A stretch of DNA of 64,000 nucleotides from Macrostomum lignano (taxonomy: Eukaryota), in NCBI GenBank assembly GCA_002269645.1, contig NIVC01000085.1, forward strand, positions 62,001 through 126,000, read 5' to 3'. Below the pieces are notes generated by a model. The model worked only from the letters and a program-made list of their open reading frames with translations. It did no database searches and was not told where the DNA came from. Positions 1-64,000 of this stretch are shown here, in pieces (positions within the stretch are counted from its first letter, which is position 1; each line of letters starts with the position of its first letter). Position numbers and translations under genes: made by a program.

Positions 1-650
1 GAGCCAAGCTGTGTGTCAGGAGAGCCAAGCTGTGTGTCAGGAGAGCCAAGCTGTGTGTCAGGAGAGCCAAGCTGTGTGTCAGGAGAGCCAAGCTGTGTGT
101 CAGGAGAGCCAAGCTGTGTGTCAGGAGAGCCAAGCTGTGTGTCAGGAGAGCCAAGCTGTGTGTCAGGAGAGCCAAGCTGTGTGTCAGGAGAGCCAAGCTG
201 TGTGTCAGGAGAGCCAAGCTGTGTGTCAGAAGAGAGCCAAGCTGTGTGTCAGAAGAGAGCCAAGCTGTGTGTCAGAAGAGAGCCAAGCTGTGTGTCAGAA
301 GAGAGCCAAGCTGTGTGTCAGGAGAGCCAAGCTGTGTGTCAGAAGAGAGCCAAGCTGTGTGTCAGAAGAGAGCCAAGCTGTGTGTCAGAAGAGAGCCAAG
401 CTGTGTGTCAGAAGAGAGCCAAGCTGTGTGTCAGGAGAGAGCCAAGCTGTGTGTCAGGAGAGCCAAGCTGTGTGTCAGGAGAGCCAAGCTGTGTGTCAGA
501 AGAGAGCCAAGCTGTGTGTCAGAAGAGAGCCAAGCTGTGTGTCAGAAGAGAGCCAAGCTGTGTGTCAGAAGAGAGCCAAGCTGTGTGTCAGGAGAGAGCC
601 AAGCTGTGTGTCAGGTCCACGAATCTTTGTTTCAGGAGAGCCAATCTGTG
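1..650. repeat. Minisatellite, 21-bp unit GAGCCAAGCTGTGTGTCAGGA with 23-bp variants (…CAGAAGA)
   Basis: About 29 near-perfect tandem copies; the array runs off the window start. Confidence 0.97.
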
Positions 651-1138
651 TTAGGATTTCCTAAATCAATATAAGGTTAGTTCAAACCCATTTGAAATTT
701 GATTTGCTAGGCAGTTGGTCTATCGACCGGCCGCTTTTTATTATGACCACTACGAATAAAACGTACACTTAAGATAACAGCTTGCTTCAATTTGGCCTGA
801 AATGCGCGGCATGCTCATTCATAAAGCTGAGAAGCTCACTGCATGCCTCGATTCACTGTAGATTGCATTGTACGCTCGTAAAAATTCTGGTTGCGTGTAG
901 AAGTCTCATATAAATACGTGTAGCCCGAGTACACGGTCTACAATTGAGCATACGTGTGTAGAGCAGAGATTAGCTAGCACTGGAAGAAATGGTTGTATTT
1001 GTGTGCACACAAGCCAGCATAAATAAAATAATCTAGTGCCAGTCAAGCACAAGAGGCAGAAAAGCGCGAACCAGTTGGATTCGGTAACCGCGAGACCCAA
1101 GTATTCACAAACTGCAAAATCTAAGCAAGAACAAAAGC

Positions 1139-2835
1139 ATGAATCAACTTAACGGAGTCGAGTACCTGAGGCTGCTCTTTCCCGACATCAACGGCTGCGC
1201 ACGGTCGAAGATTCTGACGCCGCGAGCGTTTAAAGCGTTCGAACAGCACGGCCTAGCCATGTTCCAGGGCATGCTGGGCATGGCCTGTCAGGGTACCGCA
1301 GTGACGCGGATGCTTGCCGACTCCGGCTGCGGCAACGCCATCGTCAAGGCCGACTGGAGCACGCTGCGAACTTACACGGCTCAATCGGGGGCCCAGTACG
1401 GCGATGTGAGTATACCTGCTTCATTTGATAACTGAATAGATACAGTACTCTCTCCATATGCTCTCCACTACACTTGTTTAGGTAGGCCCATGTCTTGTTG
1501 GTGGCACAACTTGTTTAGGTGGGCCCGTGTCTTGTTGGTGGCGCCACTTGTTCAGGTAGGCCCGTGTCTTGTTGGTGGCGCCACTTGTTCAGGTAGGCCC
1601 GTGTCTTGTTGGTGGCGCCACTTGTTCAGGTAGGCCCGTGTCTTGTTGGTGGCGCCACTTGTTCAGGTAGGCCCGTGTCTTGTTGGTGGCTACTCAGTTT
1701 TGGCGCCTCAGGCAGGAACAAATAAAAGATTAATTTCATTTTAAGTTTAACATGATATCTGATTCATAAAATAACTCCGTGCTAAATTTTCCAACAGGTG
1801 CTTTGCAACATGTTCGTAGCAGGCACTGGGGAACCATACCCGACCGACACGCGGTACATCTGCAAGCAAGCCATCAAACAAATGAACAACATCGGATTGG
1901 AAGTTCTCGCCACCTACGAGATCGAGTTTCGACTCTTCAAGCTGAAGGACGGTCAGCCGGCTTGGCAGCCGGTGCAGTACGGCAACGCCTTCGTGTTCAG
2001 CGAAGTCGAGCCGTTCCTCACCGATCTGGAGCGTAGCTGTAGCGCAGCGGGACTACACGTGGAGGTCATGCACAGCGAGTACGGCTCCGGTCAGGTTGAG
2101 GTTAACCTGCTGCCTCAGTGGGGCATCGAGTCTGTCGATGAAGGCTTCCGATTCAAGCTGATTGCCAAGGAGACAGCGCGTCGACACGACTTTGAGGCCT
2201 CATTCATGACGAAGCGTCTTCCTGGACAGACGGGCAACGGCTGGCACTTGAACTTGTCGCTGTGGACCAGCGGGAATCGCTTAACAAACATTTTTCACGC
2301 GGCCGACAGTAGCAGCAAGCAGTTGAGCACAACAGGTGAGCAGTTCCTGTCTGGGCTGCTTCACCACGCCCGAGCACTGACTGCGGTCAGCTCGCCAACG
2401 GTGAACTGCTACCGACGGCTGCACACGCCTTGGGCGCCAACCAAGTGCGACTACGGCGTTGACAACAGAATGACGACGTTCCGGCTGCAGACGCAGCGCA
2501 AGGAGACCAGCCGCGTCGAGAGTCGCATCGTGAGCAGCGCTTGTAATCCTTACCTGGCTCTGGCGGCGACTCTCTTTGCCGGACTGGATGGAATCCAGCG
2601 CGATCTCCGGCTTGACCAGGTGGATACTACTAAAGACCTGCCACATAGCTTCTCCGAAGCCTTGGAAGCGTTCAAGGCTGACACCTGGTTCAAGGAGTGT
2701 CTGGGTTCCGATTTTGTGCGCTGGTTTGACATTATCAAAACCGACACGGAGGTTGAGCCGCTTGCTGGAGTCGAAGTGAAATCGGAGACAGAGTCGGACT
2801 TTGAGCTCGAGAAAAAGATCTACGGAACTGTTTAA
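1139..2835 (+). CDS. Class-I glutamine synthetase-like protein (lengsin / gamma-glutamyl ligase-like), 2 exons, 434 aa
   Basis: join(1139..1405,1798..2835); phase-0 intron GAT|GTGAGT…TTTTCCAACAG|GTG. GS motifs in order: LLFPDINGCARSK, ADWSTL, TYEIEF, HSEYGSGQVE, FMTK…GNGWH, PTVNCYRRL, WAPT…DNR, VESR, NPYLALAA…AGLDGI, LPHSFSEAL. Confidence 0.92.
1471..1691. repeat. Intronic 37-bp minisatellite (about 6 copies)
   Basis: CACTTGTTCAGGTAGGCCCGTGTCTTGTTGGTGGCGC repeated inside the GS-like intron. Confidence 0.95.
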
Positions 2836-3499
2836 ATTGTGTTCGTAGCGGAGCCGGAGCTGCGGGTGCGATGTTGTTGGCATGACGGCACAAAGAAAAT
2901 CTTTATATGTGTTTTTGTTTTTCTCTCTTTGATCTTTTTAATGGCTTTATTTCTTAAAAAATCATTCCAAAGGTAGTTTTTTTTAATTCCTGTTTCAAAA
3001 CTGAAGAGTTAGAACTATTATAATAAGTTCAAACTGACACAATTAATTCCTCGACGTGAAAAGACTTCCGATCGCAGTTAATTTTAATTGAGCTGCATCT
3101 GAAGCTATCTACCCTGTTACAGCACATTCATACGTACGCTTTTATCAGATATTCAATAATAATTTGACAAAAAATCGTTCATCGCAATCCAAACACTCGT
3201 TTAGGTGAAGTTTTACTTGAAATTGATTTAACAAGCTGTAGACGGACATGTATAAATGTGCAAAACAAAGACAACTCAAGTAGTCCTTGGTGCAATACTG
3301 CAGCAATGTTGTTCATGAGCCTTTTAGATAAGGCAATCTCTTGCACTTGGTATTTAGTCTATGGACCAAATATACATGGCAGACATTAAGTCCCGAGCCA
3401 GCGAGGGCAACCCCTTTAGCTTTATCATTCGCATGGCATGAGCCAGAACACAGCTTCGCAAGCAGCTGAGAATAAGAAGCCCAAATTCAAAACGAAGTG

Positions 3500-6400
3500 C
3501 ATCGGTGATGATTTTGGAGCATCGGTGATGATTGTCGAGCATCGATAATGATTGTGGAGCATCAGTGATGATTTGGAGCATCCGAGATGATTATAGAGCA
3601 TCAGGGATGTGTATAGAGCATCGGTGATGATTGTGGAGCATCAGTGATGATTTTGATGGAGCATCGGTGATGATGTTAGAGCATAGGTGATGCTTTTGGA
3701 GCATCAGTGATGATTGTAGAGCATCGGAGATGATTATAGAGCATCAGTGATGATTGTGGAGCATCAGTGATGATTGTGGAGCATCAGTGATGATTGTGGA
3801 GCATCAGTGATGATTATAGAGCATCAGTGATGTGTATAGAGCATCGGTGATGATTGTGGAGCATCAGTGATGATTTTGGAGCTTCGGTGATGATTTTGGA
3901 GCATCGGTGATGATTTTGATGGAGCATCGGTGATGATGTTAGAGCATAGGTGATGCTTTTGGAGCATCAGTGATGATTGTGGAGCATCAGTGATGATTGT
4001 GGAGCATCAGTGATGATTGTGGAGCATCAGTGATGATTGTGGAGCGTCGGAGATGATTATAGAGCATCAGTGATGATTGTGGAGCATCAGTGATGATTTT
4101 GGAGCTTCGGTGATGATTTTGGAGCTTCGGTGATAATTTTGGAGCATCGCTGATGATTTTGATGGAGCATCGGTGATGATTGTGGAGCGTCGGAGATGAT
4201 TATAGAGCATCAGTGATGATTTTGGAGCTTTGATGATGATTTTGGAGCATCGGTGATGATTTTGATGGAGCATCGGTGATGATTTTGGAGCATCGTTGAT
4301 GGTTTTGGAGCATTGGTGGTGATTTCAGAGCATTGGTGATGATTGTGGAGCATCAGTGATGATTGTGGAGCGTCGGAGATGATTATAGAGCATCAGTGAT
4401 GATTGTGGAGCGTCGGAGATGATTATAGAGCATCAGTGATGATTGTGGAGCATCAGTGATGATTTTGGAGCTTCGGTGATGATTTTGGAGCTTCGGTGAT
4501 AATTTTGGAGCATCGCTGATGATTTTGATGGAGCATCGGTGATGATTGTGGAGCATCGGTGATGATTTTGATGGAGCATCGGTGATGATTGTGGAGCATC
4601 GGTGATGATTTTGATGGAGCATCAGTGATGATTTTGGAGCTTCGGTGATGATTTTGGAGCATCGGTGATGATTTTGATGGAGCATCGGTGATGATGTTAG
4701 AGCATCAGTGATGATTGTGGAGCATCAGTGATGATTGTGGAGCATCAGTGATGATTGTGGAGCATCGGAGATGATTGTGGAGCATCAGTGATGATTGTGG
4801 AGCATCAGTGATGATTGTGGAGCATCGGAGATGATTATAGAGCATCGGTGATGATTTTGATGGAGCATCGGTGATGATTTTGGAGCATCAGTGATGATTG
4901 TAGAGCATCGGAGATGATTATAGAGCATCAGTGATGATTGTGGAGCATCGGTGATGATTATAGAGCATCAGTGATGATTTTGGAGCATCGTTGATGGTTT
5001 TGGAGCATTGGTGGTGATTTCAGAGCATTGGTGATGATGTTAGAGCAGGGAGCACCCCAACTGCCAGCCGGAAAACTGCCAGCCGACAACTGCCGGCCGA
5101 CAATTGCATGCCAGCCGAGAAAACTGCCAGCCGAGAAAACTGCCAGCCGGAAAACTGCCAGCCGACAAGTTCTAGCTGATTGAATCTACTGTAGCCTACT
5201 TAGCTAAGTAAAAAGCACGAAACTGTTTGGCTAGCAAAAGGCTTGTGGGGTAGCATTAAATGTCGCTCTTCCCTTCCCTAATTTTTTTCAGATTTCGATT
5301 AGAACTATATATGTGAAGGAGAAGGCATTCTGAAATGCCTATTGTAAATATTTTTGTATTGAAAGTTCATTTACTTTATTATTTAATTTGCTATTGCGAT
5401 TGTTATATGACGCAATCCTAGAAAAGTCTATTAAATTACTTTACTTAAACAAAGCTTTCAAAGAAAGAGCAAAGGCTACCTAAAATACGAAATTTGAACC
5501 AAAATGTTCGTGCAGGAGCCGAAAGTTGCCAGCTCTGATTCGCGCACATGCCGCACAAGCTTGTAAACAAACTTTTGTTGGCGATAAAACAAAACAACTT
5601 TTAGCTAGGCTAACTGATTTCTGTAACAATGCAATGGCAACCTAGCCCAAGAGTTACAGAAATAGGGGCAGGGCTAGCAAGAGAACGAAGTCCACCCGCC
5701 GGCGGTGTCCAGCGCATTGGCGTCGCACAGCAGGCAGTCCAGTGAGTCCACATATCGCTGAGTTTGAGCTTGGTCCCGCCTGAACAGGCCCTGCATGGTG
5801 AGCAGGACGTCCTGGACAGGTTGGGGGCAGTAGCTTTCGGCACGGATGACGTAGTCCGAGCTATATTTTTTACAGCTGTCTGCATTAATATTAGTGGTAC
5901 TCCAGCTGGCACTTGTCCGGCTGGCAGTTTTCCGGCTGGCAGTTTTCTCGGCTGGCAGTTGTCGGCTGGCAGTTTTCTCGGCTGGCAGTTGTCGACTGGC
6001 AGTTGTCGGCTGGCAGTTGTCGGCTGGCAGTTTTCCGGCTGGCAGTTGTCAGCTGGCAGTTGTCGGCTGGCAATTGTCGACTGGCAGTTGTCGGCTGGCA
6101 GTTTTCCGGCTGGCAGTTTTCTCGGCTGGCAGTTGTCGGCTGGCAGTTTTCCGGCTGGCAGTTTTTGGCTGGCAGTTTTCGGCTGGAAATTGTCGGCTGG
6201 CAGTTTTCCGGCTGGCAGTTGTCGGCTGGCAGTTTTCCGGCTGGCAGTTGGGGTGGACCCGTTAGAGCATTGGTGATGTTTTTGATGGAGCATCGGTGAT
6301 GATTTTTGAGCATCGGTGATGATTTTGGAGCATCGGTGATGATGTTAGAGCATTGGTGATGATGTTAGAGCATTGGTGATGATTTTGGAGCATCGGTGAT

Positions 6401-6680
6401 GATGTTAGAGCATTGGTGTTGATGTTAGAGCATTGGTGATGATGTTAGAGCATTGGTGATGATGTTAGAGCATCGGTGATGATGTTAGAGCATCGGCGAT
6501 GATGTTAGAGCATTGGTGATGATGTTAGAGCATCGGTGATGATTTTGGAGCATCGGTGATGATTTTGGAGCATCGGTGATGATGTTAGAGCATTGGTGAT
6601 GATGTTAGAGCATCGGTGATGATTTTGGAGCATCGGTGATGTTTTTGAGCATCAATGATGATTCTGGGGCATCGGTGATG
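3500..6680. repeat. About 20-bp minisatellite (GGAGCATCRGTGATGATTKT) split by a TIR element at 5048-6260
   Basis: Tandem degenerate copies at 3500-5047 and 6261-6680. Confidence 0.95.
5048..6260. mobile_element. Non-autonomous Mutator/Foldback-type TIR element with tandem-repeat arms
   Basis: Left end GGGAGCACCCCAACTGCCAGCCGGAAAAC; right-end reverse complement GGGTCCACCCCAACTGCCAGCCGGAAAAC. 9-bp direct repeat GTTAGAGCA at 5039-5047 and 6261-6269. Arms (5048-5170, 5905-6260) are built of 14-16-bp subrepeats. Confidence 0.85.
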
Positions 6681-9202
6681 ATTTTTTTATATTTCAATTG
6701 TTTTTCAGAATTTCGCAATAGAATCTATCTGACATTCTAGAGTTAAATCTTGTATTTCTCCTCATCACTTTCATCTTTGATATTTGCAATTTATGTTTAC
6801 GTAAGTTCGTAAAACAAGTTAGATTTGTGGTTTTTTGACGCTTGACAAAGTCACAAATTAAAGTGTCAAAACTTGACACTTCATTCTTTTTTTCGGAGAA
6901 ACTCACAACATGTAGATGTTTCACAGCACCTACAAGAAATTCCTGGGCTCAGTGATTTTATTTTTTCTATCTGTGGTTTTCAACTCACTGGCATTAATAT
7001 TTTTTCTATCTGTGGTTTTCAACTCACTGGCATTAAAAGTGATGAAGTCATCATCTTTGGTACATGTAAGGCTGCTGCACGTTAAAAGGCCCTCTGTCTC
7101 CCCAATCTAACTCTCTCTTTGACTGCTCTACCTCTCTCCCTCCCAAGTCTACCTCTCCCTCATTAGTCTACCTGTCCCTAAAAAGTCTATTTAACCCTCA
7201 ATAGTCTACCTAACCCTCAATAGTCTACTTGTCTCTCATTAGTCTACCTGTCTCTATTAGTCTACCTGTCTCTATTAGTCTACCTGTCTCTATTAGTCTA
7301 CCTGTCTCTCATTAGTCTACCTGTCTCTCATTAGTCTAACTGTCTCTCATTAGTCTACCTGTCTCTCATTAGTCTACCTGTCTCTCATTAGTCTACCTGT
7401 CTCTCATTAGTCTACCTGTCTCTCATTAGTCTACCTGTCTCTCATTAGTCTACCTGTCTCTCATTAGTCTACCTGTCTCATTAGTCTACCTGTCTCATTA
7501 GTCTACCTGTCTCTCATTAGTCTACCTGTCTCTCATTAGTCTACCTGTCTCTCATTAGTCTACCCGTCTCTCATTAGTCTACCCGTCTCTCATTAGTCTA
7601 CCTGTCTCTCATTAGTCTACCTGTCTCTCATTAGTCTACCTGTCTCTCATTAGTCTACCTGTCTCTCATTAGTCTACCTGTCTCTCATTAGTCTACCTGT
7701 CTCTCATTAGTCTACCTGTCTCTATTAGTCTACCTGTCTCTATTAGTCTACCTGTCTCTATTAGTCTACCTGTCTCTATTAGTCTACCTGTCTCTCATTA
7801 GTCTAACTGTCTCTCATTAGTCTACCTGTTTCTATTAGTCTACCTGTCTCTCATTAGTCTACTTGTCTCTCATTAGTCTAGCTGTCTCTCATTAGTCTAC
7901 CTGTCTCTCATTAGTCTACCCGTCTCTCATTAGTCTACCCGTCTCTCATTAGTCTACCTGTCTCTCATTAGTCTACCTGTCTCTCATTAGTCTACCTGTC
8001 TCTCATTAGTCTACCTGTCTCTCATTAGTCTACCTGTCTCTCATTAGTCTACCTGTCTCTCATTAGTCTACCTGTCTCTCATTAGTCTACCCGTCTCTCA
8101 TTAGTCTACCTGTCTCTCATTAGTCTACCTGTCTCTCATTAGTCTACCTGTCTCTCATTAGTCTACCTGTCTCTCATTAGTCTACCTGTCTCATTAGTCT
8201 ACCTGTCTCTATTAGTCTACCTGTCTCTCATTAGTCTACCTGTCTCTCATTAGTCTACCTGTCTCTCATTAGTCTACCTGTCTCTCATTAGTCTACCTGT
8301 CTCTCATTAGTCTACCTGTCTCTATTAGTCTACCTGTCTCTCATTAGTCTACTTGTATCTCATTAGTCTACCTGTCTCTCATTAGTCTACCTGTCTCTCA
8401 TTAGTCTACCTGTCTCTCATTAGTCTACCCGTCTCTCATTAGTCTACCTGTCTCTCATTAGTCTACCCGTCTCTCATTAGTCTACCTGTCTCTCATTAGT
8501 CTACCTGTCTCTCATTAGTCTACCTGTCTCTCATTAGTCTACCTGTCTCTCATTAGTCTACCTGTCTCTCATTAGTCTACCTGTCTCTCATTAGTCTACC
8601 TGTCTCTCATTAGTCTACCTGTCTCTCATTAGTCTACCTGTCTCTCATTAGTCTACCTGTCTCTCATTAGTCTACCTGTCTCTCATTAGTCTACCTGTCT
8701 CTCATTAGTCTACCCGTCTCTCATTAGTCTACCTGTCTCTCATTAGTCTACCTGTCTCTCATTAGTCTACCTGTCTCTCATTAGTCTACCTGTCTCTCAT
8801 TAGTCTACCTGTCTCTATTAGTCTACCTGTTTCTATTAGTCTACCTGTCTCTCATTAGTCTACTTGTCTCTCATTAGTCTACCTGTCTCTCATTAGTCTA
8901 CCTGTCTCTCATTAGTCTACCTGTCTCATTAGTCTACCTGTCTCTCATTAGTCTACCCGTCTCTCATTAGTCTACCTGTCTCTCATTAGTCTACTTGTCT
9001 CTCATTAGTCTACCTGTCTCTCATTAGTCTACCCGTCTCTCATTAGTCTACCTGTCTCTCATTAGTCTACCTGTCTCTCATTAGTCTACCTGTCTCTCAT
9101 TAGTCTACCTGTCTCTCATTAGTCTACCTGTCTCTCATTAGTCTAACTGTCTCTCATTAGTCTACCTGTTTCTATTAGTCTACCTGTCTCTCATTAGTCT
9201 AC

Positions 9203-9418
9203 TGTAGTGAGTTGCAAGTGTACTTGTATGCGCCAGTCGCTAGAGCGGGGTGGGGGTTGCTATTGTACAGCATGTACGTGCTTTTCACCCACCCCTGTCT
9301 CTATCTTTTATACCCAGTTATGTAACAATCGTTGTATCGTATTTAACCTGCGTATCGATCTAATAAACGCCAAGAGGCTTCGTCAACTCTCAGTCGTATC
9401 TCTCTGCCTTAGTCTACA
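9203..9418 (+). repeat. 5' LTR (216 bp)
   Basis: TGTAG…CTACA; no differences from 13694-13909 by eye; contains AATAAA. Confidence 0.95.
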
Positions 9419-9420
9419 AC

Positions 9421-9431
9421 TGGTAGCAGAG
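9421..9431 (+). promoter_or_regulatory. Primer-binding site, tRNA-iMet type
   Basis: TGGTAGCAGAG, 2 nt after the LTR; complementary to the 3' end of animal initiator tRNA-Met (…CUCUGCUACCA). Confidence 0.8.
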
Positions 9432-9445
9432 CAAATTATTCTAGA

Positions 9446-10255
9446 ATGGCTGAGAAAGGTTTGACCGCCAGTGCAGCGCTGCCCAGAGTTTTCAGTACCG
9501 GCAACTTTAAGGAATGGCTGCAGCGTTTCAATGTATGCGCAAAAGTCAACAAGTGGGACACGTGCAAAGCGGAGCGACTGGCCACATTTTTGGATGGCGA
9601 GGCTCTCGTCGTTTATTTGGAACTGTCGGCAGGAGATCAGGCAGACTACGACAAAGTAGTCCAGGCATTGGATGATGCATTCCACCCGAACCGCGAGCAC
9701 TTCGCCGTCATGGAGGCGTTCAAATCAAGGAAGATTTTGTCGAATGAGACTCCACGCATGTATCTTTATGAGTTAAAGAAGATGCTCAAAAGCTCCTCCG
9801 TGGACAACAAAGATGCTCAAGAGGCTCTGCTGTTCCATCAGTTCGTCTGTGGCCTTCCCGAATCCGTGAGCTGGCAGATTCGCGCGGACTCCAGCGTTAA
9901 GACCTCAGAGCAAGCTCTTCAAAAGGCCCAGCTACTGATGCAGCACAGCTCGGCAAGTATCCCAGCAGCAGCGGTGCAACCTCAGTCGAGCCAATCCAGC
10001 GAAGTTCAGGAGCTGCGGGACACTGTGCAGAGTCTGCAGGCATCGGTGAGCACCCTGAGTTCCCAGCTGCAGCAGCTGGCAGCCTGTGGAGTGAGGACGA
10101 GCAGCACAACGAGACCGCAGCACCGTTCGAAGTCTGACATCATCTGCTACAACTGCCACAAGGCCGGCCACATTGCCAGAGATTGCTACAGCAGGCGACA
10201 GCCGGGAAACGCCAGAGGCTGGGGTGTGCGGGCCCGCAACCCCGGCCAGCAGTAA
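9446..10255 (+). CDS. gag: Gypsy Gag, 269 aa
   Basis: ORF directly after the PBS; zinc knuckle CYNCHKAGHIARDC. Confidence 0.9.
   Translation: MAEKGLTASAALPRVFSTGNFKEWLQRFNVCAKVNKWDTCKAERLATFLDGEALVVYLELSAGDQADYDKVVQALDDAFHPNREHFAVMEAFKSRKILSNETPRMYLYELKKMLKSSSVDNKDAQEALLFHQFVCGLPESVSWQIRADSSVKTSEQALQKAQLLMQHSSASIPAAAVQPQSSQSSEVQELRDTVQSLQASVSTLSSQLQQLAACGVRTSSTTRPQHRSKSDIICYNCHKAGHIARDCYSRRQPGNARGWGVRARNPGQQ
10204..10247 (+). promoter_or_regulatory. -1 programmed ribosomal frameshift signal (gag to pol)
   Basis: G_GGA_AAC in the gag frame at 10204-10210, 6-nt spacer, then GC-rich stem GGCTGGGGT(10217-10225)/ACCCCGGCC(10239-10247). The -1 frame is open into the protease. Confidence 0.8.
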
Positions 10256-13200
10256 CTGCGGGCCCAGCAGCAGCGGCTTCAAGGCCGGCGCTCACAGTCG
10301 GCGGGATCTTCGACGGATGCAGCGTCGCGCCCGACCGACTATCGCAGTGTGAGTGCAAGCTTGATGGCAGAAGTGTGAAGGCGCTGTTAGACACCGGAAG
10401 CCAGTGCTCACTAGTTGAGTCCAGCATCCTGACAAAATCCCAGCTCAGACAGGCAACTGCAGCCAGAGTGCAACTTCATTCAGTGAACAAGCAGCCAATT
10501 AGCATAGAACGGCAAATCGAATTGCCACTTACAGTCGGTGGAGTGACAGCCCGGCAATTGTTTTTCGTTGTGTCAGGTTTGGTCTGCCCTGTCATTGTTG
10601 GAGTCGACTTCATCGGCAAGCATAATTTGCAACTGGACTTCACAGGATCTTCACCAGAAGCCGGCCAAGTCTGCAGCACCAGATTCCAGGCTGACACCGA
10701 CGATCCAGTTGACATCGAAGACGCACTCGTCCCGAGTTCAGCTGTGAAGAGTTCGAGTTGCCGACTACCGACGACCCTGATGTACAACGGCTGCTGGTGG
10801 AGTTCAAAGACTTGTTCAAGAAAAAGCCGGGACTAACTCATCTGCAACAGCACCGAATTGTTCTCTCGGATGAAGTACCTGTCCGAGTGCCACCGCGCCG
10901 AATGCCTGTGCATTACCGGGAGAAGGTAGAGCAGCTGATTCAGGAACTGCTGGAGAACGACGTGATAGAGCTGAGCGAAAGTCCGTACGTGGCCCCACCG
11001 GTGTACGTGACAAAGAAGGATGGCAGTCTCCGCCTGACCATAGACTATCGAGAGATCAACAAGAAGACTATTCGCTCTGCACAGGGAATTCCGTTGATGG
11101 AGGAGGCAAGAGATCGAATCGCAGGCAGTTCAGTGTTCTCTGTGTTGGATCTCAATGGAGGCTATTTTCAAATTCCGATGGCAGAAGAAGACAAGCTAAA
11201 AACTGCTTTCTGTCCGGGACCAGGGATGCCGCTGTACCAATTTAAGAGAATGCCCCAAGGTCTGTCGGGGGCCCAAGCACATTCTGCATGCTAATGTCAA
11301 AAGTTTTCAACGGCTGCGATTTCGTCTTCACGTTCTTCGATGACAGCCTCTGCTTCTCAAAGACCAAGTCGGATCATCTGCGGCAACTTCGAGAGACCTT
11401 CGAGCGACTTCGAGCAGCCGGACTGACATTAAGAGGCTCCAAGTGCAAGATCGCGGTACCCGAAGTGACCTTTCTCGGCACACGGTATTCAAAGGATGGT
11501 GCCCAGCCCAGCCAGGAGAAGCTGGAGGCAATTCAGCAGTGGAGAGAGCCGAGGTCAGCCAAGGAGGTGCGTCAGTTCATCGGCCTGTGCAACCAATACC
11601 GACGCCATGTAGCCAACTTCGCTGCCATCGCCGCACCGCTGCACAATCTGACTGGCAAGGGCGTCCCATTTGACTGGACTTCGGAATGCCAGACGGCCTT
11701 CGACGAGCTCAAAAGGTGCCTAATTAGTCCTCCGATCCTGGTGAACCCGGATTTCACTAAGGAGTTCTCAGACTTCACGGATGCCAGTGGCAGCGGAGTC
11801 GGTGCAATTCTGAAGCAAGGCGAGGCGGTGATCGAGTTCTCAAGCCGCGCATTCAATTCAGTTGAGAAGAAATACTCTGCAACAGAAAAGGAGTGCCTGG
11901 CCATCTTGCACGCATTCAAAGTTTTTCGCCACTATCTTCTCGGCAAGCATTTCACGGTGCACACGGATCACTGCCCGCTCACCTACATCGATTCACAGAG
12001 AGTTGACAGCTACGGCAGGCTAGGACGATGGCGTCTGCTGCTTCAAGAGTTCGACTTCACCGTCAAGTACCGAAGAGGCGTTGAGAACACAGATGCTGAC
12101 GCGCTGTCCAGACTGCACGGCCAAGAAGTCGCAGCTACGCAGCTGACTCCGGAAATCGACACTGAAGAGCTCAAAACTGCGCAGCGACATGACCCGGAGC
12201 TCAGCCAGGTGATTCAGGCGATGGACAAGGACGCAGAAATTGCACCCAGATGGCGAGCAGGACCACTGCAGCAACTCGGCAGAATCTGGAAGAAGCTGAA
12301 GCTGGATGATGACGGTGTTCTACTGCGCAAGTTCAATGACCCGGACGGCCTGCGGGAGGTTCCAGTGGTGCCAGCGCGGCTTCGACAACAGTTTTTGACC
12401 AACGCTCACGAAGGTCTGGGAGGTCATTTCGGAGCCGAGAAATGCTACCGCACACTGAAACTGACCGCCTACTGGCCCGGCATGGCTGAAGACATCGTGC
12501 AACACTGCCAGAGTTGTTCTGTCTGTCAGGAGAAGAAAGCGGGCTCGCGGACCAGCGCGCCACTCGGAGAACTGCCAATCGGCTCGCCGTGGGATTCTGT
12601 GGCTATCGACATCGTCAAGGTGGCGCCATCATCGCGCGGCAACAAATACCTGCTGGTGGCTCAGGATCAGTTTTCCAAGTACCTGACGGCCGTGGCGATT
12701 CCTGACCAGACTGCTGAGACTACTGCTCGCGCCTTCCTCTCCATCTGCTCCCAGACTGGACTTCCCCGAGTCATCCACTCCGATCAAGGACCGAATTTCG
12801 AGTCTCAGCTTTTTCAAGACACTCTGCGAGGCCTGGGAGTCACGAAGACAAGAACAACGGCTTACAATCCCAAAGGCAACGGATTAGCAGAGTCAGGCAA
12901 CAAGTCAGTGCTGCAGTTACTCAGGTGTTTCACCGAGCGAGAGAGCGAGTGGGAGGACAAGCTGCCACTGATCCTGCTGTCCTACAATTCCCGGGTGCAC
13001 TGCTCAACACAGCTGCCGCCACTGAAGGTGTTCACCGGGCGCGATCCGAGCCTGCCGGTCATCAGCCAGCAGTCCAGGCGATTCTATGACGTGCGCACCT
13101 ACGCCGACAAGCTCGAGGGCGACCTGCTGCGAATTCGAGAGTTTGTCGAGGAGCATCTGGTGCAGGCGGCTGGCGAGCAAAAGAGCGGCTACGACAGGTC

Positions 13201-13537
13201 GACCGGGCAGCTGCGCACGTTCAGTCCTGGAGACGAGGTTCTGCTGCGCATCGAGCTGAGGGGCTCCAAGCTGGCGCCGTACTGGGAGCCGGGCTGGCAG
13301 GTGCTGTCGCAGCGGGATCTGGTAGTCAAAATTCGAAAGATCGAGAACGGCCGGACCCGCAGGGTGAATGTGAATCGTCTGCGGCCGCGGATCCTGCCAG
13401 TCCCTGACGGAGAGCGCTTCCTGCAGCCGCCCTTTGCGCACGCGGCGCACGGCGGCGATGAGGCGGACGAGGAGCTGCCCCCGAGACGCTACCCGATGCG
13501 TAGGCGGATGCCGGTGGATCGCTATGTGGCCGGTTGA
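10204..13537 (+). CDS. pol: Gypsy Pol (protease-RT-RNase H-integrase), broken here by two 1-bp deletions
   Basis: PR LLDTGS; RT VLDLNGGYFQI and FFDD; RNase H FTDAS, TEKECLAI, HTDH, ADALSR; IN H-x6-H…CQSCSVC, IDIV, SDQGPNF, AESGN. Frame breaks at about 10731 and 11272. Confidence 0.92.
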
Positions 13538-13684
13538 ATTTTTGATTGACTCAGTGGCTGTTCTACTGACTGTTGCGAATTATTTGAAAGCGAGAAATTC
13601 TTTATACCAATATTGTTTCGAATGTTTTACTGTTCTTATGTTTCCTTCGAATTATTCGTTCGAATGTTATTGATCTTTTTCGCC

Positions 13685-13693
13685 GGGGAGGAT
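13685..13693 (+). promoter_or_regulatory. Polypurine tract
   Basis: GGGGAGGAT immediately upstream of the 3' LTR. Confidence 0.75.
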
Positions 13694-13909
13694 TGTAGTG
13701 AGTTGCAAGTGTACTTGTATGCGCCAGTCGCTAGAGCGGGGTGGGGGTTGCTATTGTACAGCATGTACGTGCTTTTCACCCACCCCTGTCTCTATCTTTT
13801 ATACCCAGTTATGTAACAATCGTTGTATCGTATTTAACCTGCGTATCGATCTAATAAACGCCAAGAGGCTTCGTCAACTCTCAGTCGTATCTCTCTGCCT
13901 TAGTCTACA
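13694..13909 (+). repeat. 3' LTR (216 bp)
   Basis: Direct repeat of 9203-9418. Confidence 0.95.
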
Positions 13910-14384
13910 AGTCTACCTGTCTCTCATTAGTCTAACTGTCTCTCATTAGTCTACCTGTCTCTCATTAGTCTACTTGTCTCTCATTAGTCTACCTGTCTCT
14001 CATTAGTCTACCCGTCTCTCATTAGTCTACCTGTCTCTCATTAGTCTACCCGTCTCTCATTAGTCTACCTGTCTCTCATTAGTCTACCCGTCTCTCATTA
14101 GTCTACCCGTCTCTCATTAGTCTACTTGTCTCTCTTAGTCTACCTGTCTCTATTAGTCTACCTGTCTCTCATTAGTCTACTTGTCTCTCATTAGTCTACC
14201 TGTCTCTCATTAGTCTACCTGTCTCTCATTAGTCTACCTGTCTCATTAGTCTACCTGTCTCTCATTAGTCTACCCGTCTCTCATTAGTCTACCTGTCTCT
14301 CATTAGTCTACCCGTCTCTCATTAGTCTACCTGTCTCTCATTAGTCTACCTCTTCCTCATTTATCTTCCTCTCCCTTCCTAGCC

Positions 14385-14561
14385 TAGTCAGTCAGTCAGT
14401 CAGTCAGTCAGTCAGTCAGTCAGTCAGTCAGTCAGTCAGTCAGTCAGTCAGTCAGTCAGTCAGTCAGTCAGTCAGTCAGTCAGTCAGTCAGTTAGTCAGT
14501 CAGTCAGTCAGTCAGTCAGTCAGTCGTCAGTCAGTCAGTCAGTCAGTCAGTCAGTCAGTCA
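14385..14561. repeat. (GTCA)n microsatellite
   Basis: About 44 nearly perfect tetramers. Confidence 0.97.
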
Positions 14562-15546
14562 GTTTTTCAGCTGAGCAGGTCGAAAATGCAAAATCTCAGT
14601 CTCGGACATGTTGACGCTGGCGAGGGCCAGAGCTTGCAGGGTCCCGTTGAACATGCGGTGGCTGGCAGTACTGACTCGCTTGCCGAACAGCATGCACCAT
14701 TTGCTGATGTGGACACTTGCCTCATTTATCTTTTCAAGTCTTGCCCTTGGTAGAAAAGAATTTCCTACAAAGATGTCCGTTGAGTCACTCGTTGGTAAAG
14801 TGGTTTTTCTGATGTTCACCAGTCGTGCTTACGTGTTTTACGGCTAAGTCTCTACGGGCGTATGCTGGGTTTGCAGCAGCGTTCCAGTGACGTCACCCAA
14901 TCGAGCGTACGGATTTACTCCCAAAAATGAGTGCTGTACATCACGAACTGTCCTAATGTGCTGCAGTCGTTGAAATCAAAGTATGGTTGCTGTCTGGGCC
15001 GCCGTTCGATCTTCAGCAGCCAGGTGAGGCCAGTGGTGAAGCTGATGCCGGTCTTGTTCAGCTAGGCGAAGGCGCTCACTCCGTCGAACACGGCACTTTC
15101 GCTGCTCCACACAACGCCTACAGTATGCAGCTGGTTGGTGTCCCAGTCAGCCTGGCACACCAGGTTCTCCAGTCTGCTCACGCCGTCCGCCAGCCACACG
15201 TTTTTGAGCTTGGCGTTCATCGATCGGTGATTGATTGGAAATCGGTAAAACACGGCGCAGCTGGCCGACTGTCCGAAGATCAGAGCTCGGCACACGGATT
15301 GGAAATCGAACACGGATCAGGTTCGGGAGAGCTAGTCGAACTGGGCCACCAGAGCTCCTGTGGGCGCTTTCTCGGAGCCCGTCATGTGACGCAGTGAGTC
15401 TCCCTGTTTTCCAAGAACAGGAAGAAGGTGGCTGCGGCGCTGAAGCTGTCAGGAGCGCATTGCACGTCCGCAAGCCTTCAGACGGATCCGGAGGTCGCTG
15501 CTACAGTTGTGATGAGAACGATAATGGCTTTAGCAATCAGATGTGA
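14559..15546 (-). pseudogene. Decayed coding remnant of unknown family
   Basis: GC-rich codon-like segments (…MNAKLKNVWLADGVSRLENLVCQADWDTNQ…, LNKTGISFTTGLTWLLKIE) interrupted by several stops; no family recognised. Confidence 0.35.
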
Positions 15547-16362
15547 GCCTGTAGGAGGGAATGATCAAGGCGAAATATCAAAATTTTAATTCAGCAATCC
15601 AATGCTTGAGAAGACTGTATGCACTTATCTGATAGTAAATGTAGCTTGCTGCCTGACATGGTCCATTACATCTCTTGTAGAAGATGGCTCAGTAGTTTTG
15701 TTGTAATTTTATTCAACGAAATATTTCGTGGCCAGCATCGCAGCCGAGTGCGCGCCTGTCCCCGCCGGTAGGGTGCCTGTAAGTTAGGTTGAAATCCGAC
15801 AGGCCGTCCGGTGTTGCACAGCAGCCAAACAAGCTAAGTGTATACAAGCTAAATGGGAAAATACTGAGACATCCATAATGGTATTTGCTTAGTCTCGCCA
15901 ATATATATACTTAACTCAAAAGCCAAACTCTGTTTAACGGAGTTTGACCATGACAGCGTGCACTTGACAAGCTGCATTGGAATTAATTCGCTTACTTTCG
16001 GATCTCCCAATGAACTGGGAAATATATAAGCCAGAATTATCGTTCAGCAGTTCTTTTATTTGCTCAAAACTTGGCTCGCTTGAGATTCCGGTTTAAATTT
16101 GCGTGTCTTCATTCGCAAATTAAAAATGAAACATCTCAAACTGGAGAAAAGCGATACAAAACTGTCAGAAGTAAACTTTATTATATTTTCACATTCAAAT
16201 AAATTGCTGTTAAACTAGATGCTAGATTGATGAACTGCATAATTTGTGTAGCTTTTGTTTTCGAACTTTTATACATGCGAACAACCGTCAAAAACTTGGA
16301 CTAAAAAACCGCTAAACTGCGAACATTTCAGTATCAAATTTTTCACTCACTGACTTAATGTT

Positions 16363-16688
16363 GGCTGGCAAACGTCGGCTAGCAAACGTCCCGCAGGCAA
16401 ACGTCGGCTGGCAAACGTCCCGCAGGCAAACGTCGGCTGGCAAACATCCCGCAGGCAAACGTCGGCTAGCAAACGTCCCGCAGGCAAACGTCGGCTAGCA
16501 AACGTCCCGCAGGCAAACGTCGGCTGGCAAACGTCCCACAGGCAAACGTCCCGCAGGCAAACGTCCTGCAGGCAAACGTCCCGCAGGCAAACGTCGGCTG
16601 GCAAACGTCGGCTGGCAAACGTCGGCTGGCAAACGTCGGCTGGCAAACGTCGGCTGGCAAACGTCCCGCAGGCAAACGTCGCTGTCCC
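16363..16688. mobile_element. Solo Foldback-like TIR arm made of 14-15-bp subrepeats
   Basis: GGCAAACGTCGGCT / GGCAAACGTCCCGCA tandem array ending in …GCTGTCCCC. Shares GTCGGCTGGCA with the 5048-6260 arms. No partner arm found. Confidence 0.55.
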
Positions 16689-16900
16689 CGAAGCACCATG
16701 GGAGCACGGCCTTCACGACCGAGTCAAAAGCCTTCCTCAAGTCAATAAAGAGAGCAATCAGGCTCGAGTGGGGGGTCCACACTTCCTCTTCCTCGATGAC
16801 TCGGCGAAGAGCCAGGACTACGCCATTGTGCCGCGATGGGGCCGGAAACCGTTTAGCTCAGGCCGCAAATACCGATCTAGCACGGGCTGCAGTAGCAGCA
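16689..16900 (-). mobile_element. Non-LTR (RTE-like) reverse transcriptase fragment
   Basis: LQPVLDRYLRPELNGFRPHRGT, then (frameshift) VLALRRVIEE…ALFIDLRKAFDSV. Confidence 0.8.
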
Positions 16901-17584
16901 GCATCCAGGCCCAGACAGCAGGCCCCCTTGTCCCCAGAAACCATGAAGATCTCTAGTCCAACCGAGAGAAAGTAGTGATGAATCATAGTTTTCGTTCAGT
17001 AAGGCAGCTCTTAATAAGACATTTTGTATATCCATGTGCTGTCGTCCTGCGGTAGGAAATTAGGGAATTTCTGCCAGAAAATTTCGTGATAGGAGACTCA
17101 TTAAAACAGGTCTGGAAGCGATATCTCTTGAAACTAGCAATAGTCAAGTATTTTATTGTATTTTCCCTCTCACTTTACTGCCAGTAGTACATCTATTGAT
17201 ACCTGCTGTGTCCGCTCACAGATCGTAGCTGATCTAAAATTAGACCTTTCATAGCAGACTGGGCTAGCTACAGCACATCTGTATCCCAGCCAGGGGCCTA
17301 GCCAGAGGGGTCAAGGGGGGCCGTGCCCCCCCCCCCAATCGGCTGACAAAACTATGCGGCGCCCCTTCCTTATCAGCGGGTCTTGGCCGTTACTAAGTTG
17401 ACGGGGAGCTCAGCGCTTTGCACAAGGGTCGGGGTAGAGGGGAGGCGCCCCAAGACCATGGGTGAGGCTCTAGCCCCCAAACCCTGCCCCAGGGACCACA
17501 CAGAGAGGGGGGGGGGGCTCGAGCTAGCCCTGGCAGGGATAGAACTATAAGGGGGGATGAGAAACGCAAATAGACAAAGATCGT

Positions 17585-17680
17585 GCCAGTGATGGCGCCC
17601 ATTCTGCCAGTGATGGCGCCCATTCTGCCAGTGACGGCGCCCATTCTGCTGGTGACGGCGCCCATTCTGCTGGTGACCAA
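17585..17680. repeat. 21-bp minisatellite (GTGAYGGCGCCCATTCTGCYR), about 4 copies
   Basis: Tandem copies visible directly. Confidence 0.85.
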
Positions 17681-17939
17681 GCCGCGGGTTCTTCTTCTAC
17701 ATGCTTACTTTTGTCATCAAGCTGTCATTCAGCATCTGCTGTGAGAGATATCGGCCTTGCGGTGCAGAAGTCGCGTATCCATTTAGGTGCGGAACAAAGT
17801 TATTTTGCAGCCCTGGAGACCCATTCATGAAAAGGATTACTTATTTTCTCTTCTAAACACCACACCCCAAGGGAAGTTGAAGGCGGATGCGATGCGAGGG
17901 TTTGCGAGTATCGAGTACCGTGCGAGTGGATACGTCCAT

Positions 17940-18150
17940 ACCCTCCATACCAACTCCATACCAACTCCATACCAACTGTATACCAACTGTATACCAACTC
18001 CATACCAACTCCATACCAACTGTATACCAACTGTATACCAACTCCATACCAACTGTATACCAACTGTATACCAACTCCATACCAACTGTATACCAACTGT
18101 ATACCAACTCCATACCAACTCCATACCAACTCTATGCCAACTCTACCAGC
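17940..18150. repeat. 11-bp minisatellite ATACCAACTCC/ATACCAACTGT
   Basis: About 18 tandem copies. Confidence 0.95.
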
Positions 18151-18200
18151 TGTAGAGTATTTTTGTGATGCACTGTTTAATCACTGTCCTTAAGGCTTTA

Positions 18201-22106
<3,906 letters not shown>

Positions 22107-22836
22107 TATCTTATTAATGTGCTATGTCTTTTTTAAGTCTTGAATTTAATTTTCTTCTTTCTTCATTGCAATTACTTCAATGTTTTTTACAGCTAAAGTG
22201 GCATGTCAACAGGCTACTGCAAGCTTCGTTGAGGCAAGTTTTTTTATTTTGGTGTCTTTAAACATGTGTTGGGACACTATGTTAATTACGTATTAAAGTC
22301 ACCTTTTAATTTTGTAAATCCTTTAGAGTAATTTTACCTGGCAGTCTATATGGCTATTTCCTTGTAGTGTTTTCTCTTGTTTATTGTGTCTTCTTTATCC
22401 AGCTTGATTTCTCATATTTTAACAACTCCTGCTGTCACAAAGTTATAATCCAAAACCTTTCTTATCGTCATCGAATATTACGAGTACTATTTTAATTACA
22501 GCTGAACTGAAAAGTCCGCCAATCTATCACTTATTGGTAAGAATTTCTTAACTGTATGTCAGCAATGATGCCATGACTTTTAGTTTAGTAATAGTAACTA
22601 TTATTAATTGGCCGTATATTTGTTAATAAATATATTTATCTGTTTTTCTACGTTTAGGTTTTATGATTTCGTTCGAATTTTGGCTTACGTGCTGCATAAA
22701 TGTGCTTAATGCTGTTGTTGTTCCCTTTCTTTTCTGTTTTGCGGAAAAAAATTATTTTTTGTCACTATTAAACTCAAATGGTACTGATTGAATAATCAAA
22801 ATATTGAATTATTTCATTCTTTTCATTTTTTTCCAG

Positions 22837-25072
22837 GCGAGAGAGCTTCTTCTTCTGACATCGCGCACGTCTTCCTAAATGACCAAGTCGATCCCAATCT
22901 ATTTTCTAGCAGCATTCCCAGTTGGAGGCAGCCCAACGGTGCTGTATCTGATCTTGCAAATCAGTTGGGTTTAGATGGTACATCCGAGCAAGTTCGTCGA
23001 GCTTTGTATGACCAATTACGTCGGGGAAATGTACGGGGGGCAGATGCTCTTTCAGAAGTCGAAATGGCTTCCGGTCAGTGTAAGTGTTTTATAATCTTTG
23101 GTCGTCCTAGATGAAATTTCTACACATATACTCTATAGATAGATAGATAAGTAGGCTGGAATAATATTGTGCTTAATTTAAAGCTGATGGAAATATGGGA
23201 AAGGAGAAATGCAAATATGAAAACTAAAAGCCTATTTGTTCAGTTACAGAAAGAATTTCTTGATATTTTTAGATCCGCTTTGGATTCTGGTACGATCGGC
23301 ACGACTTCAAGTCCTACTGAGTTTCGTCACTCGCTTGTGTAGCAATCTTTCGATAATGAGCAAGGACGGCTAAAACAGCGGTGGCAAGACGACATTGTTC
23401 CTGCATTTTCCTGCCAAGTCAATTGCACTTTGTGCACTCGCAGGTTTCGAGTTAACATGGGCGATAGAGTTATTAATGCTGACCTGTATTGCGACAGCAA
23501 GGAGTGCAGCGCAGAGTTCAAATTAGTCTCAGACGAGACCAGGCTGCATTGGGTGCTTCGCGTGCTAAAGCCTCCCAGTAATCATATCTCTGCACCCCGG
23601 CTCTTGCGTGGAAGCCGCCGTGTAGATCTTGCACAGCGCGTTGAAGCAACAAATGCTTTTAAAGTCCGCGCCGAAATTGCCGCTAGCAACGTTCCAATGT
23701 CCGAAATACCGACAGCTAACACACTCTGACTTGCAGCTAGCAGACAGCGTCTACAAGACAGAGCATCTAATGATCCGTTGTTTGACCTTCTGGCGACGGG
23801 GTTGTCAATGCAACCAGCGTACATGCGTACTGCCTTCACACAGATTGGTGCTTGTGAACCTATTATGTACTGCTCTGGCATGATCGTAGTTTTGACCTCC
23901 TACGTGCCCTACGGTCACAGGGCATGCCAATCATGCTAGGAATGGATTCTACTGGTGCGCCTATTCCACGTTTGCCGGGAAGCCTTCAGAATGATTTGTA
24001 TTATCACGCGTTAGTCTTACGCCATCCTCGTGGACAAGAAGCTTCCGTTGCCGTTTTAGAATTGTTGTCTTCATCGCAGACTGCTGCAACACTAAAGTAT
24101 ATTGTTGACCTTTGGACTACATCAGCCAAAACATTAGTCTCAGGTTTGCGCTTCGATCAGGTTGTAATTGACTACAATATACCGGCTCTGCGCGCCGTCC
24201 TTTCTGGCTTCCATGGCATGGATATTGTGACCTACTTGCGTGATTGCATTGCGTCTTGAGTCGCAGCTATCCCGCTATTGAACTGCGAAATTTCACCCTG
24301 ATTGGGTTTGGAAGAAGTCACATCGTCTACGAGTTTTGTTGCTGGCCGGAGGTATCCAACTGTCGCAATAAGCACGTTCAGAGTACTTGGAAGAAAGCAT
24401 TCCACAAGCCTCTATCAAGTTGAACAAGTGTTGAAAAGATTTCTCTGTCTTCTTCTAGAACCGATGTCAAGTTCAGTTTTAGAGGCTCTTGATCTACTTC
24501 GGCAGGCAAATGACGACGTGATCGATGATGCTAATCTTTGTCCATCAAGAGACCTGCTGGTACAAACGTGTCGATGACACAATCATGCACACACAACTTC
24601 ATTCTGGCACTGGGCTAAAGGAATCGAAGAACAAGTTGTGCTCGACACTGAGTCTGACGCAGAAGCAGCCAACGCAGAATTTTCTAATCCGTTCTACAGC
24701 CTTGAGCTGGCCAAGAAGCTAATTGATGTGGCGTTTCCGTTCCTTCCTATCTGGAGTGGCATTTTGCTTGTGCCGGGACGGTACTCCTCGGAGGAAAAAA
24801 ATTTTTCGTCGATTCCACGATCGACGGCTGGCTTCACGGAAGGTCATACGGAAAGATGGATGGGGTTAGTTAGGAACTCCCTATTCTGTGGAAAGCTAGT
24901 ATCCCTTGTTGAGTTTATCAAACAACAAAGTAAGAATCTGCAAGCCTTGCAAACGATTTTTTGCGAACAGCTTCCGACAACTCTACAGTCGTTACTGAAG
25001 AGGCACAACAACAGCACGACGAAGAGCCAGAAGAAGCTTCTACTCCCGGCGAACACGCTTTGGTACCTGTAG
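22837..25072 (+). pseudogene. Pseudogenised Mutator (NOF-like) transposase
   Basis: Upstream exon 22837-23079. Then RLKQRWQDDI…NCTL, C-x4-C…H, LGMDSTG (D1), VIDYN (D2), FGRSHIV (CxxH-like), NPFY…FLPIWS, TEGHTERWM (E). Colinear with the 52217-54820 protein, but with stops and frameshifts. Confidence 0.75.
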
Positions 25073-26390
25073 AAGCCACCCAGTCAGTACCTGGCGTAGA
25101 CATGCAGCAACAATTAAAGCTGGTGGATAACCTATTTCCACCAGTCGGTATTCCGGCCGCGTTAGTGTCGGAGGTGCTCCAGTATCAATAAGACGCTGTG
25201 GAGAGGCTATCATTATCACAGTTTCGAAGTCGCATCCGGCAGGTAGGGAAAAAACTTGCTTATCAGCCGAAAGTACTTACTCTTTGCATTCCGTTTCGGA
25301 GGAACTCTTCCAGACTACAAAAGTTTCTGCTTTTACCCAGCGCCTAGGGGCATGTAGACAAGTAGCTGCTGCAAAAGCCGTCTGTCTGTCTGTTGATCTG
25401 TCTGTGATGACAAAGCTGTTAAAAGTCCTTTTGCAGTTTTTTACATGCAGTGTCTGGGTGTCTTGCGCAAAATGAGTGACAGACAGACAGACACTATACT
25501 ACTAAGGCAGACAGACTATCAACAAGAACATAAATGCTTATACATTTACATGTATTCGTGAAATGTCAACAGTCTATTATATCACTACTGCTGTTTGTTA
25601 TTAGTCTTGTGTGCTAGCTGTAAACAGTATTCCAGCGCAGTGTGTCTGTCGCATTGATTAATTTGCTACCACATTTCCTCTGCTGACCAGTCTAGTAAGG
25701 TGTAATGACAGTCGCAAAATCATTCGCAATGCGCATAAAACACGATTCTGCCTGTCATATCCTTGTTGCACTACTAGTAGTGCGGTTCAAGGACGCGAAG
25801 CAAATTAATTACAGTTTGAAGAGAAAAAAGAATAATTTTACGCCACGTTACAACATGTGATATTTTATTTAAAAGGAATGGGAAAATACAAAAATAAAAG
25901 CAATAAAAATGTTTTATTTTGTTAAACTAAACGGGACGATCTCTTTTTCATTGGCCTTGTCGTCGAAGCATTGGTCATCTGCCATTGGATGAGGAGATGC
26001 GAACTCAGATGTCCTCTAAGGTGCAGGGAGTCTCTTTCCTCACTTCCCGTAAACAGTAACCACCTTAATGGAAAATAGGACGTGGAAAATTCCCAGAAAG
26101 CAGACAAAGCAATCTGTCTAGTATAAACCGGTTTGAACCGGTTTGAAAACTCGATCTCTAACTCTGCAGTCTGCAGTCTCTTCAGTCTAAAACACGTCTG
26201 TCTTCAGTTCCAACTCAAGCTCAATTTCCTTCCTACTCTCTTACTCAATAATTTTCTTACTAACTTTCTACTTCAACTCTTTCACTATTTTTATACACTT
26301 TCTACTTCCATTACAAATTTTCGAGTCAACGCAGAAGATAAGTGTCATTATAGTTCCTTGCTTGTTTCAGTTTGCTTGTACCACTAACTT

Positions 26391-27472
26391 AGGCGTCGGC
26401 AAAAGTTTTACTTCAATCCGTCAAGGGCCAGATTGATAACTTAGCGCATGATTGCGGGCCAGAGTAGGGAGTAGGGAGAGAGGAGAGAAGGTAGAGGAAA
26501 GATAAGGAGGGGAAAGTAGAGAGGAGAGGTGTGGAGAGAGTAGAGAGGTGAGGTGAGGTGAGGTGAGGTGAGGAGAGGAGAGGAGAGGGGGAGAGGAGAG
26601 GAGAGGAGAGGAGAGGTGAAGAGAGGAGAGTAGAGTGGGAGAGGAGAGGAGAAAGTAGAGAGGAGAGCTGAGGAGAGTAGAGTAGAGGGGGAGAGGAGAG
26701 TAGAGGGGGAGAGGAGAGTAGAGGGGAGATGAGAGTAGAGAGGAGAGGTGAGGAGAGTAGAGAAGAGGATAGAGGAGGGGAGCAGAGTTTTCTTTTTTGC
26801 CAGAGACAAGGTACAAAATCGCACCCTATGCTCACTTTCAGGGTGCAATTTTAAGGTTCAGAGTATAATTTCTTTTTTTACTTATTTAAAGGCAGTTCAA
26901 TAGAAAAATAGGTTATGAGACTGCACCTAAACCGCACCTAATTTTTAGTTTCAGGGTGCAATTTTAAAATTTAGGGTGCCTACGCACACTCTACGCACAA
27001 AAAATAAACCTAGGAGGGGAGAGTAGAGGAGAGGAAAGGAGAGTAGAGTAGAGGGGAGAGGAGGGTTGAGAAGAGTAGAGAAGAGAATAGAGGAAGCGAG
27101 AGAGTAGAGAGAGAGAGTAGAGAGGAGAGGTAAGGAGAGTAGAGTAGAAGGGAGAGGAGACTTGAGGAGAGTAGAGAAGAGAATAGAGGAGGCGAGAGAG
27201 TAGAGAGGAGAGGTAAGGATAGTAGAGTAGAAGGGAGAGGAGACTTGAGGAGAGTAGAGAAGAGAATAGAGGAGGCGAGAGAGTAGAGAGGAGAGGTAAG
27301 GATAGTAGAGTAGAAGGGAGAGGAGAGTTGAGGCGAGTAGAGAAGAGAATAGAGGAGGCGAGAGAGTAGAGAGAAGAGGTAAGGAGAGTAGAGTAGAAGG
27401 GAGAGGAGAGTTTAGGCGAGTAGAGAAGAGAATAGAGGAGGCGAGAGAGTAGAGAGGAGAGGTAAGGAGAGT
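26391..27472. repeat. hAT-like MITE end plus GA-rich tracts
   Basis: …TCGGCAAAAGTTTTACTTC…GCGGGCCAGA resembles 19343-19405; purine tracts at 26460-26785 and 27015-27470. Confidence 0.55.
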
Positions 27473-28330
27473 AACGTCGACGATACGTTTGCCATCTTTG
27501 ATCAGGAGCAAAAAATTGATCAGTTCCTCCACGCTCTAAACTCCACTCATAAGAACATAAAGTTCACGGTTGAACATGCTGTTGACCAAAGACTCCCCTT
27601 CCTGGACATTGACATTGACTACAGTAAGGAAACCCTCTCCACAAAAGTCTTCCGTAAGAAAAGCTTTACCAATCTCATTCTCAACTTCCAAGCCACTTGC
27701 CCCAGACAATGGAAAACTGGGCTCGTGAGGTGTTTGCTCCACAGAGCTTTCACTACCTGTAACACCTGGATCAACTTTGACCGGGAGGTGCAGTTCCTCA
27801 CCAGACTGTTCCATCAAAATGACTACCCCGCTTGTCTGGTTCAAAAAATCATCAACAAGTTCATCTCGGATAAAATCACCAAACAAAAACCTGAGCAATC
27901 TGTTACCACTGAAGAATTTGAACACATTCTGCGTCTCCTCTTCCTCGGACCTCCATCTCTAGCCTGTAAAAACAGAATGCGTAGGTTATTATTTGCCTCT
28001 TTCAATCGTAACATTCGGGTCGTCTTCCACACGAACAAGATTGGAACTTTGTTAGCAGATTAAAGTCGCGTGTTCCTTGTACTCTGCGTGCAGGTGTAGT
28101 CTACCAATTTAACTGTCTGTGGACCAGAGCGTCTCCTATGTGGGGAAAACCAAAAGACACCTACACACGAGGATCAGGGAACACTGGCTCAAACCATCTG
28201 CTATACAAACGCACCTCCTTGAATGCACTAACTGCAATGACTGCAAACCAGAAGAACACTTTAAAATCATTGACCAAAGCCATACTGACGCCAAACTTAG
28301 AATTGTCATTAAACATTCCAAAGTCTATGA
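27473..28330 (+). mobile_element. 5'-truncated Penelope-like element (RT C-terminus + GIY-YIG endonuclease), frameshifted
   Basis: VDDTFAIF…NSTHKNIKFTVE…LPFLD…VFRK…LHRA…NDYP; then GVVYQFNC…YVGKTKRHLHTRIREH. Confidence 0.88.
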
Positions 28331-28471
28331 TTAGAACTCTATGATTAGCGTAATAAAAAATAATTACAGGGATTCTAGGGGTAAAAATCATGCTCTAAAC
28401 AGTTTTTTGTGTCGTGTTGTTTATTACACAATCGTAAGAAAAGAAATTATTCCCTACTTTTCCTCTCAGAA

Positions 28472-28671
28472 ATGGTTCACACGGCAGCGACACAGTTTTT
28501 GAGCGAGCACGGAGCTGCAAGTGAGTAACCCTTTATTTTTAAGTCTAGTCAAATATTTCTGGTTATCCCTGTGTCTGTCTGTCTATCTTAGTGTCTGTAT
28601 GTCTGTCTGTCTGTATGTATGTCTTAGTGTCTGTCTGTCTGTCTGTCTGTCTGTGTGTCTGTATGTCTTAG

Positions 28672-28706
<35 letters not shown>

Positions 28707-28808
28707 ATGTATGTCTTAGTGTCTGTCTGTCTTTCTGTCCGCCTGTCTGTCTGATATCTTAGTGTCTGTCTGTATGTCTTAGTGTCTCTCTGTCTGTCTG
28801 TCTGTCTA

Positions 28809-28849
<41 letters not shown>

Positions 28850-28864
28850 ATGTCTTAGTATCTC

Positions 28865-28897
<33 letters not shown>

Positions 28898-28999
28898 ATG
28901 TATGTCTTAGTGTCTGTCTGTCTTTCTGTCCGCCTGTCTGTCTGATATCTTAGTGTCTGTCTGTATGTCTTAGTGTCTCTCTGTCTGTCTGTCTGTCTA

Positions 29000-29052
<53 letters not shown>

Positions 29053-32000
29053 ATGTCTTAGTATCTCTCTGTCTGTCTGTCTGTCTGTATGTATGTCTTA
29101 GTGTCTGTCTATCTTTCTGTCCACCTGTCTGTCTGTATATCTTAGTGTCTGTGTGTCTATATGTCTTAGTGTCTCTCTGTCTGTCTGTCTGTCTGTTTGT
29201 ATGTCTTAGTGTCTCTCTGTCTGTCTGTCTGTTTGTATGTCTTAGTGTCTCTCTGTCTGTCTGTCTGTCTGTCTTTCTGTCCGCCTGTCTGTCTGTATAT
29301 CTTAGTGTCTGTCTGTCTGTATGTCTTAGTGTCTCTCTGTCTGTCTGTCTGTCTGTGTGTGTGTCTGTCTGTCCGCCTGAATCTGAATCTCCGATGTCTG
29401 TATATCCCTTACATCCCACAATTACTTTTAGAATGGACACCTGCTCTCAAGGCTGAATACCAGGCTCCTACGCAGGACGAGAAAAACGCTCTTAGGCAGA
29501 GGGCTATAGATCGTCCAAGAGATTTTAAAAGCAGCATTCTGGTCGACTTGAAACGAGCTAAAAACTCTTTCTGCGTCGTTATTCCTCCATCCATACCAAC
29601 AGATAAGCCCGAATGTTACGTATCTGATGGAGTATCTTCCCGAGTTCAAGAGGAATTAACTGCAGCGGTGAAACAGCTTTCTGATATCATCAAGAAAGGA
29701 GAGGAATATCATCGAGAAGAAAAAATCGCCTCTCAAGCCCGAATGGAAGCTACGACAGAAGCATCAGTTCGAGCTGAAGCTACCGGACCTTCCAACGCTT
29801 TTCGTGATGTGAAGAAGCTGAGACTGTCAATCCAGGAGAAAGCAACGACTGCTTTCAAGAGAGCTGGAAACAGAGGCCCGATTCCATGGAAGCAAATGGA
29901 GAGTGACAAGCGAAACAAAACCAAATTTGCACGCGGAAGATTTTCTCTCGATTTCAAGTCACCCCATCATTTAAACAGGGCGGAATGTGTTCAGTTGGTT
30001 GAAAAGTTGGAAAATACGGATCTGGTATTTGTCAATTACCAACATTCTGATCTTATTGAAAGTGCAGGGCATTCGAGCGCCGCTACACCTGCCACGGCCG
30101 CTGCAACTGCTACACCTGCCACGGCCGCTGCAACTGCTACACCTGCCACGGCCGCTGCAACTGCAACACCTGCCACGGCTACTGCAACACCAGCCACGAG
30201 TGCTGAAGTGAACATCCCGGCAGACAAACCTGATGAGTTTGATAACTACGAGCTTGGATCTGGAATCAGTGCTTATCGAGAATTTTTTCACATGGAAGAC
30301 AGCAGTGCAACAGTGCAAGCGCAGCCGCAGGGTGCTGCTATTGTACTGACTAACGCCTGCGTCTCAAGTGTTAACAGTAATCAAACAGGTATGTCTCATT
30401 CAGCTATAGAGACGAGAGCCAATCCGACTACTATCAGTTTATTTGGCCGCTCGGCTGCTTTTCGCTATAGTTAAGCATGCATCTATTCGAATTAAGAGCC
30501 AAAAAACTGTCTGTTTTAAACTTAACTGATGTTATACTCAGTAAAGCAATCCTCAGTCTCTTTGCAAGACTGGCCGCTTTGCAGAAAATGCTGTGGCAGA
30601 AGATCTGGTTCACTGCTGTGACTTTGCCCACTTTGCAAATCAGTTCTGTATACTTTGCTGGGGTAATTATTGTCACTTTGCATACATCCAGATCCCCACT
30701 CCTGCGTTGTGATGACCTCTGCGTGGTGCAGGAGAGGCAACAACCCTGTTCACAAAAACACGGTTGGCTAACAATCACAGTTAGTATATAGCTAGTTAAA
30801 TCTAGTTAGTTAAAGCTAGTTAAATCTCCCAATGCACCCCAGCTCTCACTTCTCTCCCATTTCTTTTCCCTATTCACCCTATAGGTCACTTCTCTCCCAT
30901 TTTTCCCTATTCACCCTATCTGTCACTTCTTCCATTTCTCCCATATTTAGTATATAAAAATATAAATTTCGAAAGGATTAGAATTTTATATAATAGAATT
31001 TCTGTAATCATTTGCAGCAATGGCAAAAAGAAATAAAAAGAGGGCCCCAAAAAGGGGCCCTGTTGACTGGGCCGCCGAGGTGGAGGCTGCGGCGGAGGCA
31101 GCTCCGGCGGCGGCGGAGGCAGCTCCGGAGGCAGCTCCGGAGGCAGCTCCGGAGGCAGCTCCGGCGGCGGCTCCGGCGGAGGCAGCGCCGGCAGCTCCGG
31201 CGGCGGCTCCGGCGGCGGCTCCGGCGGCTCCGGCGGCGGCTCCGGCGGAGGCAGCACCGGCGGAGGCAGCACCGGCGGAGGCGGCTGCCAGACGGCGGGC
31301 GGGCCGCCGCTGGGCCCGCGTCCGCAAAAGAGAGACATTAGTACGTGCATTTGCTGCCTAAATCATTTCTATATATATCTTTGCTATCTAGATCTCAGAT
31401 TCCAGATTTCAGGTTCCAGATCCCAGATCTCAGATTCCAGATTTCAGGTTCCAGATCTCAGATTCCAGACACAGTCTCAAGTTAGAATAAGCTTTACTGA
31501 GCTTTCAGATTGATGGTCAGGCACTAGGACATTACATTACACAGAATTAAATTCAGCAAGCTTATTTGTGTAAATATTAATTTATTTCCAGATGCAAACC
31601 GTCGCCCGCTTGCAGCTGCTGCAAGCCCAGCTGCTGGGCCAGCTGGCTGGGTAAGATATTTTTCAAATATTGAATGCTAAAATGTATACTCCTAAATATG
31701 CAGTCTAATTTCTTTCATTTACGATTTAAATCGTAACTAGATCGGCTTCGTCTCGGCCCATCAACACAGTCCTCAGTCTTGTATGTGGTCCAGATAAATC
31801 AGTCCATGGGGTGATACCTTATACATATGCAAGCTAGCAAAAGAAGGCTATAGGGCTGCAGGGATCAGAAGTGAAGCTGCTGGCAGATCGTAGGAGATTT
31901 CAGATTTTCAGGTGTAAAATCCCTCCCCCTCTATGCTAAAGACCTCATTAATTCTCAGCACTGTCAAACACCTTTTAGATGCCCAGCAGTTCCTTCAGTG

Positions 32001-32090
32001 GCTGCACTGGCTGGTCCCTCAGGTCCTTCAGTGGGTGCCCCTCAGATCCTTCAGTGGATGCCCCTTCAGAACCCAAAATCTAAAATCTAA
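28472..32090 (+). CDS. Orphan 5-exon gene model, 499 aa, low-complexity Ala/Thr/Pro/Glu and basic C-terminal half
   Basis: join(28472..28520,29432..30388,31018..31340,31592..31650,31979..32090) = 1500 nt. All four introns are GT-AG with pyrimidine tracts and matching phases (1,1,0,2). No family recognised. Confidence 0.6.
28570..29385. repeat. Compound (TGTC)n / TATGTCTTAG microsatellite array filling intron 1 of the orphan gene
   Basis: Directly visible. Confidence 0.95.
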
Positions 32091-32492
32091 AATCGACACA
32101 TTTCGTAGCTGTCTACTTGGAGTAGCTGGTCAGAGAAGGCATCCCCGAATCTGCAGATTTCCTGATTCTCACATCCTTATCCCTGAATGTCATATCTTCC
32201 TATCTGATTTCCTCATGTTAATCTCAGAATAGCCTCATACACAACACAACTATAGTTTATGTATAACGTCTCTGTGCATCAAAAGCTGAGCAGTTGAGAG
32301 TTAATAAGCAATTTACTATAAATGAAATAAACAACAGTTCTCAGAGTAAAACTTACACTTGTTCTCTGGTTCTAATGTTCTCGCTATCAGAGACCTTATT
32401 CACGTCCCATCCCCGCCCCACCCGAAATATCTTGATAGAACAAATTGCGCGCCTCTCAAAAAAACTTACATTGCGACTTTTGAACTTTACAG

Positions 32493-32585
32493 AAATACTG
32501 GATTCGGCTTGCGGGGCGGAGGGCGAGGCGGGGGACGAGGGCGAGGCGGGGGACGAGGGCGAGGCGGCCAGCCCTTCCATCATTG
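32493..32585 (+). other. Candidate symmetric (phase 1-1) 93-nt exon
   Basis: TTTACAG|AA ATA CTG…ATT G|GTAAG; encodes ILDSACGAEGEAGDEGEAGDEGEAASPSII. Confidence 0.4.
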
Positions 32586-32728
32586 GTAAGTTGCCATAGG
32601 ACACCATTTGTTTTTCAACACACAAAATTTAATTTTTTGGACACATACATGTACAGTCCAGACACCTGTACAGACACACAGGGAGAGAGAAAAACACGGA
32701 GAAGGACAGATAAACGGGCAGACAGACA

Positions 32729-33910
32729 GATTCGGCGATCCTGGCGCCAATTTGGGGATCCTGGCGCCAAATTTAGCTTCCGGCGCCAATTCGAGCTTTC
32801 CCGCGCCAATTTGAGCTTTCCAGCGCTATTTTGAGCTTTCCAGGGCTAGTTTGGGTCCTCTCGCGCTGATTTCAGCGCTGATTCGGCGATCCTGGCGCCA
32901 ATTTGGGGATCCTGGCGCCAAATTTAGCTTCCGGCGCCAATTCGAGCTTTCCCGCGCCAATTTGAGCTTTCCAGCGCTAGTTTGAGCTTTCCAGGGCTAG
33001 TTTGAGCTTCCTAGGGCTGGTTTGGGCCTTCTTGAGTTGATTTGGGGTTCCTGGCGCCAATTTGGGGATCCTGGCGCCAAATTTAGCTTCCGGCGCCAAT
33101 TCGAGCTTTCCCGCGCCAATTTGAGCTTTCCAGCGCTATTTTGAGCTTTCCAGGGCTAGTTTGGGTCCTCTCGCGCTGATTTCAGCATTTCAGCGCTGAT
33201 TCGGCGATCCTGGCGCCAATTTGGGGATCCTGGCGCCAAATTTAGCTTCCGGCGCCAATTCGAGCTTTCCCGCGCCAATTTGAGCTTTCCAGCGCTAGTT
33301 TGAGCTTTCCAGGGCTAGTTTGAGCTTCCTAGGGCTGGTTTGGGCCTTCTTGAGTTGATTTGGGGTTCCTGGCGCCAATTTGGGGATCCTGGCGCCAAAT
33401 TTAGCTTCCGGCGCCAATTCGAGCTTTCCCGCGCCAATTTGAGCTTTCCAGCGCTATTTTGAGCTTTCCAGGGCTAGTTTGGGTCCTCTCGCGCTGATTT
33501 CAGCATTTCAGCGCTGATTCGGTGATCCTGGCGCCAATTTGGGGATCCTGGCGCCAAATTTAGCTTCCGGCGCCAATTCGAGCTTTCCCGCGCCAATTTG
33601 AGCTTTCCAGCGCTAGTTTGAGCTTTCCAGGGCTAGTTTGAGCTTCCTAGGGCTGGTTTGAGCCTTCTTGAGTTGATTTGGGGTTCCTGGCGCCAATTTG
33701 GGGATCCTGGCGCCAAATTTAGCTTCCGGCGCCAATTCGAGCTTTCCCGCGCCAATTTGAGCTTTCCAGCGCTATTTTGAGCTTTCCAGGGCTAGTTTGG
33801 GTCCTCTCGCGCTGATTTCAGCATTTCAACGCTGATTCGGCGATCCTGGCGCCAATTTGGGGATCCTGGCGCCAAATTTAGCTTCCGGCGCCAATTCGAG
33901 CTTTCCCGCG
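32729..33910. repeat. Hierarchical satellite: short subrepeats, ~159-bp monomers, 318-bp higher-order repeat
   Basis: The GATTCGGYGATCC marker recurs at 32880, 33198, 33516 and 33834 (period 318), with an alternate monomer variant between markers. Confidence 0.9.
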
Positions 33911-34240
33911 CTTTTAAAGCTTTTAAAGTTAGTCTGCTTTTCGTCAGCAAGACAGCCACCCCAACCTCCGTCTCTCTCCTTCCTGGCCACTAGACAGATG
34001 TGTGAAAGGGGTTTAAAATTGAATAACTTTCAGCTGACACAAGTTTGCTCCACGTATACAGCGATTGACTTCAAACTTTATACAATTCTTTATTGACTCA
34101 TTCTCTGTCTAAATATAAAGTCTCAACTTTGTACTTCAGTTAGAACAGAAACTGTAGGCATGTGAAGTTTGTCTGCTTTTTGTTGTTTGTGCTACTGCAC
34201 TCACTCATTCCCCCAGACAAGGATCAGGTGATAGGGATAA
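33911..34240 (+). mobile_element. Fragment of the Helitron-like family at 18201-22106
   Basis: AAAGTTAGTCTGCTTT…GACAGCCACC… and GAAGTTTGTCTGCTTTT…CACTCATTCCCC are shared with 18545-18850. Confidence 0.75.
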
Positions 34241-35439
34241 CTGTGAGGGAAAGTTAAAATAACTTTTTATAGCCTTCTCTGGTAACGTTAAGCCATGACA
34301 GTACAGTAAGGAATTCAACCACTGTCCTACTACGAGCTATCTGATTGCGACTTGAGAGTATTCTGTCCCCCCACAATGACAAACTGACCTTCCAAGCACT
34401 TGAACTGATGAGCCAGCAGATTTGTCTGTCTTGTGTGTCTGACCATACGCTCGTATATATTCTATATGTACTAATATACATTATAAATTCTAATTCTAAA
34501 TTCTAGTATATTATATATAGTCGAATAGTTTTCCCATAAAAGTTTGAACGCTGACTTGCAAGCAGCCTACTAGGAGTTATCGTACATTGAGAGGGCCACC
34601 GTTCTACACCCACCCCAAAACTTTGCACGCGGGCCAATGAGAATTCTCCCACGGTGAGTTAGGCAAGCCAACCCCTCCCTTTGATTAATGAGCCTCTCGC
34701 TTTTTGATTCAACGACGGCCACCACCCACGGTGTAAGTTAATTTGTGGCTTTATTCACCAGTATCAAGGAGCTTATATAAAGAGCTGGAAAGAAAAGGCT
34801 ATCCTTGTCTTATTTTAAGCATAGGCCTGCATAGAGTATAAATATTTGAGCGCAAGCTTAACGGCTATACTTGGTTATTTTTAATTTGTCTTTAAATACA
34901 GGTAAGTTCAAGGAATCGAATAATTTTAAAGCGAAAATGCCACTGTTTGAATAATTCTTAGTAAAATTCAGTTTTGCTGCAAGCGCACGATATCAAGTTT
35001 TTTCAATGGAATATATTAGATTAATCTTTTAACGAGCGTCATAAGACTTAGCGCCACGTTATTTTTATTGTGATTTTCGCTTGCACAAATTGTGGATGGC
35101 ATTTTGAACTTTAAAACTGTTCGACTTCCTAGAGTCTTACTCTGATAATACGCTTCATAATAACCAATATTTGCTTAGTTATAAGCATATATAGTGAGTT
35201 TTAAGCTATGCGCATTTAGTTATAACAGACTTAGACATTTATTATAGGTGGATATTTACAGTTCATAATAAGCTATATATATATATTTAGTAATAAGCTA
35301 TATATAGTTATTTCTGTCATATCTGTTATCTATCCTAGTGTCTATCTTAGTGTCTGTCTGTCTTACTCCACTTCTCTCCCGTTGTCTCTCCTCTGCTCTC
35401 TCTCCCGTCTTCTTTCCTCTCTTAGTACTCTCATGGCTG

Positions 35440-36000
35440 TTCTCATGCTTTGATCATGTCTTCTTTCTTGCCAATTTGCAGTCCTGAAAGGAATTTGTGT
35501 ATTTTCATCTCCACTGCAGTCTGCAGCAGTTTAACAACAAAGGAAATACGCATTTCTCAGGAGGAAATTTAAAATTCAAGTACTTTTAAGAGAAACCTAA
35601 AATTTCCATGGTGTGACTAATTTAGTAGGGTTGTATTGCATTGCATCGCCTTTTCATAAATCTTTCGCTTTTACAAACCATGCTGAATTCCCTCGATTTG
35701 CCATCCACTGTTAAACTGCTGCAGAGTTTGCCAATACAGAGGACAGTGGTTAGAATTTCTCACTAAACTGTCATGGCTAAACGTAGCCTTTCCACGCGCG
35801 GGGTACACAGAAGGCTATTAAAAAGTTATTCTAAAACACGGTACATTTGCTATGTACATTCAGCCCTATCGCCTGACCCTTCGTCTGGGCTGGGGGAATG
35901 AGTGAGTGAGCGGCAAAAACAACAGAAAAAGCAGACAAACTTCACATGCTTATAGTTTCTTTTTCGGTTGAGTTACAGAGTTGAAACTTCCTATTTCAAC
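35440..36000 (-). mobile_element. Inverted fragment of the same Helitron-like family
   Basis: Reverse complement matches 18740-19300 (e.g. GGGAATGAGTGAGTG, TACATTTGCTATGTACATTCAG). Confidence 0.75.
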
Positions 36001-36502
36001 TTGAAATTAAAACTTAAATATTGAAACTAATCAATCAGCAGCCCTAAGAGGAATTTGTGTATCTCCAGCTCCATCACAGTCTGCGGCAGTGTAACAACCA
36101 AGGAAACATGCATTTTTAGGAGGCCATTTAGATTTAAAAAATTACCTTATGCGAATCTTAATGTTAAAATCTTAATGGCGTAACTAATTTAGTAGGATTA
36201 TATAGCCATCCACTTTTCTCTTTCCCACCGTTTCTAGTGCTCCCAAAGCACACAAATTTTTCCTATACACAAGCAATATACTGAACACAGACCTTTAAAT
36301 CCAGGAGGTTCACCCTGAGTATCTGAGTGACCTGCGAGACAACTAGGAAGAGTAGGCTACTAAAATTAGTATGAGGAGGACATGTGCACTATGGTTTCTA
36401 GACATACACTAGCACCATGTTTTAAGTGACGCAATTCATCATTATGGTTTTAAGATGGTGCGAAAAATGGTTTTTTTCACTCAACTCTGGTTTCTTTTCC
36501 AG

Positions 36503-36658
36503 ATGGATCAGGATCAAGCGCCACCGCCGCCGGCGCCACCACCGCCGGCGCCACCGCCACCACCACCGGCGCCACCGCCACCACCGCCGCCGCTGCCTCA
36601 GCGCCGCCGCATTCGGCGCCGAATTCGGCGCCTCCGCAGCAGCGGCCTGCGGCTATAA
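36503..36658 (+). other. Short Pro-rich/Arg-rich ORF or exon
   Basis: TTTCTTTTCCAG|ATG; MDQDQAPPPPAPPPP…PQRRRIRRRIRRLRSSGLRL*. Confidence 0.3.
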
Positions 36659-36839
36659 AAACTTGTGTATCTCCAAATGTGTGCGCAAAACTGTCAAGTG
36701 TAAAATTGCGCATTGCGCTGGGTGGGCTGGGCTATCTGATTGTGGGGAAAGTTTTCGGAATTTTTTAACATTTTTAAACAGATGTCCCTAAGGAATAAGG
36801 AATAATACCAATTCACAAAAAATCACTATTTCACTATTT

Positions 36840-37050
36840 CAGACAGACAGGCTAGCAGGCAGACGGATGGACAGACAGACAGACAGGCCGAGAGACAGGC
36901 AGACATACAGAAGGACAGACAGACATACAGAAGGACAGACAGGCAGACAGACCGATACAGACAGACATACAGAAGGACAGACAACTGACAGGCAGGCGAA
37001 CCGATACAGACATACATACAGACACACAGAAGGACAGACAGACAGACAAT
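36840..37050. repeat. (GACA)n-rich compound microsatellite
   Basis: Directly visible; followed by the inverted repeat AACCCTCGGGCGAA / TTCGCCCCGAGGGTT at about 37080-37152. Confidence 0.9.
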
Positions 37051-38439
37051 TCCGAGAACTTTCCCTACAATCAGATATGAACCCTCGGGCGAAATGGTTT
37101 GCTGTGAATATGTATTGTAGTATTTAAATAAAAATGGTTCGCCCCGAGGGTTCTTACCCAGCCCCCTTTTTGGATTAAAAATCTTTGCCTTCAATTTCTT
37201 CCTTATTTATTGATCATACCATAGTATAAACTTGGCAAGTTGTAATCAGTAAAAAAGCATTGCACACTGTTACGATTTACATTAAAAAAAATATTACTTA
37301 GGACTGCTGTTCAATGCAACCAATTAAGTTCAATTCCAGCACCCCAGCAGCCTTGGTTTGGCCACTCGGCTACGTTCTGATACTTGGCGGCACTGCATCC
37401 TACCATCCTACGAGTTATTGCATCCTACTACAACAGATAAGTACATTCCATCCACAATTGACTCGTTCGTCTTAAGCAAATACCCTCCAGAATCCACCCT
37501 GGGTCTTTACCCTCCAGAATCTTCAGCAATATGTAACGAAGACAAAACTAACCAGTTAAAAACATTTTGCACTCTCATTCAGATTCTGCCCGATCGCTAC
37601 GAGGGCTTCGAGCGCGCTCTGCCGTTGCCGGAGCTCTGGGCTGCCGGCTTTTTAATCTAGCCGGACCTGGGGCCCAGGATATTCAACGCCTATGGCCTGG
37701 CCGCTGCGATGCCATAGGGGCACCGCAAATCTGCACCTGGATACCTGGATACTTTTGTCACCATAGCAAAACGAGTTGAAAGTGAGAAGCATATGAATGC
37801 TTATTTAAAACCAGTTTAATTATTGGTTTAGTAACTTTAGTTCAGTGAAAACAGATTTAACTGACTAACATTGACAATTTTAATATCTTCGCTATAGCTA
37901 CCATAAAGCTCTCTAGTCATGCTACGCTATAAATTTACATTGAATGTTGACTGTTTACATACGTTACCAATTAATGAGCAATTAACTGATATCCACAGTC
38001 ACTTATTACTCTGTATTTATGACAATACCTGTAAACTATTTTTACTACTTAAATCCATCACAATAGTAATCAATATTTTATTGCCTAATAACTGAGATAT
38101 CTTTTAATTCCATAATGTCAAATCCTATTTCACAATTCAATACATATCAGTTTTCAAATATCAATTCTCTACTTTTATTCGATTTATTTTATACTGTACT
38201 TCGATTTATTTATATTGATGCACTGCTTTATTACTCGCACACTATTATATACAAACTGTAACCAATACTGTAAAAATATTTGAAATATAATAATACATAG
38301 TGGCGTAAGAGCCGGCCAAGCTGAAGCGCCGGGCATCCTATATATCCTAAAAATGAGTTGTCTGTATCTTATATAATAAAAATGAATTGCCTGTCGGTAT
38401 TCTTTTCTAAGGCCAAAATACCAGTGCTTACTTTTAGTG

Positions 38440-38655
38440 CTAAAATGAGTGCCTGTGGAGCTAAAAGGAGTGCCTGCGGCGCTAAAAGGAGTGCCTGCGG
38501 CGCTAAAATGAGTGTCTGCTGCGCTAAAATGAGTGTCTGCTGCGCTAAAATGAGTGTCTGCTGCGCTAAAATAAGTGTCTGCGGCGCTAAAATGAGTGAC
38601 TGCGGCGCTAAAATGACTGCCTGCGGCGCTAAAATAAGTGTCTGCTGCGCTAAAA
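38440..38655 (+). repeat. 21-bp minisatellite GCTAAAATGAGTGYCTGCKGC, inside a probable Helitron-like 5' end (A|TCTTATATAATAAAAATG at 38367)
   Basis: About 10 copies; same family, inverted, at 58950-59410. Confidence 0.85.
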
Positions 38656-40629
38656 CTGATTTTGTTGCATTCGGGAATACAACAAATGGCATACTGAAAA
38701 CATTAAAAAACCTTGCTGCAGTCACTTACATGTACTTACCTAACGATTGCTGTAGTAACTGTATACCACCTGTATACTGGGACAGAAGTTCAGAACATAC
38801 CGGATTGGGGAATTAGAGATATGCGCAGTCTAGATGTATCTACAATTCGTAAAACCTTGCTACGAACTTGTACTTCAGGATTACTAACTTACTCATTCCT
38901 TGCCGCCGTTATTTAGACTAGCATGCCTTTGCAATATACAACACAGTCTAGACGGACTGCAGAAAGTGCATAAATACTTAAATTGGTTTTCCGTTAAACT
39001 TGCTGCCTGTATAGTTCTTGGCTTGTTCTTGTTCTTGTATAGTTTAATATCTGTTGTGCATCATTATCCGCACTTTTCGGGCTGCTGTTCCATGGTCAAG
39101 CCACGGAATGCCAAAACGCTCCACCCTCCGCGTTCTATATTAACGAATGCAGGCCTGTCTGTCTCAATTTTTCCTCAGAACCGTTTTGACCGCTGGTCAG
39201 ACTCGTTGAGAGCTATCTCCGAGTAAGCGCTCTAGTGCTAGTTAACAGCGAAGCAAAGCTCCTAAACAGGTTTGAGTAGAGCAAAGCATCGCTAGAAGCA
39301 GCCGCAAGCTCCTGAGCAGGTCTTGGAAGAGCATTGCAGCGCTGATGCAGAAAGCACGCTCCTGAGCAGGTTTTGGTAGAGCACTGCTAGTGCTATAGCT
39401 CTGATTTTTCCAGCCTACTCTTTTGGCAGGAAATCAGTTGGCTGAAGCCATTCTGCTAATGTCTATTCGCGACACAGGCGCGAATAAGTGAGAGTGAGTG
39501 TGCAGTCACAGCACTCGTGCGCGATTCTAAGGAATAGCTGATAGCTTAGTTAGCGTGAGTCTATTGCTGCTTCAGGCACGTAGACCTATTCCTCGACGCT
39601 TATCTGCGCGAGACATAGCTATTAGTTTAGTAGAAGTTAGGGCTCTCTGAGAGCTAAACTCAGACACGCTCAAGCGCAGACATTTGTCAGTGCCAGGACT
39701 GCGCCGCTTAGGCCATTTGCTACCATTGAGTCCTGTCATTGGGACATTGAAATATATGAGACTAGTTGTTTTAGCGTTATTTATTTGTGTGGAACCTAAA
39801 TATTGATCATTCAGTGCAATTTGAATTGGTGCTAAAAACACTAGAGACACTTGAGACACTAGAAACACTAGAGACACTAGATTCACAGACCAAATACTTA
39901 GACATATGCTCAGATAAATACTCGGATTAATCCGGCATACACTCACGACTTTTGGCGTACACTTGGCATACACATTTTTTACTTTTTGAAATCTTTTTTA
40001 CACTTATTTTTATTTTTTAATCCTAGAGGCCATAGTTGAGTCGTTCTATGCGACAATGCGGTCTTAACAGCAGCAGGATGGCCAGAACATCACCCTGGAG
40101 CAGCGAAATAAGCTGCACTGGATGCTGCCCATAGTCCGGATCATGGCCCCCTTGCTAACCCTATTGGCGTACATTGGCGTACAACCAAAAAATTGGGCCC
40201 TACCTATTGGCGTGAGTGGCGTACACGCTGTTGCTGTTGCAACTTGCAATGTAATGTACATAAACATCGGTATTTTTAGGAACTTGCACGATAATTTAAA
40301 AAATGGAATTTATGTTAGAAATACATTCACTTCAACAAAATATACTCCTATCTATTGTTCTATTGAATAATTTAAAAAATTCTAATAAAACCTGCTGCTA
40401 GAGGCATAATATATATTTTACTTGCTTGCAGTATAACAGGGATATATATAACATAGGTGTAACTATTTAAATTGCGATATGCTCCATTTTTCGTTAACTA
40501 TCAACTGATTTCTGATTAATGCTAACTTATTAACTGATTATTTGCTAACTGAAACTGACTGGCATTAAGATGAAAGTTAAGACTAAAGTTAAAAGTTAAA
40601 GTTTCTGTCAAACTCTGTAAAGCTGAAAG

Positions 40630-43600
40630 CACAATGTCAAGTAGGTCTACTAGTAGAAAAAGACCACGAGTTGAACATCAAGCTCTGCTGAAACTGAAAC
40701 TGAAAGCGATAGCGATAGCGAAAGCTTAGACTCCACTGTTTCTAATCCTCAATTTAACGTTAGTTTAAATCTTGAAGCTGGAGCTGATTCTAAACAGGCT
40801 GAAGTTGCTGAAGTTGCTATTGCTAATAGTATTGCTGAAGCAGCTGAAGAAGATAATGATGTAGTTGTGACAGCGACAGGTAAGTTTAAACATTTTTTAA
40901 GTTAAGTTTGGGAATGGGACCTAATGCCTAAACACTAAACATTTCATTTTTAATTAGTTAATTGGGTTATTGGGATAAAGTATTAATGTAAAATTTGAAG
41001 TCTACCTACTAAATACTAATACTATTATACTAAGTACTAATCTATCTTAGCTTAAGTTAAGTCTAACACTTATGACTTATATGACATAATGAGTGATGAG
41101 TCTAAGTCTAGTCTAGAAAGAATCTTAAGTTAAGTATAAATATAATTTCTGATAAAATCTAACTTATGGATTTCTAATTTAATTTTCAATAAGGAGCTTT
41201 AACTTTAACTAGTCACAAAGGTCAAGGTGACAAATCATCATCAGAACATTCAAAACCAGGTTGGAATTTGAATGCACTTTGACTTGGACAGTTGTCTTTA
41301 GCACCTGCTGCACCTAAGAGCCAAATGTCGATGGCACTGGCAGTACTGAGAGTGAGAGCTAGCACGCAGCCTAAGCAAAAGGCTAAAGCCGTCAATACTG
41401 GCCGAAATTTAAAGGACACTCACTACTGCATTTCCTGTCTGGAGGCTGGTGTGGAGCTGAAATACTGTACAATATTTTGCAATGATGCTAATTCACGTAA
41501 ACGTCACTTGTCCAGGTAATTGATTATACCCCATCTATTCACTTTTGCCTGTTAAAGGTCAAACTTAGCTACTTGCTAAGATAGTGTAGTGAAACTACAA
41601 CTTAACTTAGATTTGAATTGCATATATTTTATGAGTTAAAGACGAGAGGGCTTGGGCGAGAAACTTAACTGCGAGAAAGAACTGTAAAAGGAAATTAGTC
41701 TATGGTTATTTATGACAAACCGAGCCGCAAATAAAAGTACAACAAAATATCTATATGACTCCCCCCTCCAAATGCGGAGCACGGGGAAAAGAGACTGTAA
41801 CTGAAGTCAAAAATGGTGGGATAGCTCAACGATCAAAACAAAGTGGGTGGGAATGCAATCGAAAAATGGTTTGTGAGAGGTCGAATATTTAGAAATATTG
41901 AGAACAATGAGAAAAACGGTCAGTGAACGTTACATATTAGGTGGTTAATAATAAATGTAATCACTGCATGGGAAGATGAATGAAGCAAAATTAGCGAGTT
42001 GCATGAAGTGAAGCGCCTAAGGGGTGCTACTGGGCTGTTCTGTTGGACGCATTGTTGTCGGCGGGAAAGCTTCCTTGGTGCTGGGTTGTGTTTGGAGGTG
42101 TTGAGCTGGTTTGCGGTGTCCGGTCCTCTCGAGGTACTCCCTACTATGCTCCAGAAGGGCGGATTGTCGCGTGACCAGCGCGAACTGCTGAAGATGCCGA
42201 GTGCAGACAGACGACGACCAGAATTGAGGGTACGACTGAGGCGGAACGTCGCTCTGCGGCTGAGGCAACGCAGGTGGAACGCACGAGGAGAACCGAAAGC
42301 TGCTGATGCGGCCGGCCGTGATGCACCGTCGGGTTGTCATTGACCTCGTGGGAGGCTCATTATTTTGGCGACTCACCGACGGGATTGGCCGGGACTGGCA
42401 AATCGGTGGAAGTGTAATGCATGGTGCTGCTGACAACGGAAACTCGATCGAAGACTTTGATGAACCCGTGTAGGCACATATAATTGGTCGTCGATAAGCT
42501 CCGTGCCAGACATCAGGTTGAACTCTGTGGTTGCTATAGTGATGCCGCGTGGATGCAGATGTTGACGAAATGATGATGCATGGCTACATGGCACGGCAGA
42601 ACGATGACGACATGGGCGGTGCCGGGGTGATGACGCTATATACAGTGCATATCGATATGGCGATTAGTGCAGCCCCCGGATGGGGACGCAGTTGGACCTA
42701 CGCTCGTAACGGCGCCTCACCGGACCAATTTGTAGTGAAACTACAACTTAACTTAGATTTGAATTGCATATATTTTATGAGTTAAAGACGAGAGGGCTTG
42801 GGCGAGAAACTTAACTGCGAGAAAGAACTGTAAAAGGAAATTAGTCTATGGTTATTTATGACAAACCGAGCCGCAAATAAAAGTACAACAAAATATCTAT
42901 AATAGTATTAGTAAGACTGAACAGACACAAACAACAGTACAGTCTATGTTTATAATTTGAATTGAAATATGAAGAAAAAACTTTTATATATTTGAGCAGG
43001 TTAAATTTATGTTCTTTTTAAGATATCTTACTGTTTTTTTTATAGAATTGTAGTTATTCATTAAGTAAATCATGTCAGAAAACTTTGTAAGTAGCAATAC
43101 AGCAATACCTTAACTACTTTGTATTATTTTGACAAACTTTAAAGGAGACACAAGGATGGCCAAATCATGCTGCAGTTTGCACGGCCTGACACTCATGACG
43201 TCCGCCGCCTCCTGAGGCAAAGGCAAAGCGAGACAGCGAGCGCAACACCAGCTGATGCAGGGCTGCCGCAGCAGACAGCGAGTGCAACTCCAGCTGATGT
43301 AGGGCTGCTGCAGCAGACAGCGAGTGCAACACCAGCTGGTGTAGGGCTGCCGCAGCACACAGCGAGTGCAACACCAGCTGGTGTAGCTGCAGCAACACCA
43401 CCAGCTGAAGCAGATGGCGACACCAGCCGACGGGACTCTATTGCAGCAGTCAGCAGCAACTGCATTAACATCCGGGTGCCGCCAGCAGTTGCCTTAAACG
43501 GGTTCCAGTTTCTTGGAACAGCAGAATCTGCACATCTCGCTAGGGAGTTTGGACATGAGCTTCGCTGCTCCAATGTCAACACCCGCAGTATCTGATGGTC

Positions 43601-44256
43601 GAGTCGATGGTCCAGCTTGCAACTGTAATTGTTGTGACCATTTAAAGTCCGAAGGCAAGGCCGAACAAAAGATTGATAAACTGCTACAGTTATTCACTAA
43701 CTTTACTGTCTCGCAAGCTACACTCCAAGGCCAGTCTAGCGATTCACGGCAACGGGCAACCCCGATTATTCAAGCCCGAAATATGGCAGAGCTACTGGCT
43801 TGTCAATATCTACGTTCAGCACCCAGTGGTGAGAGTACCATTGTATACTGCGAACCCTGTTTCGAGTTTAATCTGCAGAAGCGTTAATATCGACTGTCAA
43901 AAAAATTCTTCATTGCTGATGCGCACCTACTTATGTGAGTATTTTTTCATATGAACTACGCACTCGTACTTGTTGACTTTAGGTTACGTATTTCTTATGT
44001 TACTTAATAAGTGCTACTATTACTACTACTACTTAAAAATTATATTATTTGCACTAACAATCTATCTCCCAGGAATCCCAACCGTGTTGGAAACTTTTCT
44101 ACTGGACATTTGGTCACCACTGACAAGATGCAGGAGCTGTTGACCGGTGGACCTGCATTCTACCAGTTTCGGTTTTCTGCTGCTGCTCACATGAGCGATC
44201 TATCGAATGATTCTGATAGCCACAGGGCTTCACACTGCTGCATTGCTCAAGGATAG
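40630..44256 (+). pseudogene. Decayed spliced zinc-finger gene, probably the N-terminal part of a DNA-transposon protein
   Basis: Exon ending 41515 (CISC…RKRHLS AG|GT) joins in phase 2 to exon 43145 (AG|G AGA CAC), giving C-x2-C…H-x4-H. Further TIVYCEPCF and GNFSTG segments; 42-bp coding repeats; stops and frameshifts. Confidence 0.5.
41585..42901 (-). mobile_element. TRIM-like / internally deleted non-autonomous LTR retroelement (1317 bp)
   Basis: Identical 171-bp LTRs (41585-41755, 42731-42901); 4-bp TSD ATAG. On the minus strand, a TGG-starting PBS-like site follows one LTR and a purine-rich PPT precedes the other. No long ORF. Confidence 0.88.
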
Positions 44257-44789
44257 CTCTATTAAATACTATACAAGCAAGGTCGTTGACAAGCAAAAAA
44301 AATGGCCTCACACTGCTGCTTCATTGGGAGGCCACCTGCTATTGACTTGATTTGATTTGATGCAGATTTATTGACTATTGACTTTTGCAATATTGCTAGC
44401 GTACCAGGGTCAGGATTGTCAATTGTCAAAAGTCAATTTTAAATTTGCACTAAAAACTTTGTTTAAATGTTTTGAGTTGTAAAAATATTCTTGCGATTAA
44501 TTTTGTTAAAATTTACGCTGAATCTTACTATAAATAGAGGCTCCGAGCGGGCCAGGAAGACCAACTCGTTTAACTTACTTGCTTGTTTGTGTGCTCTAGC
44601 AATAGCTAAAACCTGATAAGAAAATTGTTCAGAGTGTCATATTCATTTCTATAGTAGAAGCCCTAAATCGGGAGTAATATTAAGATCCGCCAAAAGCGAG
44701 AAATCGCCTCAGGGCAATAATAGTAAATTTGCCTCAGGGCAGGAGAACCACCTCAGAGCGAGAGAAAATCGCCTCAGGGCAGGGAAAAT

Positions 44790-45060
44790 ATAAAGCTGTG
44801 ACCCTCTGATCCCGGGAACGCCAGGACTGAGAGATAAGAGTAGACAGTGCCAATAGACCGCTCAGGCAAAAAGTACAGTACATGTATAACCGCTACCATT
44901 AGATAAGTAGACGCTACCAATATAATTAGATAAGTAGACGCTACCAATAAAAGTAGATAAGTAGACGCTACCAATATAAGTGAATAAGTAGACGCTACCA
45001 ATATTAGTACATTTATGCAGAAAGTACATTAAGTAGAAAGACAGAATTAACAGGCCTGCA
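44790..45060 (+). repeat. Dispersed repeat (inverted copy at about 63650-63810) with ~29-bp GATAAGTAGACGCTACCAATA tandem units
   Basis: GCTGTGACCCTCTGATC…CCAATAGACC…CTCAGGC…AAAAGTACAGTA is shared with the reverse complement of 63690-63800. Confidence 0.65.
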
Positions 45061-47751
45061 ACAACTTTGGTGGTGTAGTAGGGCATTATTTTAGGAACGG
45101 GAAATTTTGCAGGTTTAAGTATGCTTTTACCCTACTATCAGTAGTTTCAACCCGGGGAAATAATTAGAGCGGGGGTAAGTAGATAAAATTGGGGTTCCTT
45201 TAGAACTACAGAGTAGTTGGGCTCTTGGGAAAGAAAAGTTTGTTGTTGGAGTGTCTTCGAACTTGGAAAATTCACAAGAAAAGCGGTAAGAAGGGGAAAT
45301 AAATAAAAGAATTATAATTTAGGCGTGCACAGAGGTCGAGGAGTCTTGCCTCTAAATCTATAAACCGGGAGTCTTGCCAAACGCACAACAGAAAACTTAA
45401 GTATAGGAACTAATGTAAAACCAAACTTTTGTACAATCAAGTAACTATTTCCGTTTTTTTTATTATTATATTATATTATATTATATTAACTAAATCTAAA
45501 TTGGTGTCCTGACTCAGTTCTTTAAACCTAAAGCTAGAATTAGGGAACAGCAGGAACCTGGTGGCAGCGAAAAGTCTCAACCAGTAGGAAGTAAAATCCA
45601 CTAGTAAGAATCCTTAGCAATACAAACCAGTAGCTTAACCGCGAACCACGCCCATCCCAGTGGCATAACGATGGAATTTTCATAGAGAGCCAAAATGCCT
45701 ATAACAGTACTAACGCTTAACTTTTTCACATTAATAAAAATTAGTTTGCTAGTGTTTTATTGTACTTCTTTAGGTATATTTTATAAGTTTCTATGTTGAT
45801 AATATAGTTTAATAAAAGTTAAACTTAAAAGTTAAAAGATAATAATCTTTGTTTTACTCTACCTGTTTCTAATATTTTTTTCAATTTTTAACATTAATAA
45901 TGTGGTAGGCTGGTCTACCACTGGGGTTCCAGCAACAATTGGCGACTGCGCAACGCCTCTATCTGTTGGTATGATGATTGACGTCACGAGCTGCTCCCCC
46001 AGCTGATTGAGCATTTTCCCTTCGTTGATCCCACCTTTGGTCCATTTGTTGTCCCTTCCTTTGGCTCCACCTTTGTTTTACTGCGTTTCTCCCGGGTTTT
46101 TGTCCCGTTTTCCCACTGGTGTTCCCCATGGTGTTTCACCCGTTGATCTATGTAATTTTTCGTGGGGCCTGTGGGGCATAAAATAACCGATCAGTCTCAA
46201 CTCAAAGAAAGCTTTGAGACCCTTGGCCTTAATGTTCCATAAAACAAAATTTACAGTGGTGGCAGCACTACTTGACTGCTGACAGTAAAAAACCAAGTAC
46301 ATCAACAGATCATGACATTTACAGTGTCTAAAGACTCAATTTGAATGATCGTGCCACTAAAAGACTGCGACTATGATCACGACTACCCTCCCCCGGAATT
46401 GAGGACCCGGAAAATGGAATAACCAAGGAGAAGAATCAGTGCATCAATTCGAGAAATTTTCTGGCTTTACGAGTGTCAAGACAATGCAGGCGGCGATTCA
46501 AACGTGAAATCCACCCCACTTCACTAGTGTTGACTAACAATTCAAATACCCCCAATTCATAAATTTTTCTTCTCCATGCCCACCTTAATAACTACGGCTA
46601 TGGCAATCTACGGAATGTGACAACAACTACCATATTTCTATAGTCGTAGCCATAAGAGCAGCTAGCTACCGTAGGCGTATCTGTAGCTGCCATAGGCACC
46701 TATTTTACCGTATTTGCCGTAGGATCCCATAGCCGTAGCTATGGCTATGGCGAAACACTATTTTGGTCCCACCTACTAGTCTTAGCTTCAAAAGCCAGTT
46801 TGTTACAGTACATGTAGTACTCTCATGGTTGTTTCATTCCGTCGGCTATTTGCTGCATATGACTACTTTGATCATGTCATCTTAATTTCTTGCTAATTTG
46901 CAGCCCTGAGAAGAATTTGTGTAGCTCTGCAGCTTCATGTTACTGCAGCAGTCTAAAAACCTATTACGCTTGTCTTAGAGAGGCATTTAAATTTAATGTG
47001 CCTTGACCCCTTGAGGTACATGTAAAAGTTAAAATTTCCATGATGTGACAAATATAGTAGAAATTGTGATCTACATGTATATGGCTTTTATATAAATTTT
47101 TTACTTTAAAAAACCATGCCAATTGTCTTATGTATTAATTTTTATCTTCCTCATTCACTGTTCTACAGAGTTGTCTATACAGAGGACAGTGGTTAGAACT
47201 TCCCAGTACATGTGTAGAGATAATAACAAAAATGTTTTTTGCCATAAAAATATACATTTCAGATGTAACCCGTGCCAAACTAGTGACAAGATCGATCCAA
47301 TGACATATGGTCAAAGTGGCGACAGAAAATCCAATGACAATGTGTACATTGTACACTCGCATTGCTCGAGTTGTCTCGAGTAGTACTTGAGTAGTGTAGA
47401 GTACTGTACTGTACTTGTACTATAGTGAAAACAGTATCAATTGAATCATTAAATATGGGTAGCATGATTTTAGTAGTAAAAAAATAGTTCAAAAAACTGT
47501 CATGAAATCAAATGCAAACTATTGAAATGGCTATTAGGAATAAATTATAGATAGACAGCCATAAAAATAGTAGTTCCAAGTTATATCTATGGTTTAGCCA
47601 TAAAATAGACAAATTAATTATACTTACGGCTCAGCTGTAATAATAACAATTTTTGACATTTTTATGGCCAGCCGTAAAAATTAGAATTTGGGCTATATCT
47701 ACAGCTCAGCCGTAAAAATAACCACTTCCTATAAGATAAGTGACTAAGCAA

Positions 47752-48048
47752 GGTAATGGCTAGAGTTCCGGCACCGGAACCCATTTTCTAACAGTTAGGG
47801 ATCCGGCAGTGCCGTATAGAAGCATATAAAGACTGCTAAAAACATATCTTAAGAAGTCTGAATGTTAGAAGCATCTTGTCCCGAATCTTATCATATTGTC
47901 TTAAATTTTAATTTAGAACAAAATCTCAATATCAGCCACCTGTAGAAAGAAAAATATAATGTTCTATCTATATTATAATGGCACTGCTGTCTGCCGGATC
48001 CATAGCTGTTAGAAAATGGGTTCTAGTCCTAAAACTCTAGCCATTGCC
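47752..48048. mobile_element. Mutator-type MITE (297 bp)
   Basis: Imperfect ~65-bp TIRs GGTAATGGCTAGAGTT…/…AACTCTAGCCATTGCC; perfect 9-bp TSD ACTAAGCAA (47743-47751, 48049-48057). Confidence 0.9.
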
Positions 48049-48778
48049 ACTAAGCAAAGGCTAACAATTAAGAAGACAGAGCTAACAGGCCTAGCACACC
48101 TATAAATGTTTATTTATTTTCAAAGAAACAATTATTAAACCTATTGAATAAAAATTAAATTATGGTTTGTTAGCTATAATACATACCATAAGTCATAACC
48201 TAGCCCCTTTATTGGCTTTAACAAGGCTGCTTTAATAAAAACAATTCTTGCTTTGCTTTGGTGCTTAAAAGCCATAAATTAAATAGCCTAGGGCACTTAA
48301 GTCTAAGACAAAAAGATGCATTAATTTTCATGCATTTCTATTCCTAGAGTTCATGCTGCATACTATATAAAGTAATTTATACTGTGTCCACTGTAAAAAT
48401 GGAATGCCTTCGCGAATAAAGCTTCCATACTATCCATAAAGCATCTAGAAATGGCACACAGAAATCAAACTTAACTTACCGTCAAATCCAAAGCTTTAAC
48501 TTCCAAGATGAGTGTAGTCTATATTGACTAGATTTAATCTTATCTCAGCAACGCAACGTCGAATCACGTCCAAAGACCCTTCGCTGGCGCCGATTACATG
48601 TATAGTACCAAGTTAAATGGAGTTGAATTTACCAAGTACAAAAAACTCACTAATCGATAATTTAAAAAACGAGAGCGGACAATTTCTATTGGACGCGGCA
48701 AAAATACCTCTTATTGCTAATTGTGATTCCATGTCACTCACGTTACTGGCTACTCATAGTAAGAAATGCCAAGTTATG

Positions 48779-49530
48779 ACGTATCTGTTTCCCCATAGAT
48801 ATTCGTATTGATATTCAATTTCTAACAAATGCAACAAAATAAACCTACTTGTACAGCTCGGATTTGCTTGAAAATTTACAGAAAAATTATTACACACAAA
48901 ACAAACACCTCTGTGAAACTTCAAGTCCATCAGACCACGCAAAGCGGAATGGCAAGAGTTTTAAAGGTGCTCGTATTTATAATGCATTGTATATGCGCAC
49001 AGTGTATAACATGTATGCTCATTTGCAATACTTGTACAGCTCGGATTTGCATGAAAATTTACAGAAAAATTATTACACACAAAACAAACACCTCTGTGAA
49101 ACTTCAAGTCCATCAGACCACGCAAAGCGGAATGGCAAGAGTTTTAAAGGTGCTCGTATTTATAATGCATTGTATATGCGCACAGTGTATAACATGTATG
49201 CTCATTTGCAATACTTGTACAGCTCGGATTTGCATGAAAATTTACAGAAAAATTATTACACACAAAACAAACATCTTTGTGAAACTTCAAGTCCATCAGA
49301 CCACGCAAAGCGGAATGGCAAGAGTTTTAAAGGTGCTCGTATTTATAATGCATTGTATATGCGCACAGTGTATAACATGTATGCTCATTTGCAATACTTG
49401 TACAGCTCGGATTTGCATGAAAATTTACAGAAAAATTATTACACACAAAACAAACATCTTTGTGAAACTTCAAGTCCATCAGACCACGCAAAGCGGAATG
49501 GCAAGAGTTTTTTTAAGGTGCTCGTATATC
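48779..49530 (+). repeat. Left TIR: ~70-bp terminal segment plus ~3.7 copies of a 183-bp unit
   Basis: TTGTACAGCTCGG recurs with an exact 183-bp period (GTAC at 48851, 49034, 49217, 49400). Confidence 0.93.
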
Positions 49531-50920
49531 GTATATTTATATGATGCACATATAGCTTGCTAGCTCGTAAGCGCGATGCAACGCGAAGTGCAATACCTGC
49601 ATATAGGCCCGTATATTATACATGTTACATGTACCCAGCTCATGCATGCGTGACTGCGAATTATGTCGGCACTGTTTTGGTGAGTATTCCACTCACGTTG
49701 CAAATGTAAAATTCAATTAGCAGAATGTAATTTTCATTGCTATTAATGCAAATAGCTATTGTCCACAAACATTTCTGTTGTTAACCCTATACCAATTCAG
49801 TCTCTGATCGTAGCTGCGTAATAAGTCATAAGTCTGAATTACTAACGCGAGCCAAATATTGCATGTACATGTATAAGCCAGCCCTGTGAAGCGCAGGTGC
49901 CAATTGTAGACTCCTCTTGGCTTGGCACGCAAGCCTAGCACAAAAATAACGCAACATTTGGCCTAATTTCTACACCACTCTATGCAACCGTTGGGATATG
50001 CAGCTTGGGTTAAAAATACAAACTTGTTTCGAAATTTTCAAAGTGCCAGTCGCTGAGAACTTTTGATGTATTTAGTATTACATGTTACGTACATGTGCAT
50101 TTATGTATATGCACGCGTGGTACTTCTAATAACATCAATAAAAGCGTGGACAGTTTTGATGAAATGCATGTAACCAATAAAAAGGTTATAACAGGAATTT
50201 AAATTACAACAAAGATGAATACTTAAATAGATTTACATACAAAATGTACTGAACAGTTCGGCTCATAATCGCTCTATACCAACCATTAGATCGAGCATGT
50301 GTTCCCTAATAATATTACTCTTAGTAGTCATCACGCTGTTGTCAAGCTCTCGATTAAATCGGAGCCACAAAGATCCACTGTGGCGAGAGGTCCTACTTTT
50401 AGTGTAGAAGAGGCCCGATTGAAAACCCTGAGAAGTCCCATGAAAGTTGCAAACTGAACTATATAAATGAGCGCTGCTCCACTCTCTGAAAGAATATCGA
50501 ACACCTGCATGGGCCGCGGTTAGAGCCCCCTGTTTTGTTCGAGTGGGAATGGTTGTTCGCCTGTTCATGTCCATGTCGGTCGATCCCCAATTCGAGTGGT
50601 CCTTAGCATAAATTGATTATATTGCATTCCATGGCTCGTAATCGAACATCTGCATAGGGGGATGAAAAAAGCGGGCGAACAAACAAAAACAACGGGATGG
50701 GAGGGCGGCCATACATATTTTTCTAGTCAGAAAATTAGCAGCAAAAAGCAGCAACCTCACGACCCTTCTGTACATGGAAGATTGGCCGTCGCGACTGCCA
50801 CAGGTGCACTCAGAACCAGATCTAGAGAACCTCTTGCTCCAAAAATAAGGAACTGGAGAGATCCATTTACGAGTAATGGCGACATTCACGTACATGTACA
50901 GTTGTGTAAAAATCAAGTAA

Positions 50921-53900
50921 CTAATGCGAAAACATGTCTTTGCACGTTGCGCAACAAAAACCTGGATCGGTCGACCCTTCGACGCATTCTGTGTGATACC
51001 AACGAAGACAGGAGGGACATTCAATCTAGAAATGAAGGGGTGAGCGAAAATTAACCGCATTATGCTGTAAGCACAACTCGACTGCATATTCGATCGACTG
51101 CATCTTAAGCTGGAGTTCAATCTGTATGACTGCTTTAAGCAATCTGCTTGGCAAAAGTGAAATTCGTAGTTAAAAAAATAAAAAAAGGAAAATTACTCGT
51201 ATTTTACCCAATTTATGCGACGACTAACGCCCGAAGCGTCAGGTTCTGTGTTGCTACAGGCTGAGCACTCTTCCTGCGTTCCTCCATAGCTGTAGGCCTG
51301 GATCACATTCCAGATATACTGTCTGTATCTTCCGAGAGCCGTCGGATTGTTCTTGAACCGGAGACCAGAACCAAGAGCTAATGCCCTAGCGTACAGGCAT
51401 ACAAACACTCCGCAACTATGACCATCAGATTGCATTGTTCTCGACATTGTGGCCAGCTCATATGGCTTCGATGTGCTGCTGGTGAATACCGGAGCGCTTT
51501 GGTCAACAAATGCCATTATTCCATCGGAAGCCAATATGCGGCTAGAAAGTTAACAGAAATTTTACAGATTTGCCACATCAGTACTTAAGTTCACTTTTAT
51601 TTATTCTCTGGACATGTACACAAACTATTGTACTCACTTCCATTTGCGAATTAGAACATGAAACTCTTGCTTCTCTTGCGCATTACGCCGAATCGAATCC
51701 AGCACAAAGACCTTTCGTTCAACGCCGCAAATAACGATCAAGTAAAAATGCCCGCTGTTTAAAATAGGCACAATTATTTGATTCAGGCCCTGCAACATCA
51801 AGAGAGCAAATAATTTTATACCTCAAATTGGTGCATGCGTAAGATTTTCATTGAGAATTCACTACAAGTGTACAAATTTATTTTGCATCAAAAACGACAT
51901 TATTGTTTCATTAACAGAACTTGCCTTCCATCCGAGAGTTCTTCTCAGCAAGTTCTGGACTCCATCGTTGAACTCATCTCCTGATAGATTCAATATGTAG
52001 TAAAAGTCGCCCTCACTTATTACAATCCTTTGGGCGTTGTTCGATGTGATAGCAGTGCAATAGGCCAATAAAATCTATCGCGAGTAATGCAAGAGGGACA
52101 GGAAAAGATAATGGTGAAAATAGGTCATAAGTCAACTGAATTTTCTATTGTAAGTATTTACGTATACTTACTTAAGTATTTATTGTAAGTAAGTAAGTAT
52201 TTATGAAAATACTTACCGTGTAGTCTAACAGGTTGCTTCCCAACAAACTTTGACGATGCTCTTGCGTTACGGGAATATCCGTTCCAGAGCCAGGAAGGGT
52301 GAAGAGAATCTGGCTATTATCGCTTTGCACCGTTCTTCCTTTCTGCCGCGTGCTCCTCTTGCTTTGCCACCTGCTTCTACTGTTATCTGCGGTTCCATTT
52401 TGACTGGAATTTTTATTGGGTCTGTTCCTACCAGCTGTGCATCCCGGAAGTTTTGATTTTGGGTTGCTCTGTTGGGACTGACTGCTACTCTTTTCCGTTT
52501 CGTCAGGATCGGCGACATTAGCAAAATACTGATTGCTACTAGTATCTGAGTATCTTGAACGCTTGCTATTTCTCGACCTTTTTTGCCAACCTTCAGTTGC
52601 AGCTTCTTCTGAGATTGATGACTTCCTTTTTCTGCAAAAACTTGGAGCAGGTACTTTGCTCGAGATGGTGCACTCTGAAACTCTACGAAGTACAAAGGGT
52701 ACATAATTCTCTACGAAGGTACTCAGCCTGGACTTGGTGTTAAATCGACTTTTCACAGAAGAAAACCAACTCTCCACATGAGCATTTGAGTAAAAAGACT
52801 TTGAATTTTTAGCAATCAAATGATTCCATGTAAATATAGCCCATAGAGGGAGGATGGACAGGTATCTAAGCAAGAAAAAGTTTATCAATCGAGGGTTGTA
52901 GAATTCATTATCTGTCAGATGCGAATGACCGGTTTTATGCGCGAGAGTATTTTGAATTGTGGTAAATTCCTTTTTAAAGTATTCGTAGTATGGAGAATTT
53001 TTCAGTATCGCGTCACCTTCCGCGTTCATACTTGCATGATCCTTGTCTTGAAGTATAAATGAGTCTTTGTTGATTGATTCGGAATACTCTGGAACATGGC
53101 CATCTCTCAGAAAATTTGCTACCCTAGTTCTAGCAGCAACGGTTTGCTCGGCATACGGAGATCCAAATATAATAAGCGTGTCCATGATGAAGTTGACGGA
53201 TAGTTTTTGCGTACTGGAATACTGAATTAAAGAAAATAACTTCAAAAATAGCTGACGGCTTCGCTGGTTCAAGGAGTGTTTTTTGCAGTGGTCCGAAATT
53301 GACTTTATAATATGATTGCTACACAGAAAAACGCCATATTGAATCTCGCTAGGGGTGTCCGTAATAAAGTAATTGTAATGCATTTGGATGTACGTTGTCA
53401 CGTCCGTGTGGTGGAAGTCTAAGCATGAATGAATTTGCGCCCATGAAAAGTCGGAAATAAAAAGAATATTTAGGTCAACAGAAAAAGGTGAGTTTACACA
53501 GTGCAGAATTCTATGGCGGAGGAGTTTTAGAAAGTGAGAAATGGATGCAACGTTATGGGAGTCTGTAATCATATTCCCAACTGGCGACGATGGAACAGAA
53601 TCAGTAGCAGTTGTGATGACAGAATAGAGTAGAACAGGATGAGGTGAACAGTTTTTTTCTATTAACGAGCCAGTAGCGTCGATATGCAGCACTGTTGGAG
53701 TACGAGCTGACATAATTGCTCTAAGAAGCTGTATTTCAAGGTTGGACAATAATACAACACGTAGTGGATCTAAACTACGCTCCATTATGACTCCAGGAAA
53801 AATCGGATGCGGATATCGAAGTTTAAAAATGTCTTGTAGACCTCCAAGCTCAACAAAAAGAACAGAGTGTAACCTCTCGTCTTTCTCCATTTTACTTTTT

Positions 53901-54820
53901 AAATTATACATCACAGTTTTGGCTTTGCACGCATCAAAGTTGCACGACAGAATGAATGGTAAATTTTCGATCGCAAGAAAGCGTCTTCTGAATGCTTCAA
54001 CGGCACCGGCCTCTTTTATATCGTCGTAAATTTCACGTTTTTCTGATTCGGTCGTTCTACGAAAACAACTAGCCGTAGCATCTTGATGGTTTAACCTTCC
54101 CGTGATAATAACCTCCCAAGACCATGTTGTTCCGTCAACACGTGGTGGTCTTCTCATTATTAAAGCGTAATTTCTTCTGCATCCTTCAATTTTGCATTCC
54201 GCTCTAATTGTCCAAAAATTCTGCTTACTTTTTCTTGAATTCTGCTTTCGAATGTGATTATAGCCCGTCATCCTCAAACAGCACGTAGCGACTTGTCGCA
54301 TAGCACGGCAAACTGCTTCATTAAGAAAACTTTTTGAAAACGTATACTTTGGTCCAGATTGACTATCTTCCACCGATAGGTTAATTTTGCAGATATCACT
54401 CTCCGATAGTTCGATCCGATTCTCCCCAGTTTCATCAGAACTTTCCTCAACTTCTGGTGGTTGTTCGTTTGACGTCGATTGTGATGAGCTTGTAGCATTC
54501 AAATCTACTTGTACACGCGTTGTTCTCTCTTCTCTATTCTCTGCGTTGCAAAAATCTTCGCTTTTCTGTCCATCGTCGTTTTCTACTATAGGGTCGCTGG
54601 GTTCATAAATCGTTTTATCAGCCTGACGTCTCCCGTTTAACGTTGAATGTTTTTGGCCAGCTGTATTATATGCACGTCTATTTTTCGATCTCTGAGCTTT
54701 CTTTCCTTGGACTTTTCCAGTCGGTTTATTTTTCTTGCTCTTCTGGCTACATGCACTGTTGGAACGTCCTGCAGCATCAGTCGTCTCAGTTGACTGGGGT
54801 ACATGTAGCGACCTATTCAT
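50921..54820 (-). CDS. Mutator-family transposase fused to a Ulp1/C48 cysteine protease and a PHD finger (5 exons, 1114 aa predicted)
   Basis: complement(join(50921..51025,51208..51541,51638..51789,51925..52074,52217..54820)) = 3345 nt, open throughout. Motifs: C-x4-C…H finger, LHIDATG, ISDFSW, LCSNH, FYNP…LPLW, SNAHVESWF; protease LLDYTILLAY, SGHFYL, VLDS, QSDGHSCGVF; PHD CSAC…W|IECPSCLRWYHTECV…CCATC. The ATG at 54820 is an inference. Confidence 0.85.
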
Positions 54821-55499
54821 TAGACCCCAAAGATATACCCGCGATCGCAGTCGGTTTCGAATTTTGAGTGCCCGACATAAGAACACATAAAGTGGTGTAG
54901 AGTGACGAAAGCCAGTTGGAGGAGGATAAATTCTACTGGCTTCTACCAGGACAGATTGAGCCTAAAATAGGAATAACCCATTTAAAATTACGGATAAAGA
55001 TCCAGTTTCGACATTGCATGCATTCAGAAAGTTATGAAACTGCAAATACCTGCTCTTTTGATGGCAGTCCAAAACAGAAAGTTACTAGAATTGTGGTCAG
55101 TACTACGAAGAAAAATACGAGTCCACGAGTCCACATATTTGAAAAATTCAATGGTCAGTTAAGTTATTGCTTATATAGAATCTAGTATTCGTTCAAGAGA
55201 AAATGAGAAAATTTACTTAGAATTGAAATTAAAGAAGCAACTAGTAAGTGGGACGCAGGGACCAAGCGTGCAGGTCTACATTTATCAGAGATTAAACTAA
55301 AAGAGAGGGGTGGGGAGTGTGCTGATAGAAAAATAGGGGTGGGTGCGCGACTAAAGAAAGAGACGATAATAAATAGCCAATCAGAATGCAGCAAGGGAGA
55401 GAGATAGCTGGACAGAGAGGCAAAAAACAGTAAACAGGACGAGTGCACATGAACTGAAGATAGATATAAGAAAGTAGCTACGCAATATAGGTTGTTAGA

Positions 55500-55635
55500 C
55501 TGCTGGAGTGCAGTGGAGCTGGAGATACACAAATTCCTCTCAGGGCTGCAAATTGGAGGAGAAAGAAGAGAGATGAAATGAGGAGAAGAGAGAGTAGAAA
55601 GTAGAGATGAGAGAGATGAGATGAGACAGAGAGAG

Positions 55636-55726
<91 letters not shown>

Positions 55727-57093
55727 AGAGAAGAGATAGATGAGATGGGAGAGAGAGGGAAGAGGAGAAAGTAGAGATGAGAGAGAAGAGAGTAGAGATT
55801 AGAGAGTGGAGAGAGAGGAGAGAGGAGAAAGTAGAGATGAGAGAGAAGAGATTAGAGATTAGAGAGTGGAGAGAGAGGAGAGAAGAGATTGGAAGAGAGG
55901 AGTCATAAGAGGGGAAAGAAAATAGTACAGAGGAGAGATTTGAGAACATATAAGAGTAAAGATAACAGAATAGAGAGTAGAGATGATCGAGAGAGCAGAT
56001 ACGAGAGTGAACAGACGACAGATGGTAGAATAGAGAACAGCGGAGATAGAAGTGATAAGAGAGAATCTATTACAGACACGAAAGCAGAGAGGAGAGACAA
56101 AGGGAGAGAGAGAAGTGGAGTGAGGAAAGAGGAGAAAAGATGGGAGAGAATCGAGAGCAAAAGGGAGAGAGGGGAAAGGGAGAGACAGGGGAGAGGAGAG
56201 GAAAGAGAAGAACGGAGAGGGGAGAGAATATAGTAAGGAGATGAGAGATGGGAGAGCAGAGAACAGAGAGATGAGTGGAGAGATAAGAGCGAGGGAGAGA
56301 GAGATGGAGAGGAGAGGTGAGAGTAGTGGAGGAAGTTGAGAGAGGAGAGATGATAAAAGGAGACTACAGATCAGATAATGAGAGAGAGTATGAGGCAGGA
56401 AAGATATATTACAGAGGATTGAGACGAGAGAGGAGAGAGTAAAGAGATGATAGAAGAGATGAGAGACGAGAGCAGATCGGGGGAGAGTAGAGAGAAGAGA
56501 TCGGAGAGAGGAGAGAAGTGGGAAGTGTCAAGAAAGAGGGGAGAGTGAGGAGTGAGAATTTATACAGAGGGGAGAGAGAATAGAGAGTAGAGAGCAGAGA
56601 TAAATAAGAAGAGATAAGAGAGCAGAAAATAAGAAGAGAAAGGAGAGATGATAAAGCAATGAGAGAGAAGAGAGTAGAAAAACCAAAGAAAGATAAGGAG
56701 AGACAAGAAAAGATCGGGGAGAAGGAAGAAATAAAGGAGAGAGGAAAAAAGAGATGAGATGAGATGGGAGGGAAAGGATGAGAGACGATAGAGAAGAGAG
56801 GAAACAGTAGAGAATTGACTGAAGTTTCAAAGGAATCTAGGGACGTAGGGAGGCGCAGGGACAGAGGCCGGAGTTTGCCAATACTTGTTTTAAGACAGAC
56901 ATTGCCTGACATTCTTGGGCAACACCACAAGCCAACATGTGATTAATGCTTGCCTCAAATTCTAATTTTATACGAACTTATACTCCACTTTTATTTTTAA
57001 CTCTATCCTATAATTATTAACAAGTTCTGTGTTTGAGTATAACTTCATATTCTGGAACACAAGCAAAAGTAGTTCCGGCTGGGATTGGAATTC
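55500..57093 (+). mobile_element. Helitron-family composite fragment with GA-rich tract, nested in the Mutator element
   Basis: TGCAGTGGAGCTG…GGGCTGCAAATTGG, a purine tract, and the 3' segment …GTTTGCCAATAC…AAAAGTAGTTCCGG…GGGATTGGAATTC, all shared with 19225-22072. Confidence 0.75.
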
Positions 57094-57675
57094 ATATACA
57101 ATGCATTATAAATACGAGCACCTTTAAAACTCTTGCCATTCCGCTTTGCGTGGTCTGATGGACTTGAAGTTTCACAAAGATGTTTGTTTTGTGTGTAATA
57201 ATTTTTCTGTAAATTTTCATGCAAATCCGAGCTGTACAAGTGTTGCAAATGGGCATACATGTTATACACTGTGCGCATATACAATGCATTATAAATACGA
57301 GCACCTTTAAAACTCTTGCCATTCCGCTTTGCGTGGTCTGATGGACTTGAAGTTTCACAGAGGTGTTTGTTTTGTGTGTAATAATTTTTCTGTAAATTTT
57401 CATGCAAATCCGAGCTGTACAAGTGTTGCAAATGGGCATACATGTTATACACTGTGCGCATATACAATGCATTATAAATACGAGCACCTTTAAAACTCTT
57501 GCCATTCCGCTTTGCGTGGTCTGATGGACTTGAAGTTTCACAGAGGTGTTTGTTTTGTGTGTAATAATTTTTCTGTAAATTTTCAAGCAAATCCGAGCTG
57601 TACAAGTAGGTTTATTTTGTTGCATTTGTTAGAAATTGAATATCAATACGAATATCTATGGGGAAACAGATACGT
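57093..57675 (-). repeat. Right TIR (inverted copy, ~2.8 units of 183 bp)
   Basis: Reverse complement of the outer part of the left arm; inner part replaced by the Helitron-family fragment. Confidence 0.92.
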
Positions 57676-58949
57676 CAAGTTATGTTACTCTACAAATTTT
57701 CTCATATCTATTTTTATTGAGCTTTAAACATTCCGCAGTTATTAAAACTAACCCAAATTAAATAATAAATAATTTTTCGTACTAACACAATTCCCACTAG
57801 CAAATTTATTACAGTCTTTTTTAATGAAGCCTTTTTAATTGAATATTTTTAGTTCCCCAATGGTTCGCCAAAGTAGATAACTGTTAGGTTACCCTAAAAA
57901 GGGCCGTTTTGAAGATTTTCTATTTGCTCTATAACGAAACGGAGCAATGGCACATAAATTCAAGAAAACGGACTAAACTAAACTTTTGTTGTGCACTACG
58001 GTGCCGGCTCTCACAAGCCTGTTGCTGGCGAGTGGCGAGCCTTGGTAACAGTAATCATATCTAATTAATCATTTATATTTGACAGCGAATTCAAAATTAA
58101 TAGGCTCTAAAACACCAGTAGTAGTATATAGTAAATTAAGAGTTTTAAGTTGTTCGAAGAAAAATTAAGTAAAATCCAGGATCTCCATTCGCCAAGTAAG
58201 AATTTATGCTGTGGCCTTAAAAGGGCCGTTTTAATATTTACTTTGCTTTTAAATTGCTCTGCGGAGCAATGCAGGTACACAAAATTCAAGAACACAGGCT
58301 AAATACTCGTAGTAAAATAGCGTCCGTTTGTGGCTGGCACTAGGAAATTCAATCCCCAGGGACACTCCCCGGGTACCCCTGGGGGGGGGGGGGGAGAATT
58401 TTCATCAACTCTCCCCGGGGAATTGTTTTGGGCCTTCAGGATCCCCGAGAAGAATGGGAAAGGGAAGTACTCAAAGAAACTGATGTAGCAACATTTTAAA
58501 AACTGAGTGTACTTAATTTCAAATTACAATGCATATAGTGGTAAATTAAAAACAGCCTTAATATATATGTACATGTACATGTAACAAGTAGTATAAATTA
58601 AGACGCACACGTCTTTTACCAGTCTAAGGCCCAAGGCCTTTCTACGAGTACTTGTACTGTACGTTTTTGTTCACCGTTAATGTGCAGATTGTTTAGTACA
58701 GTCTAGAGATTGCAAGCATTATAATTGTTTATTTAACAGAAAACCACGGTATAGCTACAACATACGTGGTAATGAAAAAATTGCAACTGCACTTTACGCT
58801 CGTACACAGCTCGAAAATTGCATATATAAACTGTCGATCGAGGATTTTGTGGATGGGGGGGCAGGTTAAGCCAAGAGTTCTACATGTACATGTATATGAC
58901 TAAATTCCTACATGTACATTATTTTGAAAATCAGTGTTGGCAGCGCTCG

Positions 58950-59410
58950 TTTTAGCGCCGCAGACACTCATTTTGGCGCCGCAGGCACTCTTTTTGGCGC
59001 CGCAGGCACTCATTTTAGGCGCCGCAATGCTTTTTGGTGCCTCTGGTGCCGCAGGCACTCATTTAGGCGCCGCAGGCACTCATTTAGGCGCCGCAGGCAC
59101 TCATTTAGGCGCCGCTGGCACTCATTTCGGCGCCGCTGGCACTCTTTTTGGCGCCGCAAGCACTCCTTTTGGTGCCACAGGCCACTCTTATGCGCCACAG
59201 GCACTCATTTAGGCGCCGCAGGCACTCATTTAGGCGCCGCAGGCACTCATTTAGGCGCCGCAGACACTCATTTCGGCGCCGCTGGCACTCTTTTTGGCGC
59301 CGCTGGCACTCATTTAGGCGCCGCTGGCACTCTTTTTGGCGCCGCAGGCACTCATTTAGGCGCCGCTGGCACTCTTTTTGGTGCCACAGGCACTCATTTT
59401 GGTGCGAGAG
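58950..59410 (-). repeat. 21-bp minisatellite GGCGCCGCWGGCACTCWTTTW
   Basis: About 20 copies; the reverse complement resembles the 38440-38655 unit. Confidence 0.9.
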
Positions 59411-59619
59411 ATGCTATTTGCCCTGAAGCTATAAATTACTGATTTTCATAACGGGTCACAAGGTGCATGGGGTGGGGGTGGGATGAGAAAGCACTGGAAT
59501 GTTAATTAAAATCTTCTCAGCTTAAAATGCTTCCGTTGTGCATGGGTAGAACGTTTCTTTTCTCACAGTAAAAATCAGCATTTATTTATGAAATTCAACT
59601 ATACTTGACTTACTTGACT

Positions 59620-60448
<829 letters not shown>

Positions 60449-63400
60449 AGAGATTCGACGTAGTACGAATTGGCCGAATAGTGAATTCAGCGAGTCGGCA
60501 AATCGGCAAATCGGGATTCTGATGGGTTTCGACCTTCGGGCTCCTTGTTAGGGAAGCCTTCGGGCCTCAGGCTCAGAAATAAATCAATTAGAGACCTGGT
60601 CCCCCACTCCTGTCAGATGGTCAGCCCCATGGTAGCTTGATCGTGTGGCGAGCAGTCTAGGTCCTATAGCTAAGAGAGGGACAGCGAGAGACGAGCAGGG
60701 AGAATTTTGAAAGTAGAAATTAGCTAATCCGCAGATCAACTAACTTGCTGCCACCAGCCCGTGCGCCCTGGCTCACCACACCGGGACTCTCGAAATCGGG
60801 CTTCCGACTAGAAGGGGCTTTGCACTTACCTGCCAACTAGTGTCTTTTTGCTGTCAATCTCGAAGTCATAGCCGATGATAAGGGACACTGCTGGGACTAG
60901 ATCGCATTGGCCATGCAGGTACAGAGGGGACTTGTGCAGGGGATTCTTGCGGTGGCGAGTCTATGGGGTAGCTACATGTACTATTACATTGCTAAATACG
61001 AAGATATGTACTTTTGGCCTTCAACGCGCCAACTAGCCTCTCATAGCGCTGATGATAGGCTAACTCGAACTTCAGAGACCGCATGATTCATTTACCCGAG
61101 CCGCTTGGCTACCCTAGAGTGCATAAAGTACATCTCTGGCGCCGATTCTGCACTTCTGGCAGTTTTTCCCACTGATTTGATAGATTGGTCGACTGAGAAC
61201 TGCCTTGCCATTGGTCCACTGTGACCGGCGCCTACTAGCTTAGCTACTCATCTGAGCCATCGGCGAACAAAGAAATAAAACCGATAAAAATAACTGTTGG
61301 ATTTAACCTTCTCCTTAGTTCACTTCACACTTCAGATTGAATTGGAGTCTTAGACTACTAACAGTATTATTAAGTGACTTCTGCCCCAATAACAGCACTG
61401 CTGAACAAAATGAGCAAAAGTGTGCGCCTAATCCAGCTACTGAAACAGGGGACAGATAAGGAATCGCCCAATCAAGCAATACTAGGTAGCCTCTCACCCA
61501 ACCAATCAGAAACTCAACAGCCGGAGACCAGGTAATCCACAGTGACCGAATCGGCTCGATGCTCTGCAGCTGTAGACTCGGGATGATGCTGTCACAATCT
61601 TCGCTGTTAGATAGCAGGTGATGCTCTTAACTTGATGTTCGCTGCTGATGACCGGGGGACTCGTCCTTGATGATGATGGGGGGAAGTCGCAATCCGGGGA
61701 TCAAGAAACGACGGTCGTGCTCCGGGAACCAGAAGTTGCGCGCTGGGCCCGAGCCCAAAGTTGAGTCCGAGCGGGCCAAAAACTCCGGTTTAAATAGCCG
61801 CCAACTGGACCGCAGTTTGTTATAATGGAACACGTCGATTCTGATTGGCTGAGCCGTTTTGTTAAAATGAGCGCCGAATTTTCTGATTGGCTAAGCTTGT
61901 TGCTACCCAGAATCACGTGACCGGGAGATCCTATCAGTTCCCACAGGGTCGTAAAAAGATGACAGGTGCGGCCATAAATCACTCAAAATCGCAACAAAAT
62001 GATTTATGACTTTTCGCGTACGATTGATAGAAATTGTTGAAAAAATATAAATTAGAAAGCTCTTATTAAATAGAAAGTGAAGATAATGAAGAGAAATCGC
62101 TAATCGCTAATCCCAAAGTACGTTTAGGGGTAAAACGCATAGCTGTCAAAGCTGTCACACGCTTGAGTGAACACGAACAATAGGCTCTGACCTCATAAAT
62201 CTTGATGGCCTGTCAAAATGATGAGAAAAAAGCTACCGCCCGCATCCTCTCAGACCATCTGGCGCCCGTTTCAACACTGAGTGAGGCGCAGGTGGCTGTC
62301 AGACCAACTTTGAAAGCGATGATTTATGACCCAAAAAGCTGCGCCTATGTTATTATGACTACACTAGTATGACCAGACATTATATCTAGTATAGATTCTA
62401 TGAAAATTCGCAGAAAAAGGATAAAAATGCCCATCGCCCACTGTTAGTAGGCAAGTAAGTTTGAGCCCATGTGCTAGCGCGGGATTTGGGAAAAAGTGCG
62501 TCCTCATCAGAATAATCCGAGAAACGTTTCTTATAATTTATCTGAGTATATATCTTAGTATTTAGTCTGAGTATTTAGTCTGAGTATTTATACGCGTCCT
62601 TCTCTGGAGCCTTTGAGTTGGTGTTCTCACTTTCTTACGATAGAGGTCTAGCGGTTTAAGGTTCTTACAGCTCTTAGTCTCTCCTATCAGGCCGTCAGAG
62701 AAGACCGTATAAACTGACGGGATCTCCTAGTATCTAAGCTGAGTTGGAGTCTCCCTAAGATCTGTTCTATGTCACCGTTAAGGCAAATGATCGATTCGAG
62801 ACTCGGGTTTCTGTCAACTGGATAATCCAGAAACTAATTCAAATGGAGCAATTCGAGATCGAAAACTGCGCAGGAAAAAAACGAGGCGCCGCTCCAGTTT
62901 GAGATGAGCGTCTATTTGTACCAATTAGCATGGTTGGCCTCCCCCGCCGCCGGTGGGGTGTCTTCGCGTTGTTAGCAACGGCGGGGGGTTTTGAGCAATA
63001 ACAAACTGGGACTCAGTCCCCTAATTGTGCATGAATTTAGTTAGTTCTAGTAGGTTGCTAGGTGTGAAGGTTAGAGATTATTCGGGCTTTCGCAAATCTA
63101 TGTGTTGAGTTGGATGAAATTTGGGATAGAAAGATTATAGAAAAAGTGCTTAGTTTTCCGTCTCTACACTCTGTTCATGAATGGTTAAATAGTCCTCTGT
63201 TTCTCTCGGTTGTCAGGCAGCTTGGGGTTGATCTCGCCTTCTTGGGCAGCTTCGGGTTGGGTAGGAGTCTCTAGGTGGGCCTCACGTTTTCTCCCTCAGG
63301 GTGCGCCCGAAGATGCCGCGTGCCGCGTTGTTCTCTAAGCTGGCCGCTGCTCAGTTTGCTTTTCCCGGCCGGTTTAGTCGCCATTGTGCCTGCGGCGGGG

Positions 63401-64000
63401 TGACGCTACTAACTGGAATGAAAAGGGGCTTTGTTAGATTCGGCTATTCAAATTGACTTGACAGTTGATTAATTATCTTAAAGCTGATTCTGTTTGCTCT
63501 TCTAATGGCTGTCTAGGGGTTCCATTGTACTCTTCTGCCTCGCCCTTCACTGCGCCTGGGCTTTTCATGAATTTCTACCTATCTTCTAACTTAGGGTCAA
63601 AACTTCAGATTTCTAACTCTTATAGTATTTATCTGAGTATTATTCTTGGAAACTATAGCCCTTATAAGTATTATTCCTCTGTTATTCTGGTAGCGTTTAC
63701 TGTACTTTTGGCCTGAGTGGTCTATTGGCTGTACTGGTATATGTATTCCATGTACTTTGCAAGTCCTTGGGCGTTACCGAGATCAGAGGGTCACAGCCTC
63801 CGGTTATTCTTACACATATCACTTCAGATCTACTTCGTATTCTCTTACTACTCAATACTGCTGCTTCTCAATAGTATGTACTGTATACGCTTCAGTCTAT
63901 TTCACTCTTCGTAAAAGGAATTAACACAGAAAGCACTTCTTCAATTCTTATTTTCTCGGAACTCTTACTATTCGCTATCAATCACTTATTGCAGAACCGC

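Follow-up and report, generated by a model that had tools for sequence, protein, structure and literature searches.

The interval 48779-57675 of the window, the whole 64-kb stretch of Macrostomum lignano DNA analysed here, very probably holds a Rehavkus cut-and-paste transposon whose transposase carries a selected protease-PHD module, which we infer to be a chromatin-tethered isopeptidase. A previous interpretation made from the letters of the DNA (the sequence-only reading) had proposed a DDE transposase joined to a C48 protease and a PHD finger within a foldback-style, Mutator-related transposon, and both domain searches and alignment agree with that proposal. It had left open whether the family was described. 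Comparison with Repbase answers this point: judged by its sequence, the element belongs to the Rehavkus group, a sister group or subgroup of Mutator/MULE, and the family is already described.

Element boundaries and insertion

The ends of the transposon, mapped from its TIRs and TSD, coincide with those given previously (48779-57675), and the report of complete TIRs with a 9-bp TSD holds. The features of the termini are as follows.

48770-48778, no strand: left copy of the TSD, CAAGTTATG, matching 57676-57684
48779-49527, no strand: left TIR (3' end relative to the gene), from repeat mapping
48779-48845, no strand: unique terminus of the left TIR, 67 nt, preceding the 3.7-copy 183-bp array at 48846-49527
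57093-57675, no strand: right TIR (5' end relative to the gene), made of 2.8 x 183-bp units plus a unique terminus
57676-57684, no strand: right copy of the TSD, CAAGTTATG, matching 48770-48778

The two TSD copies are identical at 9/9 positions, for which the chance of a random match is ~4e-6. Inverted arms of 585 nt each (48777-49361 and 57093-57677) are 99% complementary. The TIRs, 583-749 nt in length, are built of subterminal tandem repeat units of 183 bp, repeated 3.7 times on the left (48846-49527) and 2.8 times on the right (57093-57607). Their divergence amounts to 4 mismatches in 583 nt, which reduce to two positions of the unit, each recurring in two units. Given this low divergence and an intact reading frame, the insertion appears to be recent. 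These sequence features describe an apparently intact DNA transposon with foldback-style ends that looks autonomous and has inserted recently. Its likeness to Drosophila Foldback (FB) is confined to this end architecture, and no second copy of the element or of its TIR unit is found elsewhere in the 64-kb window.

Gene structure

A single minus-strand gene lies within the element, with an open frame of 1114 aa that runs through four splice junctions.

55050-55136, minus strand: possible 5' exon with ATG 55136 and 29 hydrophobic codons (tentative, without homology support)
52217-54820, minus strand: exon 1, ATG 54820, frame open from 54963 (ORF 52172-54886 and its translation); encodes the basic N-terminus, a presumed zinc-binding DNA-binding region, the DDE core and a Ser/Lys-rich linker
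51925-52074, minus strand: exon 2, N-terminal part of C48, with a GC-AG donor (spliced translation)
51638-51789, minus strand: exon 3, C48 segment with His932 and Asp949 (spliced translation, alignments)
51208-51541, minus strand: exon 4, the Gln1006 and Cys1012 half of C48 and the first two PHD cysteines (Pfam Peptidase_C48)
50921-51025, minus strand: exon 5, second half of the PHD finger (C1083-C1108) and TAG 50923-50921 (tblastn)

The stop-free five-exon frame that the sequence-only reading had described is recovered as a prediction at each of its four junctions (52217/52074, 51925/51789, 51638/51541 and 51208/51025), which together yield one frame ending at TAG 50923-50921. All acceptors are AG and the donors are GTAAGT, GCAAGT, GTGAGT and GTAAAA, such that one is a non-canonical GC rather than GT. 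The exon count is less firm than the junctions, since a GT..AG intron would connect 55136-55050 in frame to 54963 and so create a candidate sixth exon upstream. Thus, the predicted gene has five exons and possibly six, and its true start codon is uncertain. Intronless homologues with a single ORF (P0002, P0003 and P0004) align without gaps across all four junctions, and the tblastn HSPs of three other relatives (P0088, P0076 and P0130) start at exactly 51025, the acceptor of exon 5.

Transposase core and family assignment

From N- to C-terminus, the protein comprises a basic N-terminus, a Cys/His beta-sheet domain, the DDE core, the Ser/Lys-rich linker, the C48 domain and the PHD finger.

54086-54283, minus strand: Cys/His-rich beta-sheet domain, aa ~180-245 (conserved columns, AlphaFold)
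52751-53689, minus strand: DDE core, aa 378-690 (Rehavkus alignment, conserved columns, fold)
51298-52273, minus strand: Ulp1/SENP-like C48 domain, aa ~850-1050, exons 1-4 (Pfam, profile)
50942-51267, minus strand: C4HC3 PHD finger, aa 1061-1108, divided by intron 4 (pattern)

The transposase motifs named previously are all present (LHIDATG at aa 378, ISDFSW at 455, CSNH at 500 and HVESWF at 681), and the corresponding core residues D381, D457, C500-x2-H503 and E683 are conserved in alignments. This arrangement fits the MULE signature, in which a C/D-x2-H motif stands between the second D and the E of the DDE triad and the E motif is of the (S/T)N..VE(N/S)WF..K type. In the preceding domain, C180/C181, C209 and H245 are conserved, C214 is shared by the closest relatives, and four beta-strands appear in the AlphaFold model. 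This domain is presumed to be a DNA-binding zinc finger, for which we infer a WRKY/GCM1-like type.

The HMM searches suggested by the sequence-only reading gave a divided result: Peptidase_C48 scores above threshold, PHD falls below the Pfam threshold, and neither MULE nor any other Pfam transposase model is matched at E<=1 by the query or 17 relatives. It is thus the motifs, the fold and published work that place the element inside Mutator. The AlphaFold model (pLDDT 87, pTM 0.79) shows an alpha-helical insertion within an RNase-H-like fold. Its top Foldseek match is the ISCth4/IS256 transposase (PDB 6XGW/6XG8/6XGX; E 8.7e-5, probability 1.0, with low TM-scores of 0.2-0.35), followed by Hermes and then, more weakly, RAG1. 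ISCth4 is only 10-13% identical and lacks the eukaryotic accessory domains; among prokaryotes, IS256 is the family accepted as related to Mutator transposases. The core sequence finds no meaningful match in the PDB.

Searching with the core returns 649 relatives at E<=1e-3. A homologue search with the full protein returned none. Clusters of these relatives are annotated only as 'hypothetical protein'.

Several families were considered and rejected. Some Zisupton/KDZ transposons carry Ulp1, but the present protein has no KDZ Pfam match and its TSD is 9 bp rather than 8 bp. For Ginger1, there is no integrase Pfam match, and the fold is nearest to IS256 and hAT. An assignment to hAT was likewise set aside.

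When Repbase Rehavkus reference sequences, taken from the supplement of PMC6446971, are compared with the core (aa 378-690; phmmer, Z=1e5), Rehavkus-1_TC matches at 2.6e-16, Rehavkus-1_HR at 7.1e-16 and Rehavkus-3_TC at 1e-12. All six Repbase Rehavkus cores match one and the same set of relatives, the best at 1.5e-56. Rehavkus has been described as a sister group of MULEs (PMC6446971), with TIRs that reach about 400 bp and carry subterminal tandem repeats, a 9-bp TSD and a PHD finger (PMC6446971; bioRxiv 10.1101/2024.12.02.626372). The present element shares the 9-bp TSD, long TIRs with subterminal tandem repeats, core homology and the PHD finger pattern. Like the references from Tribolium (Rehavkus-1_TC and -3_TC) and Helobdella (Rehavkus-1_HR), it combines repeat-bearing TIRs with a single gene, and the cores can be aligned end to end, albeit at low identity. 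Known hosts of Rehavkus are arthropods and annelids. The accessible published descriptions mention a PHD finger alone, whereas here an Ulp1-like protease is clearly recognizable, and many relatives have one too. Across three contigs carrying the P0002 relative, the right end of that element was found without an inverted partner; the flanks of two contigs diverge at this end, and a 186-bp tandem array is present.

C48 protease domain

Pfam recognizes the protease (PF02902) with scores of 34.9-37.5 bits, above the threshold of 20.7, and a family profile compared with the PDB matches SENP1 over its whole catalytic domain (1.6e-32), Ulp1 (2.4e-28) and SENP8 (2e-10). Each of the previously noted protease motifs is found (SGHFY at aa 930, VLDS at 947 and QSDGHSCGVF at 1006). 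At the HW, DS, Q and C(G) positions of SENP1 the protein has His932, Asp949, Gln1006 and Cys1012. Fifteen relatives with 17-25% identity to the query keep the catalytic His, Gln and Cys without exception. SENP1, SENP2 and Ulp1 surpass all other matches by a wide margin, which makes SUMO the most likely modifier for the domain to act on. In SENPs, two Trp residues form the tunnel for Gly-Gly; here Leu864 and Phe933 stand in their place, and so neither protease activity nor SUMO specificity is assured. Among relatives, Trp occupies the first position in 10/13 and the second in 9/13.

A domain of this kind could instead act in cis as a processing protease, like the clan CE enzymes of adenovirus, ASFV and poxviruses, cutting at Gly-Gly to free the transposase or the PHD finger. 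A Gly-Gly pair does sit at aa 1055-1056 (YSYGG/TQEEC), exactly between protease and PHD finger, and one relative has a weak match to adenovirus Peptidase_C5. However, the Gly-Gly is not kept in relatives and the profile is far closer to cellular SENP/Ulp1 than to viral proteases, making such processing very improbable.

PHD finger

The full C4HC3 finger split by the last intron, as proposed previously, is complete in its pattern: ligands C1061 and C1064 lie before the intron, and C1083, C1086, H1091, C1094, C1105 and C1108 after it. Its Pfam PHD score is 14.3-16.8 bits, below the cut-off of 24, and the family profile matches the PHD fingers of DPF3, KAT6A and BPTF in the PDB. The nearest solved fingers, all weak matches (E 0.05-1), are those of KDM5B PHD3, ALFIN-LIKE 1, PHF13, PHF23 and BPTF. 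The PHD fingers of these five proteins read H3K4me3, a mark of active chromatin. Trp1089 is the W of the W-x-H motif, and the closest relatives share another aromatic residue, Trp1080; since the residue before the first Cys is non-aromatic, a full aromatic cage is not evident.

Conservation of the C-terminal module

Among representative relatives whose tail measures 250 aa or more, C48 is present in 15/27 and PHD in 11/27. Many relatives that are 17-26% identical share the order transposase-C48-PHD, several of them in a single uninterrupted ORF, and some carry an additional OTU deubiquitinase domain or a second C48. From these alignments, the protease-PHD module appears as an ancient, selected part of the transposase lineage rather than captured junk. 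Neutral evolution of the C-terminal domains, which the sequence-only reading had named as an outcome that would speak against it, is contradicted by this deep conservation.

Host fragments captured by Mutator-type elements are known, and the C-terminal part of this gene has four introns while the transposase occupies one exon. One might therefore suppose that the protease and PHD exons are Pack-MULE-like captured fragments, or a misjoined neighbouring gene, evolving neutrally. The common domain order in relatives, including single-ORF ones, and the invariant catalytic His, Gln and Cys argue to the contrary, as does the placement of every exon inside the TIRs in one shared frame. Capture or misjoining is thus largely refuted and retains scarcely any likelihood.

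The value of these findings beyond annotation lies in how frequent the accessory module is: about half of the long relatives carry the protease (15/27), 11 the PHD finger and some an OTU domain. On the basis of this frequency, removal of ubiquitin-like modifiers can be argued to be a selected part of the transposase's work.

Possible roles of the module

In transposition, the zinc-finger region would bind the reiterated 183-bp subterminal repeats, and the DDE core would excise the element and reinsert it via a 9-bp staggered cut. With the module read as a chromatin-tethered isopeptidase, the PHD finger would dock the transposase onto histone H3 tails, where C48 would clear a ubiquitin-like modifier off chromatin proteins or repair proteins in the vicinity, letting transposition proceed. 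The benefit may lie in anti-silencing, target choice or repair, each of these being one of several possibilities.

In animals, the heterochromatin of transposons depends on SUMO. The sequence-only reading had proposed a self-contained anti-silencing transposase that could read H3 tails and remove SUMO or ubiquitin-like marks from local silencing complexes. In such a model, PHD-C48 would be recruited to the chromatin of the element itself and strip SUMO from SUMO-dependent heterochromatin or from effector complexes of the piRNA pathway, so that the transposon stays expressed. That the module is SENP-like and conserved agrees with this model, and the added OTU or second C48 of some relatives suggests strong selection for removing ubiquitin-like marks. 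Yet the weak best matches of the PHD finger read H3K4me3, a mark absent from a silenced copy, and both tunnel Trp residues are missing in the present copy. We consider this specific form of anti-silencing rather unlikely. Because of the likeness to H3K4me3 readers, target choice fits at least as well as reading of the silenced state.

By analogy with RAG2, the PHD finger may tether the transposase to open, H3K4-methylated chromatin or allosterically activate it there, while the protease would remodel SUMO or ubiquitin-like marks that DNA-repair or chromatin proteins carry at the break; the module would then serve target choice and repair instead of anti-silencing. Mutator insertions are biased toward the 5' ends of genes. 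The resemblance to H3K4me3 readers, with Trp1089 and the conserved Trp1080, points in this direction, and a repair-linked role has been proposed for Ulp1 and OTU domains in transposases (PMC2836005). Against it, the PHD matches are weak and a full aromatic cage is not evident, given the non-aromatic residue before the first Cys, such that we hold this model only tentatively, as a realistic option. The RAG1/RAG2 comparison is a functional analogy only, that of a DDE recombinase working with a PHD finger; RAG1/RAG2, which derives from Transib, belongs to another superfamily, has its PHD finger on a separate subunit and carries no protease.

A broader claim would be that Rehavkus transposases carry a working chromatin-tethered deSUMOylase, accompanied in some lineages by an OTU deubiquitinase or a second C48, that erases SUMO-dependent silencing or licenses integration at H3-marked chromatin. 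Although we regard this claim as improbable, if it held the module would be an enzymatic counter-defence that a transposon itself encodes against silencing by its animal host, of a breadth across the family that is undescribed.

Comparison with other transposons

The presence of Ulp1 and PHD domains on Mutator-type transposases is already known, and the present element opens no new category. The earlier assertion that Ulp1-like domains occur in Mutator-like and other DNA transposons is borne out by cases reported by 2010, in which Ulp1 and PHD domains were found on animal Mutator-type and Ginger1 transposases (PMC2836005). As cited there, Ulp1-bearing MuDR-type elements of Hydra magnipapillata and Branchiostoma floridae appeared in Repbase Reports in 2008/2009, and in a figure of the same paper, according to its legend, Ginger1 and Mutator transposases are aligned over their Ulp1 and PHD domains. 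These MuDR elements and Ulp1-carrying plant MULEs (Arabidopsis, melon and rice) are likewise Mutator-type with C48.

Ginger1 elements resemble the present one in their C-terminal module of Ulp1 with or without PHD (e.g. Ginger1-9_HM, with both) or of OTU, a domain also found in some Rehavkus relatives, and in having spliced genes that include a GC-AG intron. They differ in their DDE domain, which is of the retroviral-integrase type with YPYY, H2C2 and GPY/F, whereas the present element has an IS256/Mutator-like core and a 9-bp TSD. TSDs of Ginger1 have been set against the 4-bp TSDs of Ginger2 (PMC2836005).

That such transposases remove ubiquitin-like modifiers has figured as a hypothesis in published work since 2006-2010. 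As a clean and apparently intact member of a poorly studied group, this element is a possible template for an excision/insertion assay.

Non-coding parts

Two further intervals of the element lie outside the exons.

49528-50920, minus strand: 3' non-coding part, from the stop codon to the left TIR (ORFs without Pfam match)
55489-57088, no strand: GA-rich block of 1.6 kb, between the right TIR and the gene interval (repeat matches in the window)

The 3' non-coding part has no repeat copy elsewhere in the window, and neither AATAAA nor ATTAAA occurs on the gene strand 3' of the stop codon. The tail of the GA-rich block is ~85% identical to 21760-22085 over aligned columns, and its head matches 19202-19301, 35353-35538, 36032-36099 and 46895-46964. 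The possibility that the block is a Rehavkus minisatellite was rejected, since its head and its tail each recur in the window as part of a separate repeat. Judging from these matches, the block is probably a nested insertion, a copy of an unrelated genomic repeat family. Such a foreign block between the 5' TIR and the gene may affect expression.

Element boundaries and age of the insertion

The transposon at 48779-57675 is delimited by inverted repeats with arms of 585 nt and 99% complementarity, as revealed by an inverted-repeat search. Our own count gives 4 mismatches over 583 nt; they represent the same two unit positions in two repeat units. Each arm ends in 67 nt of unique sequence, internal to which lie tandem copies of a 183-bp unit. 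The sequence CAAGTTATG immediately flanks the repeats with a 9/9 match, which would occur by chance with a probability of approximately 4e-6. Thus, the repeat search, the mismatch count and the comparison of flanks all bear out the complete terminal inverted repeats (TIRs) and 9-bp target site duplication (TSD) proposed in the sequence-only reading. Together, the near-identical TIRs, the perfect TSD and an intact reading frame suggest that the insertion was recent. The transposon occurs only once in the window. The main features are as follows.

48770-48778 and 57676-57684, the two copies of the TSD
48846-49527, left tandem array of the 183-bp unit, 3.7 copies
57093-57607, right tandem array of the 183-bp unit, 2.8 copies
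52172-54886, minus strand, 904-codon open reading frame (ORF)
50923-50921, minus strand, TAG stop codon of the spliced frame
55489-57088, GA-rich block of 1.6 kb separating the 5′ TIR from the gene

The tail of the GA-rich block is identical to 21760-22085 in approximately 85% of aligned columns, and matches to its head occur at four further sites in the window. The block does not belong to the design of the transposon family and is probably a nested copy of another repeat. It leaves approximately 350 bp before a possible upstream ATG, and it directly adjoins the right TIR on its inner side. Members of this GA-rich repeat family reside at 55489-57088, 19202-22085, 35353-35538, 36032-36099 and 46895-46964; they share a conserved head of approximately 70 nt (GGTTGTTAGACTGC...GGGCTGCAAATTGG) and a conserved tail of approximately 300 nt that ends in ...GGGATTGGAATTC. 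The family could be SINE-like, a satellite or another kind of transposable element.

A five-exon gene supported by homology

When the 904-codon ORF is joined to four short exons through the four proposed junctions, a single open frame is formed that continues to the TAG codon, as had been read from the sequence, and the product from the first ATG (54820) is 1114 amino acids long. The intron donors are GTAAGT, GCAAGT, GTGAGT and GTAAAA, all acceptors are AG, and therefore one of the four introns is of the GC-AG type. Support for this model comes from homology. Specifically, three homologous proteins encoded by single ORFs of 995-1212 amino acids (P0002, P0003 and P0004) align globally with the window protein without gaps across all four junctions (...LLDYT|ILLAY..., ...LGWK|GLNQ..., ...KWN|RILAS... 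and ...RINW|IECPSC...). In tblastn searches, the exon-5 acceptor at 51025 is the exact start of the matches to three further relatives (P0088, P0076 and P0130), and exon 4 is covered by four relatives.

The 5′ end of the gene is less certain than the remainder. The frame is open upstream as far as an AG at 54964, and a possible additional exon (55136-55050) begins with ATG, carries 29 codons and could be spliced in phase onto the open frame to add a hydrophobic N-terminus; no homology support was found for this exon. If intron 1 is retained (52172-52216, minus strand), the frame stops 14 codons past the donor. Judging from the sequence, such retention could yield a transposase-only isoform lacking the protease and PHD domains, and could be a regulatory switch. 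On the strand of the gene, no AATAAA or ATTAAA polyadenylation hexamer was found in the stretch that leads from the stop codon to the left TIR (49530-50920).

The transposase belongs to the Rehavkus group

No Pfam transposase family matches the window protein or any of 17 relatives at E ≤ 1, and Pfam offers no model for this core. In a full HMMER scan against 1.84 billion representatives, 649 relatives were recovered at E ≤ 1e-3, of which 207 pass E ≤ 1e-10. Rehavkus is a Repbase group that serves as an outgroup or sister of Mutator-like elements (MULEs). Published accounts give it a TSD of 9 bp and TIRs of 26-412 bp, together with a single ORF, a PHD finger and a minisatellite. Using six Rehavkus DDE cores from a supplementary alignment (PMC6446971), we found that the window protein aligns with three across the full core (amino acids 378-690), with E-values of 2.6e-16, 7.1e-16 and 1e-12 when the database size is set nominally to 1e5 sequences. 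The blocks in common are LHxDATGS, (V/I)(T/S)DFS(F/W)A, LC..H..K, FYNP...L..YL.ILPLW and SNA.VE.WF..VK. Moreover, all six references match the set of relatives of the query, down to 1.5e-56.

A confident AlphaFold model built with 60 family sequences (pLDDT 87.1, pTM 0.79) predicts an RNase-H-like sheet. It places D381 on a strand, D457 immediately behind one and E683 on a helix, with a large all-helical insertion between the catalytic residues. The conserved Cys and His residues are placed on an N-terminal four-stranded sheet. The best structural match is the IS256-family transposase ISCth4 (E 8.7e-5, probability 1.0), followed by Hermes and RAG1, with the low TM-scores expected of a multi-domain model. 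Among bacterial elements, IS256 is accepted as the relative of Mutator. Given this match and the alignment with the Rehavkus cores, the earlier label "Foldback/Mutator" is in essence correct, and the element is more precisely named Rehavkus.

Relatives of the window element also appear to move. The P0002 relative is present, at 98-99.5% identity, at two or more sites whose flanks differ (contigs L001-L003, two of which differ in their right flanks). On the 3′ side of its transposase gene lies a tandem array in which a 186-bp repeat is present approximately 15 times (L001 14208-17143). These sequences argue that such relatives are themselves mobile elements. The 186-bp period is close to that of the 183-bp unit in the window, and no sequence similarity was seen between the two repeats. 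P0002 and P0003 carry Asn at the expected first catalytic Asp (LNATG versus (I/L)DATG). That P0002 has copies despite this residue would reflect either mobilization in trans, a single mis-assembled locus, or a dispensable Asp.

A SENP-like protease domain with its catalytic residues in place

The motifs quoted in the sequence-only reading are all present at the expected places, including those of a C48 (Ulp1/SENP-type) protease. Pfam Peptidase_C48 scores 34.9 bits with the whole protein and 37.5 bits with the C-terminal fragment, above the cut-off of 20.7. A C-terminal family profile (the query plus 14 relatives) covers the complete catalytic domains of SENP1 (1.6e-32), SENP5 (1.4e-28), Ulp1 (2.4e-28) and SENP2 (5.2e-26), whereas the NEDD8-specific SENP8 reaches only 2e-10 and bacterial deubiquitinases match even less well. 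His932, Gln1006 and Cys1012 are invariant in 15 sequences that are 17-25% identical to the query, and the position of Asp949 is Asp in most relatives and Asn in a few.

In SENP proteases, two tryptophans at the NWL and HW positions form the tunnel that accommodates Gly-Gly. As a caveat, the window copy carries Leu864 and Phe933 where SENP1 has these residues; Trp is kept at the first position in 10 of 13 relatives and at the second in 9 of 13. Because the Gly-Gly ahead of the PHD finger is not conserved, it is unlikely that the protease serves to process its own polypeptide.

The PHD finger and possible roles of the module

The proposed PHD finger displays the full C4HC3 pattern, and its Pfam score alone (14.3-16.8 bits) is under the threshold of 24. 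Over the PHD segment, the family profile matches the fingers of DPF3, KAT6A, PHF14, ALFIN and BPTF. With the single sequence, the nearest matches are weak (E 0.05-1): KDM5B PHD3, ALFIN-LIKE 1, PHF13, PHF23 and BPTF. All five are H3K4me3 readers with a W-x-H tryptophan, which corresponds to Trp1089 in the window protein.

Sequence and comparison show that the element has a DDE core of the Rehavkus type, reiterated subterminal repeats and a TSD of 9 bp, that its SENP-like domain keeps the whole triad and is accompanied by a PHD finger, and that this arrangement is conserved in its entirety. In the mechanism we envision, the zinc-finger region would bind the 183-bp repeats, the DDE core would cut and paste the element, the PHD finger would dock on H3 tails, and the protease would strip SUMO, or a modifier akin to it, from proteins in the vicinity. 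The original suggestion that the protease-PHD module counters silencing is possible, although we give it a fairly low probability. The nearest matches of the PHD finger agree somewhat better with a function at active chromatin, in target choice or repair, for which the RAG2 PHD finger offers a precedent by analogy; we rate this as a little more probable, though still less likely than not.

An old and recurrent architecture

Among the 150 best representatives, 27 extend to the catalytic Glu with at least 250 further residues. A C48-like domain is present in 15 of these long-tailed relatives and a PHD finger in 11, and other relatives carry a PHD finger at the N-terminus. Two relatives have an N-terminal OTU domain, which accompanies the C48-like and PHD domains of the family in P0082 and a Pfam C48 match in P0127. 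Two C48 stretches are detected by the family HMM in P0130, and the C48 domains of P0124 precede the core. By this distribution, including the OTU variants, the transposase-protease-PHD architecture is old and recurrent, which contradicts neutral evolution of the C-terminal domains, the outcome named at the outset as grounds for abandoning the proposal. A one-off capture of these domains is likewise contradicted. The Rehavkus-type family has repeatedly acquired proteases for ubiquitin-like modifiers.

Rehavkus is an established Repbase group, and Ulp1, PHD and OTU domains on transposases have been reported. Hydra, lancelet and plants have Mutator-type transposons with Ulp1 domains, Ginger1 transposases carry C-terminal Ulp1 and PHD domains or OTU, and a role in transposition or repair was already suggested for such domains (PMC2836005). 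In accessible descriptions of Rehavkus, the PHD finger is the sole domain listed, whereas the window element and about half of its long-tailed relatives add the protease. The frequency of the protease in the family and its co-occurrence with OTU may therefore be under-reported. This is a refinement of the known picture rather than a new kind of element, and its importance lies mainly in the putative function of the module.

Other features of the window

Two further features lie on the plus strand. An ORF run at 9446-13537, judged by eye from translations, reads as a Ty3/gypsy-type LTR retrotransposon, with gag bearing a CCHC knuckle, a DTGS protease, reverse transcriptase and integrase split over at least four frames. 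At 1798-2835, a 345-amino-acid ORF encodes a glutamine synthetase catalytic domain (Pfam Gln-synt_C, 1.3e-75) and is probably an exon of a host gene.
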